Below are positions 1 through 64,000 of a stretch of 64,000 nucleotides of DNA, piece by piece. Within the stretch, counting starts at the first letter, position 1; each line of letters opens with the position of its first letter. Below the pieces are notes generated by a model. That model had not been told where the DNA came from, did no database searches, and saw nothing but the letters and a program-made list of their open reading frames with translations. Source of the stretch: Oikopleura dioica (Eukaryota > Animalia > Chordata); the NCBI GenBank assembly GCA_907165135.1, contig OU015569.1, positions 10,726,001 through 10,790,000 on the forward strand, in the 5' to 3' direction. The translations under genes were made by a program, and so were the position numbers.

Positions 1-13
1 ATAATTTTAAAAG

Positions 14-1697
14 GATGGTTTTATTGCTGAATGGCGACAAACGATCGGCCCCCTTTCTGGCTGTGGTGGAGAACTCACTACTAACACTGGTAGTTTCTCA
101 AGTCCGGCCGAAAATCCAGGGGATAATTACGAAAATAATCTCAACTGCAACTGGAGAATCTCGGTTAGCGACAACAAAATCATTCAGCTGGAGTTCAGTG
201 ACTTTGTTTTGGAAAACCATTCTTCTGGAGGCGGGTGCTACGATTACGTTGAAGTCATTGACGGACAACTACTCACAGATCACGTGATTTACAGACAATG
301 TGGCAATCAGACAAATATCGGTGTTATAAGATCGTCAGCTAACTTCATGATTGTACGATTTAAAACTGACGCTTCAATAACAGGTGCGCGATTTTTGATG
401 ATTTTAAATTGTAACAGTGTTTATTTCTAGCTGCCGGATTCAACGCTTCTTATACCGTTGCAGATCGTGACTGCGGTGCAACCTTCATTGCCAACTCTAC
501 TCTTACCGGATTTGGCTACGATTTCACTGGAATAGCGGGTAACTCGCAGATCTACCGCTGCAGCTGGATCATCTCGGCCTCAAGTGACACTCGTTTTGTT
601 GACATGAGGACCCTTTCTCTCGATGTTCCCGGCTCTAGCGATTCAAGATGTGCGGATGGATATGTCGAGTACCGCGATGTCGGACTTTCCTCCCAATATG
701 GCCAAGTGCTGCGATACTGTAATGCCGATGGAGGCACTGTGCCACCCGAGTTCTTTTCGCTCTCCGAAACAATGTCCATCACTTTGAGAAACGCGAGGAA
801 CCAAAATTCTTCCTTCACCGCTCAATTCTCAGATGCCGACTGCTCACGAACCTACACCGCAATGAACGGACGCATCTTTTCCGCCGGATGGCCTCACCAC
901 TACGCGCAATATTTGAACTGCCAGATCAGGATTCAAGTGCCAGAAGGAAACAAGATTCAATTGTACTTCAACGAATTCGACGTCGAAGATGCTGAGGACT
1001 GCAATATGGACACGTGTGACCACCTAGATGTCTAGTAAGACTTTTTTAGTGCTCCAAAAGTAAACTCAACATTTCAGCAATTCCACGACTATCCAGTCTA
1101 ACAACTTCATCGGTCGCTACCACGGCAATCGCTTACCCTCTCCAATCTTCCCCAACACGAACAACGTTCTCCTCCACTTCGTCTCTGATCAGCTCGTTTC
1201 TGGACGCGGTTTCGATATTTCTTACGCGGCCAATATCCAGGGCTGCGGTGGAAACCTTACAGGCACTCATGGCAACGTCTATTTGACTGGCTATCCAACT
1301 GATCCGTATCCAGCGAACCAGGTCTGCATCTGGCACATTACAGTTCCGCAGAACAGACAGGTCACGATTCACTTTAGAAATATCAACGTCAGGTAGCGAC
1401 CAAATCGAATACTCGCGAAATATACATATTTCTTCCCAGGTACAACATCGAGAGCAACTCTTGCTACAATGACTACGTCGCCGCCTACGAAGGAATCACA
1501 GACACTGGCCCTTGGCTACGCGCTTACTGTGGGAGAGGAAGTGTCTCCGATGTTTCAGGTAATGATAAAAACTGAAAGCTGACAACTCCATGTTTCTAGC
1601 TCAATCAAATCAAATGACGCTGGTCTGGCGCGCCGGGGACTCATCGGACTCAGATCGAGCTGGCTTTACGGGTTGGTGGATCGAGTGGGAGTCTTAG
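14..1697 (+). CDS. CUBN: Cubilin-like multi-CUB-domain protein, 3' end only (about 4 CUB domains over several exons)
   Basis: Spliced translation gives successive CUB domains (CGGELTTNTGSFSSP...CYDYVEV; CSRTYTAMNGRIFSAGWPHHY; CGGNLTGTHGNV...CYNDYV), GT-AG introns, stop TAG at 1695-1697. Orthology to cubilin rather than another CUB protein is inferred from the CUB-only C-terminus. Confidence 0.7.
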
Positions 1698-2819
1698 TTT
1701 TAGTATTCACTGTAGTACTGACCCTATTGTACATTTTGTCCTTGCAATAAATACGCCTAAGTGTAAGCTTGAAGATGAAAACTTTATTTAAAAAAAAATG
1801 ATAATTCTTCGAACAGGGCATCGAAATATTCAATTGAAAGGATGATTTTTTCTTCATCTAAACAGAAATAGTTATATCCAGCGACACTCACCTTAGGCGA
1901 TGATATCATTGGGCACGTCAGGAAAATCGGAAATGGACATGGCTATTGAATCGCGCTGCGTTTTCTGCTTTGAGGATCTTTTTCAAACAAGGAATCTGAA
2001 TATCGAATACGCGAGGGGAGAGAGAGAGAAAAGGGAAATTGGTTATCACGCCCTTCTTTAAATTCCAGCGGTCTCAACTTCTGGACTTAAAAAGCGCGTC
2101 TCCTTGCTGATAAGCATTGGAACTTTTGCGAATCTGGGAGTAAGGAAAAATTGCATTTAGGAGGAAATCCTTTAGATCGTGATAATAGCATTTTTATTCG
2201 CTATAATTGAGTGACTACGGTACTTGTAAAAGGGCCGGTTTGTTTAGATTTCTAAAAATTCGCTAAATTCAAATGAGCTTCGTCTTAGCGCGTTCACCTC
2301 CGTTTCCACAAAATCTAAATGCGTTACACATATAGCTGGCTGTTTTGAAAAGGTGCAAATATTGATAAACTCACATCGCGAATATAATTGTGAAAAAAAG
2401 TTAATTGGAGCGCTGGGCGGATCTCAAGTCGCTTAAAAATTCACAAATTCAAGGAGTAAAAAATGTCTCTCGACGAAGCTAGAATGCGCGAACTCAAAGA
2501 AAAATGGAAATAGCTGAGTTTAGAAAAAGTTTAGCGACCGCGAAATTCGCATTTTGTGCGTTCACCACTCCGCCAAAGAAATGTTTGCGCCGGAAATGCG
2601 CCTGTGTTCGAGGCGGAGCAACTTGCTCGGTGCTCATCAGAGTATGCGAAATTTAAATTTCCGAAGTCTTCCGACGTAGAGTTACTGTATCACCTTCGAG
2701 TCAAAAGATCAGGAGTGAGCTCAGTACTCAATCAAAAAAAGGAGCTCTTATAATTCAGATTTTCTTGATAAAGGTCGCCCGATTCCACCCTCGATTATTA
2801 TCATCATAAATCAACTTGG

Positions 2820-3497
2820 GCTAGCGGGGTTAGCGCTCTTCCATCCGAAAATAATAGGGACAGATTTTAGAAAGCCTCTCTTGCGATTACTACAAATAAT
2901 CGCACCCTACTCACTCTATTTACGTTAATTCTGGTTCCTGTTTTAACATCGATAACTGTGTATGTTTGAAAGACCCCTTCCTTCTTTCTTTTGTTGCTTC
3001 GCCCGGTCACTTTCGAGAAGGCGCGCTTGGCAGAGGCTTTCAGACTGAATCGGCTTTTTCGAATGGGCGTTTTTGGCAGTTCGGGAAAGGGTTCCAGTCC
3101 AGCATCTTAGCAGCTACTGTTAGTACTACTGTAGACGCGAACCGGTTAGTTTACCTAATACTTCGAAGCTCAGTTCTTTGACCGCTCTGCTAAATTCTAA
3201 AGTCGCTTCATCGAACTGCTCTGAACATTTTTTGAAGCAACGAATTTCCATCTCATGGACTACCTGATTCTCCCGACGACGATCTCTTCTTGCTTCTCAT
3301 TTGCTCTCTCTCTTTCAATCTTTCGCGCTTGAAATTTTCAAAATCCAAAATCAACTCGCTTCTTTCTCTTTCTGTCCCTATCTTCGTGAGTTGTTCTACG
3401 TTTATCAAACTATCCAGAGCCGGAGCTTTTCGCACCAGAAGATTTTCTACTAAAGCGTTCCTATCAGCCCGATTCCGAGTATCGGAGCGGTGGCGCT
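2820..3497 (-). CDS. Hypothetical multi-exon protein (partial model)
   Basis: Exon-like open frames joined by short GT-AG introns (…INVEQLTKIGTERERSEL…|EQFDEATLEFSRAVKELSFEVL|DAGLEPFPELPKTPIRKSRF…VIDVKTGTRINVNR); termini unresolved. Confidence 0.35.
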
Positions 3498-4123
3498 AGG
3501 AGCCGAGGTCGCTGCTGATTCCTTTTGCGCGCTAAACTTTCACGATCTATATTGTCACGTGGTTATTTCAAACAAGAATGAAATATATTTAGACTCCTAA
3601 TCTAAAGATTGTAAATTATCAATGAATGTATTGAAAATATTGGAAGAAGAATACATGGATTTCATTTGATGAAAAATTGCTAAAGGGTGTCAACAACGAT
3701 AAATAAATTCTCAACTTTACCTTCAAACACATTTCGTAGTTGGCATACTACTGTGAGTTTTCACGAGAAATGCTGTGGAATATGGAAAAGATTCTATTGG
3801 ACTTTCGAAATCAAGTGCCCATTTCTGGCGTCCGAGAACTTGACAATCTAAGTAGGGATTTGGATATCTCCTATTTTGATTCTCAAAATAACAAATTACG
3901 ACAGGCAAAGAGACTTCCTTTGTGATGACAACAAGATAAAAATCGAACACGTCAGTCAAAAGATTTCATTTCGGTCAGTTTTAATAAGGGCACCTCATGT
4001 GCTAAAAGTGATTGTGGTTGTTTGAGGGATCAAACGATTATACGGTAGACCTGCACGGAGAAAACTTATATTACATTACACATATGTTTGTTTATTGGGT
4101 TTTTACAGAGGAAAGTTTCTTTT

Positions 4124-5957
4124 TTATAGAAGGAAGAGCGAGATAACGAGAGCGACGGCAAAAGCGATGCTTGGATTCGCTGCGCTAGAGTCTGCGTTTT
4201 GAGTCGTAGTTGTAGTCGTTGTCGTAGTTGTTGTTGAGGTAGTTGTTGTCGTCTTAGCAGTTGATGCGCTGGAGTTGGAAGTCGTAGTTGTTTCTTTAGT
4301 GGTCGCTGTTGTGGCTGTCGATGATTTCGTTGTCGAATCTTCTTCACGAGCGAGGTTTTCTTCGATGAATTCTTGAGCTTGCTGCTGCTCTGCTTTTTGA
4401 GCAACGAATTGTTTAACCATCGATTCTCCGTGCACAAGTTTAATGCCTAGAAAATTTGATAATTGCTGTTATCCAACATACGCTTTCTAAAGTCACAACA
4501 ATGCAGCACCGAAGAGCAGTGCCCCTTATTATCTTTAAATTTTTATTTTGATCGGTTTTATCGCTCCCCCGCTAGTTTAATTCTTCCGAAGATAAGCATC
4601 AGAACCCTTGGTTCTTTGGGTAGCCTAAACTTTAGAAACTTCCCAGTAAATAGTATTTTGGAAGCAAAAAGCGTTAATTACCATCGGGTAGAAGAGGTGC
4701 TGAGCCAAACGCAACAGGTGGCTTCCATGCTTCTTGTTTCGGCTGTGGCTGTGCTGGCGGTTGAAACTGGTCCATCATGCTTTGCCCGTGAACGAGCGAA
4801 ATACCTTCTGGCAGTGGAGGAGGTTTTCCAAATGCAACTGGTGGTTTCCACGATGATTCCTCTGATGCCGTGTCCACAGAATCTAATTTCGGGAACTGGC
4901 GTTGCATCGACTCGCCGTGCGTCAGTTGAATTCCTTCCGGAAGTGGAGTTTCTCGTCCAAAAGCAACTGGCGGCTTCCATTTGCTCTCGGTTTCTGGCTG
5001 AGGCTTTGGTTGAAACTGCTCCATCATCGATTGCCCGTGAACGAGCTTGATGCCGTCTGGAAGCAGTGGAGCCTCGCCAAAAGCAATTGGTGGTATCCAT
5101 TTTTCCTGAATTGGTTTCGCTGTTCTCATAGACTCACCGTGGACAAGGTTAACCCCATCGGGGAGGGGTGTTTCTCGACCAAATGCGACCGGAGGAGTCC
5201 AACCGGACGGACGCCCAGAAGTACCCTGCTGCGTTCGCTGATAGAAGCCACGCATACTTTGACCTGGGAGAAGCTTGACTCCTTCTGGCAGCGGAGTTTG
5301 TCTACCAAAAGCAACTGGAGGTTTCCACCCATCTTTATTTGCATTCTGGAACCGAGGAGCCATCGACTCTCCGTGGACGAGTTTCACGCCATTTGGTAAT
5401 GGAGTCTCACTTCCAAAAGCCACAGCGCCTTGCCAATCTCTTCCATTGTTCTTTTGACTGTTATGCAACTTGGCTTCAGATCCTTAAGAGCCTCCCTTTT
5501 TAGATAACTACGTACTGTGGAATGAATTCCTTCTTATCTCCGCCTTCCCCACCGCGTCGGGCAAGCTTTTCCGATGACCCCAGAAGTCTAAGACCTCACT
5601 TCTAATTGTATCTTTACACCGTTCTGTCTCGAGCAGATACAGCTCGTTTTGATTTCAAAGAAAGGTGAAAACGTGTACAAGTAATCGTGTCAACTACATC
5701 TGGCACGAAGTTTCGACCGAATTAAGTTTTTTCTCTGAGCTGATTAGAAACTTGGACGGGCTGAAAATCCGACCACAGCAATAGCAGCTTCTTGCGGAGA
5801 AAATGTATTTGTAAATATTTCATTTTTGTTCATGGAGTCAAAGAGGGTGCGTTCTCTTTTTAGGCTACAGTAGTTTCTCTCTCTCTGTATTTCGAAAACA
5901 TAACAGTTGATTGGCGGGCAGGGCAGATGCAATGGTGAAAAGTCCGCTCAACTTCAT
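4124..5957 (-). CDS. Secreted, probably GPI-anchored repeat protein: 7 x WxPPVAFGxxxPLPxGxxLxHGxSM units, Thr-rich stalk, hydrophobic tail
   Basis: ORF 4674-5468 holds repeats 1-7. A GT-AG intron at 4447-4681 splits repeat 7 and splicing restores PDG|IKLVHGESM. The last exon has a poly-Thr stalk and ends SSAANPSIAFAVALVISLFLL*. Signal-peptide-like MKLSGLFTIASALP begins at ATG 5957; the 5' exon joins are uncertain. Confidence 0.75.
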
Positions 5958-7511
5958 CGCTCAGTCGGACAGGAATCGTGAAAATAACGCTTCTTGGGTT
6001 GAACTCATCGTATTTATGGAGGAGACTTGCGCGCTAGAAACGTGCCTATTGGCTAATGGGAGTTGGTGGAGGAGGTGCACGTTGCGTCAGGCTCTCAGAA
6101 GTGACGCTCATAGTACCCAGAATTAATCCAATTTTATGTTTATTCTGCATAAATCAGTTTTAACGCGAAAGCCGTCGCAACTTCTAAAAGCAGCGAATAT
6201 ATAATAAGCTGGAAGTAAATTCAATGATGTTTATGGCAGATTTCTTGTTGTTTAGAGCGCGTTTCGTTTTTATCGGGATTGACTTCCTGGAGTGTCACTA
6301 TCCTCACGTGCCACTGACAAGCTCTCCGAAAGGATTATCCCTTATTCTAGGGATACAGTACCTTTGTGGAGATAGCTTATTATCACAGGAGATAAAAACA
6401 GACTCGAATTGGATCATTTTTATCAGCGAACATGAGTTCAAAGGAGGATACAGCTACTAATAGATTTCTTTTAGTTAGAATCCAGGATCAATTAAAGGAC
6501 GACCTTTATAAGCCAGCCAAGTAGTGGTCGCTTCTACCGTTGCAAAAGACAATCTCAAGAGGTTTCCCGCGGTTCGTTTCAATTTCCAACGTGCTGCCGC
6601 CCGCCACAAGGCCTAATGGACAAGCAGAGTAGTCAGAGGGACATGCCGCACTACTGACCTAAAAACAACCAGGTTTCATGTGGCGCCCGACGAAAATACA
6701 CGAAATAAATTATTTCTAATGACACTCTTCTTTTTCGTAGAATCAGAATCCAGGTCGAATGAACCAGTCTTTCCTGCATAAAATTATCATTGTGACACCC
6801 TTATTCTATTTCATCAACGGAAAGTTAGATCCTTCTTTCTCTCAAAAGGATGTTTATTCAATAATAAGTACAGTAACCTGCTCATGTAGGTATCACAGTC
6901 GGTGCGAATGAATGAAAGCGTGCTCTTACGCAGCCAGAACTGCCTATCCATCATCGTAAAATTCCAACACAATGTTGGACGCGTAAGAGAAGCAGCAATT
7001 TTCAAGCTACTTTCCTTTAGCCCCCTTTTAATTCCCTAGCGGTCGCCCTTTTTTAAGTCGGGTTGTACAGGTAAAGAAAACTGTTTTCGCGGTCGAAAGT
7101 GGAGAATAAAAAAAAACGTGCGTTGGTAATTTCGAACATGGAATAAAAAATGTTTCTTGGTAAAATATTTGAATGGCCGAAAAAAGTCTGCAGTGCAAAA
7201 GTACAACGAAACAACAAACTAAAACGTGAAGGCGAGAGAGCGAGTAACAAGTCTGGCGTTTAGAGTGATTTTATGTTGAGAGCGCGAAATCGCCCTTTTC
7301 GTGAAAATCGGTGACGCACTGGAGTAAAGGTTTCCCTTTCTCAGCCCGGGCTCAGCGGCGAAATCACTTTTTGTGCACTCGCGATTCTAGCTCATCCACG
7401 TTCAGATCAAAGAATTTCATTTTTGATTTTTTATTACAGGATAATTGCTGTAAATAATAAATTAAGGGAGTGGCAGATAAAAGTGCGCGCGCTTATTTCA
7501 GCGAAAAACGA

Positions 7512-8197
7512 TCATTCGTCATCTGGCAGCAAATGAAGCTCCACATCCCATCGTCCAACTGCGCCTCCTTTCCACGATGAGTGAGAGGCAGTCTGGACGA
7601 TGCCATTCCGTTCATACATCGGAGTAGACTTGTATGTCTTCACCTCGAAGTCTTCGATCTCTTCGTTGTCGTAGACGGTTATTGTCGCCGTAAAAGTGAA
7701 GGGCTTTTTGTCTGGACGCTGCATCTCGAAACTCCAGACCGTCGGGACGAGCGGGTAGTTGGACCGGATGTCGACTTGGTAATCTCCCGCGCCTTCGACA
7801 AATTATGTGATCCTGTAATGACGTGACTGTAGTACCTGTGAGGATGCAGTTGTACGCCTCTAATTTTACGTTGAATCTGGTAATCCTCGGATTCCTTTGA
7901 ATTTCTCGGAGAAGCAGTTTCACATGTTCATAAGAATGCGTTTTCGATTTGTAGTACCAGACGCTCTTGTCTTTTCCTAAATCAAGAAAGAGTACCTTTT
8001 TTCGATTTTTTAATTTGCTTACTTTCAAGCGGTTTCACCCAGTATCGCCTGTCGAGATTGTCCGGCTGTCTCTCCGTAAACAGCCCGATCATGTCTTCCA
8101 CCTCGCTTCGTTTGAAGGCCTGCGAAAGATTGCACAGTTCCATGTAAGCTTCTGACTCTTCGCTCAAAGAGCTACTCGAGCGTTCGCCTTCTGACAT
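7512..8197 (-). CDS. Orphan protein, about 198 aa, 3 exons
   Basis: ORFs 7982-8197, 7612-8028 and 7512-7724 join through two short GT-AG introns into one frame ending WKGGAVGRWDVELHLLPDDE*. Confidence 0.65.
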
Positions 8198-11098
8198 CTT
8201 CCTATTCCACCAATCTTCAAATCAAAGACAATCAAACAGAGTTCTTCGTTTCTTGTATAGGAAAAGGAGCTAATTAAAGAAAGACGCGAGAAGATATGAT
8301 TGAGCTTAGTGGTTAACTAGAAACTGTTTAATAGAAAGCGGAATGAAAGAAAACCAGACCAAACTGAAAAATAGCCAAAAATGGACGAGAAAGACGATTC
8401 AAAATCGGAATTTCAAGGAGGATTCGATACGTCGACATGTGCTTGTAATGGCATGAAAAGGGCGACGAGTTACTGTCTGGAACGCGTGCGAGTTTAGCCT
8501 TGTGATTGGCCGAGCGGCATAGAGCGCATAGATGAGCGCCCAAAACACGTCCGACGAGACAATAAAAGTGACCCGTTAGCGAGCCGAGTTGACCTCAACT
8601 TGAGTTGAAAAAATCGTGAAATTTCAAATTATCTTCATAATCGGCGATCGAAATCCACTCGAAGGACGAAGATCTCCGACTTTGACTAGGCACATCCGAA
8701 CAACATAATAGAATTGGAAATATCGCCTAAGAAATAGAAGCTTTATTAATTTCAAGAGAAAAACGCTGAAGCAGAAAAAAAGAAAGAAAAACGAAAAGAA
8801 CAGTTGAGGAAAAAAGAAGCTTGAAAACGAAGAAAATAGCATGGCTACACCTGCTGAGGTCGAGGAAAGAGTCGAAAATAACTTTTTTTACGGGAAAAAT
8901 GAGTAATTATCAGAAAACGAATATTGAAAATATATTCAGCAGTTTTTCAAGTTGAAAATTATCATGATAGGAGTTGAAATATATTGATATATCCAGTGGT
9001 TACGGTTTTTACAAAGAATGTTTTTTTGCATAAAAGAAAACGAAAAATATTAACAAAGAAAATCATTTTTTTTTTCGAGAAAAATAGACGAAAACGCACA
9101 GCTTTTTGAGAAGGTTTCTAGAATATCATAACCGGTTCGAGGTAAAAAATAAAAGCTAACCGGTTAGGAAATCTGGCATTTTTTTCAGTGGCAAGAAAGG
9201 TTCAATGACGACATTCGATGCCGAATCTACTTTTAGGGTTCTCTCGCCAAAGGATAGGAATCGTAATGGGTTATCTCTAGATTTAAAAAAAAATCTCGAA
9301 AAGGCCATTTTCTCGTCGCTTGAGAGTTTTTGCAGAAGAAGAAACGGGAACTCGCTAGAAGTTTTGAACAAAAAGCAGCTTCTACCGAATAAACCATTTT
9401 CTTCAACTGCGATTACTCGGATTTTCTAGTCTAGAGGTGATTTTTTTCTCTTTGGACGATTTTGCGAAAATGTCCAACTTGGACCTTGGCTTACCTCAGC
9501 AGCTTGTTTCTTTCTGCTAGGATAACCCAAGCGGCCCTTCTTGGACATTCGCTTATACTAAAAGCAGCACGTAGTAGCTTGAATTTCCAATTTTCGGAAT
9601 TTCCGAATTCAATACTGAGTCGAATCTTTCCGAACATTTTCCATTTCAAACATGAGCTCTAGAAAAGAAATGATATTTGATGTAGACAGATTTAGGATAA
9701 GAAGTTTTTCTTTACAGAATCAAAAGATTTGAAAAATTGACGGAAAGAAATAGTTACAGTAAGATAGAATTTCTTTCTCCATCGTAGTATTTGCTGGATT
9801 GGACTGTGAATGTGCTATGATGCCGGATTTTAGTCATTTTTCCACTAAAAGTCGGCCCACTTTGCATTCACAGCCAGTAATCCGCATAGTCAGGAGAGTA
9901 AAGACATTGTAGTCCCTCTCTTTATCTCTAACAGTAGAGGGTCAGATGAGGGTTTTGGTTGGGTTCGGGTGGAGGAGTCTAGTCGTTTTTGCCGGATCCT
10001 TCTCGTTCTCCTTACGCCGCCTTAGACGAAAATTTTAGAAGAAAGAGTCTCCTCTAAGGCAGTTTGTGAAGACTGGAAGAATCCGCTCTATAGTTTATAG
10101 AACTCTAGTGGGAGGAGATGGTTCTCTATTCTTGAGTCGGTTTTTTGCGTCGCCCAAGACGGCTATTTGTGTTACCTCAGCAGTTTCTCCATTTGTACAC
10201 TGCTCTGGTAGCACTAAAACCGTCACGGACAAAATGCAATAGCTCAGGGAAAATTCACTTCTTCCATTATCTCTGGTTTCGTTTCGTGGAGTTGGCAGAT
10301 GAGTTAGTAGCCAGAAAAAAACAACCAACTCGTTTTTAACGACGTTGGATGTCTTTCGAAAGCTACCGTCGTACCCGCGACAGTACTGTCGACAACACTG
10401 TAATACCAATAGAAGTGTGGGGCCGGGATCATCGGGAAGGAAAAAGTGCAATCTAGCATTCATTACAGTCATTTAAAAATGACAGGCTAGTTTAGCCATG
10501 TTCTCTTCCTCGTTTTCCAAACCAAATCGCGAAATTTTCTCTTGTTTGCTCTGTAGTACTTTATTTCGTCCACATTTAATGACTGTAGTTGAGGCTTATT
10601 ATCGAAAAATTAAGAAAAAATTAAAAATTATGATAATTAAAAAAATTATAAATGGTAAACATGTGCGGGCGGATGTGTGGCGTTCTGAATCGGTAGAATT
10701 CGGGAGTTTTCGAGCCATTCTATTGGCTCAAAAACTTATGTCCCCTTCTGACCAATGCCCCATCATTCCTCGTTATGTCATTTACCCATTTTTACTACGA
10801 CTCAGAGAGGAGGGAATTCTGGGAAGTTGAGAATAAGTCGCGACTTTTACTTTTTATAAGACGGACTTAATCTTATACACTAGAATTTCTCCCCATTTTT
10901 TTTATTCCTAGTCGCCCTCGAAGCAGTTAGTATTGATGTACAGACAGAAAACGAATCAAAGTCTACGGAATTACAAACTAGCTACGAGGTCACTAGAATA
11001 CTCGACTTTCTCCTCATTCTTCGAAATCCAGAGCTCTAGAATTTTCTCCTTGTCCGTTTAATTTCTGAAATTTTTTCCAACTTGGTTTTTTCGCTAGA

Positions 11099-11395
11099 AT
11101 GTGGCACAACGACAGCTGGTCTTCCAGTACGGATGACCATTATCACAAAAATCGGCGTAATTATCACCAAGGCTATCGGAGAAAGCCAAAAAAGTCGTTT
11201 CGGACGCCGAGGCTATTCAATCTCGCCACGCTCGCGCGGGTCAATCCAAGAAGGAAAGACGCCTGGGAGCTTCTTCTTCCCGCTGAAGCCCCTCCTTATC
11301 AGGGCATTGAAAAGCCTTTGCCTATGCCTCCAAGGAAAAAACTGGGCAAGAAGTATAAGAAGGCGATTGAGGTGATTAACGAAGCCCCTTACTAA
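11099..11395 (+). CDS. Small basic hypothetical protein (98 aa)
   Basis: Acceptor-like site immediately before ATG (ttcgctag|aATG); coding-like composition; lies just upstream of DCP1 on the same strand. Confidence 0.45.
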   Translation: MWHNDSWSSSTDDHYHKNRRNYHQGYRRKPKKSFRTPRLFNLATLARVNPRRKDAWELLLPAEAPPYQGIEKPLPMPPRKKLGKKYKKAIEVINEAPY

Positions 11396-11511
11396 TTTAA
11401 AAATACAATTGGTAATTCTTAAATCGTGCTCAGAAGAGCACCGTGTTGGGACTCAGCCGAGCCGTCCCATTTCAGGATAACCCATTGTATATTTCCATTT
11501 ATCAAGCATCA

Positions 11512-13224
11512 ATGATCATCATTGCATATGCGTTCCTTTTAATCTTAAAAATAAGTATTCCAATTTTGATTCTTGAAAAGGCTCGTGTCAATTTGAACTC
11601 GCTGCGGCACCAAGATCCGGAGGTGGTGGAGATCCTCGACCATGCCGTCTCGGTTGCGCTGTACATGTGGGATGTGGAGAACAACAGCTGGACGAAGCCG
11701 GAGATGGAGGGCACTCTCTTTGTATATAGCCGTCGGGTGGCTCCCTTTGCCGGCTTCACGATCATGAACCGTCTCTCGATCAACAACCTCTCCGAGAAGA
11801 TCACCAACAACATGAATGTTCACATCAAGGCGCCATTCCTGCTGTACCAGTCGGGCGACACGCGCACCGTCCCGCGCGGCATTTGGTTCTACAACCAGTA
11901 CGACTGTATCCGCATCACCAAACTCATCCAGAAATACATAGGCGTCAAAGAGCCAGTTTCGAGTAAGCTTCAACGAGAAATCATCACCTGTAACAAGTTT
12001 TCTTTAGATGCAATGTCCGTCGAGCCCGTGTTCGAGCCGATCTCGACGGAATCGTCCGAAGACAAAGACAGTCTCGCATCGTGCAAGGAAGACTTGATGC
12101 TTATTATGGGTAAATCGTCAAAATCGACGACGCCCAAAACGAAACCCAGTGACTTCAAAATGACAAACTCGCGTAAATCACCGCACTCCCCCAAAAACGT
12201 CCCCATTCCTCCCCTCACGCCCGGAAAGAAAGTCGATCTTAACTTGCTCTTCAGCAGCAATTTCACACCGATAAAGGTAAAAGTAGCTTTCTTGCTCTCT
12301 GTCTTAACCCCTCTTTTAGCCAGCCACTCCAGTTCAAAATCTCGAAAGCTCAATTGAGCACCCTTATCCATCAACTTTCCCCGGCGGTCCTCAAACCCCG
12401 ATCGACAAGCGCAAAACCGACGCGCTCAAGAGTATGATCGGCATTCACCATGGTTCTGCTCAGCAGGGAGCAACCTCGTCTAGTTTCATGTCACCCAGTT
12501 CGATGTCTCAGTTCTCCGGCATCTCTAAAGCCTCCTCGCGCAATCAGGACGTGTTCTCCTTCGAAGTGCTACAGAATCAAAACAGCAGCGCTCAAAACGC
12601 AAGTCAAGTAACTGCCGTTAGAAGTGACTTGCTCAGAACACCGCCGCCGATGAAAGGAACCGGCTCGCTAGGTGGTCAAAAGTCGGAAGATACTGACGAC
12701 TCGTCCGAGTTCAACCAGCCCATGTCTTTCGCCGTCATTGAAAGCGGGGATGATGTGAATGTGAGCCCCAGCTCTCGGCTCAGCCCGCCTTCGAGAAACA
12801 TGAGCTTCAATACAGTCCCAAGAAATTTATTCGGCAGAGAAGGTTCTAATCCAACTACTCTCCTATCCGTAAGTCTTGAAATATCTCCACAGGCACCTTT
12901 ATCAATAAGAGAATACACCGTTAATCACATTTTTAGCCTGGTGCATTTGCTTCGATCGCTTCTGACGGACGAAGCAGTATTTCCTCCTCTCAAGAGGGCG
13001 ATATGTTGGTCCCCTCTGTGAAGGTACGCAACGGACCACTATTCAAGCCGCAGACAGCTGCCGGAAACAACACTCAAGCTCCTCCTGCTCCTCTTCACCA
13101 GTCGACACAGTTCGAGCGAGATGTCATGAAACGCACGCTGATAAAACTCATCGAAGAAGACAAAGAGTTCATGAATTCCTTCCACGCCGCGTACATGAGA
13201 CACATGGCCCAGCTCAGAAGCTAA
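11512..13224 (+). CDS. DCP1: mRNA-decapping enzyme subunit 1
   Basis: EVH1-type domain (NLNSLRHQDP…VALY…W…MEGTLFVYSR…FTIMNRLS…GIWFY) and C-terminal trimerisation helix (MKRTLIKLIEEDKEFMNSFHAAY). Start codon uncertain. Confidence 0.9.
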
Positions 13225-14565
13225 GAAAAGATGAAGAAACCTGGCTTTATAATCAAAACGTAGCAACAACAAAACAACAACACGCTCAGAGGAAAAAAGA
13301 AACAACGCACAATTTTAATCTTAATCCAATAACTACTGATCTTAATCTTGTATTCTGTTTTAATACTGTTCTTTCAAAATCTATCCTATACTGCAGTTTC
13401 ATTGTGTAAACTCTCAAATGAAAAGAAAATTGAATTCTTCCCAATCGTTTTCCAAACAAATCTAAATACAGATAAGTTCAATTCTCAATTCTCTCCTTTT
13501 CGTACTCGTTCAAATCAATATCTAACGACAGAAATACAGTTTATTCAATATTACTTGAATTCTTATTACATCAGTATTTACTTCGCAAAATTTATGCTTC
13601 ATCGATTTGTATAGTTCTATATTCAACAAGAAAGCCTTGAAATAATCTGATGCAAGACTAAAATTGATCAAAGTTGGCAGCGATAAGCGTAAATGTCCCT
13701 ATGAAAAGCACAACCGATGCTGATGTTTTTGAATTACCCCCCTAAGCAAGAAGTCCTGATAACTTCTCCCTCTCACCGCCCTACGTTTCATAACTTTACT
13801 TATCCGCCATTTACATGCGCCATTTGGCTTCAATACTACTACTCAATTTCAATACCACTATAGTATCGGTCTCCAGAAACCCTTCTTGAGTATCGAAAAG
13901 AGAGTAGTATCGTAGTCAAGCAATATTTCCATAGTTTCTTTTATATTTTTGCGTTTCGAACTGTTATTTTTCAAACTTGCCAAGGAAAAAAGTTCGTTCT
14001 GAAGAACGACGATTACTGAACCCATGTCGCCTTCTTCAGTCTCTATTACAGTAATCTCATGAGACTAACGATACGAGTGACCACTTGTTATTCTGTAACT
14101 GTCTTCAAGTTCCTCCTCGGTGATTTCCCACCACCTTTTCTGTGATTTTGATATTCAAAATATCGAATTTTGTTGATTATTACAGTCGGTTCTACTATTC
14201 TGCTATTTTGGATTTGCAAGACAGTAAATGGACAGAGAGGCAGACTGTCTGCCCCGAGTCTGAAATGCTCGTCTGGGTCTCACTAAAACGCTCATCCAAT
14301 CTAGCTCCCTCCTAGCAGGAAGCAAATCCTGCCATTGAAAAAAAAGAGTAAAATTTACCTCCAAATTGTAACTATTGAAAACAACCGTACTTCCCAAATT
14401 TGACCTTTCCTGACGAGAATAATTAGATATCTTTCTTTATTACTCCCGTTCAGACTACCCTATTATTTGATTTCCGTTTGGCACAAACAAAAAATTGTTA
14501 GGCAAAAAAAGAACTTGATTACTAGCTATTCATCATTTCAGAAACAAAAGTGGGACGAACGAAAA

Positions 14566-15918
<1,353 letters not shown>

Positions 15919-16435
15919 ATTAAAAGATCAAAAATAATAAATCTGATTTTGTAACTTGCTTATACTCGCTGAAAATGAACTACTACTAGATTCGTAACAT
16001 ACCCTTAAAACTAGAGCACTCATCATCAAGTGTGTAAAAGTCCTGCTGTATGATTCAATTTTGCAACAAGAAAAATCAATAAGAAGCCAATCAAGAATCT
16101 AAACTCGCATCATTCTGTAAAGTACTAGCGCTGAATATCCGAAAACACAGACCTTTTTTCGTCATCCTCTTTTTTTCCGTAATCTAAATACCATTCTACT
16201 ATTTTATATTTTGCATCGAAAGACAATTCCACTTTCTAAACTCATAAATGATCAACAGTTTGTCAATTTTGAATATTTTAAAATCCGACTTGCCGCAGTA
16301 AGGAACTTTCTCATATTTTTTATATTTTTTTTTCTGTTCCTAGATTCCATCCTCTCTTGTTCTCGTTTTCTTCACGTTATGGATAATTTATTTTAACAAA
16401 AAAAACAGTTTGAAAGAAAAATTAAATTTTAGACG

Positions 16436-17765
16436 ATGAAATCGCTTATTCTATCGGCACTTTTGGCAGTTTCTAGCGCATGGGAGGAAAAGACAGAGCA
16501 AATGCTTCGTTGGCAGTAAGATAAAAAAATGATGCTCGTTTTGCTATTTTCTTAGGCGAAAGCGCTCCGACTGGGTGATCAAAATGGGTCAGAAGGACTT
16601 CGAAGACTACGTCCGCCAAAAAGGCAAGGAGTACTCAACCCTCGTCATGTTCACGGCGCAGTCTCCGTCACGTGGGTGTCAAATCTGCGCCGAAGCAAGT
16701 GAGGAGTTTTCGATTCTGGCAAAATCAACACGGTATACCGCCACGGAGAGTAACTACGCCAAGATGTTCTTTGTCCTGGTCGATTATGATGAGCACGACG
16801 GACATAGAATTTTTGACGCAATGCGGCTCAAGTCGGGTTTAATCTTGCGAGTTTGTAGAAAAAAGTAGCTCTTTTTCAGCTCCGGCGGTTTATCTTTTCA
16901 ACGAGGCCGGTCGAACATCGAAAAACGATCAGTTCGACATTGCTTCGCGCGGCTACATGGCCGAAGCAATGGCACAGTTCCTCAGCGATCGATCTGGAAT
17001 TCATTTCACTGCTTACCGTCCGCCGAACTACGGCGGCTGGTGGTTCATCTCCCTCATTGCCGTGTCCGCCTTGGCGATTATCTACATGAAGTTAGATAGC
17101 ATAAAAGAGCACTTGAATAGAGACACAATTGGCTATCTTTGCGTCGTTGCGTCGCTCATTTTCACTTCGGGCCAGATGTGGAACTCGATCAGAGGACCTC
17201 AGGAATCGCTTCCAATTAGGACAATCTTCTTTTATGAAATTAAGGGGGTGGACATTAAGAATTGGATTTTTTCTCAGAGTGTTATTTTCCTAAAATAAGT
17301 AAGTGCCACTATTTATGATACTTTTTCGAGGATCTTATGAGAGCGTTTGAAAAGTATATCATGCGCGCGCGTGGCGGCGGGATAGGCTTCGTCTACCCAA
17401 GTTCAAACATGCAGCTCGTCGCGGAGACACATATTGTGATGATCCTTTACGGAGCAGCGACGTTGGGCTCCATTTTGTTGATCAAATGTAAGACTCAATT
17501 GTTTACGGTAAAGGTTGATGCGTGTCCCAAGTGTCGTAGATAGTATTTGCGATACAGTAAGCTGGGATTAGGTATCCAGACTCACGAGCGGGTCTATTTT
17601 TATCTAACGCGTATCAATTAAGCCGCTCAAGCGAAAACCTCCCTCGCCGACCGTCGCTTCTTCATGTTACTCGGTGGCTCTCTTCTATTCGCCGGCTACG
17701 GCCTCACACTCAACGTCTTCAAGAGAAAGTACCGCGGATACCCTTATTCCTTCTTCCTAGGCTAA
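16436..17765 (+). CDS. MAGT1: Oligosaccharyltransferase subunit OST3/6 family (MAGT1/TUSC3)
   Basis: Signal peptide, thioredoxin-like CQIC, RPPNY, GQMWNSIRGP, QLVAETHIV and C-terminal KYRGYPYSF. One intron (17203-17354) is best modelled as GA-AG. Confidence 0.9.
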
Positions 17766-17908
17766 TTTTGTATAAGCCCGCAATTATTGTGTAAAAAGAC
17801 TGCCTCTGAAATTCTTCAATTACGCTCTCGAAAAGCCCGGATTTGAAATCGCTATTATTTTAGAAATTACTCGGGACTCCTGAAAACTGAAACTTGAACT
17901 TTGAGAAG

Positions 17909-18893
17909 ATGGGTTTGCTTTTCACGAAACTAGTGAAGATGTTTATGGACGAGGAACACAAAGTTATTGTTGTCGGATTAGGTGAGTCTAGTCCATTAAA
18001 ATATGGCCACGTGAGGGTATAATCCTTTTTCTCCATTAGTCTGTGAGTCGATGGAGGACTCTACCCTTGCTCTCCATAATAAGGGCAATTCCAGATCATG
18101 TATTTATTGCCACTTCTTTTCTATGATCTTTAGTAGTAACAAACTCAGGATGTGGAGATGCCCTATTTCTGAGGAACAAAAGTAGACTCCTCAGACTCGG
18201 AGACTGTGAGAGAGAGTAGGATGATTATGTTCTCACATGTTCCTTAACTCGAAATGGCGATTAGATACGCAGTCAGTGACGCGTTATTTATTTCAGACAA
18301 CGCTGGGAAGACAACGATTCTATATCAGTTCCTGATGAACGAGGTCGTTCACACGTCCCCAACAATTGGCTCAAACGTCGAGGAGATAGTATGCAAGAAT
18401 GTGCACTTTTTCATGTGGGACATTGGCGGGCAAGAGTCGCTGCGAACGAGCTGGAATACCTACTTCGCCGACTCCGACTTTGTAATTTTCGTCGTCGACA
18501 GCACAGACCGCGAGAGACTTCACATATCCAAAGTAGAGGTAACTAGACGCTTCTGCTAGTAATTCAGTACTAGCTTTACACTCCCTCGAGCTAGTACTAA
18601 TCCCCGCGTTTATCTACAGTGACTTTCCAGAGCTAAGCCCTCCCCTAAGATAGTAAGCCGATTTTCAGCTGAGTAAAATGCTGAGCCACGAAGATCTGTC
18701 CAACGCCAGACTACTAGTATTAGCGAACAAGCAGGACGTAAAGGGATGCATGACGGCGGCTGAGATCAGTCAGCAGCTGCAGCTGACGGAGCTGAAAACG
18801 CACACTTGGAATATTCAGTCGTGTTGCGCGCTCACTGGCGAGGGCCTTTCCGAGGGTTTAGAATGGATGACGCAGCAAGTTTCCGCGAGGTGA
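17909..18893 (+). CDS. ARL5: ARF-like small GTPase 5
   Basis: [14 protein letters not shown]|[54 protein letters not shown]. Confidence 0.93.
18005..18242. repeat. Degenerate long inverted repeat filling ARL5 intron 1
   Basis: Left arm (ggccacgtgag…taatc…agtctgtgagtc…tctacccttg…gggca) pairs patchily with the reverse complement of 18149-18242. Confidence 0.5.
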
Positions 18894-19874
18894 TAGTTTC
18901 TAATCCACTCTTTTAACTCCACTCTGATGCTTTTCTGCCAAACTCTTCCTTCATCTCTTCTTTTTTTTTGTGTTTCTTTCTAAAGGTTCTCTATAAAGTT
19001 TGTAAAGTCCTCCCTTTATGTCTCACACCCGTCCTGTTTTATATCTTGAAGCGGGCGAATATTACATGCGCAAATATTATATATTTTCTTATATCCTTAA
19101 AAAGTTTTATTATCATGTTATCAAATTCGTATGGTTCAACATTTCAATATACAAAAAGGGCCATAAAATAGTAATAACTTCAGTAGCTTGTGATACCAGG
19201 AAGGATATGATCTTCTAGAGTTTTATTATTCTAGTTTAATTGAGAGATACTGACCAAAGTACTAAAATAAGGGCTGGCCTAAGCTATAGCTTCTCTCCAG
19301 GCACTAGTTTACGCCATCCACTTTTTTACTCGTTTCTCTGGTCCATTTTTTAATAATAAAGGTCCGTTCCTAAGGCCCGTTCCGAATATTCAAAGCTATA
19401 GCTTCCTCTTCTTGGACATTTAAATATTTCAATGTCTGCGTACTAGTACACTATTTTAAAAAAAAAAACAAGCTAGTTTCTACGGTAGTTTTCCAAAGTA
19501 AGCAACAATAACCGTTACTCATTATAACCAACGCATTTTCCTATATAAGTATTCTTCTGAACTTCGCATGAATCTTTATCTTGTGCATACTAAATCGTGT
19601 GCTCCTACTATCTAATATGCTAATTTAAATTTCATTTTTTGTTCATCATCAACTTATTTTTTTTAATATTTCTAAGTTCGCGACTTTTCCGTTTTCTCGT
19701 TCACGCCATTTTTTTAAGAATATAATTTTCTCGGGTCTTTTCTTTCAACTGCGAATTTGAATAATTTTCTGGCTGCCACCACTTTTGTTTCAATGAGAAA
19801 GTTCCATCAAGCCAAGAGCGTCAAAATGTAAAAATCTCACCGCCCGAGTCAATTATTTCTCTTTTCAGATCTTG

Positions 19875-21401
19875 ATGAACTTGCTCTTTTTGTTCGTTCA
19901 AGCGCTGCTCCCCTCGGCAAATGCGAAAGCTCCAAAAGAGAAAGATTGGAAGATGAAAGATGGATACTATCCGATCTTGAGCAACTTTTTCGAAGGTAAT
20001 TATTTCCGCTCTTCTCCTTCACTCGTCCCTGAAGCTCGGCAACCTGAATTTAACTCATTCATTTTAGGAAAACTTTACGTGATAAAAGTGCTCGGCCACG
20101 TCGCAAAGGACGTCGGTTCGGTCTGCATCCCTGACAAGAAACAACGATGGCGGTACGCCGATGCCGCTTGCAAACGACTTGGCTTCCCTGGCGTCGAGAA
20201 AGTCGCTAAATTCAGCGAGTCGAGTAGCTTCAGCGGCCCGGGCGCGATTAAATGCGGCAAGACTCGAAGCGACTGCGATCTTGACTACTACGTCACGGGT
20301 GCGAACTGCTCTGCGGATGCTTCATGGCCAGAGGTAGCTCAAACATGATGGCGACAATAAAACCAAAGTTTTTAGTGCGACGTGAAAACGATTGTGGACG
20401 AACAAGGCGAGGAGTGTCTCCGCGATAGGGACGAACTGTATGTTCGATGCAACTTCAAATTGAATATTACTTTCACTGGAAATCAAAAAATCACCAACTT
20501 CATTGAGGAATCATTTCAAGAACTAGAAGTTGTCAAGAACGGGCTGTGCTCTCACGGTAAACTTTGCCAAACCAGCTCATCGAAATGTTGCTTTTTCTAG
20601 GGACGAAAATCAAGATCAACATTTGCGGTCTTGGTCGAACACCACGAATCGCGTCCACTGGCAAGGAACCCCACTGGCAAGGTTTTCCACAATACTGCCA
20701 AGGAGCCGTCATCAAGCAAACATGCTGTCCAACAAATAACGACCCAGTCATCATTCCGAAATTCAACGAAAGCTCTCAAAAGCATGATTTTGAGTACCGC
20801 CCGCCAACTGCTCTCCAAAGGTATTGGAAGAACAAGCGATTATAAAATTTGACTGAAACTTGAGTGATTCTACTTCAATTGACAAATTGACAAATTGTGA
20901 TCCAGATCACCAGTGTAATATTGTTCACTGGAGTCCAGGTGATCGCCTATCTTCGCTCTCATCATCGATTTATCATCCTTTATTCTAAATAACAGCTCCA
21001 ATCATTCCTAAGCCACTTTTTAACACGAAAAATGAAGCTAAAAATTAAAGCTTTAAATTACAGCATATTTTCGATTTATTTTAACAATATTAATTTTAGC
21101 GGAAGAGCTTGAACTTAAATCAAGTCAATGCAGTTTTCCAGTCAATAATCACAAAAAAAGACTCTTTCTTTTCAAAAGAGAAAGCCAGAAAGTGCCAGAA
21201 ATGCTGGCAGAGAATGTAAGGGCAGCGACAGATCTACTCTCGCAAACTCATTCAGCACTTCAAGAGAGCAACGAAATCAAAGACGAATCGAAAACTTCTT
21301 CATTAATCCGAGTTCTCGACGCATTCTCATGTACAAATTGCCTCAAACTTTCCCATTTCTGCTTCTTCATCATTTTTGCACTGTACTCGTTTGGATTCTA
21401 A
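19875..21401 (+). CDS. Secreted/membrane-tethered protein with degenerate SRCR-like domain, paralog 1
   Basis: Signal peptide MNLLFLFVQALLPSANA; GSVC…W…ADAACKRLGFPG resembles the SRCR WGTVC…A…CRQLG core; further Cys-rich exons; hydrophobic C-terminus FCFFIIFALYSFGF*. Confidence 0.6.
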
Positions 21402-21623
21402 CCCTTCTACTTCCTTAAATGTCTGTTAATCAGATGAACGACCCTTCAAAATAATTAAAAATGATGCGCTTTTATTCTTACATAAATAAACACATTCTAT
21501 TAGTAGCTTTTCTAGTTGTTTCTCACTGCCAAAAGCTTCAAGACTAAAAGAGTTTACCTTAGTTCAAGACCCCGCGATTACTAGTCTATTTCCATGTAAG
21601 AACGCATTAGTTAAGACTGATAG

Positions 21624-23180
21624 ATGAATCGTTTGATAGCCATTTTCTTTTCCGTGATCGCCTCCCAGGATGACTACCTGCTGGATGACGGGTTCCACCC
21701 GATTCTGAGTGATTTTTACAGAGGTAACCTATCTGTCCATAAGTGAGGCTGATGTGCCTTACCCTACTTACAGGAAAACTCTACTTCGCTCAAACTATCA
21801 ACAACTTCGCAGAAAACATTGGCTCAGTCTGCGTTGGAGACGGAGCTTACTCGTTAAAAGCACATCGTGGAAAGCGCTTTGCCGATGCAGTTTGTAACAA
21901 GCTTGGATTCAAGGGAGCTAAATTCCACGGCCTGCGAGAGGAATACGAGGCTGGCAACAGAACAAGGTCAATCGAGCCGAGCAAGACTTGCGACTTTGAT
22001 TTCATCGCCAACGGAGCAAAGTGTAATGGAACAGAACTTGAACAAGTAACTAATAGCGCTAGTTTTTGATTGATGGATTGATTCTAGTGTCATCTGCGAG
22101 AAATCGTAGCTTCTGGGAAGCGTTCTTGCATCAACGGCAAAAGCGAGCTCTTCCTTGAGTGTAAATACGAGGGCCACTACGAAAATGAGGAGCTTACTGA
22201 AATTATGACGCTTGGCTGCGAGGACGGTAACCGAAGGTTGCCACTGCATTCGCTTACTATTAATTCGCATAGGAGGTGATTTCGCTACTACTCTTCGCAT
22301 GTGTGGCGTTCCAAAAGAAGAGGATGAAGGCAAACGGGGACTTGCACCGAAGCATTCCTCAGTAAAGCGCTGCTACGGAACTTTAATCGAGCGAAAATGC
22401 TGCGAAAAGGAGCCCACTTCAAATTACAACGCTGAATACTACAGTTACTCGGACTCGAACCCTTTCTCTAACTATGAAAGTAGTTACGATAAGTCCGCTT
22501 ACGACGATGTTGATCACTTCATAAGGTATTTTCTATACAATAGTTTTCTGAGCACTGACGGTACCATGATCTAATCGAGTTGAAGAGGCACCACGCCCAA
22601 TCAAGTGTGTGAATGTGGCAATATAGCACAGTGGAATAGAGGTGATCGAGTGATTCGGCATTTTTCACAGCTAACACGAGGCAAAAACATACTGCTCCCA
22701 TGCTTAAAATAATAACAATGTGATTAAATTAATTATTAATAACTGATATCCACATTCTGGATAATCCACTTTATCTCACGATAAATATAAATACCTTACT
22801 AACCTTTGCATTTTAGTGCACATGGATGAGGTAAACTCTTTCTCGAACGTTTCACCTAATCGTGAAGAAACAATAGACACAGAACAAGGAGGAATCGCCG
22901 GTCAACCGTCCACTTCCGGAACGGACGAATTCCTGGAGGAAGACTCTGACTTCTACTCAGACGGTAAAACTGTCAAATTATGTTAAAAATAAAACTCGAA
23001 TCTAAAGAAGTTGGAAATTCTGAACGCCCAACCGATCATTCCAACGACGATCATGGAGTCCAGAATTCGAGTCAGTCATCGCCGAATACGAATCTCGAAA
23101 ACGCAAAGCCCTCGTCAGCCATAAAACTTGCTTTTGGCTTTCAGATCGCGCTGTGCTTGTTTTTATTCTATTTATTATAA
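21624..23180 (+). CDS. Secreted/membrane-tethered protein with degenerate SRCR-like domain, paralog 2
   Basis: Signal peptide MNRLIAIFFSVIAS; DGFHPILSDFYR|GKLY…GSVC…FADAVCNKLGF aligns with paralog 1 at the same intron positions; acidic linker; hydrophobic tail AFGFQIALCLFLFYLL*. Confidence 0.6.
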
Positions 23181-23391
23181 AGTCCCATTTTGCCTTTACC
23201 TGTCGAAGCCCTCTTTCTTTCTTCAAAAGGAAAAAACCTACTTCCGTACGAGAAACTACCTTGTTTCTAGTAGAAACTACCTCCCAAAGATTAATTCATG
23301 ACAAAAGTTTCAAGTTCAATAAAATTCAACGTTTCTTGCTCTTAGTTGCGTTTTTATCTGATCGCGTTGTTTGTAGATCGAAAGAGAGATC

Positions 23392-24205
23392 ATGTCAGAG
23401 GAACAATTCAAGCAGAGATGGCTATACACTCCTTTTAACGCTCAACTTATCGACAAAACCGTTTCGTTCTACCCCAAACCTAAGGTACCCGCCTTACAAA
23501 ACTAGTGCGCCATACATACCTTTCATTCATGTAGATCTCTCCCGATGAGCGACCGGAGATCCAGGCTCACCTTGCCGACTCTGAGAAGCAGCAGCTTTCT
23601 TCTCTCCACCGAGGACACCTTGGTATTCCAGAAGAAATTCTCAAAGCAGGAGCTTCTCAGTACGCCACTATGTGCTCTAATATCAATAATAAGGTACTGA
23701 TCCAGCTTAATTGCATTTTACATCCCATTTTTAGTTTATGCTTTGCAAGCAAGAAACTCATGGTGACCCCAGAGCCTGCCTAAAGCTCGGCAACGCTGTG
23801 AGGTAACACGCTAGAATGTTTCAAATGAATATTAATGTTATTAAACAGCGATTGCGCTGGTGAATTCTTCCGAGAAGCGCTCAACCGATGCAACAAAGAG
23901 CTCCTTGACTATTCTGACTGCATGGAGCAGGATCCAAGAAGACGTCCCGTATTCTGTAGACGAGTTCAGCTCACCTGGGACAAATGCGCGCTTGAGAAAC
24001 TTGGCTTAGATAAGGTTCGCTGTCTTTCTCGTAGTATTGAAATAATTTGCGCTTTCAGCAATTCTGGACTTCTCCCGCTGGCCCAGTAGTCGAAGGCACT
24101 GTCCCCGCCAAGCCCAAGAACCCTCTTCAACTCAAGCCAACCGTCCGAATGGACGACCCCGTTGAGGCCGGTTTCGCAACAAGATTTAAAGTTTTGTTTT
24201 TCTAA
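23392..24205 (+). CDS. NDUFA8: NADH dehydrogenase 1 alpha subcomplex subunit 8
   Basis: ILKAGASQYATMC…FMLCKQE…DPRACL…DCAGEFF…C…Y…C twin Cx9C pattern; N-terminal extension relative to vertebrate NDUFA8. Confidence 0.85.
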
Positions 24206-24442
24206 AAACAACGACGTTGCAAAACCAAACGCAGGTCAAATTCTAGACCAATTGACAATAGCCGTTTAATTTATTTTGACCAAGTCGACACAACTCACCC
24301 CTGTTCGATGATTTTGGTTGTTCCTCTGTTCATATTCTAATTTCCTATAATATTTATCTGTTGGATTCTTTTCCGTCCAACAAGCCAGGACTGATCTTTT
24401 AACTTATCGCTTTTTAAAACGCGTATGGTGCTTCAGAGAGAA

Positions 24443-26153
24443 ATGGCCGGCGCAGCATGTGTTGCTCAACCGACAAATAACGACTTACAGCAACTTTACC
24501 ATGACCTTAATTCTGTATGAACGATAATGTGAGGATTCTACTAACCCTTCTCTTAGGCAAAAGAGCGCTCGGACCAAGAGACAATCCGCAAAAATGAGGC
24601 GAAGATCATCGAGCTCGGCGAGTGGCTTCAAAAGCAGGGCAATGCCAAGGAGCTCGGTGAACTCGTGAAAAACGTGCGCCCGTATTTGGGTTCGCTGAGC
24701 AAGGCCAAGGCTGCCCGCCTTGTTCGAACCCTCGTCGACTTATTCCTTGATATGGATTCAGGTAGACCTTACTTTGAATCCCCGTCTTATCCGTTTCCCA
24801 AAAGCCATTGGAGTGGAAGTCGATCTGTGCAAAGAATGCATACAATGGGCGATGGAGGAGAAGCGCACATACCTGCGGCAGGCTCTTGAAGCCCGCCTAA
24901 TGGCCCTCTACTTCGACACAAAAACTACAAGGAGTGTCTTGGCCTCGGACAGCGCCTTTACTCCGAACTGAAAAAGCTTGATGACAAAGCTTTGCTCGTT
25001 GAAATCCAGCTTACTGAATCAAAGGTAGCTTCAACGTTTAATCCGTATCTCACCTTCTCAGGCGTATCACTCAATCGGCAACCTTCAAAACTCCCGTGCC
25101 GCGCTTACTTCCGCTAGAACGACCGCCAACGCTATTTACTGTCCTCCACGAACGCAAGCAAATCTCGACATGCAAGCGGGTATCCTCCATGCTGCCGAGA
25201 ACAAGGACTGGAAGACTGCATTCAGGTGCAATCAGGCTTCGTTTTGCTCGAATAAAAGGTGTTTTCAGTTACTTTTACGAAGCATTTGAGGGATTCGATT
25301 CTTGCGACCTTAAGAAAAAGGCTGTTCAGAATCTAAGGTAAACGAAAAGTGAAAACAACAAGGTCTTACAAAAACTACCCCACATAGATACATGATTATG
25401 TGCAAAATCATGAACAACAACGAGGAAGAAGTGTCGAATCTGCTCACAGCTAAGCTAGCAATCAAATACAAGGGTCCGGAAATTGAAGCAATGAAGGTAA
25501 ATGCTGATACCGTTCTTTACTGAACTTAGAGCGAGTTTAAAACCAGTGGGCCCTTTCGGCGGTTGTTTTAATGCGAGTAAAATGTCAATTCTTTTTGTAG
25601 GACATTTGCAAAGCCTCCGCTGACCGTGATGTTCATAAACTCGAAGCCGCATTTGTCAAATATCAGCCGCAGCTCAGCGACGACACAGTTATACAGGTGA
25701 ACTGTTTGGACCGAGGTCGAAGTCTCCCCGTCTCATGACTAAAAACTCTTTCTAGGAACACTTCGAAAGTCTGAAGTCCAATCTCCTCGAAAAGAATTTA
25801 AAACGACTGATCGAACCGTACTCCCGTGTGGAAATTTCCAAAATCGCCAAGCTTATCGACCTAGACGAACTCGAAATCGAGGTAGAAATCGTTCTTAAAA
25901 ATCGAATGTTTATTAAAATATCTAGCGAAAACTTTCTCAAATGATCTTGGATAAGAAGCTAATTGGTATTTTGTCCCAAGAAGATCGTGCTCTTCAAATC
26001 TTCGAACCATCAGAATCGGATAAAGTTTATGAGGTTCGTCCGTCCTTTCCTTTCCTAAAGGGCTATCCTTTCACTTTAGGACTCTTTGGAAATGATCGGT
26101 GCTCTGGAAGACGTCGTTGCATCTCTCTACAAAAAGCTGAAAAATTGAAGTAA
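24443..26153 (+). CDS. PSMD11: 26S proteasome lid subunit RPN6; two apparent 1-bp homopolymer frameshifts
   Basis: [79 protein letters not shown]. Frame breaks in A-runs at 24920-24924 and 26131-26135. Confidence 0.93.
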
Positions 26154-26714
26154 CCGCAATAAGAAGAATAACAAGCTCCCGTCTTTATTTCTCCCTCGAA
26201 AAAACACCAAGGATAAAAGCATTTCTAATGAAAAAACACTCTACGCTTGTACTGTAATAACTAGTTCAAATTACAATATAACATGTAAGAATCAAGACCA
26301 GCTTATTTGTTTCAACGAGAATTACAGAGGACAGGACTGGAATTCTTTATTTGACGTGTCTTCCGATCTAAGAAAAATTTTTCCAGGCACTGCGGAATTT
26401 TAGTGGAAACGCAGCAAGTGGAAACTCACTCTGCAGGCTCATAGGAACTCGCTTCAAGCACGGATAGGAAAGCAAATTATTATCTGTTGACAGGGGCAAG
26501 AGTTGTGAATTGCTAGTAAAATTTCAAGAATTCCTCCGCTTAAAATATGATTAACGAACAAGAATCTAATTAGACTTTTCTATTTCCAGATTTCTATTTC
26601 CGATTATCCAGAAACCTAATTTTACGTCGATTTTATTGATGGCCAAGTTGTTGGTATCCACGGAAATCCAACTTTTATTTAAAATTTCATTAAAAATTCT
26701 TGCCGATAATAAAG

Positions 26715-27296
26715 ATGTCGGGTGCTGTTCCAGAAGACTCTTTGAGCGCACATTTTTGTCGTATGATTCCTGTCCATTCCAACAAGTCATTGCTTTTCGA
26801 CCTTGCTTTGATGAGTGAAAAAGTTCGCTGTGGTGAAGCGGTACTCTACTTTCTAATTACTTGTCAAATGGCAAGCCAGAAGGAAGAACTATAAATACGA
26901 ACGTCCAGCTTCGTTCATTATAAGCAAGAAAATCCAGAGTTAGAAAACCAAAATGACTTCCACAAGTAAGGACATGAAAAGGGATGAAAAGAGCACCTAG
27001 AGCTCGCTAACTCTGCACAATCCTTCCAAACTGAGTGATAGTTACTACAGCAAGATTAACTATCATCGAAGCACTTTTCGCACGAACCGTCTCTTCTACT
27101 TTTTATCCTGAGTAATCACGCATGAATAACTAACTATCTTCAGGCTCCAACAACTCCTTGACACCTTACTCTGGTGGTGGGGGTCGCGACGGTCGACGAG
27201 TGGACCAAAACAACAACTATTGCTAATAATTGCAATACGCTTACACCCTTCATCTTCAAAAACTATCCTCCAACGATTGGCGATCCTGATCGTTAA
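26715..27296 (+). CDS. Possible small multi-exon hypothetical gene
   Basis: Exon-like segments bounded by GT/AG; no consistent full model and no recognisable motif. Confidence 0.2.
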
Positions 27297-27767
27297 GAAT
27301 AACGCTTTCGAAACTCTTCTGTTTTGAATAAGAAATTGACACTTTCCATTGGAAATAAACTTCTCCTTCTTCAGTTCTGCCTTTTTGAATTTTCAATCGA
27401 ATTTCGCAGGAAAAAAATGAAACTTGTTAACTATCCTCGATGTTGACAAAATGTGCAATACACATAAAACGAGGTCATAAATCATCGACTACTCAATGTA
27501 TTTCCTACTGTAATTGCGAAGCGGTGACATTTTGCCAAAGGATCTGAGCTGTTTACGAGGAGTTCTGGATGTTTTGAGGAAACAGATTTATGGCCGTGGC
27601 GCCCGAACTGCTTGCTGACGGCTACAGGCCGCAAAAAGGGGGTTGAGGGGTCAATCTGAGCAGAACACGACAGAGCGAAGACAAGTTACAAACCATTCAG
27701 AGCTTTTTCGAAAATTTCGGTCAATACACATGGTCCTCAAACGATCCGTTTTTCTTGAAGGTAAATC

Positions 27768-28903
27768 GTGCTATTTCGTGCAGTTGCTCGAGTCGGCGCT
27801 AATTTAGTCCGACGAACTCAAGGACGATTCGGGCAGAAGTCCTCGTCGTTCTTGGAGGAATACGAGGAGAAGCAGAGGAAGCAGAAGAAAGTTGACTTCT
27901 CGAAATATGGCTCCGAAACAAGAAGTGAGCGGAAGCCAGCCAAGGTTTGATGCATGCTTTCAAACGGTCAACGACTTATGTCTTTAGGAAATCGACATTG
28001 ATGAGATTATTCGACAAACAGAAGAAGACTTCCCAGATAGGAAATTGGTTCAGCTAACATTTTAACTCTAGATTATGATCAATAAGATGAACCATTTTAC
28101 AAGTAATTGCTTCAACCCTTTGCCGGAAAAATCCGAGCGATTGGAGAAAGAATCGCGCCTCTTCTTCGAAATGATTAAAATTCTCAAACACCAAGGTATT
28201 CCTCGTTGATTTCAACTCGCCTAAATTGAAATTGAAAATGCTCAGATAAGTTTGGGCCAAAATGCAAGACTCCCACCATCAAAGCAAACGTCGATATGTT
28301 GAGGAGCTGCGCTAGCTATATGCAAGAAGATGAAGGTGACAAAAATATGCAATAAAAGTATTAACGGGCGGTAATTCTAGCGCTTCCTTGCTGGATAAAG
28401 AACGCGATGACGTTGATTTCCGGTGACTCAAATTTTTGTAAAGCAGCGAAGAATTATTGGACAGAAATGGAAGACGATGGATTTCGGGTTGAAAAAAAAA
28501 GATATTTTCGCTCTTCAAAAAGAAAGCTTCACTTTTAAGAATTTTTTTCAACCTTGTGCTCTGAGATTACGACTTCTCCTTTGCAAAAGAAGAAATGTAT
28601 GGAAACTCGGATATCCGAAGAAAAACCGTTATGCTCGACGGTTTCATCAACATCAACAATCCTATCGATGAGAATGAAGCTTCCAGGACATCCACTCTCG
28701 TGAGAACTCGTCTGTTCTTTTTCACAGTAATATTCGTTTGTTTTCAGGCAGATCTTGGTAATAGACTTGAAACTGGTAAACGGGGAAGTATGACGAAAGA
28801 GCAGATGATGAAACTCAACACTAGAAGAAAATCGATGATTCTGATGGTCAACCAGGACAAAATGAACGCCTCGGATCACCGGCGAGACTCTTTACAAGCG
28901 TAA
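27768..28903 (+). CDS. Hypothetical protein with mitochondrial-presequence-like N-terminus
   Basis: (V/M)LFRAVARVGANLVRRTQGRFGQKS is Arg-rich and acid-free; several downstream exon-like frames. The in-frame start here is GTG, so the start is uncertain. Confidence 0.45.
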
Positions 28904-29236
28904 GGCCTTCGTAATTTTTTTATGCTTTTTATAATTTTTATACTTGTTCAAAGTGATTAATTCTTTTTCTAGCGCCGGCGCAGCGCCACCTAGAGGCAGA
29001 AGATTTGCAGTGTTGGCGAAAAAAGCTTCGATGATGTCCACAGCCTTCAAATAATCTCTGCATTTCCATGTGCACTCAATTTTGTCTGTATAAATGTACC
29101 TAACTTGTGTCACAAGTCGATTAGCGCAGTCGAGATTGACGATGGATTAGGCGGCCACAGAGCACAGAGAGAAAAAAAAAAGAATTGTGCTAAGTCTTGT
29201 TCTGAAACGCTGAACTCGTCATAGAGAAAAATCATC

Positions 29237-30556
29237 ATGGGCAAAAGATCAGTCTTTGTTGAAGGTGGCTATTCGATTCTACTTGATCGTGTATTGCATT
29301 TGCGCATTTCTCTTTTTTTTTCGAAGGCTTTTTAGAATTTCGCGAGGCTTAAAATATCTCAATATATAAATAGCGTTTAAATTTTATTTTACGAAAATTA
29401 TGCATAAATAATCAGTGTTTAGCGAGAAAATCTCAGGGACGACAGGGCCTTCCAGCCCTGTCTGTTCTCCAAGAAATCGAAGAAAAAGAGCGAGAATCAC
29501 GTGTATCAAAGATGAACTCCATCATGGCTCGGGCGACTAAAAACGCAGAGGAAGGAGGAGCAGGTCGAAAACCTATTCTTCCTTGGATGAATGTCGACTA
29601 CGAAAAATATAAGGAAGAGTTTCCAGTTGAGATCATGTTCTTTTCTCAGGTTTAGAAATTCGACATCGCATTTTATTTTGAAAACATGCGTTTTAGGAGG
29701 ATGAGGAATTCATCGCAGAGCAGTACAAGAAATTCGAAGAAATGTACAACATCCTCGACGACATGAAGGACAACAGAGCGAATCTCTCCAACCGAAAATT
29801 GGTCGCTGAACAAGAACTTATCCGAACAATGTACAAAATCTACGCTGAAGGTGTTCCCCTTCCAACTTGGCTCAAGGGCTGCCTTGGCCGAATTCACAAG
29901 GATCCCAAATTTGGCGACTACGCTCGAGTAAGAATATTTCTGCGATTTTCTGCTTTTTGCTGATGTCTCTTTTTAGAATTACTGGGAAGAGCAGGGCGAC
30001 GAGGCGGAACCAGTCGACTTCGAAGACTTCGTCGAGGCTGAAGACCCAGCAGAAATCGCCCGTCGCTCGGGAATCTTCAAGGAAGCCAAGGTTGCCTCGC
30101 TCGACACTTCCGTCAACACCTCGGCCAAAATGTACGCGGCGCCAATATTTATACAGTTTCATTTATTTTCACTTTTTCAATTGTCAAAATTTGATTAGTG
30201 ACGAAACTAAACAAGGTCACTACTCTCTCTTCTTTGACCTTGATCGCTTTTAATTTATACAAAAATTGCTACTGTAGATTTCAAAAAAAAACAAACAATT
30301 CTCTAGCCACTCTGCCGAGGAGCAACAAAAAATCAACTCCCGAAAAGCGTCCGCCATGCTCACCATCAACAAAAAAGACATGGCTCGACTTGACAGCCGT
30401 AAGCAGAGGTAAAATCGACTGTAGTGTCATGATCAGCGCACTGATTTTGTTCCTACCTGTAGTCTCGAAGGCGGATCAGGAAACCGACGAGCATCGCGAA
30501 AGCTGTCCATGGCCACTGTTGGCCAGGCATTGATTGGCATGAATCGCAAACGCTAA
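29237..30556 (+). CDS. Hypothetical protein, about 6 exons
   Basis: Consistent GT-AG joins MGKRSVFVE|EIEEKERESR…FFSQ|EDEEF…DYAR|NYWEEQ…; the frame needs one extra A in the 9-A run near 30283-30291; ends …GQALIGMNRKR*. Confidence 0.6.
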
Positions 30557-30722
30557 AATGATGAACAAAAAATAATTCGCAGTTCTGTTTTTTACAACAA
30601 ATAAAACATGAAAAATTGAACAAACACACGCGTCTTTCTCGAAAGCTAATACAAAAAAAAATAAAGAAAAAAAAGAGAAATATTTCGTGCTTTGCAGTAA
30701 AACGATAGATTCCGATTAGAGA

Positions 30723-31168
30723 ATGGAAGTGCACGTGATTCGCCTCGTTCCCGGCGACAATTTGCAAGAAAAACTGGTCGAATTTGTAAAAGCGAAAAAT
30801 CTGCAAAACGCGTTCATCATCACTTGCGTTGGATCATTGACACAAGCAAAGATTCGATTAGCGAATGCAAATCTAACTCGAGATTTCGACGGGCATTTCG
30901 AAATCGTCTCCCTCGTTGGAACAATCGATCCTGATGGAGGACATCATCTTCACATTTCGATTTCCGACGACAAAGGCGATGTTTTTGGAGGACACGTTTT
31001 CTCAGGTAAAAAAAGAGGAGTAGGGAATCGACCATGACGGTGATTATAGATCATATTGTCTACACAACGGCCGAAATCGTCATTGGAAGCGCGAAGGGCC
31101 TTTCTTTCTCCCGAGAACACTGCGATAAAAGCGGCTGGCCGGAACTTGTCGTCAAGAAAACTGAGTAA
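30723..31168 (+). CDS. PPC/DUF296-domain protein, 2 exons
   Basis: VIRLVPGDNL…AFIITCVGSL…HFEIVSLVGTI…HLHISISD…VFGGHV|…VYTTAEIVIG…FSREHC…GWPELVV matches the DUF296 signature. Confidence 0.9.
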
Positions 31169-31598
31169 AACTGATCATTCAAATTTCTTTCCCTCCTTTT
31201 TTGGCAATAAAATAAGAAAATGCTGGCATAGAAAGGAGCTGGTTTCTAAAGATGCTCTCTTTGTGCATTTTAGAAAAGGATGACTCCATAGAAAAGAGTT
31301 CATCAATTAGAAGGTGTCTAGAAGAACGTGACTTGATTTCACGGCGGCTCAAAAAGGCGTCAAACTTCGCGCCAAAGTAAAAAGTATCTGATCCCTTTGG
31401 TTTTATTCCTTTTCCTCGTCGGCTAATCTGAGAAGGATTAAACGCTCCTCATCAATTCTAAAGATTCTAACTTGACGAAATAACTCGAAATAACTCTGAT
31501 CCACTTTCTAATTCCGTATCTTTATTTTACAACGAAAGGATAATTTTCGAATTTGCAGTAGATAGGAATGCAGTAAGAGATCAACATACAGTTCTTGA

Positions 31599-32339
31599 TC
31601 AACGCAAGGGCAGATCGACGGTATCGTAGCCATCGACAGCCCCGTTGGCCCAGATCGGCAAGTTCTTGATGGTGCCCGAGAGATCTCCATCAAAGTCCTG
31701 CATATTTTGTTAATTCTTCAAAATATAAATCTTCAAATTGACTTACGATTTTGTTCAGGTAGAAGTTGGGAGACATTCTCCGGTTAACCGATCCATGGGC
31801 GAGGCAAACGTTGCCGTTCTTGTAGCAATCAGGGACGAGCCATGCGAACTGCTGGTCGAAGAATCCATTTAGTGGACGAGTCTGGACGGGATTGGGTTCA
31901 GAACAAGGTTGATCGCGCCATAAACGACCAGCAGCCTGTTTCTGAAATAAATATTTTTATTGGATACGCACTTAAATTATTAAAGTATAATGTTATATGA
32001 TAAATGCAAAATTATAATAACTATTATAAATACTTACTCCAAGGCGCTGGTAGCGGTACTGATCCTTGCAGATGGTGAAGAAAGGTTTGATTCCCGATCG
32101 CATGGTAGCCAGATCCTAAATAATGAAATAATTGAAAGTATAGATTCCTTGCTAAAACTGACATCTTTGAAGTTTATTTCATCGTAGTTGACTTTAGCCC
32201 AGAAAACGTCTTCAGCAGACTCCCAGCAGGAGATGGTGCAGACAATGTCAGATGATCGACCGGGATTGGTACCGTAAACGTTCAAGAAGATCCCTTTGAC
32301 ATTCTCTTTGCTGTCTTTCAAGGCAAAAATTCGGCTCAT
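31599..32339 (-). CDS. Orphan protein, about 183 aa, 4 exons
   Basis: TATAAAA upstream; three in-frame GT-AG introns; single frame MSRIFALK…IWANGAVDGYDTVDLPLR*. Confidence 0.7.
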
Positions 32340-33202
32340 GTTTTTGGCTCCTCTGAAAATGAGCGAAGAAGTGACAAGCGCAGCCTTTTTATAGTCCCGT
32401 CGTTTGGATCGGGCGGGAAACATCGGTGGCTAGAAAAAAGCCTGTCTGGTACCATTCCATTTCTACAAAATTTCTAGAAAAACAGCACGTCTCGATATCA
32501 GGTTATGAACTAGTCACGTAAGGACCTCCTTTGCTCGGTATCAGTTAGCCGCTAACGGGGGATCATCTCCGAGGAGCGAAAGTGATACAATACTTTCTTT
32601 CTCAGCCTGCAGTCATGAACAAGAAATGAATTTCAGATAGATAATCGAATATTTTATAACAAAATATTTTGTAAAAGAGCTTCTTTTTTATTAAAAAAAT
32701 ACTTTCCGCAAACTTTCGTCATCACAAACAAAAGAAATATGCTTACAAGCAGAAAACATTTAATTAACATAATCTGATCAGCACGAGACCATCCTCAACG
32801 ATCAGACGATCAGTTGTTTTTTGATAAAGTTGCAGAGAAAAATAAGATGTCCAGAGATGATCGAAGATTTGGGAAGTTATTTTGACGATGTTTTTTTTCA
32901 AGTTGAAGTGCTTGTCTTTATCGAAGTTGTATCTGTCTGAAGCTAGCTAGATTGGAATTCCAAAAACAAACACGAGTACCAAACGCGACCGGGAAAGTGG
33001 CCAGTTTTTTGGGAAATCCTCGAAAAGATCCTTCTTTGTCGAAAGCTAAGCATTTTCCACGTCACTCGAGGAGGGCATCCGAAACCAAAATCGTTTTTGC
33101 GCAATCGCCAGTGTAGCGAGGTGTTTCCGTTAATTCCGCTAATTTCCCGTCGGGATTTCGCGGGCTCTCGATTTCGAAACTCACTCTCTCGGCTTACTGA
33201 AT

Positions 33203-33695
33203 TTGGATACTTTAGAAAGGGAGGAGAGAAAAGTCCCCGGGATCGACTTTTTCGGACCTGCCCAACACGTGCACCTGCAAGTTATAATCCGTCATCTCGC
33301 TTTTCCAAGACATCCGGCAGCAGAAGTACCAATAACTTTATTTCCCATTAGCGCGGGTCTTGAAATACAGGTAGTATCCAACACTGATGATTAATATTAA
33401 TGCTCGAATCTAAAATTTAATCTTAAAAATCAGCAATAAAAGGAACAGCTTTATTCTGATTTCGTTGAAATAAGGGTATCACTCTGTTAAATCTATCGAA
33501 AAGCTAAAAGAGCTAGAAAAGCTATCGTACCACTTTCGTACTCTTCTAGCTTTTCGATAGATTTAACAAAGTGATACCCTTATTTTAACTCTTCGCAAGG
33601 CGAATAAGGGCGTTACCTTTAGAAGAAAAAGTCAAAAAACAGGACAATATGACGACTCCAATCCTCATGAGATTTTGGCTCTTACGATCAACTAA
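33203..33695 (+). CDS. Small hypothetical gene, 2 or more exons (5' end unresolved)
   Basis: …PISAGLEIQ|ANKGVTFRR…EILALTIN* joined by phase-0 GT-AG intron 33371-33599. Confidence 0.4.
33464..33589. repeat. About 125-bp palindromic MITE-like insertion inside an intron
   Basis: aaataagggtatcactctgttaaatctatcgaaaagcta (33468-33506) is the near-perfect reverse complement of 33547-33585 (one mismatch). Confidence 0.85.
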
Positions 33696-34129
33696 CGAAT
33701 TGAGTTTTGGTTTCGCTTGTTCCCTGTAATATAACGAGCTTAGTACACACGTTCCTCCAGAACCACCATCGCTCACGTTTAAATTCATGGGCCTTGAAGT
33801 TGAGCTCCTGGCGATTAAAATTTTGGGCGTTGTTTAATCCCTTTCCGGCGGAAGCTTTGGCTGGGACCTTGGCGGAGAAACATGGAATTGCACCTAAATC
33901 CAAGATTATTCCTAAAGAATGACTTGCTGCCCTCGCGTATTTTTTCTTCAACCGGCATCTCATGGATCGTGTTGTGAAAGACGAAGACGTCTTTTTCGAG
34001 ATATCGCACACAACAGCGTCAATGATGGTGCTGCGGAATGCGATGAAGTTGCTCAGATCACGACATAAAAGAAATCCCCTTCTCGTTAATCTTCACTTCG
34101 AGAAAATAAACCTCTGAGCTGCGGGAAAA

Positions 34130-34936
34130 ATGAGCAAACCTTCGAAAACCAAAACTAAGAATTTCAAGTACAAGGAAGCTCTCTTCGCAGCAGAAGAAGG
34201 TGCAGTCTATTCTCTTTTTTCTTACACTAGCTTCGCTGGATAACGAATTTTTTCATCAACTTTCATCAATTTTTTGGATGGAAAAATTCGCTATCCTAAG
34301 AAGCAAATTTGGATAAATTTTCAGCAACGCGCAAGCGAGAACTGGAAAGGATAGTGAAAGACATTCCCCCAACAAAAGGGATGGGTCACTACCTGAATCG
34401 CGTCGATCGACGGCTGATGAGCGAGCGTGAGCTGATCGAAGTCATGTGGCTGCTTGCCCTCGGCCAGCGAGACTTCAACTTCAAGGAACGAGTGCGCGTG
34501 ACTCATTTTCTTCCTCTAGTAAAGGAGTCACCAAACTCGTACCAGATCCGCATGAGCGCGGCGATCGACATGGAGGAGTTCGGCTGGAGCTTGCGCTACA
34601 AGATCAGTCGCAAGCGGGGCGAACACTTTCACAAGATCACCTTGAAACGAAAAGGTAAAAATTAAGCTCCAGATTTATCTAAACCGTCCAAACTCTTTTC
34701 CAGTCGGATTGACTCCACGCTTCAACTTGATCTTGGAGGAGTTTGACGCGGTTGAGATGCGAAATCTCAACGAGGCGACGAGCATCGCGAAATCCATTAA
34801 CCGACAGGTCGTCGCGATCAAAGTCGGCTCCATCGTCAGCGGCATGAACAATGGCTCCATAAGATTCAACTTCTCCTTGGATCCCATTCTCCACAGCCGA
34901 GCTTCAGAGCTAAAAAACCACCAAGAAAGAAATTGA
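34130..34936 (+). CDS. Orphan protein, about 210 aa, 3 exons
   Basis: MSKPSKTK…AEE|ATRKRELE…LKRK|VGLTPRFNL…GMNNGSIRFNFSLDP… joined by GT-AG introns. Confidence 0.65.
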
Positions 34937-35979
34937 ATTGAAAAAAAAGTAGCTCGAAAAGAGCTAAGATCAGTAATTTGACCTAACTTCCGCTAAAACC
35001 CGTCGCATTTACTAATAAATTCGCAACTAATCAAAAACAAATATCGTACTTTCTTCTATTTCCAATCTGGTCCGCAGCGGCAACTACTAAAAGCGCTATC
35101 TTCTGGAGATTGTGCCACTTCCGGAAACGTTTCCAATTCCAAGAGTAGCCACTTCATCGATTATTCGGAGGCTTTGTAAGATAAACTGACCGGTGATTTA
35201 AGTTTAAAGCCCGTGAATCCTTGATTTTAACCTGTTCCTCCTCTTGCAAGAAAGCACCTTTTTCTACGACTATTTTTAAAAAAATACGATGCTATCTTTT
35301 ATTGAAGGAAACTCTTGAGCAGTTGAAATCTTGTAGCGAAAAGTACTGAATTCGAAAATGTGAACGTCTCGCTTTTCGAGCGGGATAAAGTTGCAAAACG
35401 GTAGAAACGCGTGAAAACAACGAGGAAGTAAATCCGGCGGCCAGATGGGCGGCTTTGAAGCTTCGCGCAAACTCATTTGATTTTGTGAATAGGAGCTCGT
35501 CCTCCTGGAACTTTTCCAAGCTCATGCAGCTGTGAACGGCTCCAGTAGCACATACGCAATTGACTGGGCACCAATGCCAAATGCACGTGAGCATGAAATC
35601 GAGTGCGAAAGACACTCCACGCCGGTTTTTTTTCCAACGAATTTTGCTGAATAATTCAATTCAAAGTCGCCGCCTAAAGCGTGAGCGGCTCGATTTCGAA
35701 GCTAAAACTTTCTTATCTAATTGGCTTCGATTATTGTTTCGGTGGACAAATCAAATTTCGCGATTTTGCGAAAGGGGCGTGCGATAGAAAAAGAGAGCCT
35801 TCGTTTTCTAGAGCGTTTTATTTAAAGAGATCTTCTTAAAAATGATGAGTAATAAATTCAGCGTAGTCAAACAGGCGACGTAACGATTTGAAGCTTAGAG
35901 AAATAAAAAAAGAAAGAGTTGCGTCGTAAAATTGAAATTTTACTCTTTCCTTCATCAAAAAAACGAAGAAGATGAAAAA

Positions 35980-36928
35980 ATGACTAAGTCAAAAGATGAA
36001 AGTATAGCACTCAAATTTGGTCTTGGCCTCGTCGCTGGTCAAATTTCGATCTTTTGGGTTCACCCCTTCGATCTTATTAAAAATCGATTACAAACAAGTG
36101 GAGCAAGCCTTTCTCCTATTTCATGTGTTGGCCAAATCGTCAAAGAAAAAGGTAAATCAAATCAGCTATTTGAAATTATTGGTAATTCCGTCAAGGCATT
36201 CGCGGTTTTTACGATGGATTTTCCGCGTCGATGATGCGCCAAGCAACTTACACCACCGGTCGCCTTGGAATCTACAGTAATCTCTTGCACCAATACAAAG
36301 TTTCTACTGGAGTACAAAAGCCGAACCTTTTCTGGACAACTTTGATGGGCTCCACGAGTGGGGGCTTGGCGGCAATAATTGGAAACCCTGCTGACGTTGC
36401 GATAGTACGAATGACTGTCGATTCTAAATTGCCAATCGAGCAGAGAAGAAACTACACTTCCGTTTTCAATGCTTGGGCAAGGATAGTAAAAGAGGAGGGA
36501 GTTCGAAAACTGTGGGTTGGATGTAGACCTACTGTTGCTAGAGCAATGGTCGTCAATTCCTGCCAACTGTCGTTCAATACTCAGACCAGATACTTCATAG
36601 GTAAGCTGAATAGAGTCTCCATAACAAGTTGTTACTTTTTTCAGAAGGAAAAGTGCCTTCAATAAATCCCTACTTGCTTTCGATTCTCTCTAGCTGCTGC
36701 TCTGGGCTGCTAACAACCACGATAGTGCTCCCGATCGACTTTGCAAAGACAAGAATTCAGAACGCAAAAGGACACCAATACTCAGGCTGGCTCGATGTTT
36801 GGAGAAAGACAGTCAAGAATGAAGGATTTGCCGTTCTCTGGAAAGGATTTGGCCCTTACTTTGCGCGAACTCCAATTACGTTATTTATAATGGATATTTT
36901 ACTGTACCAATTTGGAATGTCCAGATAG
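35980..36928 (+). CDS. SLC25A11: Mitochondrial carrier, 2-oxoglutarate/malate carrier-like (divergent)
   Basis: Three Px[DE]xx[KR] motifs (HPFDLIKNR, NPADVAIVR, LPIDFAKTR); RQATYTTGRLGIY, RRNYTSVFNAWARIVKEEGV, PTVARAMVVN. Confidence 0.75.
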
Positions 36929-37063
36929 CAAATTAGAATTCGGCATTTTTCTTTCAATAAAATAGGAATTTCAAAAAGGATTTTTATTCACACATTTTTT
37001 CAATGCAGGGTCAAAAGTAAGGTTGAGGTCAGTTTAGTTAGCAAAGATCACTCGAGAATCATT

Positions 37064-38704
37064 TTACTCGGAAGTGAACATTTTCATGAAACCCTGACGA
37101 AATTCTGTGATTACTGAAGTGCCGATTTCTTCTACTTTGTCTTCGACATTGTCGAGACTCGATTTGAGGATTTCGTCTGTGCGGCGGAGATCGCGGACGG
37201 TCTTGGAAGTCGAGTCGCCGATCGTTTTTAACGATTCCTTCCAATTGATGAATATTTGAGTCGGATAATTAAAACAAATTGCTTTTAGAAAATTTCACCA
37301 TTCCTGTTGGTAAGAGATCACGTGATGCATTACGTCCAGTTCTTCCTCGAGTTTGACCAACTCTTCGTGATCAGCTTCAGAAGCATTTCGATCAGCAATT
37401 TCACTATTTTAAAAATCATCGTTTTCATTTTGTCTCATTTTGGCCACTCACGATATCCTGTTTTCAAGAAGGGCCATTCTGTTGAGCACTTGGAGATTCA
37501 TCTTGACAATTTTATCCTCGATCTTTTCCTCCCTGAACTCGTCGAGCGACATTTGCTTCTGCATCATTTGCAGACTCTTGCGAAGCATGCCGAGCTCGAC
37601 ATCTTGCGCCTCGATTTTGCCGCGTGTGTTGTTTTCAAAGTTTTCGATGACCTTGAGCTGGGCGGAGATTTCGTCTTCCTTCCGCTCGAGCGATCCGAGC
37701 AGTTGAGCGGATTTTTCGCGTTCAGCAAAGAAGTTGCCAAGTTTGAGCTCGGTGACACGTTCGAACTCGCTCTGCGCTCGCTCGAGTTTCTTCAGCTGCT
37801 TCTCGAATTCTTCCACTTTTTCAAAAATCTCTCTGAATGCTCAATTATCAATCGTGCCTTGGTCAAAGTGTTCTTACATTTTGTCGTCTTTTAGATCGAG
37901 CGAAATGTCCTCCAAATTATTTTCTAATCGCGTGGCCAGCTCTCTTTGCTCTGCATTACTATTTTCAATTGCTTCGGCATTGTAGTCGGCTTAGAAAATT
38001 ATGATTTGATCAATCTCTCGCTTCGTACCTTTTTCAGTGATCTTTTCAATGATTTCTGATAGCGATTTCTCGATGAGTTTTTCTTTTAAAATTCCTTCTT
38101 GCTGTCGCTCATCGAGCTCTTTGATGCTGTTTTTCAAGCTTTCCACAGCTTTTTCGAAGTTTTCGTTTTTTCCCTCTAATCCGTCGAATAAGTTTTGGGA
38201 GGTCTTTTTGATATCCGAGATTTCAAGAAGCAGCCGTTCGTGATTGTCCTTTTCAAGGATTAATATTTCAAAATTAAATTCTTAAATCTTCAAGATTTGA
38301 ATTTATCTGGGTCACAGATGCAAATTTGCTGAGCTGAGTGAGCTGAACAGTCGCTCAGCTCTGACAATTTTCACTCAGCTCAGCTCAGCTCAGCTCAATC
38401 ATTTGAACAAAATTTTACTACTAAAAACACAGTAAAAACAGCTCAGCTCAACAAGCTCAGCTCAGCTCAAATACCTTAAAAAAAGTCTGCTCAGCTCAGC
38501 AATACTGAAGCAAAATTTTCAACTCTGATCTGGGCTAGGGTTAAATCAATAGCTCTCAATACAAATTATTATATGCATCCTCTCCTGACTGGAATGCTTA
38601 TTCCGCAGCACCTGCTCATAGATCTCATTTGCCGCAGGCGTGTTCGCCAAGGATATCGCTTCAACGCTCAAGTTTGTAGCAAAGATCACCGTCGAGATTT
38701 TCAT
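37064..38704 (-). CDS. Secreted long coiled-coil protein
   Basis: First exon MKISTVIFATNLSVEAISLAN… resembles a signal peptide; the frame is kept if intron 1 (38249-38584) is GA-AG; downstream exons are heptad-rich (E/K/L). Confidence 0.55.
38313..38527. mobile_element. hAT-type MITE (215 bp) with internal (GCTCA)n repeats, in intron 1 of the coiled-coil gene
   Basis: Imperfect TIRs cacagatgcaaatttgct / rc cagagttgaaaattttgct; 8-bp flanking repeat atctgggt (38305-38312) and atctgggc (38528-38535). Confidence 0.7.
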
Positions 38705-38972
38705 TTTTCAGAAAAAAAATATATAAAAATTGGTAATTCGAAAAGTCGAATGCTGATTGAATGTCTGCAGCGCACGTTCTATTCACGTTAGATGTTATAA
38801 GTCTGAAGCGTTGGGCGTAAACAAACAAGAGGTTTTGCCATACGCAACAACGTGGATGAAAATTTCATGAGTAATCGACTCCAATGGATTTCAATTCAGA
38901 ATAAGTTTTATTATTAAAAAAAGATCACCGACTGAGATATTTTGTACAAGGAGAAACGCGTTTTTCGAATAA

Positions 38973-38994
38973 GCGGCACTCCCACTCATGCCGC
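38973..38994 (-). promoter_or_regulatory. 3'-UTR hairpin, copy A
   Basis: Sense GCGGCAU-GAGUGGGA-GUGCCGC; homologues downstream of copies B, C and D. Confidence 0.6.
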
Positions 38995-39211
38995 AATTCA
39001 AAAGAACGCGCGAAGCTCTCACAAGATGAGCTCTAAATGAGAGTTTCTGAGAAGTAAAAAGTTGTAGAAAAAAGAAAAGAAAACAGAAAAGAAAGAACAG
39101 ATTCCCTCGTCAATCAAAAGCGCTGGATCGCTTCGTGTGTTTTTTGATTGGGTTTAGGGAATTAAGAGTTGAACTGGCTCGTATCAAGCAGCCCGGATGA
39201 GAATGATTCGT

Positions 39212-40102
39212 TTATTGTTGAGCTTGCTTCCAGATGTTGAACTTTCGGGCCATGTTCTGATTGTCCTTAAAATCGAGATGTTAAGAGACGCAATTTTACT
39301 TTGAGCGTACCTGGATGAGGTGCATTTCTGGGCAGAGGACGTCGTAGTGCTCCTCAAGCTCGGCGTAGAAGGCAAAGAGCACCTTGTTCTTATCAGCAAG
39401 AGCTCGCTTCTCGAGTCGTTGTTGCTGATAAAAGAGTAAGAAACAAATTCAATCGAGGTTAGACTCTACCTTTCTGAGTTCCTTGAGAGCCTTTGCGGCT
39501 GCCTTGGCGTCTTTCTTCTCCTGTTTTCGCTGGGCTCGTTTGGCTTCGTTTTCCTGTCGTCGGTTCTCTCTCCACGATTCCCAGTCGGACTCTTTCCATG
39601 CCTTGTTCTCGCTCTTGGCTTTCTTCTCGGCGAGCTTGTTGACGATCTTGTCGTACTTGTTCTTTTCTTTGGTCAAGTTGCGAGCGAGGGCGGCGGCTTC
39701 CTTCTCGGCCGCTTTCTTGGCAGCTTGGATCTCGGCTCGGTTGACGTACTGCTCCTTGAGCTTGAGCGCGGTCTTGTTCCAGAAGCCGGCCTCGAGGTCG
39801 TCTGTTCCCGGGCAAGTGGCGTTGTCGGGCACACACTGCACCTTGCAGTCCTTGCAAGCAGCTGCCCGTGGGTCGGCGAACTGAGCGTAGTCACGTGGGT
39901 GAGTGTAGCGGGAGCAGATGATGTTCGACTGAGCGTGCCACGCGTTGAACTCGGCGATGTTGGCTAAAGTTGTCAGTTAAGAAAAGCCGAGAGACCGAAT
40001 CTCTATTTTTCTATAGCTCTCTGTTTCTCTCTATTTACCGTCACAGTCTCCACAGACGTCAGCCGAAGCTAAACCAGCAAGAAGGGGAGCGGCGAGTTTC
40101 AT
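39212..40102 (-). CDS. Secreted Cys-rich/Lys-Ala-rich family, copy A
   Basis: MKLAAPLLAGLASADVCGDCD|ANIAEFNAWHAQSNIICSRY…CKDCKVQC…CPG…basic coiled coil…|QQRLEKRAL…YDVLCPEMHLIQ|DNQNMARKFNIWKQAQQ*. Confidence 0.85.
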
Positions 40103-40834
40103 CTTCGGTTTTTATAAAAAGACCCTTATCGAGTTTTTATTTGGTTGTTTGTTGTCCAAGTGAGATTCTTGGGATGATGAGATGGGAGCTGAAGATGGTA
40201 TATATACCCTCTTGAACTTGGAGGACACCTAGCGTTTCAAGTTTGGAAACTTGGAACTTAGTAATACTGCACCTCAATAAGCCAGGCTTAGGCCGCAGAT
40301 GACGACTCCCGCGCGGAGTTAGAGCTCAAAGCGCAATCGCCATCGGAAAAAAATATCTCTTCGGGATACACTTGCACTTTAGATATCTGCGCAAGAAAAA
40401 CCTGGCGACAAGAAATAGCTGAAACATTTTCGAGTTCATTTCTCAAAAATATTATAGAAAAAAATTGATTGATTTTATTGCTATTTTTTTTCGAACTAAG
40501 AATAAGGATATTATCGGGTTATATCTTTTATTTTCAATCTAATGCAAAAGCGCAATACTAGTATAAAAGAACAAAAATAGTCCGTAGCTAAGTTGTCGAT
40601 CATGTCAAAGATAGCTTCCCTTCGTTTGAAATGTTATAAATCAACACGTTTAATATAAATTCGGATGACGTTAAAATTCTTTAGATACGCCGGGATGATA
40701 ATATCACAAAAAAAGACAATCGTATCGTGAATTTGTTCTAGTACGCAAGCGTTCATTTGAAGCCAAACCTATAGGCTATTGTTTTTCATATTCAGTGCAT
40801 AATGAATTGATGTGGATTTATATTCAATTTGGCA

Positions 40835-41108
40835 GGTACTGACAATGTCACGAATGTCACGAATGTCACGAGTTGACTGAAAATGTCACGAGTTTCGAAA
40901 AATTGACTTCCATCTTTTTTCGAATTAAGCACTCCGAAGGACCTAACGTCCTTCTTCGTGCATTTTCTGGTAGATTACTCATTGTGTTGGCGGGGCCCAA
41001 CTCTTACTACACGCAAAACTCAAATTTTTCGGCCGCTCTTACTGACGATGTCACGAAAATAGTGGTCAATTTCGTGGCATTTGTGACATTCGTGAAATTT
41101 TCAGTGCC
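40835..41108. mobile_element. MITE-like element with about 44-bp imperfect TIRs built from AATGTCACG repeats
   Basis: ggtactgacaatgtcacgaatgtcacgaatgtcacgagttgac (40835-40877) matches the reverse complement of 41065-41108; no TSD found. Confidence 0.7.
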
Positions 41109-41281
41109 GTCGTTAGAGTTCATGCAAGCCTGACAAGAAAAAAAAAATAAGAAAAGAAGACTAATAGTTTTTTATCAAACATGTATTTATTAATGTCCAT
41201 TTAGTGTTTGGCATCACATTTTTTTCTACGAAACAATTCACCCTAGCATTTTAAGAACTGTACAAGGAGAAATCGAATATT

Positions 41282-41301
41282 CGGCACTCCCACTTATGCC
41301 G
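41282..41301 (-). promoter_or_regulatory. 3'-UTR hairpin, copy B
   Basis: Sense CGGCAU-AAGUGGGA-GUGCCG. Confidence 0.6.
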
Positions 41302-41438
41302 GCATTCTACAACTCTCAGAAGATCTGAAGATTTTTGATGTCGATCGTCTCAATCGTCGAGTATATATCGATATACAGTTTTAGTACAGGAATATATTTA
41401 CTGGAGCGGAGACCATCGGAAGGCCATCAGATGCGACT

Positions 41439-42289
41439 TTACTGGAAGGTTTGGGCGCGTTTCCAATTGGCGTACTTTCTAGCTTCAACTTCGTTGTCCT
41501 AGAAAACTTTAGCAATGTCTCTCGTGAAATTGCTTCTACCTGAATGAGGAACATATCGGGACAGAGGGGATCGTAGTGCTCTTCAAGATCAGCGTAGAAG
41601 GCGAAGAGAACCTTGTTCTTCTCGGCGAGAGCGCGTTTCTCCAATCGTTTTCGCTGAAAGAAAAAGTAAAATTCTGTCGAAGTTCCCGAGAATCCAATTA
41701 CCTTAGCCTCCTCCTTGGCAGCTTTGGCAGCAGCCTTGGCTTCCTTCTTAGCTTGCTTGGCCGCGGCTCGGCGAGCCTCGTTCTCAGCTCGTTTTTCTTC
41801 TCGCCACTTGGCGTAGTCCTCCTTCTTCGCCGCCTTGTTCTCAGCTTTGGCCTGTTTTTCTTCCATTTTCTGTTTCATCTTGTTGTACTTGTCCTGTTCT
41901 TTTTGCAGCTTGTTGGAGCTGCGGAGTGCGAGCCTGGCAGCAACTTGAGCAGCGGCCTTGCTTTCGGCTCGCTTGATGTACTGCTCCTGGAGTTTGAGCG
42001 CGGTCTTGTTCCAGAATCCGGCTGCGAGATCGTCAGTGCCCGGGCAGGTCTCCTCGTTGGGAACGCACTGGACCTTGCACTCTTTGCATGCAGCACGCGC
42101 GTCGACGAACAGATCCCGTGGGTGTTGGTATCGAGAGCAGACGATATTGGACTGACCGTGCCAGGCGTTGAAATCGGCGATGTGGGCTAAAATCATCTCA
42201 AAACTGAAGCGATATCAATTAGAATTACCATCGCAGTCACCGCAGATATCTGCACTAGCCAAGGCGAAAAAAGCAGCAGAAAGTTTCAT
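41439..42289 (-). CDS. Secreted Cys-rich/Lys-Ala-rich family, copy B
   Basis: MKLSAAFFALASADICGDCD|…FNAWHGQSNIVCSRY…CKECKVQC…CPG…; same exon plan; ends DNEVEARKYANWKRAQTFQ*. Confidence 0.85.
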
Positions 42290-42523
42290 CCTTTCCAGTT
42301 GTCGTTTGTCGTTCTATTTTGTCTTGGCTGACTTGACTCTTTTAAACTCGTATCGAGTTTTTTTAGTTTTTCAACGCCGACTCGAGGTTTTTCGAAGTTG
42401 CTGAATCAGTATATTTTGCGAGCAATTTATATGCCACTTGGACTTGGGACTCCAGTAGGAGGCGATAGCGCGCGATGCCACGCCGTCCGGTAATCAGACG
42501 CAACCGCGCAGGTTGCAGTTAAG

Positions 42524-43633
42524 CTACGGCATTAGGAGCTCAAAGGCGCACTCGCCAGAATAGTATCCATGCCAAACGTCGGGGACCGTGGTGACGGTAA
42601 GAAGCACTTCAGAATGGTGCAAAAATCTCATCAGTGGAATAAAGAGGAAGGTAATAGGGTTAGGGCATTCCTTGTCTTGTTTTACAGAAAGAACAATGCA
42701 GTAGATACGCTCAATAGAAGGATTCTAGAGCAGTGGGAATTCGACCCTCGGCCCAGGGCCATCTCGGAGTTGAATTGTTCCTTGAAGCATTTTTACTTCG
42801 TCCTAGATTAGTGAATTAGTAATTAGCTTTAGATTATCTATTATATAGATAGATAATAATTTATTTTTTCCTAAATTTACAGGGCCAGTCAGCTGGAAGT
42901 GGATATACTTGTTGGCGACTTTGTGGTTGTTGCAGACAAAACCATGTTTGAGACACGAGGGATACATCCAGGACGGCAGTCCCTCCTGGGCCCACTCTTG
43001 AGGAGGAAGCATAAGCACCATTTTTTGGAAATCCGGGAGAGTATCCATCTGAACACAGGGAATGTCTCTCCAGAGAGGCCCATTCTGGGACGCCGCAGCT
43101 TGAGAGGCAGCGCCTTCCGATGCTGCGCCTTGGGAGGCAACGCCTTGGGATGAAGTCCCTTTAGAAGGTGTTCCTTGAGATGCAGGATCCTGATATCGTT
43201 TTTTTTATAAATTTATAAGCAAGCATTTCTTACCGATGTGTCTGAGTTAGGCGCTGATTGAAGCTTGAGTTGATCCATTGCTCCAATTAAGAACGCTTTG
43301 ATCAGCTCGCGCATATTGTCGTTCTAAAAATTATATCGGTTAGATTCCTTCTTATATCAAGTTGCATATAGTCTATATCTATGTGATATAGATTTTGAAA
43401 TATTCAGTATTTACCGCCCAAAAAATAGAATCAGAGACGATGCAATGAAAATCCGGTCCTTCAGAAAACATGATATCGTTCTTTTTACCCGTCTCTAATT
43501 CGCGGAAAAGCATATGGCCGATGTCGTCATTGGAAGACCATTGAAGTGTTCTCTTTGTTCTAATAGATACATCTAGCCTCGCAACGCCTTCTCTACATGG
43601 AACATGGCGTCTGGCTCTCGGAGCACGGGGCAT
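42524..43633 (-). pseudogene. 4-exon orphan gene with ASQG repeats and one in-frame TAG
   Basis: Three phase-0 GT-AG introns give MPRAPRARR…FWA|NDNMRELI…SDTS|DPASQG…QLTGP|DEVKML…FPLL*NPSIER…WHGYYSGECAFELLMP*; TAG at 42725-42727 interrupts an otherwise open exon. Confidence 0.55.
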
Positions 43634-43990
43634 CTTGGAAATGAGCGAGGAAATATCGTGTGCACGCGTTTTTATACTCCAATTTCGAGCGCGATTCTCG
43701 AAAGTCAAAATTAAGAAACTGGAGAAATCTATTTTAAAAATTTTCTAGAATAAATTAACAACACCAACTTCATTCCTCGAGAAATTCGTTAAAAGAACAA
43801 ACGTTCCATAAACCTTTTTTAAGTAACACGTCATACTCTGTTCCATCGTTGAGTCAGCTCCAGCTAAACGATACTTATCGAAAGAGACTCTCAATACCAG
43901 TCGGTTTAGGCAGAGCTTAGTAAAAGAATACACTACTGCGTCAAGCTTTCTATACGCGTCGACGATTAGCAGCGCCATCTTGAGGTCCCT

Positions 43991-44010
43991 CAAGTCCAAG
44001 GCGATATAAA
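43991..44010 (+). promoter_or_regulatory. CAAGTCCAAG-N4-TATAAA promoter module (copy C; also at copies A and B)
   Basis: Same motif and near-identical spacing to a TATA-like box on the sense strand at 40201-40220 (A) and 42426-42446 (B). Confidence 0.55.
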
Positions 44011-44122
44011 TATGGCATATGGGAAGAAGAAGTCATCAACCAAACAATCATTCAAATTACGAGAAGTTTTACCTCGATAAGAGTTTTTTTCACTTCTTGC
44101 TTGTTTTCTACAAAAGAACAAA

Positions 44123-44983
44123 ATGAAACTCACTGGCTCCGTTTTAGCTGCTATGGCTTCCGCCGATGTTTGCGGCGATTGTGATGGTAAGAAATGACAT
44201 ATTTAATATATTTAAAAAAATATATTTTTAGCCAACATCGCCGAGTTCAACGCGTGGCACGCTCAGTCGAACATCATCTGCTCCCGCTACACTCACCCAC
44301 GTGACTACGCTCAGTTCGCCGACCCACGGGCAGCTGCTTGCAAGGACTGCAAGGTGCAGTGTGTGCCCGACAACGCCACTTGCCCGGGAACAGACGACCT
44401 CGAGGCCGGCTTCTGGAACAAGACAGCGCTCAAGCTCAAGGAGCAGTACGTCAACCGAGCCGAGATCCAAGCCGCTAAGAAAGTGGCCGAGAAGGCAGCC
44501 GCCACCCTCGCTCGCAACTTGACCAAAGAAAAGAACAAGTACGACAAGATCGTCAACAAGCTCGCCGAGAAGAAAGCCAAGAGCGAAAACAAGGCATGGA
44601 AAGAGTCGGACTGGGAATCCTGGAGAGAGAACCGACGACAGGAAAACGAGGCCAAACGAGCCCAGCGAAAACAGGAGAAGAAAGACGCCAAGGCAGCCGC
44701 CAAGGCTCTCAAGGAACTCAGAAAGGTAGAGTCAAACCATTGAACGATTTGTTTCTTACTCTTTTACCAGCAACAACGACTTGAGAAGCGAGCTCTTGCT
44801 GATAAGAACAAGGTGCTCTTTGCCTTCTACGCCGAGCTTGAGGAGCACTACGACGTCCTCTGCCCAGAAATGCACCTCATCCAGGTAAGCTCAAAGTAAA
44901 GTTGCGTTTCTTAACTTCTCGATTTTAAGGACAATCAGAACATGGCCCGAAAGTTCAACATCTGGAAGCAAGCTCAACAATAA
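44123..44983 (+). CDS. Secreted Cys-rich/Lys-Ala-rich family, copy C (inverted, near-identical to copy A from exon 2 to the stop)
   Basis: MKLTGSVLAAMASADVCGDCD|ANIAEFNAWHAQ…DNQNMARKFNIWKQAQQ*. Confidence 0.85.
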
Positions 44984-45094
44984 TTTCCAAGACTACTCTG
45001 TTTGATGAACTCAGTTCGCGCTGACCCTTTTTTATACTTTTCAAATGGTTGATAAAACCTTTTTTACTTCTTACTTTTGGCGTTCTTGAATCGC

Positions 45095-45112
45095 GACATT
45101 AGTGGAAGTGTT
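45095..45112 (+). promoter_or_regulatory. 3'-UTR hairpin, copy C
   Basis: Sense GACAU-UAGUGGAA-GUGUU. Confidence 0.55.
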
Positions 45113-45475
45113 TTATATTCAAGACTTTACTGTACAAACAAGCACTCTTTTTTATAAATAAATTCTGCAAAAAATACTCAAGCTTGTCCAATTTTATCAA
45201 TCACTTTCATGGAACAATTTATTTATGGCAGTTGCATTCTTAATTTAAAAGACACTCATAGTCATAGAGCTCTTCGAAATTATAGTTACAATCAATTTGA
45301 CAGTTTCAAATAGAAAATGCTAAAATGATGAGTTAGAAAAGGAATTCCATCGCAAATAAATTTAGTTTGTAAAAATATTTCCTGCATGAAAAAAGAGAAG
45401 ACTATTGATCTCGCTTTTTGATATTTTTATTGAAAACACCATGATTTTTGTACAGTGTAGCTCGAGGTTTAAAAT

Positions 45476-45495
45476 TGGCACTCCCACATATGCCA
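45476..45495 (-). promoter_or_regulatory. 3'-UTR hairpin, copy D
   Basis: Sense UGGCAU-AUGUGGGA-GUGCCA. Confidence 0.6.
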
Positions 45496-45800
45496 TTCAG
45501 ATTGTCGTGCCAGCAGGAATCAGCATTTGAGAAACAGTAAATAAAGAAAAAGAAGGTAGATGTTAAGTCCACATGTTATTAGTTAGAATATTTATATCAG
45601 ATTTTTTGGCTGTTATCCATTGTCCCAATACCACAAATTATTTTCGTGCGTATTTTTTTCGATAACATTTCCTATACTTGAGAGTCTGTATTATAGGCAG
45701 GTCAGGGCTTGGCGGGTAATTTGACATAAATAGACATCGTAATAATCGAGGAGGTTTTATATAAAAAATAGGGTCGAGTAAAAGTTAAGATTTGAATTAT

Positions 45801-46762
45801 TTACTGGGACTCGACGAGTTCTTCTTTTATCTGCTCGTACTGGTTCATCATGCGAGTGGACACGTTCTCATCAGCCTAAGGAAAAGGTCGCTTTGAACCT
45901 CTGTTAGAGTTTGGTGCGCTTACGTCAATGAGATGGAGATCAGCGCAAATGGGCTCGTAGTAAAGTTCCAAACTGGCGTAGAATGCAAACTTGGCCTTGT
46001 TCTTCTCCGCGAGAGCTCGTTTCTCGAGTCGTTGTTGCTGAACGGATCATAATTAACTAACTCGGAAGGGACTGAGTTTACCTTTCTAAGCTCCTTGGCT
46101 TCCTTGGCTGCCGCCTTGCGCTCCTTCTTTTCCTGCTTCCTTTCGGCGCGTTTTGCCTCGTTTTCAGCTCGCTTTTCTTCTCGCCAGGCTTGCCAATCTT
46201 CCTTCTTTTGCTGCTTATTAGCTGCCTTTTCAGCCTTTTCCTCGGCTTTCTTTTTCTGTTTCTCATACTAAACAGCAGTTAGAAATTATTAATCTCTTAT
46301 TGGCTGCTGAAAAAACAGCGCCACCAAAAATGGTATATAACCTTTTCGAGTTCTTTCTCCAAGTTGCGAGCGACCATTCTAGCTTTGCCCTCAGCAAGGC
46401 TTTTTTCGTACTTTTCGAGGTACTGAGCGGTGAGTTTCTTCGCGGTCTTGTTCCAGGCAGCGTGTGCGACTGCGCTGACACCTGGACATTTGTCTTCACT
46501 TGGAAGACACTGGATTTTGCACTCTTTGCAAGCGCCACGGGCGGACAGAGACTCTCGGGGGTCAGTGTACCGGGTGCAAGTGATGTCGGAGTTACCGTGC
46601 CAGGCGTTGAAGTTGGCAAGCGCAACTAGAAATCAAATTTCATTGATTTGTTGTTGTTTTTTTATAACTCGAGGCACTGAGTTAGTCGTCTCTAAACTTA
46701 CCGTCACAATCTTGACAGACATCAGCGCTAGCAAAGGCGAAAAGTGATAAGGAAAGCTTCAT
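45801..46762 (-). CDS. Secreted Cys-rich/Lys-Ala-rich family, copy D
   Basis: MKLSLSLFAFASADVCQDCD|VALANFNAWHGNSDITCTRY…CKECKIQC…CPG…; one extra intron after LEKELEK; ends …EELVESQ*. Confidence 0.85.
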
Positions 46763-47436
46763 TTCTTTCTTTTTAGTTTATCACTTGTTGCTCGAAAAAG
46801 CAGAGTTCTTTAATCAAGACTGTCGCTTGATAATTTTGATGACCAAAATGAGATGCGCAGTGTCTTAAATAGCTTTGTCAGGTTCCAAAGAGTGGAGCTC
46901 CGGAGTCGGAGTTAATCCAAGGGAAAAGTAAGCAAATACCTAAAATAGAGGGCCAAAGAGTGAATGCCATTTTAAGCCCAACAGCGCCATCAATCGCCTT
47001 CAAAATAATTTTATTATCATCTTGAATGTTTTTACAATATTTCTTTCGCACTTTAAAACGTAGAAAAAAGAACTCCTTCTCTAAGAAAATACTGTATTTT
47101 TAAATAGATCATATCTTAGTTTTCTTCCGTTTTCTTTTCTCCAATTTCTTAACGGTGGCTTAGATAATTTTGAAGATTTGCGATGAAGCTGTTTTTGGAA
47201 AGATAGAATTGGAAAATACCAAAACAATCAGAAAAGAGTTCTTCACGGCGGTACAGCTGCGGAACTTCTAGTCTATCTTGATTAGTGCAATTTCCATCTC
47301 CGATTTTGATATCCAGCTGAGAAGCGCTGCGCTCTATCACCATCTATCTGATCGTCGGTGGTATAAAACTCCCACTTGCTTTGGACAACACAGCAAATTC
47401 AAAAATCATTCTACAGAAAATCCTCTTTTTCCAACA

Positions 47437-47955
47437 ATGACCAACAACCGCGAGTTTCAAGACGCCTTTGTCAAGTACATGCAATCCCAAGTCGGAAAAA
47501 TGGTCGACCTTGAAAAACACGACGCCATGATTCGATCCTTTGGAGTAAAGCGAACCAGCAGAACGATTTACACCTTACAGGGCTGCAAGTTTAACTTTGA
47601 AGACGAGGACGTACGTCCAGCGAGCTTCAATGACGACGAGTCTCCAACGATTTCAGAGGACGACTTCGAGATCGATCAAGAAGCAATTGATAGACACGAA
47701 CGTATGTACCATGGTTCCAAACCTTCAACTCAGAAGAAGCGATCTTCTAAGAAGAAAGGTTCACTCAAGCCATCCAGACCACTCACTGACGAGGAGAGAG
47801 ACGCATTGTTCGGCAAGCCAAAAGACGTGACTACCAAGGTCAAATTGCCAAAAACTAAGAAGTCAACACAAGAAGAAGGCCAGCAGAAGAAGAAGAAAAA
47901 CAGCGGCAAGGCCCCGAACGCTATCCGAAAAACGAAGAAACCGTCTCGACTCTAA
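47437..47955 (+). CDS. Intronless hypothetical protein with acidic middle and Lys-rich tail
   Basis: 172-codon ORF from ATG 47437, TATAAA about 75 bp upstream, AATAAA shortly after the stop. Confidence 0.65.
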   Translation: MTNNREFQDAFVKYMQSQVGKMVDLEKHDAMIRSFGVKRTSRTIYTLQGCKFNFEDEDVRPASFNDDESPTISEDDFEIDQEAIDRHERMYHGSKPSTQKKRSSKKKGSLKPSRPLTDEERDALFGKPKDVTTKVKLPKTKKSTQEEGQQKKKKNSGKAPNAIRKTKKPSRL

Positions 47956-48438
47956 TCACCAACTGACATTTCTGCTCCTTTTGTTATTTCTGTTTTTGCT
48001 TATGAATTCTTGAATAAAACACTTTAATATAATTTGCTTTTCAATCTTTTTATTTTTTGGATTTCCAGTTCGAAGACTTAGAAGCAGGAGTCAGGAAAAC
48101 GGGTTTATTCAAACCTGACACTGACTTCTATTTAAGCTCAAGTGTGTACCTGGCGTCTTTCAAGAGCCAGAACTTTTAGAACTGACGGAGTATCATTTTG
48201 AGCAGGAGCAGGCTCCACGCCAGCGCAGTTTTGGTCCTTTTCGTTAATCCTTTTTCGTTATCTCCTTACCAGTATTTGGCGATCCCGGTGGCGCTTTGGT
48301 TTCATCTGTGCAGCCCATAAATAGCCGCACGAAAGTCCAAGTCCAAGCTTCACATCCAACTTGGACCATCATTCTTGAATTCTTGCGATACGCAAAATCA
48401 AGCCCTTCTTTGACCTTTTTCGATCGAGCATCAAAAAC

Positions 48439-49455
48439 ATGAAGTTGAATCTTACTTTTTTGGCACTCGCCTTCGCCGGAAAATCGGATAAAAAATGCCG
48501 CGCGTGTGACGGTAAGACAGAGATAATAATACAGAGAATAAAGAGAGAGAAACGCAAAAAATTAAGATTTGATAAGTCGGTTTAATGATTGGCATAAAAA
48601 TCCAAATATGGTGTGCGATCGGTACACTTCTCCGAAGTTTATTGCCAAAGGAAATCTTAGAGGAGCTTGTAAGGATCGGTTATTTCACAAAAATAACTGC
48701 TTATTTGTAATCTATTTTACTTACAATAAAATTGAAAAATTGTTAACCGAAGTAAGGAATGCAAAATTCAATGCATCCCTAACGAGGACAAGTGCCCAGG
48801 AATCACAGACCTTCCAGCCGGATGGTGGCACAAGACTGGTGAGAAACTCATGAACCAATACGTCGATAAGGCAGCAGAACTGCACCAAGCTCGCCTCGAT
48901 TTGCGCGCCGCGAACAAGCTTGAAAAAGAGCTCGCCAAAGTGAGTTTTTGATTGAGTCCTTGTTGATCTCGAAAATGATTAATTTAATCATTTTGTGCTA
49001 GTACAATAAGCAGAAGAAGAAAATTGAAGAGCAGAAGGCGAAGGCTGAAAATAAAGCGTTCAAGAAGGCTGACTGGGAAGCATGGAGAGAAGACCAGCGA
49101 CAGAAAAATGAAGAAGCTCGTGCCCAGAAAAAACAGGAAAAGAAAGAACGTAAGGCAGCAGCCAAGGCCCTCAAGGAGCTCAAAAAGGTAAAGAAAATGG
49201 CGAAAAATAAAAGCTACAATTTTGGATGTTAGGAGCAACGACTTGCGAAGAGACTGCTTGCGGATCAAAATAAGGCACTCTTCGCGTTCTATGCAAGCCT
49301 TGAAGAGCACTATGAGCCAGTCTGCCCGGACCTTTACCTGATTGAAGGCATCCAAAACGAGGTAACAAGTACTCAATGATAATCAAATTTTACAATTCTT
49401 ATTTCAGACTGTGGTTGCAAGAAAATACGAGAATTTTCTCCGAACACTTGCGTAA
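48439..49455 (+). CDS. Secreted Cys-rich/Lys-Ala-rich family, copy E (most divergent)
   Basis: MKLNLTFLALAFAGKSDKKCRACD|DLISRFNDWHKNPNMVCDRY…RGACKDR|KECKIQC…CPG…; extra introns; ends …RKYENFLRTLA*. Confidence 0.8.
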
Positions 49456-49986
49456 ACTGATAAAGAAATTTGCGCATCTCTGTAAATATCCTCGAAAACG
49501 ACTCCAGTTTGGTGATCTTCTGAACAACTGTTTTTATCCTGTAGGGCCTCTTATACTTTAATAAATTAACTTTCTAAGCACAAAGACTTTGCAAGACTTT
49601 CATAGTACGATGCATCGCTTATCGACTCAGCTAAGTGTTGCTAAGCAAATACTCTAGGCATGTTTTCCTGTTGACAGTGAATCTGTTATCTGAGTCCGTT
49701 TCTCCAATTCCGCCCGTGTCGCATTCGATAAGCTCTTCGAGCAATATTTATCTTGTGTTACCAAGCAACAGTGCTTAGTTCCACCTTTTATATTGTCTCT
49801 AGAACCCAGTGTGTGCCCAAAAGTGCTTAACAAAGCCGGCGCCTTGGGCCCAGAGCGAAACTGGTTGATGGAAGAGAACGTGTCCTCGGCAAACTGAAAA
49901 AAATCAACAAGATTATCTTTCTCTAGAATCTACAAAGAGTCCTTTGTTATCCCTGATAACGAGAAAATCTCCAGTTTCACGATAAA

Positions 49987-52900
49987 ATGAGCTCCGATGT
50001 GGAGCCAAAGTCGGGCATACCAGGTTTGTTATGGGCCAAACAAATCATAAAATCAATAGCTATTCATATATAAAAAAAATAAAAATTAAGCAGTTATGTC
50101 ACTATAAGAAGACTTTGATTCTGTTTTCGTGTCTTTAAAATAGTCTAGACTCGCTGCTCCGAACATTACGGGCGAATTCGGAGTCCCACTTCCGCCCGGC
50201 GCAAGAAGAGCTTGAGACTGGCTCCCTAAAACCTGATGGCGCCTGGAATTACAGAAGTCAGCGCTCGAAGCTTAGCCACCTTATCAAAGCTCCTCCTAGC
50301 CACAGTGGGCAGGTTGGCAGCCGCGACATTTCCTTCCTCCAAGACAAAGCAAACATGGACCACGGCTCTTCAGCGAATATCGACGATTCTATCATCCCAA
50401 AGAACTTCCATGTTATCAAAAGCAAACGTGTCATCGGACTTGATGCTAAATCCGGTCCCTACAGGTTAATTCAAATATAGATTCAAGCATAGAATTGATC
50501 AAAAATTAGAACAACTTTGGAAGATGGGCTCAACCGTCTTCGCGTGTTTCCTTCTCTTCAACCTAATCGGCGAGTAGACGCAATAATGCTCAACGAAGCA
50601 ATGGATAAAATGCTGGCCGAATTGACCACCAAGCCAAAGACAGCTGCTGGCGAAGGCAACCAGGGACATATTCACGACGTTCTTGACACGATCAAGAAGG
50701 AGCAGGATATTTACGACGTCGTTTTTTACGAAATCATTCGCCAGGTGACCGTCGATTGCAAAGAGCGTGGCCAACTCTTGTCAAAACTGAGGAGGGCCTA
50801 CTCTGATCTGCTTGGAAGGATTCCGGAATATGTCGGGGGAATTCACTCAGAGTGTAAGTAAAATTATCTTTCTCCCAACATTTTCATTTTGATAGTGATC
50901 GCTCAAAGAGTTTTGGACGGAAAACTGACATCGCAAATTCTCTTTTTCAAGAGCGAAATCGACCGACTCGGCAATGAACTCCAAATTGTCAAAGATCACG
51001 ACAAGTCGATCAGCGAAGAAGCGGAAACTAGTAAAAAAGAGCTTCAGTACGCGATGAGCGAATCGGCCAAGAGTGCTGCAGTTTTGGAGGAGTATCATCA
51101 GCTGTACGAATTGCAGAGAGAACGACTTCAGAAACATATAAAAAAGATTACGACGGAACGCGAGATCTGGAACACGGCTGCTTATTCACTGGCAATCAAA
51201 CTTGTCGATGAAAATGAGTTGTCTGTTGCGCGGAGAATTTACGTATCAGAACGAGCTTGGTCAAAACTCGCCCGGCACTTTGCCGTCTTTTTGGCAGAGC
51301 GAGATTCGAACGATTTGAATCTTCTGCAAATGGAGGTGCATAGATGGCGCGACACAGCTTCAAATTTGAAGAGATTGAGCCAAACGAAGAATAATAAGGC
51401 TCGTGAGCTTGCAAAAGAGCTTTTCCAAGAGCTCGCAAAAGTGATGGAAGAATTTAAGAAAAAGTTCATCTACATCGACTTTGCTGGTGGGCGTCGAGCA
51501 AAAGAGCCCGATCTAAACAGCGCAGATCAGCTGATCGAAGATTTTGAATTTGTTACCATCAAACTAGGCAAATTCATTCATACATTCGACAACTCCGATC
51601 CATTGGCAGGCAAGTGCGGGAAGTATCTCGAAGACATGGAGCAGCGGCTAAACAACTGGACAGACATCGCCGTTGAAATTTACTCTCGTCATCGATCGCC
51701 TACGGATCAGAAGCATGCACAGCACAATATCATGACAGACTTGAACGAAAAGATCATTCGATATCACCATCAAATGGTCGACAAAAACACAGGGCAGGAT
51801 TTTTCAATAAATAAAAACAATATTGACTGAAAGTATAATTTAATAAATCCGAAGCTGAGGTGAAAATGGCATTGTCCAGCGAGCATCAACGATCAACACC
51901 GGCTTGAATTTGTTGAAAGCTAAGATTGGACAGGAGTCGTTCAACGAAGAAGTTTGGCTTGACATTGTTGACACTGCAGATGGATTCATCGATGTCTTCT
52001 CTGACATCATCCAGTTTATTGGAAATCTTCGTGGCGCGGAAGAGCCTGCTGTTGAGGTCGACTCAATGGAGGCGTTCAATGATGTAACGAAATGGATGAG
52101 AACATCTGTGGATGGAATCGAAGCTGAAAACACCAAGATCACAGCATTGATAGATTCCCTTAGCAACGATCAACTGCTGTGGATGTCGTCTAGTCTGGTT
52201 AACTTGGTGCCTGACAGGTCTAACTGCACGCTGCTACGCGATATAAGCTGTCCAATTATGGTAAATCATTCTTTCTTTTGAGTGAGAACGGTCCATGTTC
52301 TTTTAAAGCTTAGGCACTTAGGCGAGAAGCACTTTAATTTTAACCAAAAGCGATACTACTTGTCTGAAAATGATATGTTAAGGCGACGCCTGAGACACTT
52401 GTAGCGGATCAACAGGAGCTATCCGATCGGTGTTTAGACTTGACAAGCTACTTGGAAAAGTGCGTCATCGGACTCGTGCTAGAAAACACGCGTATCAATA
52501 CCCAGCAACAACGTTTAAGGATTTGGATACTTATCTAATAAGCAGATTTCTGTCTTACAGTGAAGTACTCGAAATAGAGAAATGACTGAAATGGAGAGCG
52601 CCTTATCCGACGAACATTTAGATGGCAGCGATGCCGAAGGAGAATCCTTTCCAAAGCAGGAAGCTCCGCCTGTTCTCGATGATTTACCCGAGCCCGAAGT
52701 CCAAGAAGAAGAAGGGGATAATCTAGAACTCCAAATGAAAGCGTTTAAAGGTGCACTAGTTATTGTTTTCTATTCAAACTCTTATTCTAGAGGAGGCTAT
52801 CGAGTGGGAACGAGCTGCCGTCTTCCTTGCCGAAGCTTTGCAAACACTCATCGACGAGAAAAAGACAAAAGATCCGTCTTTGGTTCTCGAAGAAGGTACG

Positions 52901-53616
52901 TTTTGAAATTTTTTCTGATTCACAAGAAAACCAAGGAAAGTTGAACACAATCAACTACAATTTCGAAGAAGCGGAAGCTCATTTTGCGCGCAATCTCTAC
53001 ATTGTTTCCGGCAATGAAAACATCACTCTTCGGTAAGACTAATCGAAAATTGCCATTCGACTTAGTTCTCAGGGATGTGGATAGACCTGTTGGTACACAT
53101 GACGACGGCCTTTCCAATCCAAAGACAGAGGAATCAGACAACAAGCTCTCAGCACTCGGCTCAGTTGAAGTCCTCCAACAGGAATTAATGCTTTCCGAAG
53201 AACGAGCACTACGGGCGGAAGAAAAAGTGGAAGAACTTGAGGGAATTCTACTAGCTATTCGTCAAAAAGAAACTGAGGGTTTTTACTTTTTGTCTGATGA
53301 TAAGGTAACGAAATTTCAGAAAAACGAGAAGCCGAAAGAAGTCCGGAGGAGAAGAAAAAACGAGAACAAGAAGAAGCCAAGAAAGTGGAACCTCCGAAAG
53401 CGCCTCCCGTTTTGACTGCTCCTAGAATCGCTAAGCCGACAACAACAGCCTCAGAGGTAATAAAATGTTTCTGTTACTTATCAAAATATGATTTCAAAGC
53501 TCGTCGTGCCCACGAGTACTCAAAGGCCCCGATCGCCAGGAGGAGCCAACTCGCGGCCTAACTCTGCGAATCCAAAGAAGGGCCAACCAAAAAAACGAAC
53601 AACGACGAGAAAATGA
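49987..53616 (+). CDS. AXDND1: Axonemal dynein light chain domain-containing protein 1
   Basis: WNYRSQRSKLSHL…RDISFL, NRLRVFPSLQPNRRV, KEQDIYDVVFYEIIRQVTVDCKERGQLLSKLR, RIYVSERAWSKLARHF. Confidence 0.85.
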
Positions 53617-53909
53617 ACTCGTCGGATGACCTTTTCTTCAACATCTGTATTAATAAATTAAATTGCATGACTACGGCAGCGTTTGTCTTCAAAGTATCTA
53701 TCTAAGCAAAGAAATCAACAAGGATCAATCAAGTGGTATTTACTCACTGAAACAAGTAGCATTTTGAAATTTGAAACGGTTTATTGAAATTTAGAAAATG
53801 TTTTGAAGAATGTTACTGAAGGGAAAATTTAGAAGATGAATGAGAAATTAATGGTCAGTAAATTAGAAGTGTCTTTTTTTTAATTTTTTCCATGTTTTTT
53901 TTTTCTCAG

Positions 53910-54266
53910 CTATCTCAAAGAGTCCACTGGGGTCGGTATCGGTGTTCCGTGCACAGGACAAGTGCTCTGACCCGCTGCTGCGTTCATTGGCTGGATGGTT
54001 TTCATCTTCTTTCTATCCTCTTCTGTAGCTCTTTGTCTGGCACGGGTCATCTCGGCTATTCTAGCTTCTCCTCGTTGCTGTTCTCGTCTCTGTTTGAATT
54101 CGTCAAAAAAAGATGGATTGAAGATGAAGTCGCAAAGGACAAGTGGAAAAGCGAATCCAAGGACGACAGAAACCAATGTGATGAAAATGGAAAGACCAAG
54201 TCTGAAGCCTTCCGCAAATTCAGTTTGAATTGAAGGATAAGTCGATGTAGCAGGTATCATAAACAT
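53910..54266 (-). CDS. Small single-pass membrane protein (118 aa)
   Basis: Intronless ORF with one hydrophobic segment (LGLSIFITLVSVVLGFAFPLVL) followed by a charged helix. Confidence 0.55.
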   Translation of the reverse strand: MFMIPATSTYPSIQTEFAEGFRLGLSIFITLVSVVLGFAFPLVLCDFIFNPSFFDEFKQRREQQRGEARIAEMTRARQRATEEDRKKMKTIQPMNAAAGQSTCPVHGTPIPTPVDSLR

Positions 54267-54624
54267 CTCTCAAGCAAAATATCAGAAGCTTTCAAAAATG
54301 AGTTTTTTTAATAATGCGTGGAGTGGCGCATTTATATACGCCACAAATATCATTCATGAAAAATATCCATTCCATTGGAAAGAGCACGACCATAAACGAT
54401 CACGATTGAGAACTCCCAATACTAAAGTAAGTTATCGGCAATAACTAAACATTCAGCTTATCATGTTTATTCTCCTCATTCAAATGCTTCTCTGGGTTCC
54501 TTGATAAATAAGAAACGTTAAGAAGAAAAAGCCCTTCAAGATAATTTCAAGGTCTTTTGCGTAAAGCCGCGTTTGAACTTTCCTTTATTCAATAATGAAA
54601 ATATTGCAAGAGTTTTGGTGAAGA

Positions 54625-56315
54625 TTAAGTCGTTTCAAAGGCGATGTCTTTTCTTTTTCTTTCATTTTCTGATATGACAGTCGCTGCAGAAGTTGACGCG
54701 ATGATACCCACTTAAAATCGAGGCTAGATGAAAACAAATGCGAGCTAAGTTACCTTCTGTAATAGCAGCAGTGACGAGCGAAGCGGGTATAACATCTTGA
54801 ACGATATTGGCGAAGGTAATGTGTTCGTTGATAGGAAACTCGCGTATCTCGTTTTTAATGTCGAGCGCGTTGATTGCACAGCGGTCCTCGAACTTGTATG
54901 TTTCGCAGCAGACAAGTACCGGCACTAACAAGACGAATAAGTCATCATAAATCGTTAATTGTGATTAACCTTGGTCCTCGTTTGCCACGCAAGCGACAGT
55001 TCCGCAACCCTTTGCACCAACAACTGATCCATTGGCTAAAAGAGAGCGTGCTCCAATAATGACTACATCGGTCTGCTTCATCATATACGACAGGCCAGCA
55101 ATAGTTGAATACTTTGTTTGTATTCCAGCCTCTATAATTCCATTTAGCAATGAAATCTAATATATTATTTCTCTCACCAGTAAGACACTGAAGAACTCTC
55201 TTCCCACTGAAACTCGGCTCTGTGTCGACTACAATGACCTCAAACTTCCTCCCCAGTCTGCTTGCCTTCTCGAAAATGCGCACCATGTTCATCCCGTCGC
55301 CGAAAGTCAATACAGTAGAATTGTCAGTGATCAAGTTGAAAGTCTCGTTGGCGATTGTCGCCTCAGCCTCATCAACGCGCATTTTCCAGAAGAGCTGCAA
55401 CTCTTCGTGGAGAAACTCTTTGAACTCGGCCAAGTTCTTGTCGCGCGCCTGTCGAGAACGAGCGGCTTCCTTGACGATGTCTACTAGACAAGCCTCGCTG
55501 CGCGTCATCGGGTGGCACTTGGAGATGAAGTTGATGTTAGGATTCAACTCGGAGATGAAGTTCTGCTGAATAGAGACGCGATGATGTTGCTTCAACTCGT
55601 CGTTAAAGTTACGCCCGTCGAAGTCGTCGATGAATAATTCCAGGGCGCGCTTCAATTTCTCTGCCATCTCCCGTTCGTCGATTTTGGACAGATGAGCTGC
55701 CTTGAAACCGAGGCGAACGATGGCTCTGTGCAGCTGATTCGGCGCTATAAAACATGAAAAACTTAACTTTCTGTAGCAAAATCTCGATTCGTGATTTCTT
55801 AACCTCTAAATATTGTTTATAACGCCTCCTGTGTTGGATTTTTCGTAATGCCGCGGGAGAACATGTCTTTTCTGCCAAAACCCATCGTTTGAATTGTGTC
55901 TTTGATTCCTGCCGTGTTGCGCATGTAGGTAAACAGTGGCTCAGTAAGCTCAACCTGCGACTGTTGCGTCTTAGTCGTCTTCAAAAGTCGACGAGGGTCA
56001 ATGGACTGAGACTCGGAGATCTTACGCGTGCGGCCGGGGACTCCTTCTGCTTGGAGCGCTGCAACTTGAGGCACGGGTGATGCCGCCTGTAAATGAAATG
56101 AGCACAGTGGGTCGAGTTAAAAAGCTTTCCTTGGGGACAGGTGATGCCTGACGCACTGGCGCTTCTTCTTGCTTCTTTTTCATCGCTTCTTCTTTCTTCC
56201 GCATTGCCTCGGCCTTTTTCGCTTCGACGTCGACACCCTTGTCTCCAACAACTTTTGCTCGACGAGCCGCCTTTTCCAGCTTCTTCTTTTCTTTTGCACT
56301 CAATTCCTTCGTCAT
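54625..56315 (-). CDS. EIF2B4: Translation initiation factor eIF2B delta
   Basis: LSAKEKKKLE N-terminus, HRAIVRLGFK, VLTFG…FEVIVVDTEPSFSGK, VIIGARSLLANGSV…G, PVLVCCETYKF…, VTAAITEVG. Confidence 0.9.
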
Positions 56316-56644
56316 TTTCAGACTCTAAAAAGGATAAAGAAAGATTAGTTTTGTGTTTCGTGCGTCTGTTTATCCGTATTGAAAGCACATGGAAATGTGT
56401 ACGAGTATAATGATACTATCATAAAAATGACAGTATTACTGTTAAAATAAATGGGGCATGGTAAGTGTTTTTGGCAATTAACTTTTGTTCATCTTTTAAC
56501 TTAGATAATACCTAGATTTTTTTTATTTTATATTTCGTGAACTGTTTATCCTTAAAAAATAATGGTGTGCGCATGGTGGTAAATGAACTAGATATAAGCA
56601 TAACTTGTTCTTGAACTTTTGGAGCATCGATGAAAGAGATAGAT

Positions 56645-58226
56645 TCAGCAGTTTTTGTCAGGGGTGTTAGGCGTCAAAGGCAGCGGGTTTTGGGGGAATA
56701 TCAGCTTTTGAATGACTTTTTTCGGCTCTATCTCCGGACCATCTGCTTTAGTGTATGTCGAAGGTTTATTCGTAGCTACACTGGTATATTTGTAATTTTC
56801 AAGTTGTTCCAAAGTTGGCAGAGGTTTCGTCTGAGGCGCTGCAACTGGAACTTTTGACTTTCGTGAAAGCTCGTATTTCTTTGGGTATTGAGCTTTAATC
56901 GCTTCCTCGTTAATCTGTGGAGTTGGAAAAAACAGCTGATCCCCGGAGCCAGCTAAGTACCGAAGTTTAGCATGACGAGTAGACTCTGTAATTTGTGCCT
57001 GTTTTCGGGGATTAAATTGGGAATCAGGAACGATATTTTTATCTAATATTTTCACACGTTTGGTTCTATTATCAGCCACAACATTAACTTCTTGAATCGT
57101 TTTCCGCTTTGATTTAACAGTGATTGGTGGGCTTGCGATGCAAATGTTGAACGAGTCGCTTTCCGACTTGGGTTGCCAGCGGGGTGGAAGCTTGGGGTCC
57201 AGCTTTGGGTTGGGTGTCGACTTGGGCTGGATGCAAGTGAGCTTTCTTTTGGTCTTTTTTGATGAATAAATTGACTGAGCGATGGGAGATGGAAATAATG
57301 GGCTTTTCAAATCCCCACAGCTGATATTTTTTCCGTTGATGGGGGAAAGAGAGGGGATCTTCTTGACGGCTTTTCCATCGATAAGACTCGGCTTTGGCTG
57401 AATGTAAATGTGTCCAGGCATTTTCGCTAGTCTTTGAGGAGATAGATCGCAGAGCGTTTGACTATTGTGCGTGAGGATGAAGGATTTACTTGGTGTTATA
57501 AGAAGCTCTGCGTTCTTGTCGATAACTTGTTTTTTCGAGACTGGCAAGCTTGAATTAATAAATGTTTTGTCGTCACGTTTCGATTGGAAATTTTGCCCGG
57601 CGTAACCGACTTGCAGCTGAGCACTTCTGAGAAGCTCATCAACAACGTCCAAATTGCAGACGACGATTTCAAATGGCTCTGGCCTAAATTTGATTCATTA
57701 AAAATTTGCGTCTCCGAATCTGACCCTACCCTTTGCACGTGAAGTCCCAGATCAATTTCCAATCAGGCTCGAATATTGTCGATTCCGGACCTCTAGACAA
57801 AAGCAACATCCTCGACGTCGGAATTTCGCCGAAGCCCATATTTACAAATGCGTCGTTAATTCGATGCTTGAGGGAAATGACCAGCTCGTCTCTTCGATAA
57901 TCAACGCGGAATCTGAACAACGCATGATTGACCATTACGTTTTGCTCCATCAAAAGTCGTTCTATTCTTGTGCTTTTCAAGGGGGCCATTGGATAGACCA
58001 GTGTTTTTGTGAGACTTTCTATTCCAGATTGAATTTCGTCGATTTTCCTTCTTATATAACTTGATGGATCTTTCAAACTCTTCGCGAATATACCATTTCC
58101 TTTCTTTGCGTTTTCGAAATCCAGGTCGGTAACTGAGATTTGCTTCAATACATTCAAAAAACTGGAAACTATATCATTCTTCGCAGAGCTTTCTGCTGGC
58201 CTCTGGTTTGTCGACATCGCCGACAT
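56645..58226 (-). CDS. Hypothetical protein, about 500 aa, 2 exons (folded N-terminal half, Pro/Lys-rich tail)
   Basis: ORFs 57726-58226 and 56645-57652 join at TCKG|PEPFEIVVCNLDVVDELL through a short GT-AG intron. Confidence 0.7.
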
Positions 58227-58380
58227 TTATTCCGACTCCTGGACCAAGTATAGCTTTCCAATAAAGCTAAAGTGCCAGTTTTCAGCCCCGATTTTCTGAA
58301 TGATTAAGTGTTAAGAGCTTCGTGAATCTCTGATCTGAGATCTATCGCTTATCTGTGATACAAAAATAAATAAGTGCTAA

Positions 58381-60346
58381 TCAAGGCAGGTGAGAATGAT
58401 AAAGTTGGTACTCAAAATTGCTTTCGAACTTGGGTTCGAATGGAATTGAAATGATTTCTGTGAAGCCTTCGTTTCGTGCCGGAGCGACGAATTTCTTCCG
58501 ATGCGAGTAGAGAATCATGTCTTTTATGACGGCTCCGCCTGTTACTGCGCGATATCGACAGTTGTGCTATAATTTATCGTTAATAAAAGGAGCTGTGGAG
58601 AACACACCATAGCTAATTCAATTTCTACGTCGAATAAAACGGAAATTATGGCTTCCAAATTCTGTTCGTGCGCTAGTTTGAGATATCGCTGTCTACTTGC
58701 TACATCTGGATTCGTTGCATCAATCACTACGCTTTTCTTCGCCTGCAGTGCTTCCTTACAGAGCCTAAGACATTTATCCGTTGAGCCAACGTCGTCGCGA
58801 CAGAGAATTTCTATTTCTGGATGGCTTTTCTTCACCTGTTTAGCAAACGAGCTCTTTCCGCAGCCAGGATAGCCAGTAAAAATTACCAAGGACTGTTTTT
58901 CGCTGAGATGAGAATTTAGAATGTCTACATTCTTCTGAAACTTGGCCGAGTTGTCTTTAAGTTTCGCCGTGGCATGTTCTTTAATCTGGAATTCCTCCGC
59001 CGGCCTGTCGAGAAAGAACTCTTCAGGTGTTCGGAAATCTATTCCGCAATTGAGGGCGAAGAGTCGATCGGACGCTGAAAAGTCTTTTTTTCTTCCAGAT
59101 ATTTTATTCGCCGGGCGGCCGGCTGCATCGCCCACCATTACACAACTCCTTGGATCGAGACGAATGAACTCTTTCAGAAAGAAAAAGATGCCGGGTGATG
59201 GTTTTCGGAACATTCCACTGCCGCTGGCGACGCAAACTTCAAAGAGGAAGCCTAACTTGTCTTGTATTTGCGCTATCTTCTCCTGAAACTCTTCTTTCAA
59301 CGTTTTATCCGTCTCCATGCTCTTTTGGTTAGAAATAAAGATGATTCTCGCCCCGTTTTCATGTAGCTTTTTAAGCGTTTCGGGCACTTTCTTGTCCCAC
59401 CAAATCCAGTCGCTAGCGTTTTCGGGAAACTTTCCACCGGACTTTGGCTTGATAATCGTGTGGTCCATGTCAAAGAAAAAGACGCACGGGCTCGAGAAGC
59501 TGTCTTGATCCTCGGGGCAGAAATACATGAAGCCCTTTCCGACATCGTTCCAGCCTGTGAGTTCTACTGGAGAATCGTCTTTTCTCTCCTCTGTTCTGAC
59601 CCAATAGCCGGTCGAGATCTTCATTTTTTTCGCGGAAAAGCGAATTTCGTATTCAATCCCATTCACGGTGAATTTATCCTCGTTCTCTAGAAAAAGCGCT
59701 ATAACTGTTGAAAACGAAAAAAGTACCTAAATGAGTGATCTTTTCCTCTTCCTCTCCGTTCATAGTATACTTGGCGCCGCTCAGGGCTGCTGAATTCGGA
59801 GCGTTTGAGTTTACCCGCGATTTTTTCGGCGGAAGATCCGTTGGTTTTTCACGGAAAATCCGCAGTTTTTTTCACGTAAGATCCGCCGGTTTTCAGCGGA
59901 GAAAAGGGCACGGAGAATCGCGGATGATCCGCCGAAATTTCTGCTCAAAAGACGAAATTAAAGGGTGTTCCACTCTTTTGATTGGCTAGAAAAAAAGGGT
60001 AGCGGGTAATCGCGGGAAATCCGCGCGGCCGAGAAAATCGGACGATCGGAGGATCGGAGGACAGCGCGGAGAAACGGAGAAAATCAGCGGATTATCCGCC
60101 AAAAAAATCCCGGGTAAACGCAAATGCTCCGAATTCGGCAGCCCTGGCGCCGCTAAGTGGTGAAATCGTCGCCGCTTGAATTCGAGAAAAGCGCGAGTCT
60201 GAAGCTGAAAGACAGAATCTTCTGATCTCCTGATCTTCTTCGGGAACTTGAGTCATGATTTCGAAGCGCTCGTCCAGGACTATCTCGCATCCTTCTTTCA
60301 ACACAAAATAGAGCTTCCCTTCTTTGAGTATTTCAAAGCTCCACAT
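58381..60346 (-). CDS. PNKP: Bifunctional polynucleotide kinase 3'-phosphatase, first coding exon interrupted by a MITE
   Basis: HAD motif FDMDHT, KPKSGGKF…DW, ISNQ, FRKPSPG, MVGDAAGR…KKDFSASDRLFALN, Walker A GYPGCGKS, VIDATNPD…R. Confidence 0.92.
59782..60146. mobile_element. hAT-type non-autonomous MITE, 365 bp
   Basis: About 52-bp imperfect TIRs starting CAGGGCTG; perfect 8-bp TSD GCGCCGCT at 59774-59781 and 60147-60154; internal GCGGA/TCCGC repeats; no transposase. Confidence 0.93.
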
Positions 60347-60432
60347 TCTGAAAATCAAAAATCCTTGATAATAAGGGGGAACATGTAAATTTTCGAAATT
60401 TTGAAGACAAGGAAAAGTGAAGCGCTCTTTCT

Positions 60433-60648
60433 TCAGAGCTGCTCCGATTTGTAAAAGTCAGAAGTCAGGTAAATGACGACGCCGATAAAGTTAACTCCCG
60501 CCAGCGCCCAAATGAACTTCCTTCCGTGGCGGAGACCCTTGTCCCGTCGAGCCACAGGGTCAACGACTTCCACTGGCTTTAGGCGCACGCGTTTCCCGTC
60601 GATGATTTTCGTTCTCGCGGTATTCAAAATGCAGCGAGACAGGCGCAT
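60433..60648 (-). CDS. Small single-pass protein with mitochondrial-presequence-like N-terminus (71 aa)
   Basis: MRLSRCILNTARTK… then one TM segment (FIWALAGVNFIGVVIYL); lies between WDR83OS and PNKP on the same strand. Confidence 0.6.
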   Translation of the reverse strand: MRLSRCILNTARTKIIDGKRVRLKPVEVVDPVARRDKGLRHGRKFIWALAGVNFIGVVIYLTSDFYKSEQL

Positions 60649-60918
60649 CGGCCAAAATTCTTAAAATTGTCAGTTTAAATTCTTGGAGACAAGATTCTAG
60701 TCACTTGAAAATACAGTAATTACTGAAATTGGTTTAAAATCAAAATTGAATTTTGAAAAACTAAAAATACCGCGTTACACGAAAGTTTAAAGGAAGAAGG
60801 AAAGGGTTGAAGATTGCGATTGAAAGTTTCGATTTGAAACAATTAATTTGTCTAATGTTCTCTCTTTGAGTTGGACTGTTCTGAGTTCTGGACGGAAGTG
60901 AATGTGTTTCATTTTCGC

Positions 60919-61335
60919 TCATTTGGGAAGGCTCATCGGCGTCGGATTTTGAAGATAAGTCATCACCACCGCCGAGATCGAAAGCATCAGAGACGAGAGC
61001 ACTGATTCGCGATTATTTCTAGTCGAGAAACAAGAAAAAAACTGACCTTGACGAGCGTCTTCGGTCGATCTCGAGTTGGCGTAAGAAGTCATCGAGCAAA
61101 AAATCGCCGCCCAGGCGCACCACTTGATCTTCATCAACAAGCCGCACATGCTACACGAAGAAAAGCGTAAAGAAAGATCGAGGTAGAGCTTGTTCTACCT
61201 GAAGGCCATTGTGAGAAGATTGAGGTAATCAGGGAGCGGATCTGCTGCTTGCTGAGAAGCAGTAGTTGGAGCGACAAAGCGGAAAATGCGCTGTTGCCTT
61301 TTTGGGCTGACCCATTTGAAAACGTCTTCTACCAT
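60919..61335 (-). CDS. WDR83OS: PAT complex subunit Asterix
   Basis: [10 protein letters not shown]…F|[20 protein letters not shown]…ANSRSTED…[19 protein letters not shown] matches Asterix. Confidence 0.92.
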
Positions 61336-61884
61336 TCTAAGGACAAACTTTTGTGGCTTCGATCAAGAGGAACAACAACTAACAAGAAGTAATTTATTTT
61401 ATGTTGCAGAGTAATCAGCTGAATTTCTCCTTTTATCTCGAAGGAAAAGCTTGGGTCTTCATTTTATTATTTTTTCTTCAATAATTGCTAAGAAAAGCAT
61501 TAACTCTCTCTCTCGTCAAATTATATGGAGTGACCGTCATAAAATCTTGAGTCACAGCGCCAGTTATGACTAACAAACCCCCGAAATTTACAGATTTTGA
61601 TTTTAGATGGCAGAACTGATGGCAAGAGTTTTTTCTTAGCGAACCGAAGTAAACTTTTACAAAGTTATTTGTTGTTGCTATCAGTAAATCTCCGTAATGC
61701 AGGATCTTTCCGAAGACAAGTCGAGTGGACCAATAAGAGGCCAGTGGCGCGCGCTCCACCTACGCATTCTGATCATTTACACCAGAAGAAAGAAAAAAGG
61801 ATTCAGAACTGCCATTTCCTAGAGATTCCCTGTCCGTTTTTACTCTTCCTCAACGACTAACTGTGATTTATTTCAGAGCCTAAC

Positions 61885-62469
61885 ATGTCGACCGAGCGAA
61901 CCTTTATTGCCATCAAGCCCGACGGTGTCCAGCGAGGACTTGTCGGCAAGATCATCAAGGTAACGTTTCCATCCCTTCCCTCTTCTTCATTCTTTTCTCT
62001 AGCGATTCGAACAGCGAGGATTCAAGCTCGTCGCCATGAAGCTCTGCATGCCCGGCAAGGAGCACCTCGAGAAGCACTACGCTGATCTCTCCTCCAAGGT
62101 AACAAGAAAGCTTTCAGCGGGTGTTAACGAAATTATAGCCATTCTTCGCCGGTTTGGTCGAGTACATGAACTCCGGCCCAATCTGCGCCATGGTCTGGGA
62201 AGGCCTCAACGTCGTCAAGATGGGACGAATGATGCTTGGCGAGACCAATCCCCAGGCTTCCCTCCCTGGCTCCATCCGAGGAGACTACTCCATCCAGGTA
62301 AGCTTGAGCTCTTTCGTCCCTCAACTCATCCTCTAATTCCCAGGTCGGCCGAAACATCTGCCACGGTTCCGACGCCGTCGAGTCCGCCAACCACGAAATC
62401 GCCCTTTGGTTCAAGCCCGAGGAACTCATGTCCTACGACTCTTGCACCGCCAAGTGGATCTACGAATAA
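61885..62469 (+). CDS. NME1: Nucleoside diphosphate kinase (group I NME)
   Basis: [45 protein letters not shown]; 4 exons. Confidence 0.95.
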
Positions 62470-62729
62470 CTTCGCTCAGCAAAACTATTCATGTTAATCT
62501 AAACTAAAAGAGCCCGCTGCCAGCAAAAAAACTAGGAAAATACCAACAACTCCTGAACTCTAGTCCGACCTTTCTCTGTGCAATTCAGTTCGAAGCCTGT
62601 CCTTCTTTTTCGTTCACCTTGTTTTTTTCGCTTGTTTCCTAAAAGAATACAAAGACAAGAATCGTAAATTTTCAACCGAGTCTTCTATGTCTCCAGCCAT
62701 TTCCCGAAAGCAGGACGAAAGTTAGTAGA

Positions 62730-63422
62730 ATGGTTGACCCGAACGTAGCACGGTGGTTCGAGCAAGTAGATAAAACCAGAAGGGGGCGCCTAAACGCGGC
62801 AGAATTGCAAGAAGCCCTCAAGAATAACAATTACAGCAGCTTTGACATAAACGTCGTCGCAGCAATGATAGGCCCGTGGCTCAGTCTGCGCTTTTTTTCA
62901 GTATTTTTCCTCCTCGCGAGCCCGTGTTAGAAATGTTCGACAAAGACCGGACAAAGACAATAAATCTGAACGAGTTCAACGAGCTGTGGAAGTTTCTGGG
63001 CTCCTGGCGACAGTGCTTCGACCGGTTCGACAATGACAGATCCGGACAAATCGACGCTGGCGAACTTAGCACTGGTAATGAAAACGATAGAATTCAGCTC
63101 AGTTCTTATTTGGCTCCTTTATTCAGCTCTTCAACAGCTGGGCTATCGATTCTCGCAGCACTTTGTCCCAGTTCTCATGCAAAAGTTCGATTACAGTGGA
63201 AGAGCTTCTCATCTTCAATTCGACGGTTTCGTCATGGCTCTTATAAAAATCCAGCGTCTCACTACCGCCTTCCAGGATCGGATTCAATTTGTTCTTCCTT
63301 ATCTTTTAGTTAGCAAACATGTTTTATTGATCTTCCATAAAAAGCCATACGATCGGCAGCGAAATGGCACCGCGCAGTTCACTTACGAGCAGTTTTTGGC
63401 CACCGTCATCCAAAACACATAG
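62730..63422 (+). CDS. Penta-EF-hand protein (ALG-2/peflin family)
   Basis: Five EF-hand-like units (VDKTRRGRLNAAEL, FDKDRTKTINLNEF, FDNDRSGQIDAGEL, …YDRQRNGTAQFTYEQF); intron 1 is GC-AG and intron 3 is GA-AG. PDCD6 versus PEF1 is not resolved. Confidence 0.85.
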
Positions 63423-63717
63423 AAAGCATCTATCGCTCAAGACTCCCGCAAGTCCAATTTTGAAGCAATTTTTCGCCAACTCAAAGTCCTACTCAACAAT
63501 CTCCAACTTGAGTCCTCTCAATTTACCAAAACTTCATCCTCATTCATACTTCAGGAAAATATTTTTTTTACTATTTTATGTTTTTTGTTCAATTTTACTG
63601 GAAACTTGTCGCAAAACGTTACTTGCATGTAAACCTAGTATTTAAAGAAATCCACTAAAATATTCAATGATTCTATCAAAGTTCTGATCTTATTGAACGA
63701 TTTCTTCTTCCTTTAGA

Positions 63718-64000
63718 ATGGCGACTGCGACAAAAGGAACGATTACGCTTCAGGGCTCGGCGCAGATGATTTCCGAGTTTTTGGACTTTGGAATCAACTC
63801 GATCTTGTTTCAGCGAAACATCTACCCAGGTAATGGGTTTTTTCATTATGTTGATTTAAATTCCTTCGTCTCTCATACATAAGAAATCAAAAGAAACTCA
63901 TTTTTTAGTTTTTTGAATCATTTTTTTTTTCAGAAAACGTCTTCATGCCGAAAAAACACTACGGGCTGACTGTATACATGTCGGAAGACGAGGAGCTGCG
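63718..64000 (+). CDS. MAD2L1: Spindle checkpoint protein MAD2, 5' part
   Basis: ITLQGSAQMISEFLDFGINSILFQRNIYP|ENVF…YGLT; runs off the window. Confidence 0.9.

Follow-up and report, generated by a model that had tools for sequence, protein, structure and literature searches.

The origin of new spliceosomal introns is a long-standing question, and most of the evidence bearing on it comes from old, fixed introns. A transposon sitting in a conserved coding exon raises the question at a single locus, as a fresh insertion could be an intron, could be exonised or could kill the gene. An insertion of this kind interrupts a minus-strand gene in the 64,000-nt stretch of Oikopleura dioica DNA analysed here (contig OU015569.1 of assembly GCA_907165135.1, forward-strand positions 10,726,001 to 10,790,000; hereafter the window, whose coordinates are used throughout). 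A preliminary description of this DNA treated the element as a candidate introner event, i.e. as a hAT MITE that can be spliced out of its exon in frame through a GG donor and an AG acceptor.

The host gene and the element within it

By its domain content, the interrupted gene is PNKP, encoding a bifunctional polynucleotide phosphatase/kinase: exon 2 returned matches to the Pfam profiles PNK3P (PF08645, 7.5e-46) and AAA_33 (PF13671, P-loop kinase family, 1.2e-10), and named PNKP homologues of many animals share 35-43 % identity with it. In the protein database the nearest relatives reach 68-70 %; P0001 originates from a genomic ENA contig (L008) and P0002 from a spliced polycistronic JGI contig (L009). 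Both orthologues read TISPLSGAKY(M/T)ING, unbroken across the insertion site, and because they read through it we conclude from the alignment that the site is real, conserved coding sequence and that its ancestral state is an uninterrupted exon. A PNKP start downstream of the insertion, which would make the site non-coding, was ruled out, as the relatives read SPLSGAKY across it. The first intron lies at the same position in L008 as in the window, and a small correction to the preliminary description places the end of exon 1 at 59727 and intron 1 at 59726-59687.

The insertion falls between codons 65 and 68, in an N-terminal FHA-like region that is the least conserved part of PNKP. A Pfam search of this region returned no match even at E = 10, AF2 pLDDT is below 50 over residues 1-118, and it was MAFFT alone that set the region opposite the FHA of other PNKPs.

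The spliced JGI contig (4144 nt) carries the genes for a 71-residue protein, PNKP and an IF-2B-family protein, and from this arrangement it looks like a polycistronic operon mRNA. The same three genes lie on the minus strand in the window (54625-60648), where about 2.1 kb with other ORFs (56645-58226) separates PNKP from the IF-2B-family gene.

As previously described, a 365-bp element with an 8-bp TSD occupies the first PNKP coding exon (Table 1). On the minus strand the junctions read ATT TCA CCA CTT AGC GGC GC / CAGGGCTG...element...CAGCCCTG / AGC GGC GCC AAG TAT ACT ATG. The TIR arms are 67 nt each and 87 % complementary, and the terminal 21-mer from CAGGGCTG has exactly two exact matches within the window vs none expected; the window holds one copy of the element only. 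All three sense frames of the element contain stops and its sense strand lacks an ATG, an absence that is non-significant under a first-order Markov model (P ~0.07) and that was on this ground ruled out as an adaptation. Two further points of the preliminary description were borne out: read-through of the unspliced element reaches a TAA at 60094-60092 that ends the PNKP frame, and removal of the element with one TSD copy restores an uninterrupted reading, giving ...ISPLSGAKYTMNG.

The TIRs, the TSD with its one-copy empty site (see below) and the short, non-coding, multi-copy character of the element are those of a MITE, while the 8-bp TSD and the CAGGG termini, which fit YARNG, the terminal motif of the hAT superfamily, are those of a hAT transposon. 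On these features, the PNKP-exon element is a hAT-like MITE. The hAT target preference nTnnnnAn, a weak tendency that does not define the superfamily, is not seen at this site, where AGCGGCGC / GCGCCGCT has neither T2 nor A7. No autonomous partner with a hAT transposase and the same termini was found within the window, and an Rfam search of the element returned no match. A metagenome scan with the 21-nt terminus yielded seven loci, all of them chance matches of 23 nt, unconnected with the element, on contigs with 56 % GC.

Elsewhere in the window there are inverted repeats at 33464-33589 (56-nt arms, 14 nt apart), 40835-41108 (37-nt arms, 200 nt apart) and 44768-46040 (66-nt arms, 1141 nt apart), which by their structure could be MITEs or hairpin elements. 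A C/D-box snoRNA-like match to sR38 on the minus strand at 60917-60970 (19.4 bits vs a gathering score of 50, E = 0.28) is probably due to chance.

Table 1. Features of the PNKP locus and of neighbouring introns, in window coordinates (a slash marks a proposed or known exon-intron border)
Feature	Position	Strand	Basis or remark
Trans-splice-like acceptor ttttcag	end at 60348	-	sequence
PNKP ATG	60346-60344	-	behind acceptor-like ttttcag
PNKP coding exon 1	59727-60346	-	element inside
TSD, upstream copy, 8-bp AGCGGCGC	60147-60154	-	codons S65, G66 and first two bases of A67
MITE, non-autonomous DNA transposon	59782-60146	-	365 bp; no long ORF
TIR, gene-upstream arm	60080-60146		minus-strand start CAGGGCTG
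TIR, gene-downstream arm	59782-59848		minus-strand end ...CAGCCCTG
TSD, downstream copy, 8-bp AGCGGCGC	59774-59781	-	exact match to upstream copy
Premature TAA on element retention	60092-60094	-	read-through translation
Hypothetical GG-AG intron, 364 nt, +9 nt, product LSGASGAK	59780-60143	-	sequence arithmetic
Alternative hypothetical GC-AG intron, 373 nt, no net length change, K68R	59770-60142	-	pair enumeration
Alternative hypothetical canonical GT-AG intron, 340 nt, +33 nt (+11 residues)	59780-60119	-	pair enumeration
Further candidate pairs, GC/GG donors with ttcag or gcag acceptors	acceptors at 59790 or 59787	-	pair enumeration
In-frame ATG, M71 of uninterrupted protein	59761-59763	-	first ATG downstream of element
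PNKP intron 1, canonical GT-AG	59687-59726	-	position kept in L008; spliced out in L009
PNKP exon 2, phosphatase and kinase domains	58608-59686	-	Pfam matches
PNKP intron 2, canonical GT-AG	58567-58607	-	RNA loose ends at 58567
PNKP exon 3	58381-58566	-	stop TGA 58383-58381
GA-AG intron, IF-2B-family gene	56129-56087	-	AAG/GAAAGC...ACAG; homology to L009:1881-3317 protein
GA-AG intron, IF-2B-family gene	55828-55734	-	CAG/GAGGCG...TCAG; homology to L009:1881-3317 protein

Filled and empty alleles, relatives and copy number

Short-read contigs from two DNA runs of one study (X1 and X2) were compared with the window. X1 matches the window perfectly, and its contigs at 58250-59810 and 60117-60650 start in the flanks and extend into the element by about 29 nt, with no mismatches at the junctions and at single-copy depth (104 and 103.3); no direct flank-to-flank (empty) joint was found among them. 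In X2, which differs from the window by two letters in about 900, a contig at single-copy depth (29.9) skips exactly 373 nt (59774-60146), with eight ambiguous letters, leaving one TSD copy and no footprint. The preliminary description had called for a comparison with the empty allele, and X2 provides it. Given this empty site and the two divergent relatives in which the exon is uninterrupted, the insertion is young and still segregates as a presence/absence polymorphism.

The reference-like animal, X1, appears to carry only the filled allele. We infer its homozygosity, because contigs can drop variants; the data set does, however, retain allelic contigs, X2 having two sets of them at 59222-59403. 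One of these sets equals the window and the other differs by 4-5 letters per 100, which makes the X2 individual a heterozygote immediately downstream of the insertion.

The contigs of both X1 and X2 have one extra A behind 59716, in the homopolymer of intron 1, which is probably a single-base assembly error of the kind typical of long-read assemblies. With at least one such homopolymer error nearby, it could be asked whether the long-read assembly misplaced a repeat into the exon. We regard this as extremely improbable and exclude it, since independent X1 short-read contigs cross both flank-element junctions without a mismatch, and an exact 8-bp TSD together with a matching empty allele in X2 is the signature of real transposition.

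Within the element, contigs reach about 13-18 times the flank depth, a ratio that is not a strict copy number, and several different flanks show as loose ends at 59782 and 60147. Some of the element pieces are identical to the PNKP copy and others are 8-9 % different. Taken together, these data indicate a family that is small and was active recently, with some 10-20 copies, again not a strict count. Judged by this depth, the family falls far below an introner-scale burst. What the present analysis adds to the preliminary description is the empty allele of X2, the uninterrupted relatives, the filled-only state of X1 and the small size of the family.

Two bulk RNA runs (X12 and X13) that share the species label of the DNA runs gave three and seven reads, respectively; all are 90-95 % alike and confined to exon 3 (58412-58573), which is better conserved than the other exons. 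Where the reads overhang position 58567, they encode FFDVEIDLAM, as does the divergent relative P0001. By this overhang and by read identity, X12 and X13 belong to another lineage, whose PNKP is about 70 % identical; neither run has a read at the insertion site, which is empty in that lineage anyway. Nucleotide identity of PNKP exon 2 to L008 and L009 is about 68-70 %, and sequence distances of this size are those of cryptic species that go by one name.

Splice sites and the fate of the filled allele

The genes are compact, with introns of 40-95 nt, which fits an Oikopleura-type larvacean, as do the GA-AG introns, the operon-like array and the existence of an RNA lineage of the same label that is only about 70 % identical. 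In the IF-2B-family gene, two of five introns are GA-AG by homology to the L009 protein and the other three GT-AG, so that non-GT introns, stated earlier for Oikopleura, are indeed in use in this genome. A share of about 11-12 % non-canonical introns is reported for O. dioica (Denoeud 2010, as cited in PMC8008620), with an excess of GA-AG (PMC7072748), and O. dioica GA-AG introns are reported to be short and to follow AG/GA with A at +3. The two GA-AG introns of the window agree with both the reported frequency and the AG/GA-A context.

Removal of 60143-59780 would give ...LSGASGAKY, in frame; the earlier arithmetic, by which excision of 364 nt leaves 9 extra nt, is correct, and the product is stop-free. 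Frame preservation as a mark of the GG-AG intron fares less well. Enumeration of the G[N]-AG pairs that remove the stops of the element gave 184 that are in frame and stop-free (16 of them GT-AG), and any pair has a one-in-three chance of keeping the frame; the in-frame fit of the GG-AG pair is thus neither distinctive nor evidence of adaptation. By the same enumeration, nearly every MITE insertion into an exon can be expected to offer some in-frame G[N]-AG pair. Pairs near the borders of the element include a length-neutral GC-AG, a GT-AG and several that combine GC or GG donors with ttcag or gcag acceptors. Exact restoration by a G[N]-AG intron is not available, as a 373-nt removal has 11 possible registers and none of them combines an initial G with a terminal AG.

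Both proposed GG-AG sites look weak. The candidate donor CCAG/GGCTGC matches the consensus only at the exonic CAG and at G+1 and G+5, with C, T and C at +3, +4 and +6 off it, and the candidate acceptor CCCTGAG/C is without a pyrimidine tract. The element itself contains stronger acceptors (tttttttctag at 59986 and ttttgagcag at 59941), which lead to stops in every frame. The pre-mRNA is predicted to fold into a hairpin (-179.6 kcal/mol, z = -9.8) that pairs the two proposed splice sites and whose stem is lengthened by the palindromic GGCGCC of the TSD. Such a structure, if formed, could hinder the access of U1 and U2AF, or it could bring the splice ends together, by analogy with the terminal hairpins described as approximating the splice sites of Fritillaria and euglenid introns. 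An ab initio splice-site matrix, derived from ORF-joining candidates of the window, was rejected as too noisy, having mis-called both known PNKP introns, and a protein-database search for a transcript-derived protein of the same lineage with the junction returned a best match only 70 % identical.

We take the locus to be a recent, segregating insertion of a low-copy hAT-like MITE in PNKP exon 1, and put at about even the probability that its filled allele is an ordinary insertion allele, leaky or null, rather than an established intron. MITEs that land at random in exons usually disrupt the gene. On such an allele, any loss of the element from transcripts would proceed through weak cryptic sites at or near the element ends, where several G[N]-AG pairs would compete. 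With a mixture of in-frame and out-of-frame products, such an allele would be hypomorphic (leaky) or null, and the GG-AG junction 60143-59780 would be one candidate among several. The occurrence in this genome of non-GT introns preceded by an exonic AG counts against a plain insertion. X1, seemingly without an intact allele yet a sequenced animal, mildly favours a functional filled allele, and the lack of an intact allele together with the permissive splicing of the species shifts the odds toward some function. Efficient in-frame removal of the element, at whichever junction, is on the sequence possible, if on the unlikely side. Clean removal as the 364-nt GG-AG intron, which would make the locus a new intron caught at birth and leave PNKP with an SGA insertion, would draw its donor from the CAG/GG terminus and its acceptor from the AG that opens the downstream TSD. 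This model has in its favour a stop-free product, an exonic CAG before the donor that resembles the AG/GA context of real introns in the window and in the literature, the commonness of non-canonical G[N]-AG introns in O. dioica, the element-plus-duplication logic shared with introners and the lack of an empty allele in X1. It is nonetheless quite unlikely in our estimation, with a donor off consensus at +3, +4 and +6 where reported GA donors have A at +3, a poor acceptor, both sites inside a GC-rich duplex and a frame that any pair keeps one time in three and that 183 other pairs keep too.

Another pair than 60143-59780 might instead carry efficient in-frame removal. Such pairs were found in the enumeration (Table 1), GT and GC are the commonest donor classes generally, and the ttcag acceptor is closer in look to local acceptors; the objections from the hairpin and from weak context hold here too, and we judge this outcome unlikely. 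A different kind of function would be retained by an N-terminally truncated PNKP starting at M71 with both catalytic domains kept, through SL trans-splicing onto an internal acceptor (59986 or 59941) or through re-initiation. The element has no sense-strand ATG and contains strong acceptor-like sites, the gene lies in an operon-like array for which the relative behind L009 gives a polycistronic mRNA, SL trans-splicing is reported for 39 % of O. dioica genes, and the N-terminal region is the part of PNKP least conserved. The missing ATG is, however, within chance and the N-terminal region is still conserved between lineages, leaving truncation a slim prospect. The reading as an ordinary leaky or null insertion allele remains the one we prefer, and on its sequence the PNKP insertion is a reasonable but unproven candidate for a proto-intron.

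Relation to known systems and implications

Maize hAT elements are the classic case of partial removal through cryptic terminal sites; Wessler and colleagues reportedly found Ds/Ac (hAT) and dSpm elements spliced from maize exons, producing leaky alleles. The PNKP insertion is likewise a hAT-type non-autonomous element in a coding exon with candidate cryptic sites at its termini. Most of the element can be removed in maize, and the resulting proteins are slightly altered and partly functional. PNKP differs from maize in its candidate donors, most of which are non-GT, in its chordate host, whose spliceosome is permissive, and in that splicing is hypothetical.

Introners, known from Micromonas, Aureococcus, dinoflagellates and others (reviewed in PMC11282704; PNAS 2022, PMC9860276), are also DNA elements with TIRs and TSDs, and the sites orthologous to the PNKP insertion are empty (L008, L009 and the X2 allele). 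The introner scheme, in which the element brings one splice site and the TSD is co-opted for the other, is at PNKP a candidate that the sequence permits. In contrast to introners, the family has about 10-20 copies rather than hundreds to thousands, the TSD is 8 bp rather than 3-5 bp and the candidate removal is imprecise (+9 nt). Among the marks of introners and TE-derived introns, the one seen at the PNKP site is the intron-less orthologous position. The main text of PMC9860276 makes no mention of Oikopleura or tunicates.

A closer parallel in taxonomic terms is Fritillaria borealis, of the same animal class, for which MITE-derived non-canonical introns with border TIRs and TSDs, non-GT/AG ends and species-specific positions are reported (Henriet et al. 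2019, as cited in PMC11282704 and PMC13326754). As these sources relate it, the Fritillaria introns have AG-AC and AG-AT ends alongside duplicated U2AF subunits, whereas the PNKP candidate is G[N]-AG, the known class of Oikopleura, and a single polymorphic locus. For Oikopleura itself, TE-derived intron gain appears as an entry in a review table citing Denoeud 2010, so the earlier statement that such gain is described in this lineage agrees with reports for both genera; MITE-derived non-canonical introns are established in Fritillaria. The donor class proposed at PNKP is that of the O. dioica G[N]-AG introns, two GA-AG examples of which were verified by homology in the window, but the known examples are short with AG/GA followed by A, whereas the PNKP candidate is 364 nt long, has GG followed by C and is highly structured.

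The broadest form of the proposal would make this hAT-type MITE family an intron generator in a chordate, the CAG/GG terminus supplying the donor and any TSD starting with AG the acceptor, with 9 nt added in frame and PNKP as an intron caught at birth; on the sequence evidence we hold this to be improbable. The PNKP locus offers filled and empty alleles in one population of a culturable animal that tolerates non-GT splice sites. Without splicing, the filled allele would be an ordinary insertion allele in a DNA-repair gene, whether deleterious or tolerated; splicing of the element would link the G[N]-AG excess and the lineage-specific introns of Oikopleura to MITE activity.
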